A stretch of DNA of 24,296 nucleotides from Candidatus Tectimicrobiota bacterium (GTDB taxonomy: Bacteria; JACPUC01): the NCBI GenBank assembly GCA_016192455.1, contig JACPUC010000008.1, positions 310,001-334,296 on the forward strand, written 5' to 3'. Positions 1-24,296 of the stretch are shown here, piece after piece. The position numbers were made by a program, and so were the translations under genes. Numbering within the stretch: position 1 is the stretch's first letter; every line of letters begins with the position of its first letter. The notes under the pieces were generated by a model. It had not been told where the DNA came from. It made no database searches and saw only the letters and a program-made list of their open reading frames with translations.

Positions 1-2
1 AG

Positions 3-293
3 GAAGGCTCGCTCCCCAGCGATGAGCTGCGCCTTGCCGTCCTCGTGGGCTTCCTGGGGGCCTTCACGACCTTCTCGACGTTCAGCTTCGAGGCGGGTAT
101 GCTATTGCGCTCCGCGCAGTGGTGGTGGGCGGCGGGCTACCTCCTGCTGAGCAATATCGCGGGCGTTGTTCTGGCGCTTGCAGGCATGACGCTCGTGCGC
201 GTATTCTACAGGGGCGCTCGGCAAGCCGGGCCGTTGGCTCGGCTCTTCGCCACGGCCGAAGAAATTTCGTTGCAGGGTCGAGAGAGCGGCTGA
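3..293 (+). CDS. crcB: Fluoride efflux channel FluC/CrcB, 5'-truncated by window edge
   Basis: Frame is open from the window start (EGSLPSDELRLAVLVGFLGAFTTFSTFSFE). GFLGAFTTFSTF is the FluC signature and is followed by a hydrophobic helix. Confidence 0.93.
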   Translation, partial: EGSLPSDELRLAVLVGFLGAFTTFSTFSFEAGMLLRSAQWWWAAGYLLLSNIAGVVLALAGMTLVRVFYRGARQAGPLARLFATAEEISLQGRESG

Positions 294-423
294 CGCCCCT
301 GCCCTCGCCGCGAATGCCTTGCGCGCGCGCCGAATCAGGCAAGCGAACTGGACCCGCGGAGGTAACGCCGCAGCCCTCCCACGAAGGCAATGGAGCGCTG
401 CGCTGGAGCTTGAAGGACCGCCG

Positions 424-1878
424 ATGCAGCAACGAAGCAGGAAACTCCTGTCGCGCCTTGCTCTTGCCGCCCCCGCCCTGCTGGGTGCGCTGCTCTGGTC
501 GCTCTGGTTCACGGCGCCGAGCTGGGCCGAAGCAACCGCCGCCGCGCCCGCCGCCGGCGTGGCGCCGTCGCTGCAGGCGCAGCGCCAGGTTCTCCCGAAC
601 GGTCTCGTCGTGCTCGTGGCCCAGAAGCGCAAGCTCCCCATTCTGCGGGCGCAGCTCCTGCTGCGCGTTGGCGCGGCGCACGAGCCCGAGATCCAGGCGG
701 GGCTGGTGAACCTCCTGGCGGCCCTCCTCGACAAGGGGGCTGGAGAGCGCAGCGCGGCTGAGATCGCCGAGACCATCGAGTTCCTTGGCGGCAGTCTGAG
801 CGTCGACGCCTCGGCCTTCACCCTGGAGGTCGAGCTGGAGGTCCTCTCGAAGGACAGCACGCCCGGCTTCGAGCTCCTCCGGGATGTGGTGCGCCGGGCG
901 ACCTTCGCCCCGGCCGAGGTGGAGCGCGCCCGCGCCGCAATCCTCTCCGAGCTGGCGCGGCGCGCCGAGAACCCGAACCAGGTCGCCGCTGATGCCTTCC
1001 GCGAGCTCCTCTACGGCGAGCATCCCTTGCATCGCCCCGTGGAAGGCTACGAGAGGACCGTCGCCAAGCTGACGCGGGAAGACGTCGTGGCGTTCTACGA
1101 TCGCTTCGTGCGACCCGGGCACGGCATCCTGGTCATCGTCTCCGACCTGCCGGCCGAGCGCATGCTGGCCCTGGCGCGGGCCGCCTTCGACTCCTGGGAA
1201 CGCGGCGCGGCAGCGGTGCCCGAGGTTCCCGCGGCGGCGGCGCCCCGCGGCCTGCGGGTGCGGGTGGTGGACCGCGAGGTCAACCAGTCCTACGTGCAGC
1301 TCGGCCACCTGGGAGTGCCGCGCGCCAGCCCCGACTACAACGCCGCGCGCGCCATGAACTACATCCTGGGCGGCAGCGGCTTCTCGTCGCGCCTCTACGA
1401 GACGGTGCGCGAGCAGCACGGTCTGGCGTACTCGGTGCACTCTTACTTCCAGCCGCAGGGGCGCGGGCCGGGGAGGTTCGAGGTGGGGCTGCAGACGAAG
1501 ATCGCCAGCACCTCGCAGGCCCTCGACGAGGTCTTCCGCGAGCTGGAGCGCATGCGCCAGGCGCCGGTGAGCGCCGACGAGCTGAAGGCGACGCAGGAGT
1601 ACTACCGCGGCTCCCTGCCGCGCCTGACGGAGCGCTATGGCCAGGTCGCCGAGCTGCTCCTCACCCAGGAATACCACGGCCTGCCGGCGGAGTTCTGGCG
1701 ACACGACATCGACGCCATCGAGCGCCTGACGGCGGCGGACATCCAGCGCGCCGCCAAGCAGTACCTCCACCCGCGCGACCTCGTCGTTTCCATCGCCACG
1801 AAGCGGGCCGAGCTGAAGCTGACCACCCCCGCCCTGCAAGGGGCGGAGATGCTCCCCGGCGACGGCGCGGCGCGCTGA
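424..1878 (+). CDS. M16 (pitrilysin/insulinase) family peptidase homologue, secreted, probably non-catalytic subunit
   Basis: ATG 424 follows GAAGGA. Signal peptide-like N-terminus; LPNGLVV, HPLHRPVEG, LGGSGFSSRLYETVREQHGLAYSV motifs. The HXXEH position reads NLLAA. Confidence 0.88.
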   Translation: MQQRSRKLLSRLALAAPALLGALLWSLWFTAPSWAEATAAAPAAGVAPSLQAQRQVLPNGLVVLVAQKRKLPILRAQLLLRVGAAHEPEIQAGLVNLLAALLDKGAGERSAAEIAETIEFLGGSLSVDASAFTLEVELEVLSKDSTPGFELLRDVVRRATFAPAEVERARAAILSELARRAENPNQVAADAFRELLYGEHPLHRPVEGYERTVAKLTREDVVAFYDRFVRPGHGILVIVSDLPAERMLALARAAFDSWERGAAAVPEVPAAAAPRGLRVRVVDREVNQSYVQLGHLGVPRASPDYNAARAMNYILGGSGFSSRLYETVREQHGLAYSVHSYFQPQGRGPGRFEVGLQTKIASTSQALDEVFRELERMRQAPVSADELKATQEYYRGSLPRLTERYGQVAELLLTQEYHGLPAEFWRHDIDAIERLTAADIQRAAKQYLHPRDLVVSIATKRAELKLTTPALQGAEMLPGDGAAR

Positions 1879-1887
1879 CGTAGTACC

Positions 1888-1915
1888 CCACGAATTTCGC
1901 GCTCTCAATTCGTGG
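1888..1915 (+). terminator. Inverted repeat just downstream of the M16 gene, possible terminator
   Basis: CCACGAATT-N10-AATTCGTGG followed by AGATTTTT, between convergent genes. Confidence 0.45.
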
Positions 1916-1936
1916 AGATTTTTACCGCGAGGGAAC

Positions 1937-1956
1937 CTCGCCCCCTCGCGCACCCC
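1937..1956 (+). repeat. 20-bp dispersed intergenic repeat, copy 1
   Basis: CTCGCCCCCTCGCGCACCCC; exact reverse complement at 13127-13146. Confidence 0.75.
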
Positions 1957-2080
1957 ATGTACGCGAGCTGCGCGGTAGCCCGCGCAGCCCCCACGCCCCC
2001 CCGGCGTGCCTGAGGCTTTCACCACCTCACCACATTCCCGCCACCCCTTCCGTCAGCGTCTCCCTCGACGAGCCTCACTC

Positions 2081-3298
2081 TCATGATGACGCGACGGATG
2101 CCTTCACCGTTTCGGCGCGCAGCAGCTCCCGTTCCGGCTCCGGCATCGGCAGGCGGCTGAAGACGAGGAACATCCACAGCGCCAGCATGCCGAGCGCGCC
2201 GGCGGCGTAGTAGATCCACGCCACGCCGAGGAGGTTGAGGAGCGCGCCGCCGACAAAGCCGCTGCCGACCATGCCGACGCTCTGCGCCATCATGAACATC
2301 CCCTGCGAGGCCCCCATGCCGCAGTCGCGCCCGAACTCCACGGTGATCGCCGCCATCGTCGGCAGGAGGAGGGCGTCGGCAAGCCCCAGGACGAGGCTGC
2401 TGATCAGGAGCTGGGTGAAGGTGCCGCTGCGGGCGATGAGCACCAGGGAGAGGGTGTGGATGCCGATCCCCACCGCCATCAGCAGGCGCCGGTCAAATCG
2501 GTCGGCAAGCCAGCCGCAGGGCACCTGGAGCAACGTGCCCAGCATCAGCTCGAGGGTAAGCACCGTGCCGACACGGGTGCTGCTGATGCCGAGGCTTGAA
2601 CGGCCCAGGATCGGCAGGAAACTGAAGAGGGAGCCATGCCCCAACGCCGCCAGGGCGCGGAAGAGGAGGAAGCCCCGCAACGTCGGCACGCGCCAGAAGA
2701 GCCGCAAGGGGAGCGACCTGCCGGCCCCCTCCACGGCGCCCACCAAGAGGGGACGCGCCGGCAAGGCCAGCGCCACGAGCAGACCCGCCGCCAGGTTCAA
2801 GACTCCCGTGAGGGCGAACGCCGCCTGCAGGGACCAGGCATCCTTGACGTAGCCGCCCAGCATCGGCCCCACCCCGAACCCCGCGAACATGGCGATATTG
2901 AAGGCGCCCATGTAGCGCCCCTCGCGCAGGCGCGGCGTCAGGTCCCCGACGTAGGCCTGGGCGATCGGCAGCACCATGGCCGAGGCCACTCCCTGCACGA
3001 AGCGCAGGAGCACGATCTCGGTGAGGTCGTCAACCAGCGCGTAGGCGAGGCCGATGCCAGCCGAGGCGAAGAGGCCCCAGGTGATGAACGGTTTGCGCCG
3101 CGTGCGGTCAGACCAGCGACCGAACGCCGGCAGCGCCAGGGTGCGCGACACCGAGAAGGAGGAGAACATGAGCGCCAGCCACATGCCGCCGGCCCCCAGG
3201 TCCAGGGCATAGAGCGGCAGCAGCGGCACCACCACCCCGAGCCCGAACAGGGCGGCGAACGTGGCGCAGAAGAGGACGATGAACTCGCGTTGGAACAT
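2081..3298 (-). CDS. MFS transporter (DHA1/TetA-like)
   Basis: About 12 hydrophobic segments; motif A twice (GRWSDRTRRK, GWLADRFDRR); RFVQG; GFGVGPMLGG. Start placed at MFQREF because the upstream extension is not protein-like. Confidence 0.9.
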   Translation of the reverse strand: MFQREFIVLFCATFAALFGLGVVVPLLPLYALDLGAGGMWLALMFSSFSVSRTLALPAFGRWSDRTRRKPFITWGLFASAGIGLAYALVDDLTEIVLLRFVQGVASAMVLPIAQAYVGDLTPRLREGRYMGAFNIAMFAGFGVGPMLGGYVKDAWSLQAAFALTGVLNLAAGLLVALALPARPLLVGAVEGAGRSLPLRLFWRVPTLRGFLLFRALAALGHGSLFSFLPILGRSSLGISSTRVGTVLTLELMLGTLLQVPCGWLADRFDRRLLMAVGIGIHTLSLVLIARSGTFTQLLISSLVLGLADALLLPTMAAITVEFGRDCGMGASQGMFMMAQSVGMVGSGFVGGALLNLLGVAWIYYAAGALGMLALWMFLVFSRLPMPEPERELLRAETVKASVASS

Positions 3299-3672
3299 GA
3301 TCCGACCTGCAGCAGCCCGCACGACTCCTGGCGGGGAGGGGAGTGGGGCTGGAACGTGCTGGACTGTGGCACGGTGCAGCCGCGAGGTAAAGGGCAAAGC
3401 CAGCGCCGCCACAACTTCACCCTCATGCCGAGGAGTCGATCCTGTCGCTTCCCCGCCCCGATCCCTTCGCGGAGCCGCGGTGATTCCCTTCGCGGGCGAC
3501 CCTGCGCCGGGGGGCGCCAGGCGGACGCGGTCGCTGTTTCGAACGGGCCTCCACTTCGGCTTCAAGAGAGCAAGGGGCCCGGCCGACCTGTCCCCCAGGC
3601 GGCTGCCCCAGCGGGAGTTCCGCCAGCCGCTGTCACTCGGCGAGGTCGTGGTCCCCTTCTGTTAAGCAGTTC

Positions 3673-3720
3673 ACACAAGATCTGGTAAGGGTTTTGGCAG
3701 TTAACCACAATATACGCAAA
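3673..3720. promoter_or_regulatory. Weaker tandem pair of NrdR-box-like sites
   Basis: ACACAAGATCTGGTAA (3673-3688) and CCACAATATACGCAAA (3705-3720), starts 32 bp apart. Partial match to acaCwAtATaTwGtgt; the second site matches only in its left half. Confidence 0.4.
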
Positions 3721-3897
3721 GATCCCCCTGATTTCAGCCGCTAAGCCCGCCGCCACGCGAAACGCCACAGGATGCCAGGAATACGGCACAAGATTCAGGA
3801 AATCAACGTGTTCCGGTCTACCCCTGGATTCGACACGGTCCGTTCCGGCAACGGCTCGTACGGACGCCATGCAGGGAGGAGGTTAAGATTTTGGCTG

Positions 3898-3945
3898 CCA
3901 CTATATCTTGTGCTGTCTTTCTGGCTCCTCTCCAATATCTTGTAT
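3898..3945. promoter_or_regulatory. Tandem NrdR-box-like operator pair
   Basis: CCACTATATCTTGTGC (3898-3913) and CTCCAATATCTTGTAT (3930-3945) match the NrdR consensus core and are 32 bp apart. TTGACA follows at 3953-3958. Confidence 0.68.
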
Positions 3946-4195
3946 TTTTCTCTTGACAACTTCGTTCTCTAGTGGAATCGTATGGCGAAGGTAAGTCCTG
4001 TCGGCAAGGGGCGGCAGGGCAGCAGCATGCAGGGGAGTCCAAGGTTCTGAGAAGCGGCATGTATGGCGCGCCTTCGTGTCACGCCGGGAACGCCACAGCG
4101 ACGGGGTGAGGGGCCGCGCGCGCGGCGGCATTCGCCACCGGGGCGCTTGGGCATCGAGGCAGGTCAGGAGGCTGGCATTGCAGGGGAGAGGAACG

Positions 4196-4855
4196 ATGAA
4201 GTTCAAGGAACGTATTCGCGAGCTTCGCACCGCATTGGGCCTCTCGCAGCGGCAGTTCGCCGAGGTGGCGGGGCTCAGCACCACGGCGATCTACTACTAC
4301 GAGTGTGGCCGGCGCATCCCGCGCGAGAAGAGCTTGCAGAAGATCATCTCCTCCTTCCACATCAGCCCGAAGAAGTTCTACAACGGGCTGCGCCTCCAGG
4401 AAGAGCGCCAGGGGCGCAAGATTTACATGGAGGCGGAGTGGCTGCGCTCGCTCTACGTGGATCAGGGCTTCACGGCAGCCCAGATCGCCCGCCTGCGGAG
4501 TTGCAGCAAGTCCGCCGTCCTCTCCAGGCTGCGGGAGTACAACATCGAGCGCCGGCCCCGCTTTGGCCGTTCCGGCCCGCAGAGGATTATGAGCCATCCC
4601 GAGGTGGTGCAGGAGCTCTTGGCGAACCGCTTCGAGTGCCAGGAATGGTTGGGTCTCCTGCCGTCCACGGAGGCATGGGTGTTGACCCGCCGTCTCGGTC
4701 TCCTCGGCGAGCGGGTGCACACCCTGCAGGAGCTGGGCAATTCGTTGGGGCTGACGCGCGAGCGCATCCGCCAGATTCAGAACAGCGGCCTTGATCGTCT
4801 GCGCCGCCTGCACGTGACCGCCCCGACCTTCGTGCGCGCCGTCGCGGCTGGCTAG
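4196..4855 (+). CDS. Multi-HTH transcription regulator: XRE HTH + central HTH + sigma70 region-4-like domain
   Basis: ATG 4196 follows GGGGAGAGG. XRE: IRELRTALGLSQRQFAEVAGLSTTAIYYYECGRRIP. Second HTH: WLRSLYVDQGFTAAQIARLRSCSKSAVLSRLREYNI. Sigma4: VLTRRLGL..HTLQELGNSLGLTRERIRQIQNSGLDRLR. Confidence 0.88.
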   Translation: MKFKERIRELRTALGLSQRQFAEVAGLSTTAIYYYECGRRIPREKSLQKIISSFHISPKKFYNGLRLQEERQGRKIYMEAEWLRSLYVDQGFTAAQIARLRSCSKSAVLSRLREYNIERRPRFGRSGPQRIMSHPEVVQELLANRFECQEWLGLLPSTEAWVLTRRLGLLGERVHTLQELGNSLGLTRERIRQIQNSGLDRLRRLHVTAPTFVRAVAAG

Positions 4856-4961
4856 CGGGACATCTGAAGCGTGCGTTGGCGGATTTGATCCGTTCCAGGT
4901 GGCGTTGGTAGGCTGGTTTCTTGTAGGGAAGCCTTGCTCCTCTCCACTTCTCACATCGGTT

Positions 4962-4994
4962 CCCTCTCTTCTTGGGAGAGGGGCCGGGGTGAGG
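4962..4994. repeat. REP-like palindromic element
   Basis: CCCTCTCTT-CTT-GGGAGAGGG followed by GCCGGGGTGAGG, the widespread CCTCACCCCxxCCCTCTCCC-type intergenic repeat, between convergent genes. Confidence 0.6.
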
Positions 4995-5103
4995 TTTGGC
5001 CGGGGGGGCGCGGATTCGACGCCTCCCTGACATCCTGTCTCGCAGGCGAGGGATACGGTCTCCCCGGCGGTCTCTCGCCTTCGTCCCGGGGCGCGCCGCG
5101 CCA

Positions 5104-6057
5104 TCATTCCCTCCCCGCCTCTTGCCGCACAAATAGCTCGATTGCCGGCAGGGTCTCGAGCACCAGCTCGCCCACCACTTTGAGGCTCTTCAAGCTCAGC
5201 TTATCCAGGGTATCCTCGGCGGTGTGCCAGAACGGTCCCGGCTCCGTTGCCGCGCCGTACGAGAAGTCGATGAGGTCGACGGCGGGGATACCGGCCCGCC
5301 GGAAGGGGAGGTGGTCATCCTGAATGCTCGACTCCCGGCTGCTGAAGAACCCTTCCAACCGCAGGCGACGGGCGCTCTCCAGGAAGAGCCCGAGGAGCGC
5401 GGGTGAGGAGAACCCTTCCCGCAGGAGGTTGAGGTCACGGTCGCCGACGAGGTCCAGGATCACCGCGGCCTTGATCGCCGCCAGCCATCCCTCCTCCTCC
5501 CCCACCTCGATGAAATGCCGGCTGCCGTACAGTCCATCGACTGACGAGAAGTCCCGCAAGGCCTCTTCGCCATCGAAGAAGACAAAGAGCAGGGTCAAGC
5601 GCTGGGGCTTGGCGGCAAGCACGCGCGCCAGCTCCAGGAGCACCCCGACGCCCGATCCCCCATCATTGGCCCCCACAAAGGTGAAGGTGGAAAAGAGCTT
5701 CGTGTCGTAGTGGCAGGCCAGCACCAGGGCCGCCGGCTCCTCTCCCGCCAGGATGCCGACGATGTTGGTCATCTCCATCTCACCGAGCGGGGTCGCGGCG
5801 GTGAAACGCTGCAGCTCCACGCGCAGTCCCGCCGCCTCGAGCTGCTTCGCGAGGTACTCCTGGACTCGGCGCGACGCCGCCGTTCCGGGCGGATGCGGAC
5901 CGAAGTCAACGAAACGCTTGACGTGCTCGTAGGCGCGCGCGGCATCGAAGCGGGGCGCAGCCGGGAGAAGCGTGGTGGGGGCGCTTTGCGCCGCGAGAGG
6001 AAGGACTACCAGCCAGCTCAGGAGCATGGGTGGGAGGAGGCGGAGACGACGACGCAC
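5104..6057 (-). CDS. M28 family zinc enzyme, glutaminyl-peptide cyclotransferase-like, with signal peptide
   Basis: LACHYDTK, GANDGGSG, FFDGEEA, DGLYGSRH, LDLVG, IQDDHLPF and WHTAEDT parallel the motifs of animal-type glutaminyl cyclase. Confidence 0.85.
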   Translation of the reverse strand: MRRRLRLLPPMLLSWLVVLPLAAQSAPTTLLPAAPRFDAARAYEHVKRFVDFGPHPPGTAASRRVQEYLAKQLEAAGLRVELQRFTAATPLGEMEMTNIVGILAGEEPAALVLACHYDTKLFSTFTFVGANDGGSGVGVLLELARVLAAKPQRLTLLFVFFDGEEALRDFSSVDGLYGSRHFIEVGEEEGWLAAIKAAVILDLVGDRDLNLLREGFSSPALLGLFLESARRLRLEGFFSSRESSIQDDHLPFRRAGIPAVDLIDFSYGAATEPGPFWHTAEDTLDKLSLKSLKVVGELVLETLPAIELFVRQEAGRE

Positions 6058-6293
6058 GGTGAGAACTTACCGGAAGGGAAGAGGTGCGGCACGCTGTTCA
6101 GGTCTGCGTGGTCCTGCGCTTGCCCGCGCCAGCCAATCGTACGTGAAGTGCGCGGCTGTGGCAAGGAAGCTGCCTTCGCTCAGCTCGTCGGGAGCTTGGC
6201 ACGAACCGCGGTGGGGTTCTCGAGCGTGCGACCGGGAGGGAGCCTTGGCGCCGCGATGGTCGGGAATCCGCCGCCGGAGCGCGCGGTCGGCGA

Positions 6294-6863
6294 TCAGACC
6301 CTTCTCACCTTGGCCAGCCAGCGACGCACGGTGGCGAGGCGGATGTTCGCCGGCAGCGCCTGAAGCGCGGTAACGAGATCGTAGAGCTCTTCATCGGCCT
6401 CGGCGCGCAAGACGATGGGAGCCGCGCTCTCCTGCTTGGAGCGTGGGAGCGGAGCGGCGCCGCCGCCGGCCGGCAGCGCCGTCCCCCGCGCAAGGGGCGC
6501 GCGCATCACATACTCGGATGGTTCCTCGCGCACGCCGCCTGAACGGGCAACAAAAGCCGCATCGACGAGGTAGCCCTCCACCCCCCGCAGCCCCGGCCCC
6601 TGGCGCGCGAGGCGCGCCGGAACACGCTCCTCCCACTGGATAGGCGCCTCCTCCTGGAAGCCGAGCAACCAGTCGGCACTGACGTCGAAGACGCTACAGA
6701 TCTTCTTCAGGAGATTGCGGCTCAACCCCTGCTTGCCCGATTCAATCACCGAGATGAAGGCGCGCGACATGCCAAGGCGCCGAGCAAACTCGGCCTGCGT
6801 GAGGCCGTGCCCTTGCCGCAGCAACCGCAGTCGAGCAGAAGGATTGCTTTTATTTGTTGACAT
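6294..6863 (-). CDS. XRE-family HTH transcriptional regulator (XRE-A)
   Basis: RLRLLRQGHGLTQAEFARRLGMSRAFISVIESGKQGLS...FDVSADWLLG, then a low-complexity linker and a short helical C-terminal domain. Confidence 0.88.
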   Translation of the reverse strand: MSTNKSNPSARLRLLRQGHGLTQAEFARRLGMSRAFISVIESGKQGLSRNLLKKICSVFDVSADWLLGFQEEAPIQWEERVPARLARQGPGLRGVEGYLVDAAFVARSGGVREEPSEYVMRAPLARGTALPAGGGAAPLPRSKQESAAPIVLRAEADEELYDLVTALQALPANIRLATVRRWLAKVRRV

Positions 6864-6885
6864 CCTGTTGATCCACGCCTATCTT
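6857..6885 (+). promoter_or_regulatory. sigma70-type promoter overlapping the XRE-A start codon on the opposite strand
   Basis: TTGACA (6857-6862), 17 bp, TATCTT (6880-6885), with an AT-rich tract upstream. Confidence 0.55.
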
Positions 6886-7164
6886 CAGGGTTGAGGCGGC
6901 GAACCGTGACGCCAAGGCGGTCCCGGGGCCGCGCCGGCTCTCTCCCGCCTCTGGGTCGCCGCCGGCGGCGCGGCAGGGCGTCGCCGCTGGCGGTCCCCTG
7001 CGGTCGGTCGCACGCTTCTCGCCTCGGCGGAGCGTTGCTGCTCGGCGTGCGCCTGAAGAACGCCGAACGCGCCTCGGCGCGTCGCCCGCGAGCGCAAGAG
7101 AGGTGAAACTCGCTGAGAAAACGACTTCGGCAAAGGCACCAACGTAGGTGTGATTCATTCACTC

Positions 7165-7193
7165 TGTGTAGAACGCTATAGGCGCCGTGTCAA
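7165..7193 (-). promoter_or_regulatory. Candidate sigma70-type promoter for XRE-A
   Basis: Minus strand TTGACA (7193-7188), 17 bp, TACACA; the -10 is weak. Confidence 0.45.
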
Positions 7194-7427
7194 CACCTCT
7201 TTGCAGAAATGCAAGGTGAGTGGCAGACAAGGAGCAAGGCAAGCATGACTGCGATCCCCGCGCGGGAGGGTGGCCGATCAAGGCGGCCGCCGCAAGTCGA
7301 AGCAGGGAGCCACGCGGAGCCAGGCGCCTGTCGCCTGCTCAGATCTCGCTGCAGCACGCCGATCCTCTTCGAACTGGAGATCGTTGCTTCACAACAAAGG
7401 ATGACGATGATCATAAATCACAAACAT

Positions 7428-7452
7428 CTTATTTCTGTATATCAAAAATAAG
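7428..7452. promoter_or_regulatory. 25-bp AT-rich imperfect palindrome, candidate operator
   Basis: CTTATTT-C-TG-TATAT-CA-A-AAATAAG. Confidence 0.4.
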
Positions 7453-7572
7453 CGTTTTGCTTTTAACATGAGAGAAAATCGTGTCCACTGCCTGTCACCC
7501 CATGCAGTGATCAAGGGAGAAAAAATTCGCCCCGGAAAGATCTTCAAGCTTCAAAAAGTCGTTGCAGAAAGT

Positions 7573-7601
7573 TCGACACTTTGCTAAATAGACTCTATAC
7601 T
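7573..7601 (+). promoter_or_regulatory. sigma70-type promoter for XRE-B/immA
   Basis: TCGACA (7573-7578), 17 bp, TATACT (7596-7601). The -35 lies within the palindrome AAAGT-N5-ACTTT (7568-7582). Confidence 0.6.
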
Positions 7602-7920
7602 TGATTATACAAAGTACTGCTACTACTGGTTTGGTCTCATTCGGGACTGTGGTGGAGGGGAACAGGGAGGGCACTGTGGCGGCATGGGCGGTCGAGCTTT
7701 ACCTCCCCCATTCCCTGCTGCCACTCATCGCCGGCCTGGAGGGGTCTTCGATGAGCTTTCATGGTGGCGCTGCACGCCACACCACGGCGTGGATCGCTGC
7801 CCCTGGCCGGGACGAAACCTGAAGTTCGAGACTCTACCATAAATCAGGCTGCTTTGGGCGGCAGCCTGGGCAGCGTAGACAGGCGGCCTGCTGGCGAAAG
7901 GAGCCAGAGGAGGCCAGAAG

Positions 7921-7951
7921 GGGTTATCCACAGCGAGCCCGTGGATCACCC
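7921..7951. promoter_or_regulatory. Inverted repeat containing a perfect DnaA box
   Basis: GGGTTATCCAC-N9-GTGGATCACCC. TTATCCACA at 7924-7932 and an inverted 2-mismatch copy at 7940-7948. Confidence 0.5.
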
Positions 7952-7985
7952 GCTTCGTTCGACCATGACAGAGAAGGCGCTACCC

Positions 7986-8402
7986 ATGGACATCGGTTCA
8001 TTCATTCGCATGCACAGGAAACGACTCGACTTGACGCAGGAAGATATCGCCCGGGCGCTCGGCTACGACAACTACCAGATGATCTCCAATATCGAGCGCG
8101 GCATCGCCTCGCTGCCAAAGTTCAAGGTGCCGAAACTCGCTGAAATCCTGCAGGTGGCGGAGGCGGACATCCTGGACACCAGCTTCAAGGGACGGAAGCT
8201 CGGTGAGAACCGCGATATCCGGGTGCTCTTCGAGCGCGGCATGAACCAGCGCAAGTCAGCCATGTCCGTCGTGATTGACAAGGAGGATGAACCCGAGTTA
8301 TACCGCATTATCACCAGGGTGCGAAACTCGAAGGTGCGGGACAAGTTCATCTCCATCGCCAATACCCTGCTTGACCTTGAACCGGAAGAGCGGCAGAACT
8401 AG
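7986..8402 (+). CDS. XRE-family HTH transcriptional regulator (XRE-B; ImmR/DdrO/CapH-like role inferred)
   Basis: MDIGSFIRMHRKRLDLTQEDIARALGYDNYQMISNIERGIASLP; ATG 7986 follows GAGAAGG (alternative ATG at 7965); directly upstream of the ImmA/IrrE gene. Confidence 0.9.
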   Translation: MDIGSFIRMHRKRLDLTQEDIARALGYDNYQMISNIERGIASLPKFKVPKLAEILQVAEADILDTSFKGRKLGENRDIRVLFERGMNQRKSAMSVVIDKEDEPELYRIITRVRNSKVRDKFISIANTLLDLEPEERQN

Positions 8403-8469
8403 CGCGCACGACGAGCGCTCGCGGACCTAGCCTACGGGGTGGGAGAGACGCCACCAAGGTAGTCGCCTG

Positions 8470-9039
8470 ATGTTGTCGCGCACGAACGAAATCATCAGAA
8501 GCGTCACCGAGATTCATCTCGCCACGCGCTTCACCGATCCGCCGTTCAGTGTGCGCGAGTTCTCGAAGTACTACCCCGCCTTTCAATTTCAGGCCTCCAC
8601 CGACCTGCCGGCCGGCATCGACGGCCAGCTCGTCGTGCAGGACGGGCGCAACTACGTCTTTTTTCGCAAGGGACAGTCGCACGTCCGTAACCGCTTCACG
8701 ATCTGTCACGAAGTCGGCCATGCCTTCCTGCACGTCGAGGAGGAGGCATTCAAGTGCGATGCGGTGGAACATCGCGGCCGCGACTACTTCCTCCATCGTC
8801 CCATCAAGGAGCAGGAAGCCGACTTCTTCGCCGCGGAACTGCTCGTTCCACTCCCCATGCTGGATCGCTTCGTCCTCGATGATTTGAATACCGTGAAGGA
8901 GAAGGAACACCAAGAGCTTGTGCGGGTGCTGGCGGAGAAGTTCATGGTCTCCAAACCGTGCATGCAGCTCCGTCTGGAAGACCTCAACGACATTCGCCGC
9001 ACCACTGCTGGGCGGGGCGTCTATCTGAAGCGAGCGTAA
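8470..9039 (+). CDS. ImmA/IrrE family zinc metallo-endopeptidase
   Basis: RNRFTICHEVGH (HEXXH), EQEADFFAAELLVP, and C-terminal HTH-like LAEKFMVSKPCMQLRL. Confidence 0.93.
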   Translation: MLSRTNEIIRSVTEIHLATRFTDPPFSVREFSKYYPAFQFQASTDLPAGIDGQLVVQDGRNYVFFRKGQSHVRNRFTICHEVGHAFLHVEEEAFKCDAVEHRGRDYFLHRPIKEQEADFFAAELLVPLPMLDRFVLDDLNTVKEKEHQELVRVLAEKFMVSKPCMQLRLEDLNDIRRTTAGRGVYLKRA

Positions 9040-9215
9040 CGCCCGCGTCCCGCCGGCAGGGCGCGAGCTGCAACGGGGCGACCGGCGACCCCGCGGCTGC
9101 CTGCCGCCGGCGAGCTCCCGCCTTCGGCTTTACGGCGCCGGCATCCTGGCCGCGGCCCGTGGAGCACGCGGCTGCCGCGCCGCGCTTCACGGCACGCCCC
9201 CGGTCCCTCCTTCAG

Positions 9216-10394
9216 CTATTCCATCCTCCCGATCACTCCCTGCTCGATGAGGTCGGCGATCTCCCCCTCCTGGTAGCCGAGCTCGCGCAGCAAGCTCTCG
9301 GAATGCGCCCCGCGAGGCGGAGGCGGGGTGTCGGTTAGGCGTTGCGCCCCGGTGACGCGCAGGGGCGACCCCACCTGGATGGACCCCGGAACCACGTCCG
9401 CGCGCCCCATGCCGCGCGCCGCCACCTGCGGATCGGCAAGGACCTCGTCGAGCCGCCGCACCGACCCCCAGGCCACCTCCCGACCGGCCAGCAAGGCTTC
9501 CCATTCCGCCAGCGTGCGGCTGGCCATGAGCGCCTCGAGGCGCTCCCGCAGCTCCGGGTGCTCGTGCAGGGGGGTGAATTGCGCCTCAATGAGGTCGGGG
9601 CGCTCCACCAGGGTGCAGAAGGCGCGCCAGAACTTCTCCTCCAGGTTGCCCAGGGTGAGGAAGCGGCCGTCCTTGGTGCGATAGACGTTGTAGCAGGGGG
9701 CGCCGCCGGTGAAGTGTCCGCTTCCCCGCTGCGGCATCTCGCCGCTGGCGAGCAAGCGCTCGAGGTGGAACCCGAGCATGGCGACGACGCAATCGAGCAT
9801 GGCGACGTCGACGTAGCAGCCCCGCCCGGTGCGCTCCCGCTGCAGCAAGCCGATCAGCAAGCCGATGCAGGCCATCATGCCGCCGGCCAGGTCGGCGGTC
9901 AGCACGCCGGGGATAACGGGGGGGCCGTTGTGCGGGCCGTTCAAATCGAGGGCGCCGCCGAAGGCCATGTAGTTGACATCATGCCCCACCCAGGTGCGGT
10001 AGGGCCCCTCCTGCCCGTAGCCGCTGAGCGAGCAGTAGACGAGCTGCGGGTTCAGGCGATGCAGCTCCTCCACCCCAAGCCCAAGCTGGGCCATGACCCC
10101 GGGGCGGAACCCCTCCAGCAGCCCCTGCGCCGTCGCCGCCAGGCGCCGAAACGCCTCCCGTCCGGCCGGCGCCTTCAGATTGATCATCAGGCTCTTCTTG
10201 TTGCGATGCACCGAGTAGGGGGGGGCGAAGCCGCCCAGCTCAGGGCGCGGGGTGCGCAGAGGATTGGTGCCCTGGAGGTCTTCGATCATGATGACCTCGG
10301 CGCCATGGTCGGCGAGCAGCCAGGTGCCGAACGGACCCGGCAGGTGGCGGCAGAGATCGATGATTCGCAGACCGTTCAGCATCGAAAGCGGCAT
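9216..10394 (-). CDS. CaiB/BaiF family class III CoA-transferase (alpha-methylacyl-CoA racemase-like)
   Basis: LPGPFGTWLLADHGAEVI, RNKKSLMINLK, EGFRPGVM, SLSGYGQEGPY, GHDVNY, ADLAGG. Confidence 0.93.
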   Translation of the reverse strand: MPLSMLNGLRIIDLCRHLPGPFGTWLLADHGAEVIMIEDLQGTNPLRTPRPELGGFAPPYSVHRNKKSLMINLKAPAGREAFRRLAATAQGLLEGFRPGVMAQLGLGVEELHRLNPQLVYCSLSGYGQEGPYRTWVGHDVNYMAFGGALDLNGPHNGPPVIPGVLTADLAGGMMACIGLLIGLLQRERTGRGCYVDVAMLDCVVAMLGFHLERLLASGEMPQRGSGHFTGGAPCYNVYRTKDGRFLTLGNLEEKFWRAFCTLVERPDLIEAQFTPLHEHPELRERLEALMASRTLAEWEALLAGREVAWGSVRRLDEVLADPQVAARGMGRADVVPGSIQVGSPLRVTGAQRLTDTPPPPRGAHSESLLRELGYQEGEIADLIEQGVIGRME

Positions 10395-10587
10395 GGCATG
10401 CTCCCTCCGTCGTCATGGGGTGTCCGTCAGAAGGTTCAGGGGAACGCGGCGCATCTGGCATGGCGGCCCAACCCCGGCCCGTCGGCTGCGCGTTTGGCCC
10501 CGCGGCGACCTTGGCTGGGAGGCCCCGCCGCATCCTGCAAGCCGAGGAGCGCCACGGCCTCCGGCCCCGCCATCCCATCCCGGCGCG

Positions 10588-10617
10588 TTGACGGGCGTTG
10601 CCAAAGCCAACTATACC
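10588..10617 (+). promoter_or_regulatory. Candidate sigma70 promoter for the AIR-synthase-like gene
   Basis: TTGACG, 18 bp, TATACC, about 70 bp upstream of ATG 10689. Confidence 0.4.
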
Positions 10618-10688
10618 GTAGCGAAGGGGACGGGAGCGCTCGTTCGTTGCGCTGCCGCCATAAGGTTCTCCCCTTGCGAGTCGGGGCG

Positions 10689-11810
10689 ATGTCCGAACAC
10701 GCTCATCAGCATGCCGCTGACCAAAAGCAGCCCCTCGAGCCCGCCACCCCGCGGCGCCCACGGAACGCGCCGGCGACGCTTCGGCCCGGGAAGCTGCCGC
10801 CGCGGCTCTTGGAGCGTCTCCTCGAGGAGTGCCCCACGCGGGGCGCCGGGGTCATCCTCGGCCCAGCCTATGGCGAGGACGCCGCGGTGCTCGAATTCGG
10901 CGACCGCTGCCTGGTGGCCGCGGCGGACCCCGTGACGTTCGCCGCCGACGCGCTTGGCTACTACGCCGTGGTGGTGAACGCGAACGATATCGCCACGCGC
11001 GGCGCAACCCCCCGCTGGTTCCTCGCCACCGTGCTCCTCCCCGCCACAGCCACCGAGGAGCTCGCCCGCTCGATCTTCCAGGATATCGGCCGGGCCTGCC
11101 GGGAGCTCGGTGTGCTGCTCGTGGGCGGCCACTCCGAGGTGGTGGCGGAGCTGCCGCAGGCGATCGTCGCCGGCCACATGCTCGGCGAAGTCTCCAGGGC
11201 GAACCTGCGCACCACCGCGGCAGCCCGCGCGGGAGACCTTCTCCTGCTGACGAAATCGTTTCCTCTCGAGGGCGCCGCCATCCTGGCCCGCGACTTCAAG
11301 GATCGCCTGCCGGCCGGAGCCTATCGGCAGGAGGAGCTCGCCCAGGCGGCGGCAGCCCTCTTCGAGCCGGGCATCTGCGTGGTGCGCGACGCGGCGGCGG
11401 CCCTGAAGGCAGGCGGCGTGCACGCTCTCCACGACCCCACGGAAGGCGGCCTGGCGGAGGGCATCTGGGAGCTGGCGACCGCCGCCGGCCTCGGAGCAGA
11501 GGTACGGGCCGCCTCCCTGCCGCTGCTCCCCGTCGCCCAGCGCATGTGCGCCGATCTCGGCCTGGAGCCACTCGGCCTGATCGCCTCGGGGTCGCTGCTG
11601 CTTGCCGTTGCCCCGGAGTCGGCGGCGGACGTCCTGCGGTCACTGCGCGAGAGCAGGGTTTCCGCTTGCGCGATCGGCCGTCTCAGCGCCGAGCCGGGAG
11701 TCGTCCTCCTCACCACGGAGGATGGTTCGCAACGGCCTCTGCCGCGCTTCCCCGTCGATGAGCTCGCCAGGCTCATCGCCGGGAACGATCCCTTGACGCC
11801 ACATCCGTAA
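10689..11810 (+). CDS. AIR synthase-like (PurM/HypE/ThiL superfamily) protein
   Basis: GKLP, GEDAAV, DPVT, NANDIA, GGHSEV, HDPTEGGL, LGLIASGSLL. The upstream part of ORF 9342-11810 is antisense shadow of caiB. Confidence 0.88.
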   Translation: MSEHAHQHAADQKQPLEPATPRRPRNAPATLRPGKLPPRLLERLLEECPTRGAGVILGPAYGEDAAVLEFGDRCLVAAADPVTFAADALGYYAVVVNANDIATRGATPRWFLATVLLPATATEELARSIFQDIGRACRELGVLLVGGHSEVVAELPQAIVAGHMLGEVSRANLRTTAAARAGDLLLLTKSFPLEGAAILARDFKDRLPAGAYRQEELAQAAAALFEPGICVVRDAAAALKAGGVHALHDPTEGGLAEGIWELATAAGLGAEVRAASLPLLPVAQRMCADLGLEPLGLIASGSLLLAVAPESAADVLRSLRESRVSACAIGRLSAEPGVVLLTTEDGSQRPLPRFPVDELARLIAGNDPLTPHP

Positions 11811-11940
11811 TTACCTACCTTCCTCCTGTTCGCTGCCACGCGAGCCTCCCCGCGAAGAACCTGAGGGACCGCCTCGCCTCGCCGGCAGCCTTTCTCCGCA
11901 CCGCAACGTGATCTCCGCAGCCGGAGAGAAAGCATACCCC

Positions 11941-12357
11941 ATGAGCACACCGCAAGCTACCTTGCCAAGCATTGCACTGCTCAGCACGGACCTCTTCTTC
12001 GCCACGAAACTCCGCGCGGCGGCGGCGCGCCTCGAGCGGCCCCTGCGCGTGCTGGCGGACGCCGCCGAGCTCGGCGGGATGGAGCCTCCATGCCTTGTCC
12101 TCATTGACCTGGAGACGCCTGCTCTCGATATCGAGGCCTGCATTGAGGAGGCGCGACGGCACACCGGCACGGCTCCCCTCATCGCCTTCGGACGGCACAC
12201 CCACCGGGAGCAACTGGAGAGAGCCAAGGCCGCCGGCTGCGCCGAGGTGCTGACGCGCTCGGACTTCGTTGCGCAGCTTGGCGACATCCTGCGGCTGGCA
12301 GGCGCGGCGCCTTCCTCTCGTTCCGGAATGTCTGGGGAAAAGGCTTCTTCCTCGTAA
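11941..12357 (+). CDS. Stand-alone atypical receiver (CheY-like) domain protein
   Basis: Beta/alpha pattern LLSTDLFF...LVLIDLE...LIAFGRH...AKAAGCAEVLTRS. The conserved Lys position appears to be Arg. Confidence 0.7.
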   Translation: MSTPQATLPSIALLSTDLFFATKLRAAAARLERPLRVLADAAELGGMEPPCLVLIDLETPALDIEACIEEARRHTGTAPLIAFGRHTHREQLERAKAAGCAEVLTRSDFVAQLGDILRLAGAAPSSRSGMSGEKASSS

Positions 12358-12490
12358 CCCTGCGGGCGGGCCGAAGGCCGGAAAGGAGCTGGTGGCAGAG
12401 TAAGTGGCGCCCGAATGAGTGGGGCGAGAGCACCTTGCCCCCCTGGCTCTCCGCGCCCTTCTCGGACCCTCCCGCACCTCGCCGAGATCG

Positions 12491-12820
12491 TTACGCCGCC
12501 GGCAAGCCGCCGCGCTCCAGGAGGCGGGCAAGCTCATCGGCAACCTCGCCGCCGGGGCGGTCGGTTTCCAGGAGCTGGTGCGGCGCGAACCCGGCGCGCC
12601 GGGATGAGCCGGCGTCGGCGCGCAGCTCGACTGCCCGCGCGCCGGGCCGCGGCTCCGTGCTGACGCGCAGGTAGGCGCGGCAGAGGTTGGCGATCGTCGC
12701 TTCCTGCAGGAGGAGGGTCTCCCCCTGAAGTTGCAAGGCGGCGCGGATGTGCTGATGCCCGGTCGGCACGCCGACCAGGAGGCGCTCGATCTGCTCGTTG
12801 GCGATGGGACGGATGCTCAT
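12491..12820 (-). CDS. Hypothetical protein (109 aa)
   Basis: ATG 12820 follows purine-rich GGAAGAGAG; globular-looking composition (GHQHIR, LQEATIANLCRAY, HQLLE). Confidence 0.7.
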   Translation of the reverse strand: MSIRPIANEQIERLLVGVPTGHQHIRAALQLQGETLLLQEATIANLCRAYLRVSTEPRPGARAVELRADAGSSRRAGFAPHQLLETDRPGGEVADELARLLERGGLPAA

Positions 12821-13093
12821 GGCTCTCTTCCGGTTCTCCGGTCGCTCGCGGGCGCCACAGCTAGGGGGACGGCAACGGCGCAGTACGGCGGCGCGCAGGC
12901 CCTGCGGTGCCTCCAGGAGCAAAGGCGGCGCGGCACGTGATCCCCGGCCATGGCGCCCCCTTGGACGCCGTTCCCCGCGGTGGCTGCCTGGTGTTGCGCC
13001 GCGTAAGTTCCATCTTTAAGTCGACGGCTCCTTTGTGCCATGTGGGGAGAAGTTTGGGGGGGGGACCCCTTGCTCCCCCACACCTCCTGTTCC

Positions 13094-13121
13094 GTAGGGG
13101 TGGTTCGCGAACCGCCCCTAC
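13094..13121. repeat. GTAG-type REP palindrome
   Basis: GTAGGGGTGGTTCGCGAACCGCCCCTAC, a near-perfect 28-bp palindrome starting with GTAG. Confidence 0.8.
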
Positions 13122-13126
13122 CAGCC

Positions 13127-13146
13127 GGGGTGCGCGAGGGGGCGAG
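13127..13146 (-). repeat. 20-bp dispersed intergenic repeat, copy 2
   Basis: Reverse complement of 1937-1956; abuts the REP palindrome. Confidence 0.75.
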
Positions 13147-13342
13147 ACTTTCTTGCAAATCTCTGCGGTCCCATTTGAGAAACAGCACACGAGCCGCAGA
13201 CGTCCCCCGTGGGCTGCGGCGTTCGCGCCTTGCTGGGAAGACGGCTCTCATCGAGGAGAAGTTGGGGAGAAAGCTAGGGAGGAGCAGCAGGGAGGAGGGG
13301 CCGCGGCGCGCAGGAAGCAGGGGGGTTGCAACGTGGCAGGAA

Positions 13343-14215
13343 CTACTTCGCGTTCTCCTTGCCGCCGCTGCGCAGGTACCTGAGAAAAGGATCGTTGGCG
13401 GGCAGGACGACCGTGGCATTCTTCTTCAGCGTATTCCGGTAGGCTTCCAGCGAGCGCATGAAGGCGAAGAACTCGGCATCCTGCAAGTACGCCTCGGCGT
13501 AAATTGCCACCGCCTTGGCATCGCCGCCCCCGCGGACTTTCTGCTCTTGCTCGTAGGCGTCGGCGAGGATGATCGTCTTGTCCTTATCGGTCTCGGCGCG
13601 GATCTTGGCCGCCTCCTCCTCCCCCTCCGAGCGGTAGCGCTTCGCCTCGCGGATGCGCTCGGCGCGCATGCGTCCGAACACCGCGCGCTCGTTCTCCGGG
13701 GGGAGATCGGCGCGCTTGATGCGCACGTCGTTCACCTCGATGCCGTACGTTTCGCTCTTCTCCCTGCTGCGCTCGGTGACGAGGCGCATGATCTTGGCGC
13801 GCTGCGCCGAGATGATCTCCGAGAGATCATGGCGCGCCAGCTCCACGCGCAGCTCGGAGTACACGATGTCGTCGAGGCGCGCCTGCGCCCCCATCTCGTT
13901 GCGCACCGTTTCAATGAAGCGGCGGGGATCGCTGATGCGCCAGCGCACATAGTTGTCCACCACCAGGGTCTTCTTGTCTTTCGTGATGATGTTCGTCGGC
14001 GCGCTCTCGTACTCCATCAGCCGGCGATCCAGGATCGTGACCTTCTGGATCAAGGGAATCTTGACGTGCAGCCCCGCCTCCCGCAGCGCCCGGACGAAGC
14101 GCCCGAACTGGGTCACGACCGCCTGCTCCCGCTCGTCAACGCTGAACGTCACCGAGTTGACGAGCAGCAGCAGAATGATCACGATACTGATGATGATCCC
14201 TGGGCGTCGCAGCAT
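13343..14215 (-). CDS. hflC: FtsH protease modulator HflC
   Basis: N-terminal TM, SPFH domain; DKKTLVVDNYVRWRISDP, DVRIKRADLP, RMRAER, FFAFMRSLEAY. Confidence 0.96.
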   Translation of the reverse strand: MLRRPGIIISIVIILLLLVNSVTFSVDEREQAVVTQFGRFVRALREAGLHVKIPLIQKVTILDRRLMEYESAPTNIITKDKKTLVVDNYVRWRISDPRRFIETVRNEMGAQARLDDIVYSELRVELARHDLSEIISAQRAKIMRLVTERSREKSETYGIEVNDVRIKRADLPPENERAVFGRMRAERIREAKRYRSEGEEEAAKIRAETDKDKTIILADAYEQEQKVRGGGDAKAVAIYAEAYLQDAEFFAFMRSLEAYRNTLKKNATVVLPANDPFLRYLRSGGKENAK

Positions 14216-14235
14216 GGAAACCTCGACGGCAATCG

Positions 14236-15300
14236 TTACCGGGCCGCAGGCAGCCGCTTGTTGAGGGGCAGGAACTGCAGTAGGCTGCCGGCTGAATCAG
14301 ATTCCACGATAAACTTCTCCATGTCCGGCAGGATTTCTTCCATGGTTTCGAAGTAGAGCCGTTCGCGGGTGATGTCTTTCGCCTTCCGATACTCCGCCAG
14401 CACCTGGAGAAACCTCTGCGCATCGCCTCGCGCCCGCTTCTCCTTCTCGGCGGCATAGGCCTCCGCCTGCCGAACGATCTGGGCCGCGCCGCCGCGCGCT
14501 TTCGGCAGCAGGTCGTTCTGGTAGGCCTGCGCCTCGCGCATGAGCCGCTCCTTGTCCTCCCGCGCGCTCGCCACATCCTTGAAGGCTTCGGTAACCTGCT
14601 GCGGGGGATTAACGTCCTGGAGCTGCACGGCGACGACCTGGACACCCATCTTATAGCCCTCGAGGATGCCCTGGAGGAGCACCCGCGTGTCCTCCTGCAA
14701 CTGGAATTTCCCGGTGGTCAGCGCTTCGTCGATGTTGCGACCGCCGATCGTCTCGCGCATCGCCGATTCGGCGGCATCCCGCATGGTCTTGCCGACGTCG
14801 CGCACGTTGAAGAGGTAGTTGACGGCATCAGAGATGCGGTACTGAACAATGAAGTCCAGCTCGATGATGTTCTCATCGCCGGTGAGCATGAGGGATTCCG
14901 GCAACACATCCCGGTAGCGCGCCGGCGGCCCCTGGGCGATGGTGCGGAAGCCAAACTCCATGCGCTTGACTTCGGTCACCTTCGGGGTAAACACGCTCTC
15001 GAACGGCCATGGGAGGTGGTAGCGCAGTCCCGGCGCGGTGGTGGTCAAGTGCCTCCCAAAGCGCAACTCCACCCCCTGTTCATCAATGCTCACCTTGTAG
15101 ATGCCGCTGGCCAGCCAAAGGAGGATGGCAATCGCCAGGATGACCGAGCCGCCGGGTAACTTCAGGTTCCGCAGGTTCAGCTTCGGAATCTTGAACTCCG
15201 GCATTGAGAATGGATCACTCGGGCTAGGACGCACCCTGAAACCTCGCTTGCGGGAAACGCGCCTGGCGGCGGATGGCGGGGCCCACCTGCTCGGTGGCAT
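14236..15300 (-). CDS. hflK: FtsH protease modulator HflK (start uncertain: 15300, 15234 or 15204)
   Basis: GLRYHLPWPFE, ESLMLTGDENI, LQDVNPPQQVTEAFKDVASAREDKER, TRERLYFETME; directly upstream of hflC. Confidence 0.95.
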   Translation of the reverse strand: MPPSRWAPPSAARRVSRKRGFRVRPSPSDPFSMPEFKIPKLNLRNLKLPGGSVILAIAILLWLASGIYKVSIDEQGVELRFGRHLTTTAPGLRYHLPWPFESVFTPKVTEVKRMEFGFRTIAQGPPARYRDVLPESLMLTGDENIIELDFIVQYRISDAVNYLFNVRDVGKTMRDAAESAMRETIGGRNIDEALTTGKFQLQEDTRVLLQGILEGYKMGVQVVAVQLQDVNPPQQVTEAFKDVASAREDKERLMREAQAYQNDLLPKARGGAAQIVRQAEAYAAEKEKRARGDAQRFLQVLAEYRKAKDITRERLYFETMEEILPDMEKFIVESDSAGSLLQFLPLNKRLPAAR

Positions 15301-15409
15301 ACCCTCGGAACGTAGCGCCCCGAGCCTTGCCCCGGAGCCTTGCCGGGGACGCCAGAGCGGCGGGCCTGCGGAGTGTACCCATTGTTGCTGTGGAATCCGC
15401 AGCTTCTTT

Positions 15410-15434
15410 GCGGTAACTATAGCGGTAACTATAG
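15410..15434. repeat. Perfect 12-bp tandem direct repeat in the hflK/rarA divergent region
   Basis: GCGGTAACTATA twice, plus G. Confidence 0.8.
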
Positions 15435-15478
15435 AGGGCTACGGAGAGAAAGTCAAGCGAGGGAGGTAAGTCCGCGCC

Positions 15479-16918
15479 ATGTCGCACTCGCCGCTTGAGC
15501 TCTTCCCCGCCTTGCAAGGGGACGAGGGGCGCCGACCTCACCGTCCCCCCCTGGCGGACCGGATGCGCCCGCGCAAGCTTGACGAGTTCGTGGGCCAGCG
15601 CCACCTGCTGGCGCCCGGGAGGGTGCTGCATCGCGCCCTCGAGCAGCAGGAGGTGCACTCCCTCATCTTCTGGGGCCCGCCCGGCAGCGGCAAGACTACC
15701 CTCGCGCACCTCATCGCGGCGCGCATTCAGGCGCACTTCGAGGCCTTCAGCGCCGTCCTGGCGGGCGTGAAGGAAATCCGCGCCGTCGTGGACGCGGCGA
15801 AGGCGCGCCGCCGCCGTGATGGCCGCGGCACGATCCTCCTCGTCGACGAGATCCACCGCTTCAACAAGGCCCAGCAGGACGCGTTTCTGCCGCACGTCGA
15901 GGATGGCACCATCATCCTCATCGGCGCCACCACGGAAAACCCCTCCTTCGAGGTGAACGCGGCGTTGCTCTCGCGCCTGCGGGTCTACACCCTGGAGGCG
16001 CTCTCGGATGAGGACCTCGCCGCGATTCTGCAGCGGGCGCTGCGGGATGCGGAGTGTGGCCTGGGAAGCGAGGGGGTGGTCCTCGAGGAGGCGGCGCAAG
16101 GCGAGCTCATCCGACTGGCCGACGGCGACGCGCGCGCCGCGCTGAACCTCCTCGAGCTTGCGGCCGTCACCACCCCCGTCGCCGGGGACGGCCTGCGCCG
16201 CCTGACCCCGGAGGCCATTGTGCGGGCGGCGCAACGGAAAACCCTCCTGTACGACAAAGTGGGCGAGGAGCACTACAACCTCATCTCGGCCCTCCACAAG
16301 AGTCTGCGGGGGGGCGATCCGGATGCCTCGCTTTACTGGCTCAGCCGCATGCTCGAGGCCGGCGAAGACCCGCTCTACGTCGCGCGGCGTCTGGTGCGCT
16401 TCGCCTCCGAGGACGTGGGGAACGCCGACCCGCAGGCCCTCTCCCTGTGCATGGCCGCCATGCAGGCCGTCCACTTCATCGGCCTGCCCGAGGGGAAGCT
16501 GGCCCTGGCCCAAGCCGCCGTCTACCTGGCCCTGGCCCCGAAGAGCAATGCGCTCTACGTGGCGTACGGCCAGGCCGCGGCGGACGCCACCCAGGAGCGC
16601 GCCGAACCGGTGCCGCTGCACTTGCGCAATGCGCCCACGCGCCTGATGCGCGAGCTGGGCTACGGCACGGGGTACGAATACCCCCACGACGCGCCCGAGG
16701 CTTTGGTTGGGCAGGAGTTCCTGCCGGAGAGCTTGCAAGGTCGGCGCTACTACGCGCCGCGCGGCGCCGGGTTCGAGGCCGAGCTGCGGCGGCGCCTGCA
16801 AGCCTGGCGGCAGGGGCGGGCGCGTCTCCAGGCGGCACGTGACCAGCCTGGGCACGCGGCCCCGGAGAGCTCCCCTCCCTCCCCGGAAGCGCCGACGCGG
16901 CGGGGCGCCGAGTCCTAA
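15479..16918 (+). CDS. rarA: Replication-associated recombination protein A (RarA/MgsA AAA+ ATPase)
   Basis: [75 protein letters not shown]. Confidence 0.97.
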
Positions 16919-17029
16919 GAGGCAACTCTCGCTGTCGGGGAAGCTCGTGACTGTCACGGCAACCATGGCAAAGATTCAGGGCGCGCCGCCATGGCCGCGC
17001 CGCGGCGACTGGACACATGCAGAATAATG

Positions 17030-17058
17030 TTGCCAAGCGGGGAGCGATCAAGCATAGT
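17030..17058 (+). promoter_or_regulatory. Candidate sigma70 promoter for the binding-protein gene
   Basis: TTGCCA, 17 bp, CATAGT. Confidence 0.45.
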
Positions 17059-17242
17059 AGGAGACCACGGGGGCCGGATCTCACCGCTGATCCTTGTTCT
17101 CACGTTCTCCTCGCGCGGTGAGCGGGTGCACCGCAGAGGGAAGCACATCCCCATATCCCATCGAGGTCAGAGAGGGGAGGCTGCGCCAGGGTGCAACGCG
17201 CAGGTCTCACGTTGTTGAACGACCAGAGAGGAGGAGAAGGCG

Positions 17243-18415
17243 ATGGTTCGATGGAGGATGATACCGTGGGTGGCCGTGTGCGTGGCGGCGCTGCTGCTCG
17301 GCGCGTGGGGACTGACACCGGCAAGCGCGAAGGTGGAGGGGAAGGAGATCCTCATCGGCGGCCTCTACCCGGTGACCGGCCTCGGCGCTGAGTGGGGAGA
17401 GTTCGGCCTGGCGGGGACGCAGATCGCCATTGAGGAAATTAACAAAGCGGGCGGCATCAATGGTGTACCGCTGCGGCTCATCCACTACGATTATGAGAGC
17501 AAGACGGCGCCAAGCATCGCCCTCGCCAAGAAGCTCGCCACCAGGGACAAGGTCTTGATGATCACCGGGCCGTGCTTCAGCTCCGCCTGCGAAGTGGTCT
17601 TCCCGCTGTTGGACCAGATGAAGATCGTGGCGGTGTCGTACTGCTCCTCGGCGCCGGGCCTGTCGGCCCTGAGCACCTGGGCCTTCCGCAACACGCTCAC
17701 GAGCGACAAGCAGCTCGACACGGCGATGAAGCAGTGGGTGAAGATGTACAACGTGAAGAAGGCGGTGATCCTGTACAACTCCGCCGACAAGGTCTCGACC
17801 TCGGAGGGGAGGGACCTCCTGCCCGTGCTCTTTAAGAAGCATAACGTCCAGCTTCTCGACTCCCTGACGTTCCAGAGCGGCACTCTGGACTTTGCAGCTT
17901 ACATCACCAAGGTGAAGGGGCTCAATCCGGATGGCATCGGCATCGGCTCCTGCTACCAGGAAGGCGCCAACATCATGCGCGAAGCGCGTAAGCAGGGCTT
18001 GAAGGCCGCCTTCATCGGCGGCGCCTGCAACACGTCGCCCGACCTCATCCGCCTCGGCGGCACGGCGGCGGAAGGCTACGTCGGCTCCACCGCGGCCTGG
18101 TTGGAAGACCCGCGCCCGAAGGTGCAGGCCTTCGTCAAGAAGGTCATAGAGCGTACCGGCGGCAGGCGCCCGAACTACGGCGGCTTCCGGGCTTACGACA
18201 ACATTTACATCATCAAGAAGATCATCGAAGAACAAGGCGTGACGAACAAGCCCGAAGACCTTGAGAAGGACCGCGAGAAGATGAAGAAGGGGTGGGCCTC
18301 GTTGAAGAACTTCGATGGCGTCTCCGGCATCACCACCATGGACGAGGTGGGCGACGGCATTGGCGAGGCGGTGGCGCTGATCGTCCGCAACGGCAAGTAC
18401 GAGAAGATCGAGTAA
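17243..18415 (+). CDS. ABC transporter substrate-binding protein, LivK/LivJ (HAAT) type
   Basis: Signal peptide; IGGLYPVTG, AIEEINKAGGING, DFAAYITKVK, FDGVSGITTMD; strong RBS GAGGAGGAG. Confidence 0.92.
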   Translation: MVRWRMIPWVAVCVAALLLGAWGLTPASAKVEGKEILIGGLYPVTGLGAEWGEFGLAGTQIAIEEINKAGGINGVPLRLIHYDYESKTAPSIALAKKLATRDKVLMITGPCFSSACEVVFPLLDQMKIVAVSYCSSAPGLSALSTWAFRNTLTSDKQLDTAMKQWVKMYNVKKAVILYNSADKVSTSEGRDLLPVLFKKHNVQLLDSLTFQSGTLDFAAYITKVKGLNPDGIGIGSCYQEGANIMREARKQGLKAAFIGGACNTSPDLIRLGGTAAEGYVGSTAAWLEDPRPKVQAFVKKVIERTGGRRPNYGGFRAYDNIYIIKKIIEEQGVTNKPEDLEKDREKMKKGWASLKNFDGVSGITTMDEVGDGIGEAVALIVRNGKYEKIE

Positions 18416-18426
18416 GCAGGCCTTCA

Positions 18427-18477
18427 GGCTCGCGCGGGCTGGGCGGCGCGGCATGCGGCGGCGCCCAGCCCGGAGCC
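18427..18477 (+). terminator. GC-rich hairpin after the binding-protein stop codon
   Basis: CGGGCTGGGCG (18435-18445) pairs with CGCCCAGCCCG (18462-18472), closed by GGCTC/GAGCC; no immediate U-tract. Confidence 0.45.
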
Positions 18478-18496
18478 GCCACGCCGCGCTGTCCGC

Positions 18497-18677
18497 CGGC
18501 GTGGTGGTGGAGTGTTTTTTTGGTTTCGCACCCTTCTCCTTCGACTCTTCCCCTTTTTTCGTGGCGCTGAGCGCGCCGCTCTCTCCAAGTCGCGCCGCGA
18601 CACGCGCGTGCTCGCTGCGCCGCTGACCTTGTCTCGGCTTGACCACGCCTGCAAGGGAACACCCCACCACCACGCCG
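18497..18677 (+). ncRNA. Candidate structured RNA (rod with central bubble) or MITE-like element
   Basis: 19/20-bp terminal inverted repeat, extendable by G-U pairs on the + strand, plus an inner stem. Confidence 0.3.
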
Positions 18678-18802
18678 AAGCTTGGAGGTAGGCATCCTCC
18701 GCCCCTCGCGCCTGCGATGCTCTCCCCGCGGAAGGCTCCTCCGGCCTCTCGTGCCGCTGCCATGACCAGGCGCCTGGAGCAGACCCGCTGGCCGGAGCGA
18801 GG

Positions 18803-19867
18803 CTAGGCCAAGAGTTCAGACTTCGGCGTGCTGCCGCCGGGCTCGTTGAGCGGGTAGTGGCAGGCGACGAGGTGGCCGTTGCCGAGATCGCGCAACGCCG
18901 GCGCCTCGACGGCGCAGTCGTCGCGCTTGTGGGGGCAGCGGGGGTGGAAGTAGCAGCCGCTGGGGGGATTGATGGGGCTGGGCACATCGCCGCTGAGGAT
19001 GAGGCGCTTCTTCTTGTACGTCGGATCGGGGATCGGCACGGCGCTCAGGAGCGCCTCGGTGTACGGGTGCTTCGGATCGTGGGCGACATTTTCGCCGCTG
19101 CCCAGCTCCACGATCTTGCCGAGGTACATGACGGCGATGCGGTCGCACATCTGGCGGACGACGCTGAGGTTGTGGGCGATGATGAGGTAGCTGAGACCGA
19201 ACTCTTCCTGCAGCGCCGCAAGCAGGTTAATGACCTGGGCCTGGATGGAGACATCCAAGGCGCTCACCGGCTCGTCGCCGATGATGAGCTTGGGGTGCAG
19301 CGCCACGGCGCGGGCGATGCCGATGCGCTGCCGCTGCCCACCGCTGAACTCGTGCGGGTAGCGCTTCATGTGCTCGGGCCGCAAGCCCACTTTCAGGAGC
19401 AGCTCGGCCACGCGCTCCTCGCGCGCTCTCCCCTTGGCGAGGCGATGGATGGCCAGAGGCTCGCCGACGATGCTGCCCACGGTCATGCGCGGATTCAACG
19501 AGGCGTAGGGGTCCTGGAAGATGATCTGCATGTCGCGCCGCAGCGCCCGCATCTCCTTCTTGCCGAGGCCGAAGACATCGGTCCCCTCGAAGAGCACCCG
19601 CCCGCCGGTGGGCTCGATGAGGCGCAGGATGACGCGCCCTGTCGTCGTCTTGCCGCAACCGGACTCGCCGACCAGTCCCAGCGTCTCGCCCCGGCGCACC
19701 GTGAAGCTCACGCCGTCGACGGCGTAAACGTAGCCAAGCGTCTTGCTGAAAATCCCCCCCCTGAGCGGAAAATGCTTCCGCAGCTCTTCCACCGCGAGGA
19801 GAGGAGCGCTCTCCTCCGCAGAGGCGCCGGCGGAGGAGGGGCGAGCAGGCGTGGCCGCGTCGTTCAT
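18803..19867 (-). CDS. oppF: Oligopeptide/dipeptide ABC transporter ATP-binding protein (OppF/DppF-like)
   Basis: [56 protein letters not shown]. Confidence 0.92.
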
Positions 19868-20889
19868 GGCGAGTCACTCAGGAGGAAACAGCGGGCGGCG
19901 TGCTGGCCGTTGGACGGCTCTTCCCCCCCAGCCGGGGAATCGACGGAGTAGAAAGAGGGGTCGTCGTGGCGGCAACGCTCCATCACATACTGACAGCGCG
20001 GGTGGAAGGCGCAGCCCTCCGGCACCGCGTAGAGGCTCGGCACGATGCCGGGGATTTCCGGCAGGCGCTGGCCGGGCTGGTGGTGCGCCCGATCGAGCCG
20101 CGGCACCGAGGCCAGGAGCCCCTGCGTGTAGGGGTGGCTGGGAGTGCCGAAGATCTCCTTGGCGCTCCCCTGCTCCACGATGCGGCCGGCATACATCACG
20201 GCAATCTGCTGCGCTGACTCCGCCACCACCCCAAGGTCGTGGGTGATCATGATGATGGCGGCGCCAAGCTCTTCCTTGAGCTTCAGCATGAGGTCGAGAA
20301 TCTGCGCCTGGATGGTGACGTCGAGGGCCGTCGTCGGCTCGTCGGCCAGGAGCACCTTGGGGTTGCACGACAGCGCCATGGCGATCATGGCGCGCTGCCG
20401 CATGCCGCCGCTGAGCTGGTGAGGGTACTCCCGCACTCGACGCTCGGGATTGGCCATCGCCACCAGGCGCAGCATGTCGATCGATTTCTCCATCGCCGCT
20501 TTCTTGCTCAGCCCCTGGTGCAGGATGATGGCCTCGCTGATCTGGTTGCCGATGGTGAACACCGGGTTGAGCGAGGTCATCGGCTCCTGGAAGATGATGG
20601 AGATTTCGTTGCCCCGAATTTTGCGCATCTGCGCTTCCGTCAGCTCCAGGAGCTCGCGCCCGCCAAGCTTGATGCTCCCCCCCACGATCTTGCCGGGAGG
20701 GTCGGGAATGAGGCGCAGGATCGAGAGCGCCGTCACTGTCTTGCCGCATCCCGACTCGCCCACCAGCCCCAGCGTCTCACCTTCCCGGAGCTGAAAGCTC
20801 ACGCCGTCCACGGCGCGCACCACTCCCTCGGCGGTGAAGAAGTGCGTTTGCAGGTCCGTCACATTCAGAAGAGGGGGTGAAGCGTTCAT
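19864..20889 (-). CDS. oppD: Oligopeptide/dipeptide ABC transporter ATP-binding protein (OppD/DppD-like)
   Basis: [42 protein letters not shown] overlap with oppF; start at MNASPP. Confidence 0.92.
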
Positions 20890-21034
20890 GGGAGCATCAC
20901 AGTGAAGAGAACAGCCATCCCGGGAAAGGCGACATCGAGACCCCGCCTGCAAGGCGAGGCGCGCCGCTTCGCTCTTGTACCATATCCTGCGGCCGAACGC
21001 ATGCGCGCAGAGGGACGCGGTCGCGCTCGGCGTC

Positions 21035-21256
21035 CTACGCCCCCGCCGCGCGCAGCTTCTCCTCGAGGGTCGTCGCCCAGGCGTCGAGCGGGGTGCTGGC
21101 GGGGACGACGATCTCGAACTTGCCGCTGGGCAGCCGCCGGACATCGCCGGGGTCCTCCGGCGAGAGGGGGACCTCGATCGCTTCGCGCGACAGCCCCATC
21201 GCATCCGTGACGGCGAAAATCGCCTCCATCTCCTTCATCGTCACGACTTCCAGCAT
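21035..21256 (-). CDS. Small hypothetical protein (73 aa; an upstream start is possible)
   Basis: [31 protein letters not shown]...; GGAGG upstream; co-oriented with its neighbours. Confidence 0.65.
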
Positions 21257-21406
21257 CCCGCGCCCCTCCACGTTCTTCTCCGGCGCCTCCACCTCTGCCT
21301 TCGCGCCCATTCCACCCGGCGCTCCCGACGTCTCCGCGGCCTCAATCGGCCATCCCCCGACCGCAACCGGCATGCCCCTCCCGGAGCCGCATTCTACCCC
21401 AAGTCG

Positions 21407-22399
21407 CTATCGAGGCACCACGGCAAGGCTGCCAACCGCAACGCTGCCGAGGGACACCGGCAGCTTCTCCCAGCTTGCCCCGCGATCGCCGCTCCGGTAG
21501 AGCGCCCCCTTGTCCGTCCCGGCATAGACCACCGCGCTGTCGGAGAAATCCCAGGCGAGGGCCACCGCCATGTCACGCTTGGAGCCCGGCCAGTCCGGCT
21601 CATGCCAGGTGCGGCCGCCGTCGGTCGAGCGCATCAGCCGACTGCTGCGCCGCCGCGAGCTGTCCGCGCAGGCCACCAGGACGAGGTCGGCGTCATCCGG
21701 CGCCGGGCTGATCGGCACGATGTAGGGGAGCGGCAAGCCGCTGCCAATCTCGGTCCAGGTATCGCCGCCGTCGTCGCTGCGGTACGGGTGGCGCGCCGTG
21801 GCGGCATAGAGCGTTCGGGGGCGCGCCGGGGTGACGCTCAGGCTGTGCACATCCGGGTGCGTGCCGAGGCAGGCCCGCCAGGACGCGCCGGCGTCGGTCG
21901 AGCGGTAGACGCCGCCCACCTCCACCCCGGCGTAGAGACAGGCGGCGTCATGCGCCGCCAGCGTCAGGGCGCGCACGTGCGGCTGGCGCGGCTCGAAGAA
22001 GTACCAGTCCTTCGACTCGGGCAGCAGGCGGAAGTTCTCACACTCCCGCCAGCTCGCACCGCCATCCTCGCTTTGGTAGATCGCCGCCGGCTCGCTCCCC
22101 ACGGAGAGCCGCTCCGGCTGCTGCGGGTGCACGGCCACGCTATGGGCGTGCTCGACGGGGTAGCGCTCGAGCCGCCGCCAGGTGCCGCCGCCATCGTCAC
22201 TTCGCCACAGGCCCGCCTCGTACGCCGCCAGGTACGCCACCCGGGGCTGCGTCCGGCAGACCGCCAGGCGGGCCGCCGCGTGCTCCAGCGGCGTCACCGC
22301 GCCGACCACCTCCGCCGAGCCGTCGGTGCGACAGGCTACCTTACAGACACCATCGTGCATGCCGACCAGGAGGTAGGCGCGCACGCTTCCAGTTGCCAT
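21407..22399 (-). CDS. BNR/Asp-box repeat beta-propeller protein (YCF48/sialidase-like fold)
   Basis: Six S-x-D-x-G-x-[ST]-W boxes (SDDGGGTW, SEDGGASW, STDAGASW, SDDGGDTW, STDGGRTW, SGDRGASW); RBS GGAGAGGGA; no signal peptide. Confidence 0.88.
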   Translation of the reverse strand: MATGSVRAYLLVGMHDGVCKVACRTDGSAEVVGAVTPLEHAAARLAVCRTQPRVAYLAAYEAGLWRSDDGGGTWRRLERYPVEHAHSVAVHPQQPERLSVGSEPAAIYQSEDGGASWRECENFRLLPESKDWYFFEPRQPHVRALTLAAHDAACLYAGVEVGGVYRSTDAGASWRACLGTHPDVHSLSVTPARPRTLYAATARHPYRSDDGGDTWTEIGSGLPLPYIVPISPAPDDADLVLVACADSSRRRSSRLMRSTDGGRTWHEPDWPGSKRDMAVALAWDFSDSAVVYAGTDKGALYRSGDRGASWEKLPVSLGSVAVGSLAVVPR

Positions 22400-22623
22400 T
22401 GCTGATCCCTCCTCCGCCCCGCCGCCGGGTCAGGCGGGAAGCCTAGCCCGTCACGGGGCCCCTGCCCATCCGGGCCCTGCTCCTACAGGATAGTACAGCG
22501 GGGGGCGCAGTTCACGCCTCCTCCGGCGGCTGCCGCGTGGACAGGCGGATGGCCCGCGGCGCGCCGCCAGCCGAATGCGGTTGCACGAGGGGTTCCGGCC
22601 AAACCTCGCCGGCGCACGGGAGG

Positions 22624-24090
22624 TTACGGCGCCGCGAGGGTGAACCGCTGCTCCGCGTAGCCAAGGAGGTCGCCGGAGTCAAGGCTGGCATCGTCGAGCG
22701 CGCCGGCCGCGGTGAGGGCCAGAAAGGCGAGGGCCGGACCGGCCGGGTCGTCAGGCGCGAGGCGAAGGTCGGCAACCGCGGCGGCGGAGAAGGCAAACCC
22801 AGGCGTAAGCGGGAAACCGCGCAGGACCGGCAGGAACGTTGTGGGGCGCTGCAGCGCGAAGCCCGCATCAAGGAAGGCGAGGGAGCCGTCCGCGAAGGCA
22901 AACCCAAGGTAGACGTCGACGGTGCGGGGCGCGCCATGGTAGGCGGCGGCCGCCAGCAGGCGCAGCGGCTGCCCGAGCTGGCGCGCGGCATGATCGGGAG
23001 CGATCCACAGGCTCAGCTCGGCGGCAGGTGACGCGAGCGTGAAGACCTCGGTCACGCCGCTCGTCGAGAACCCGGCGAGCACGCCGCCGCCGGGGATGTA
23101 GATGCGCCCATCGAGGAGCGCCGCGCCGATGCCGTGCCGAGGTGTGGGCAGCGCCGGGGCCTGGCTCCAGCTATCGCTGGCGGGATCGTAGGCTTCGTTC
23201 TCGGCAAACGTCGCCGCGAGCGACTCGCCGCCGAAGACGTAGAGCCTGCCGCCCAGCGCCGCGGCGGCGATGCCGCTGCGGGGCGTCGGCATGGGGGAGC
23301 CGCTGGACCAGCGCCCGGACGCCGGATCGTACACCTCCAGCGTGCCGAGGTTGAGCGCGGGGGTGTTGTCGCGACCGCCGGCGGCGTAGAGTCGCCCCTC
23401 GATCGCCGCCGCGGCAAGGTGATCGCGCGCCGTCGGCATCGGCGGCAGGCTCTCCCAGCGGTCCGCCACGGGATCATAGCGGGCAGCCTCGGCCACCGAG
23501 CCGTTCCGGAAGCCGCCGGCGACGTAGAGCTGGTTGTCGATGACGGCCGCTGCGGCCGCGCCACGCGGCGTCGGCAGGGGGGCGCGCTCCGACCATGCCC
23601 CGCGCTGCGGGTCGAAGGCGTAGACCGAGGCCACGGCGTCAAAGGCAAGGGTCGCGAACCCACCCGCGACGTAGAGCACGCCGTCCACGGCTGCCGCGGC
23701 GGCGTGGTGACGCGGCGCCGGCAGCGGCGCCAGCAGCTCCCAGATGTTCCTCACGGGATCGTAGCGCTCGACGGTGGCTACGGACCGGCGCTCGGCATCA
23801 ATCCCGCCGAGCACGTAGACGAAGCCGCCCAGGGCTGCAACGGCCACTTCCTGGCGCGGAGTCGGCAGCGGGGCGCCCAGGCTCCAGAAGCCCGCCTCAG
23901 CAGCGCTGCCCCCTTCCTGAGCCTGGGCGGCAGTCGGCGAAGCGATCTCCCCGCCACTCCCCAGCACGGCGGCGAGCCACGCAACCAGCAGAGCGACTCG
24001 GACCGCGGCGGCCTGGCGGCGCGGCCCCACCCCTCCCCGGAAAAGGTTGCGGAGGGTGGTGGCGATGCTGAGCCCGCGGGCAACCATCAT
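22624..24090 (-). CDS. Secreted Kelch-repeat beta-propeller protein with extra C-terminal domain (start uncertain)
   Basis: Six repeats of P[LM]PxxR...YxxGG...YDP...W; hydrophobic N-terminal segment. Confidence 0.88.
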   Translation of the reverse strand: MMVARGLSIATTLRNLFRGGVGPRRQAAAVRVALLVAWLAAVLGSGGEIASPTAAQAQEGGSAAEAGFWSLGAPLPTPRQEVAVAALGGFVYVLGGIDAERRSVATVERYDPVRNIWELLAPLPAPRHHAAAAAVDGVLYVAGGFATLAFDAVASVYAFDPQRGAWSERAPLPTPRGAAAAAVIDNQLYVAGGFRNGSVAEAARYDPVADRWESLPPMPTARDHLAAAAIEGRLYAAGGRDNTPALNLGTLEVYDPASGRWSSGSPMPTPRSGIAAAALGGRLYVFGGESLAATFAENEAYDPASDSWSQAPALPTPRHGIGAALLDGRIYIPGGGVLAGFSTSGVTEVFTLASPAAELSLWIAPDHAARQLGQPLRLLAAAAYHGAPRTVDVYLGFAFADGSLAFLDAGFALQRPTTFLPVLRGFPLTPGFAFSAAAVADLRLAPDDPAGPALAFLALTAAGALDDASLDSGDLLGYAEQRFTLAAP

Positions 24091-24158
24091 GGCGCAAACC
24101 GCGCGTCTCCCCCCAGCAGCGTAGGAGACCTCGGGAAAGATATTCCGCGACGTGACAC

Positions 24159-24296
24159 TAGTACTTAGTTGCGTAATTCAGTTATACGCCTCGTAAGGGT
24201 GACTGGGTGGACGACCGTTTTGCGCCACTCGAAGGGGGCGGCCTCAGGATTATAGGCGGCGATGAACGCTTCGATGGCGGCGCGCAGCTCAGCCAC
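24159..24296 (-). mobile_element. Right end of an IS630-family insertion sequence (continues beyond the window)
   Basis: The transposase stop runs into ...TAAGTACTAG, a TA-flanked end typical of IS630. Confidence 0.75.
24165..24296 (-). CDS. IS630-family transposase, C-terminal fragment
   Basis: Manual translation: VAELRAAIEAFIAAYNPEAAPFEWRKTVVHPVTLTRRITELRN*, the IS630 L..AI..FI..YN....PF.W tail. Confidence 0.8.
   Translation of the reverse strand: MAELRAAIEAFIAAYNPEAAPFEWRKTVVHPVTLTRRITELRN

Follow-up and report, generated by a model that had tools for sequence, protein, structure and literature searches.

The window analysed here, a stretch of 24,296 nucleotides from the genome of a Candidatus Tectimicrobiota bacterium, contains four regulator genes, encoding XRE-HTH-sigma4, XRE-A, XRE-B and an M78 peptidase, all within 5.4 kb. 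Pfam searches bear out the three XRE-domain genes and the HEXXH-bearing M78 peptidase of a preliminary description of this DNA. The regulator-only island that it proposed does not hold, as the gene for an M28 aminopeptidase (5104-6057, reverse strand) sits between the sigma4 gene and that for XRE-A. The features are as follows.

3898-3945, no strand: tandem NrdR-type operator, with box A (3898-3913, CCACTATATCTTGTGC), a 16-bp linker and box B (3930-3945, CTCCAATATCTTGTAT)
4196-4855, forward strand: XRE-HTH-sigma4, 219 aa (Pfam HTH_3 2.5e-12, Sigma70_r4 4.4e-11)
5104-6057, reverse strand: M28 aminopeptidase with a signal peptide (Pfam Peptidase_M28 1.9e-39)
6164-6136, reverse strand: promoter-like site for the M28 gene, between the XRE-A and M28 genes
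6294-6863, reverse strand: XRE-A, 189 aa (HTH_3 9.6e-15), divergent from XRE-B
7573-7601, forward strand: promoter-like site (TCGACA, 17 nt, TATACT), opening the block upstream of XRE-B that is kept in relatives
7921-7951, no strand: inverted repeat GGGTTATCCAC-N9-GTGGATCACCC with 11-nt arms, 91% complementary; candidate XRE-B operator
7986-8402, forward strand: XRE-B, 138 aa (HTH_3 2.6e-7), an HTH followed by a conserved C-terminal region
8470-9039, forward strand: M78 (ImmA/IrrE/CapP-like) zinc peptidase, 189 aa (PF06114 1.3e-14)

The control regions of the sigma4 gene and XRE-B are long and AT-richer, as had been described, with 60% GC at 3566-4195 and 55% GC at 7131-7964 against 66.8% for the genome; a comparison of the two found no motif in common. 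The 2-kb segment 7001-9000 is within the lowest 3.1% of the genome by GC.

The HEXXH motif of the M78 peptidase is HEVGH (residues 80-84), and all 66 relatives compared share His80, Glu81, His84 and Glu114. Cys96 is the cysteine-switch residue and aligns with CapP Cys113, for which the switch is reported by Lau et al. (bioRxiv 10.1101/2022.04.27.489752), while Arg73, an arginine in 64 of the 66 relatives, is equivalent to CapP Arg90, given as a single-stranded-DNA contact in PMC13228613. CapP is the top profile, sequence and fold match: the PADLOC capP profile (2.7e-23, profile positions 9-155 of 242) ranks first in the defence library, a search of solved-structure sequences returned CapP as its sole match (7t5t, 1.4e-5; FKC opposite FQC), and the AlphaFold2 model (pLDDT 89.4) retrieved CapP first in Foldseek (E 1.8e-6, TMq 0.58), with PprI/IrrE next (8sln, 3dti). 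Unlike CapP, however, the protein is only 189 aa long and has no GAF domain, so that the peptidase-GAF groove for single-stranded DNA cannot exist here as described. Acidic residues follow the cysteine at +3/+4 in E. coli CapP, but at +1/+4 in the present protein.

XRE-B lies 67 bp upstream of the M78 gene on the same strand. Its true start is placed at 7986 because none of the four homologues found (132-138 aa, 64-99% identity) has the additional N-terminal part present in the 213-aa ORF. Of 80 related loci, 35 have an XRE gene directly upstream of M78 on the same strand, six more show overlapping calls and one a fusion. The inverted repeat at 7921-7951 precedes the XRE-B start by 35 bp and carries within one arm the exact DnaA-like site, TTATCCACA at 7924; a second site, with a single mismatch, is at 3701. 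Such sites had been proposed as an input from replication status, but two against 0.88 expected, with two or more in 22 of 100 shuffles, is within chance. The repeat motif, which was picked after inspecting the sequence, is nearly unique (ATCCAC-N5..13-GTGGAT occurs three times in the genome), and no regulon motif for XRE-B was detected genome-wide. Of the 165 genomic copies of GTGGAT[CA]A, three fall within 6864-7985. TCCAC-N9-GTGGA is mildly enriched (17 against 2-11 at other spacings), all multiple-of-three spacings being high.

Domains, catalytic residues and gene order support the earlier proposal that XRE-B and M78 form a cargo-free, protease-triggered switch of the ImmR/ImmA, DdrO/IrrE and CapH/CapP kind. 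From sequence, the pair is predicted to be a cargo-less orphan COG2856/XRE switch of this known kind, closest to CapH/CapP. The CapH/CapP systems of E. coli MS115-1 and the Thauera sp. K11 CBASS (PDB 7t5t) likewise have an XRE repressor gene ahead of one for an M78 zinc peptidase, but the divergent defence operon is absent here and XRE-B gives no match to the PADLOC capH profile at an E-value of 0.01 or below. In DdrO/IrrE (PprI) of Deinococcus, the source of the second-best fold match, a domesticated chromosomal COG2856/XRE switch acts on host genes and not on a mobile element; IrrE, though, possesses a GAF-like domain, and its multi-gene regulon has a defined motif. The genome analysed here also encodes a canonical LexA. 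ImmR/ImmA of Bacillus subtilis ICEBs1 shares with the present pair a short, GAF-less M78 peptidase partnered by an XRE repressor, but sits in and controls a conjugative element, whereas no mobile genes were found here. ImmA is not known to have a cysteine-switch loop. According to PMC6868357, ImmA cleaves its XRE repressor ImmR.

XRE-B, the presumed repressor and substrate of the peptidase, would bind the inverted repeat at 7921-7951 and repress its own operon, while a loop carrying Cys96 over the zinc site would keep the peptidase latent. A stress signal may open this loop, whereupon the peptidase would cut XRE-B at the conserved linker or C-terminal region, relieving repression. The trigger need not be bound single-stranded DNA as in CapP, because the GAF domain, which forms half of the CapP/IrrE groove, is missing; ImmA, likewise without GAF, may be the better analogue for triggering. 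The divergent XRE-A gene would be the sole local candidate for a regulated output.

The role of XRE-A could be a different one. It matches the PADLOC capH profile (6.5e-10, positions 9-82 of 103), and its similarity to the XRE protein paired with the closest M78 homologue (E 1e-7, 36% over 102 aa) is stronger than that of XRE-B (E 0.073), so that the true substrate could be XRE-A, or both XRE proteins. Its C-terminal half, of low confidence, is probably disordered, and there is no second copy in the genome. The two had been called related XRE proteins, but they share the HTH fold alone (BLASTP E 0.044): hhalign aligned 52 HTH columns at 33% identity and matched nothing in the C-terminal parts.

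On balance we favour reading the stretch as separate units, namely the orphan XRE-B and M78 switch closest to CapH/CapP, the independent XRE-HTH-sigma4 and the M28 enzyme gene; the four regulator genes are real, yet look like separate units. Descent of the pair from a defence system or mobile element, its cargo lost, a 1.1-kb AT-richer gap left and no target remaining, is rather unlikely, though several observations are in its favour. Defence- or mobility-linked families are the most frequent in the 146 ORFs that neighbour 41 related XRE-M78 pairs (ThiF 9, N6_Mtase 5, DUF6791 4, Eco57I 4 and Multi_ubiq 4, then Phage_integrase 3, ResIII 3, Prok-JAB 3 and SMODS 2), and another M78 gene of this genome, an XRE-M78 fusion, is within a type I restriction-modification locus that has an integrase close by. 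According to Lau et al. (bioRxiv 10.1101/2022.04.27.489752), capH-capP normally stand upstream of, and opposite to, their operon, a place taken here by non-coding DNA and XRE-A; the 1.1-kb non-coding gap where related pairs carry defence operons fits lost cargo as well as domestication. The position of 7001-9000 at the low end of genome GC also fits a remnant, but the low GC of XRE-B and M78 arises because GC2 is 0.33-0.35, that is, from amino-acid composition. Their codon usage is host-like (GC3 0.80 and 0.78, with 0.78 for XRE-A and 0.83 for M28), and the pair looks resident rather than freshly acquired, in line with the domestication proposed earlier.

Further results count against decay. 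Apart from the regulators, integrase, phage, conjugation, toxin and defence families are absent by Pfam from the scanned ORFs of the window, as previously stated, and PADLOC and PHROGs searches with five island proteins and the five small ORFs of the non-coding gap matched regulators alone, none of the small ORFs giving a match. The tRNA search found none, none of the genome's five tyrosine-integrase matches is on this contig, and a 38-nt flanking direct repeat is of a kind expected by chance, its score being reached in 41 of 300 shuffles. The two closest genomic M78 homologues (L021 and L022, 37-40% identity, from two different MAGs) are equally cargo-less, in a conserved housekeeping setting between a cysteine synthase gene and an EpmA-like gene. 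XRE-B and M78 are also intact and the least diverged genes in the X9 relative, differing at 8 of 254 and 21 of 530 letters (3-4%) against 8-12% for the MFS, M28 and XRE-A genes, which points to purifying selection.

The sigma4 gene encodes a rare triple DNA-binding-domain protein, with an XRE HTH at residues 1-62, a middle three-helix HTH at 80-114 and sigma-70 region 4 at 135-208 (AlphaFold2 pLDDT 81.5). Its C-terminal 61 residues align with region 4 of the group 1/2 sigma factors RpoS and SigA, recognition helix included (E. coli RpoS, E 2.7e-12; LTRERIRQIQ / LTRERVRQIQ). Unlike those factors, it carries region 4 after two other DNA-binding domains, an XRE HTH and a further HTH, to which it is fused, and it is not a sigma factor, since Pfam gave no match to region 2 or 3. 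An GGGGAGAGG motif precedes the ATG. We read the protein as a regulator in its own right, from a small family confined to this lineage; it is one of four dispersed paralogues, the other three being full-length and 45-51% identical. Unrelated genes neighbour these three, encoding an AI-2E transporter and a riboflavin kinase at one locus, an RNase_T exonuclease and an EamA transporter at another, and an unknown protein and a PilZ protein at the third.

Approximately 250 bp upstream of the sigma4 gene start, and 7 bp before a TTGACA (3953-3958), lies the NrdR-type pair. Both boxes have all six conserved positions (C4, A6, A8, T9, T11 and G13), and the pair agrees with the description in PMC13584703 of two partially palindromic 16-bp boxes with six conserved positions and a 15-16 bp linker. 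Single boxes with these positions number 294 genome-wide (4.46 Mb), whereas six pairs have box starts 31-32 bp apart, against three pairs over the other 61 spacings tested; ATATCTTGT occurs eight times in the genome, twice at this site. An nrdR gene is present, and one of the six pairs sits in the ribonucleotide reductase promoter, with the same two-box architecture. The present site differs in preceding a transcription-factor gene and not a reductase operon, and in lying just upstream of the -35-like hexamer, whereas in the reductase gene the boxes are over the promoter. The other four pairs adjoin genes without evident nucleotide role (their ORFs are unannotated), and some genomic pairs may be non-functional. 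With this canonical box pair, the suggested dNTP-status input is supported, though solely for the XRE-HTH-sigma4 gene, whose expression may follow the ATP/dATP state through NrdR.

A single domesticated circuit of four regulators, in which the peptidase cleaves XRE-B and/or XRE-A, XRE-HTH-sigma4 is the output and NrdR feeds in nucleotide status, was proposed in the preliminary description and appears quite improbable. In its favour, the NrdR operator looks genuine, XRE-A resembles CapH and is transcribed away from XRE-B, and a copy of GTGGATCA lies within the sigma4 gene at 4457, another covering the XRE-A ribosome-binding region (6869-6876). The four genes are also close together, their order being kept in the X7 and X9 relatives (the X7 contigs link M28, XRE-A, XRE-B and M78), a closeness that the separate-units reading explains only as chance and recent common descent. 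These relatives are approximately 92% identical, too close for testing functional linkage, so that a kept order is expected without function; the host genome is the sole member of its phylum in the collection searched. Against one circuit, no XRE or M78 gene adjoins any of the three other sigma4 paralogues, the M28 gene, unrelated and equipped with a promoter-like site of its own, parts the sigma4 gene from the other regulators, and the two control regions lack a common motif. In X7, 3417-4141 is replaced by 748 unlike letters, leaving the region upstream of the sigma4 gene diverged beyond alignment, so that the NrdR boxes could be seen to be conserved only among near-identical strains. The block upstream of XRE-B, in contrast, is kept, alignment of the X7 and X9 contigs beginning at 7533 and 7545.

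A toxin-antitoxin-like selfish cassette, with the M78 peptidase as toxin and XRE-B as antitoxin, is highly improbable: the pair is compact and cargo-free, and Makarova et al. 2009 (PMC2701414) place Xre-COG2856 among predicted toxin-antitoxin-like mobile two-gene modules, but the same paper favours a model in which the protease cleaves the repressor, over-production of COG2856 is reported as non-toxic in Streptococcus pneumoniae and E. coli (PMC4257102), and the characterised pairs, those of ImmA, IrrE and CapP, are regulators according to PMC6868357, Lau et al. and PMC13228613.

The M28 gene encodes an ordinary secreted enzyme of housekeeping type and is outside any regulator system. No relatives of the four regulators were found near M28 homologues (40-53% identical) in 80 metagenome loci, and an M28 paralogue, 49% identical, is present on C31.

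Judged by its sequence, the core of the locus appears to be a short variant, new within the known COG2856/XRE switch family, that carries a cysteine switch and, unusually, has no cargo. The window forms the final 24.3 kb of contig C7 in a 4.46-Mb, 31-contig assembly that is 88% complete and has a GC content of 66.8%; in the genome collection searched, the phylum is represented by this genome alone. Positions 1-10400 were mapped by codon-position GC and Pfam, which gave the following genes.

Left end of the map: CrcB fragment
319-1878, + strand: M16 peptidase
2081-3565, - strand: MFS transporter
4196-4855, + strand: XRE-HTH-sigma4 protein (sigma4 gene)
5104-6057, - strand: M28 aminopeptidase
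6294-6863, - strand: XRE-A
7986-8402, + strand: XRE-B
8470-9039, + strand: M78 peptidase
9216-10394, - strand: family III CoA-transferase

Beyond 10400 the window carries an AIR-synthase-related gene, two SPFH genes, MgsA, a periplasmic binding protein, two oligopeptide ABC ATPases, and BNR and Kelch repeat proteins. It contains no tRNA, Rfam gave no match at E ≤ 1 over its whole length, and none of the five tyrosine integrase matches in the genome lies on contig C7. From these results the inventory of four regulators in the preliminary description is right, except that a non-regulatory gene, that for the M28 peptidase, lies in their middle.

The M78 peptidase matches PF06114 at 54.5 bits (curated Pfam cut-off 22), and carries the HEXXH motif and downstream glutamate zinc ligand by which M78/COG2856 metallopeptidases are recognised. 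Members of that family act on the partner XRE repressor by cutting it or by preventing its oligomerisation, which is the predicted role of M78 too. Its zinc-site residues H80, E81, H84 and E114 do not vary among the 66 aligned relatives, and their counterparts in CapP are described as H96, E97, H100 and E129 (Lau et al., bioRxiv 10.1101/2022.04.27.489752). The top match in the PADLOC defence library is capP (2.7e-23, profile positions 9-155 of 242), and Thauera CapP (7t5t) is the sole solved structure matched by sequence (1.4e-5). CapP is also the top Foldseek match (E 1.8e-6; TM 0.58 by query, 0.42 by the 278-residue target) of an AlphaFold2 model of M78 built on 58 sequences (pLDDT 89.4), with Deinococcus PprI and IrrE next. 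M78 is further like CapP in having the residue of the cysteine-switch loop: C96, in an FKC motif, aligns with the FQC cysteine of 7t5t, C113, which Lau et al. (bioRxiv 10.1101/2022.04.27.489752) describe as the switch residue that caps the zinc, in a loop that they report for 134 of 408 CBASS CapPs. A cysteine is present in the switch loop of 12 of the 66 M78 relatives, and the AlphaFold2 model has low confidence in this loop.

In other respects M78 departs from CapP. Its 189 residues do not provide the three-domain build of peptidase, central HTH and C-terminal GAF domain, and its divergent neighbours are XRE-A and the M28 peptidase in place of a defence operon; among five proteins of the locus and five small ORFs run against PADLOC, only the regulators themselves gave a match. 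Since the chain ends at residue 189 there is no GAF domain. In the CapP model as described (PMC13228613), ssDNA is bound in a groove that the peptidase and GAF domains form together, and the GAF domain is also where the HTH of CapH packs; the short M78, with this domain missing, cannot work exactly in that way. ImmA, likewise described as having no GAF domain (PMC6868357), resembles M78 in this, and by analogy it appears to be nearer to M78 in function than CapP is. A working short form with the cysteine switch of CapP but no GAF domain would, if true, point to a further route by which the switch opens. Complex prediction for M78 with XRE-B scored 0.00 in both runs, which counts neither way, and a genome search for related loci with the single M78 protein gave 94 pattern matches, none of them confirmed.

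The start of XRE-B is placed at 7986 rather than 7761 by the lengths (132-138 aa) and N-termini (MDIGSF or MEIGAF) of four homologues. Its gene and that for M78 share a strand, XRE-B lying 67 bp upstream. Of 80 loci of related peptidases, 35 show this layout, with six further cases of overlapping calls and one of fusion; with a small HMM, an XRE gene was detected only at a distance in three, and none at all in 35. CapH consists of an XRE HTH and a short C-terminal oligomerisation domain that contains the cleavage site. In XRE-B an HTH is accompanied by a conserved C-terminal part of 70 residues, and the protein gave no match to the PADLOC capH profile at E ≤ 0.01.

The preliminary description sensed that the lack of cargo was unusual, and the neighbours of 41 related XRE-M78 pairs bear this out. 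Defence and mobility families are abundant among their 146 neighbour ORFs (ThiF 9, N6_Mtase 5, DUF6791 4, Eco57I 4, Multi_ubiq 4, integrase 3, ResIII 3, JAB 3, SMODS 2), so that the cargo-less state is not the norm for the group. A history in which XRE-B and M78 lost their cargo is compatible with a retained, working switch. Contigs of relatives about 92% identical to the window, from independent groundwater studies, were aligned to the stretch. In those of one sequencing run, X9, divergence is lowest in XRE-B (8 differing letters in 254) and M78 (21 in 530), and higher in MFS (104 in 1313), M28 (68 in 673) and the M28/XRE-A contig (145 in 1234); the low divergence fits purifying selection on the pair. 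From sequence evidence of this kind, a working orphan switch, retained by its host, is rated above a dead remnant. Recent horizontal transfer, considered for the low GC of 7001-9000 (57.7%, in the lowest 3.1% of the genome's 2-kb windows), was rejected, as GC3 in XRE-B (0.80) and M78 (0.78) is the same as in XRE-A and host-like, the low GC sitting in non-coding DNA and in codon positions 1 and 2. For a flanking 38-nt direct repeat (6932-6969 and 9105-9142) an origin as insertion scar was rejected, since equally high scores came from 41 of 300 shuffles.

In a second run, X7, MFS, the sigma4 gene and M28 share one contig, and M28, XRE-A, XRE-B and M78 share another; with relatives only about 8% diverged, this kept gene order is uninformative on functional linkage. 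The whole segment 3417-4141, with the NrdR-type site considered below, is replaced in X7 by 748 unlike letters, a caveat for that site. Over 7545-8137, X9 has 67 differences and five gaps, by which the stretch upstream of 7986 looks non-coding. When M28 served to anchor a synteny search in metagenomes, none of 80 loci (40-53% identity) had relatives of the regulators, a result of little weight for the island since the organisms are distant.

The two closest genomic homologues of M78 (37-40% identity), at loci L021 and L022, are also cargo-less, which likewise tells against a recent arrival, and the two MAGs that hold them, of different GC, share one conserved gene arrangement. It consists of a cysteine synthase gene, an XRE gene (150-153 aa), a cysteine-switch M78 gene (180 aa), an EpmA-like gene (a lysyl-tRNA-synthetase paralogue) and a dihydrolipoyl-dehydrogenase-like gene (L021:1508-2492, L022:5568-6543), with overlapping gene ends at XRE/M78 and M78/epmA; this is a second cargo-less XRE-M78 pair among housekeeping genes. 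Such CapH/CapP-like pairs, here and at L021 and L022, raise the question of whether host regulons have recruited such switches, as in Deinococcus. The source genome also encodes a fused XRE-M78 protein of 384 aa (L184:3012-12153; G000:C9:134012-143153) flanked by a type I restriction R subunit on one side and an HsdM methylase on the other, with a tyrosine integrase about 2 kb beyond (C9:145035), a typical defence-island setting that contrasts with that of the window pair.

XRE-A had been described as related to XRE-B, but the HTH is all that they have in common. It matches the PADLOC capH profile at 6.5e-10; the XRE partner at L022 is closer to XRE-A (E 1e-7) than to XRE-B (0.073); and XRE-A holds the divergent position that cargo occupies in CapH/CapP loci. 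For these reasons it is kept in view as a target or substrate of the switch. The evidence that XRE-A might be regulated or cleaved by XRE-B/M78 is thin, and may only reflect a more canonical HTH. An ESM Atlas search with XRE-A residues 70-189 gave no lead (best score 0.82, TM < 0.3).

Upstream of XRE-B lies an inverted repeat, GGGTTATCCAC-N9-GTGGATCACCC (7921-7951), with 11-nt arms that are 91% complementary; it ends 35 bp before the start codon, and one arm is a DnaA box. This box, at 7924, is exact, and DnaA had been proposed as an input. The two sites with at most one mismatch are nevertheless within chance (0.88 expected; 22 of 100 shuffles reach two), and they form no DnaA-box cluster. 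The pattern ATCCAC-N5..13-GTGGAT occurs three times in the genome and GTGGAT[CA]A 165 times, three of these within the 1.1-kb gap and one of the three over the XRE-A ribosome-binding region; the motifs were picked after inspection of the sequence, and these statistics are indicative only. A looser form of the repeat, as the mark of a regulon, was not clearly enriched in the genome. A promoter-like site (7573-7601) stands at the start of a block conserved in X7 and X9.

The XRE-HTH-sigma4 protein is modelled with three helical domains (AlphaFold2, pLDDT 81.5), the last of which aligns with region 4 of E. coli RpoS over 61 residues, including the recognition helix. Pfam found Sigma70_r4 alone, with no region 2 or region 3 of sigma-70, and the NCBIfam sigma models match C-terminal ends only, far below their cut-offs. 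Having no region 2, which serves core binding and -10 recognition, the protein is not a sigma factor. Its family is small: a word-indexed search of 5.8 billion proteins gave five full-length relatives, and among the best 150 of 1.84 billion there were three near-full-length representatives matching in a single stretch. Most strong matches are long proteins with arrays of repeated HTH domains, of which P0021 (1002 aa), P0022 (703 aa) and many others have 3-10 separate matching stretches. In a related-locus search with the family alignment, all 80 loci among the matches listed covered residues 75 onward only (sigma factor genes), which tells neither for nor against occurrence of the family in genomes. 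A literature search for XRE with sigma region 4 found nothing, which does not prove the architecture unpublished.

Three full-length paralogues (45-51% identity) occur in the same genome, beside an AI-2E transporter and riboflavin kinase, an RNase_T exonuclease and EamA transporter, and an unknown protein and PilZ protein. None is near either of the genome's two other M78 genes. Mainly on account of these unrelated neighbourhoods we do not accept the proposal that the sigma4 protein is an output of the protease, and a single-island cascade of all four regulators is not supported. The sigma4 regulator and the NrdR operator before it are probably unconnected to the XRE-B/M78 pair.

That NrdR site, suspected from the outset, turned out better than expected: a putative operator with a canonical box pair lies at 3898-3945 upstream of the sigma4 gene. 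NrdR sites are described as two 16-bp boxes with C4, A6, A8, T9, T11 and G13, and a linker of 15-16 bp (PMC13584703); box A (3898-3913) and box B (3930-3945) each have all six conserved positions, and are separated by 16 bp. The genome has nrdR (C20:13495-13932; 189.6 bits, cut-off 124.65) and one ribonucleotide reductase, with two boxes in its promoter whose starts are 32 bp apart. Single boxes with the six positions number 294 in the genome, and pairs at 31-32 bp start to start number six, against three over 61 other spacings tested; the six include the pair of the reductase promoter and that in the window. The six pairs (C1:186573, C7:247484, C9:151647, C15:17254, C23:240881 and window 3898) suggest an extended NrdR regulon. 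The four others adjoin unannotated genes without evident nucleotide role, such as an RNase III-like gene on C23. An NrdR operator before a regulator gene, if real, would widen the reach of a repressor that is generally taken to serve ribonucleotide reductase alone, and would do so by way of a rare protein with sigma region 4 outside a sigma factor.

We hold it improbable that the locus, in a phylum known from one genome only, comprises two arms of a replication-stress circuit, a GAF-less M78 damage sensor and an NrdR-gated sigma4 mimic. In the first arm the cysteine-switch M78, without a GAF domain or ssDNA groove, could sense damage and cleave XRE-B, XRE-A or both; in the second, a shift in dNTP pools could bring the RpoS-like region 4 to occupy -35 elements or the beta-flap of RNA polymerase. 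Were this circuit true, the choice of promoters would be reprogrammed by nucleotide status by way of a protein that carries region 4 without being a sigma factor.

All four sigma4 paralogues (window 3302-4195; loci L012-L014) are preceded by 600-900 bp of non-coding DNA, with a promoter-like AT-rich patch about 200-245 bp before each start codon and then a GC-rich leader; the 9-mers common to these regions are GC-rich chance words only. The first ~90 residues of the MFS ORF look non-coding and Pfam MFS_1 begins at residue 98, so the true gap upstream of the sigma4 gene may be about 890 bp. The word ATATCTTGT occurs eight times in the genome, twice here, once in the reductase promoter and once about 100 bp upstream of CTP synthase (pyrG). 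The last lies in the 186-bp kdsB-pyrG gap, where a single NrdR-type box with no partner (L268:3868-3883; G000:C28:69868-69883) is identical to box A over 15 nt. The genome has 60 copies of ATCTTGTG or its complement, and the three at window 3674, 3787 and 3905, within 240 bp, are its only three-site cluster. Two of these copies lie outside the NrdR pair, in opposite orientation, and could be additional half-sites or the operator of another protein.
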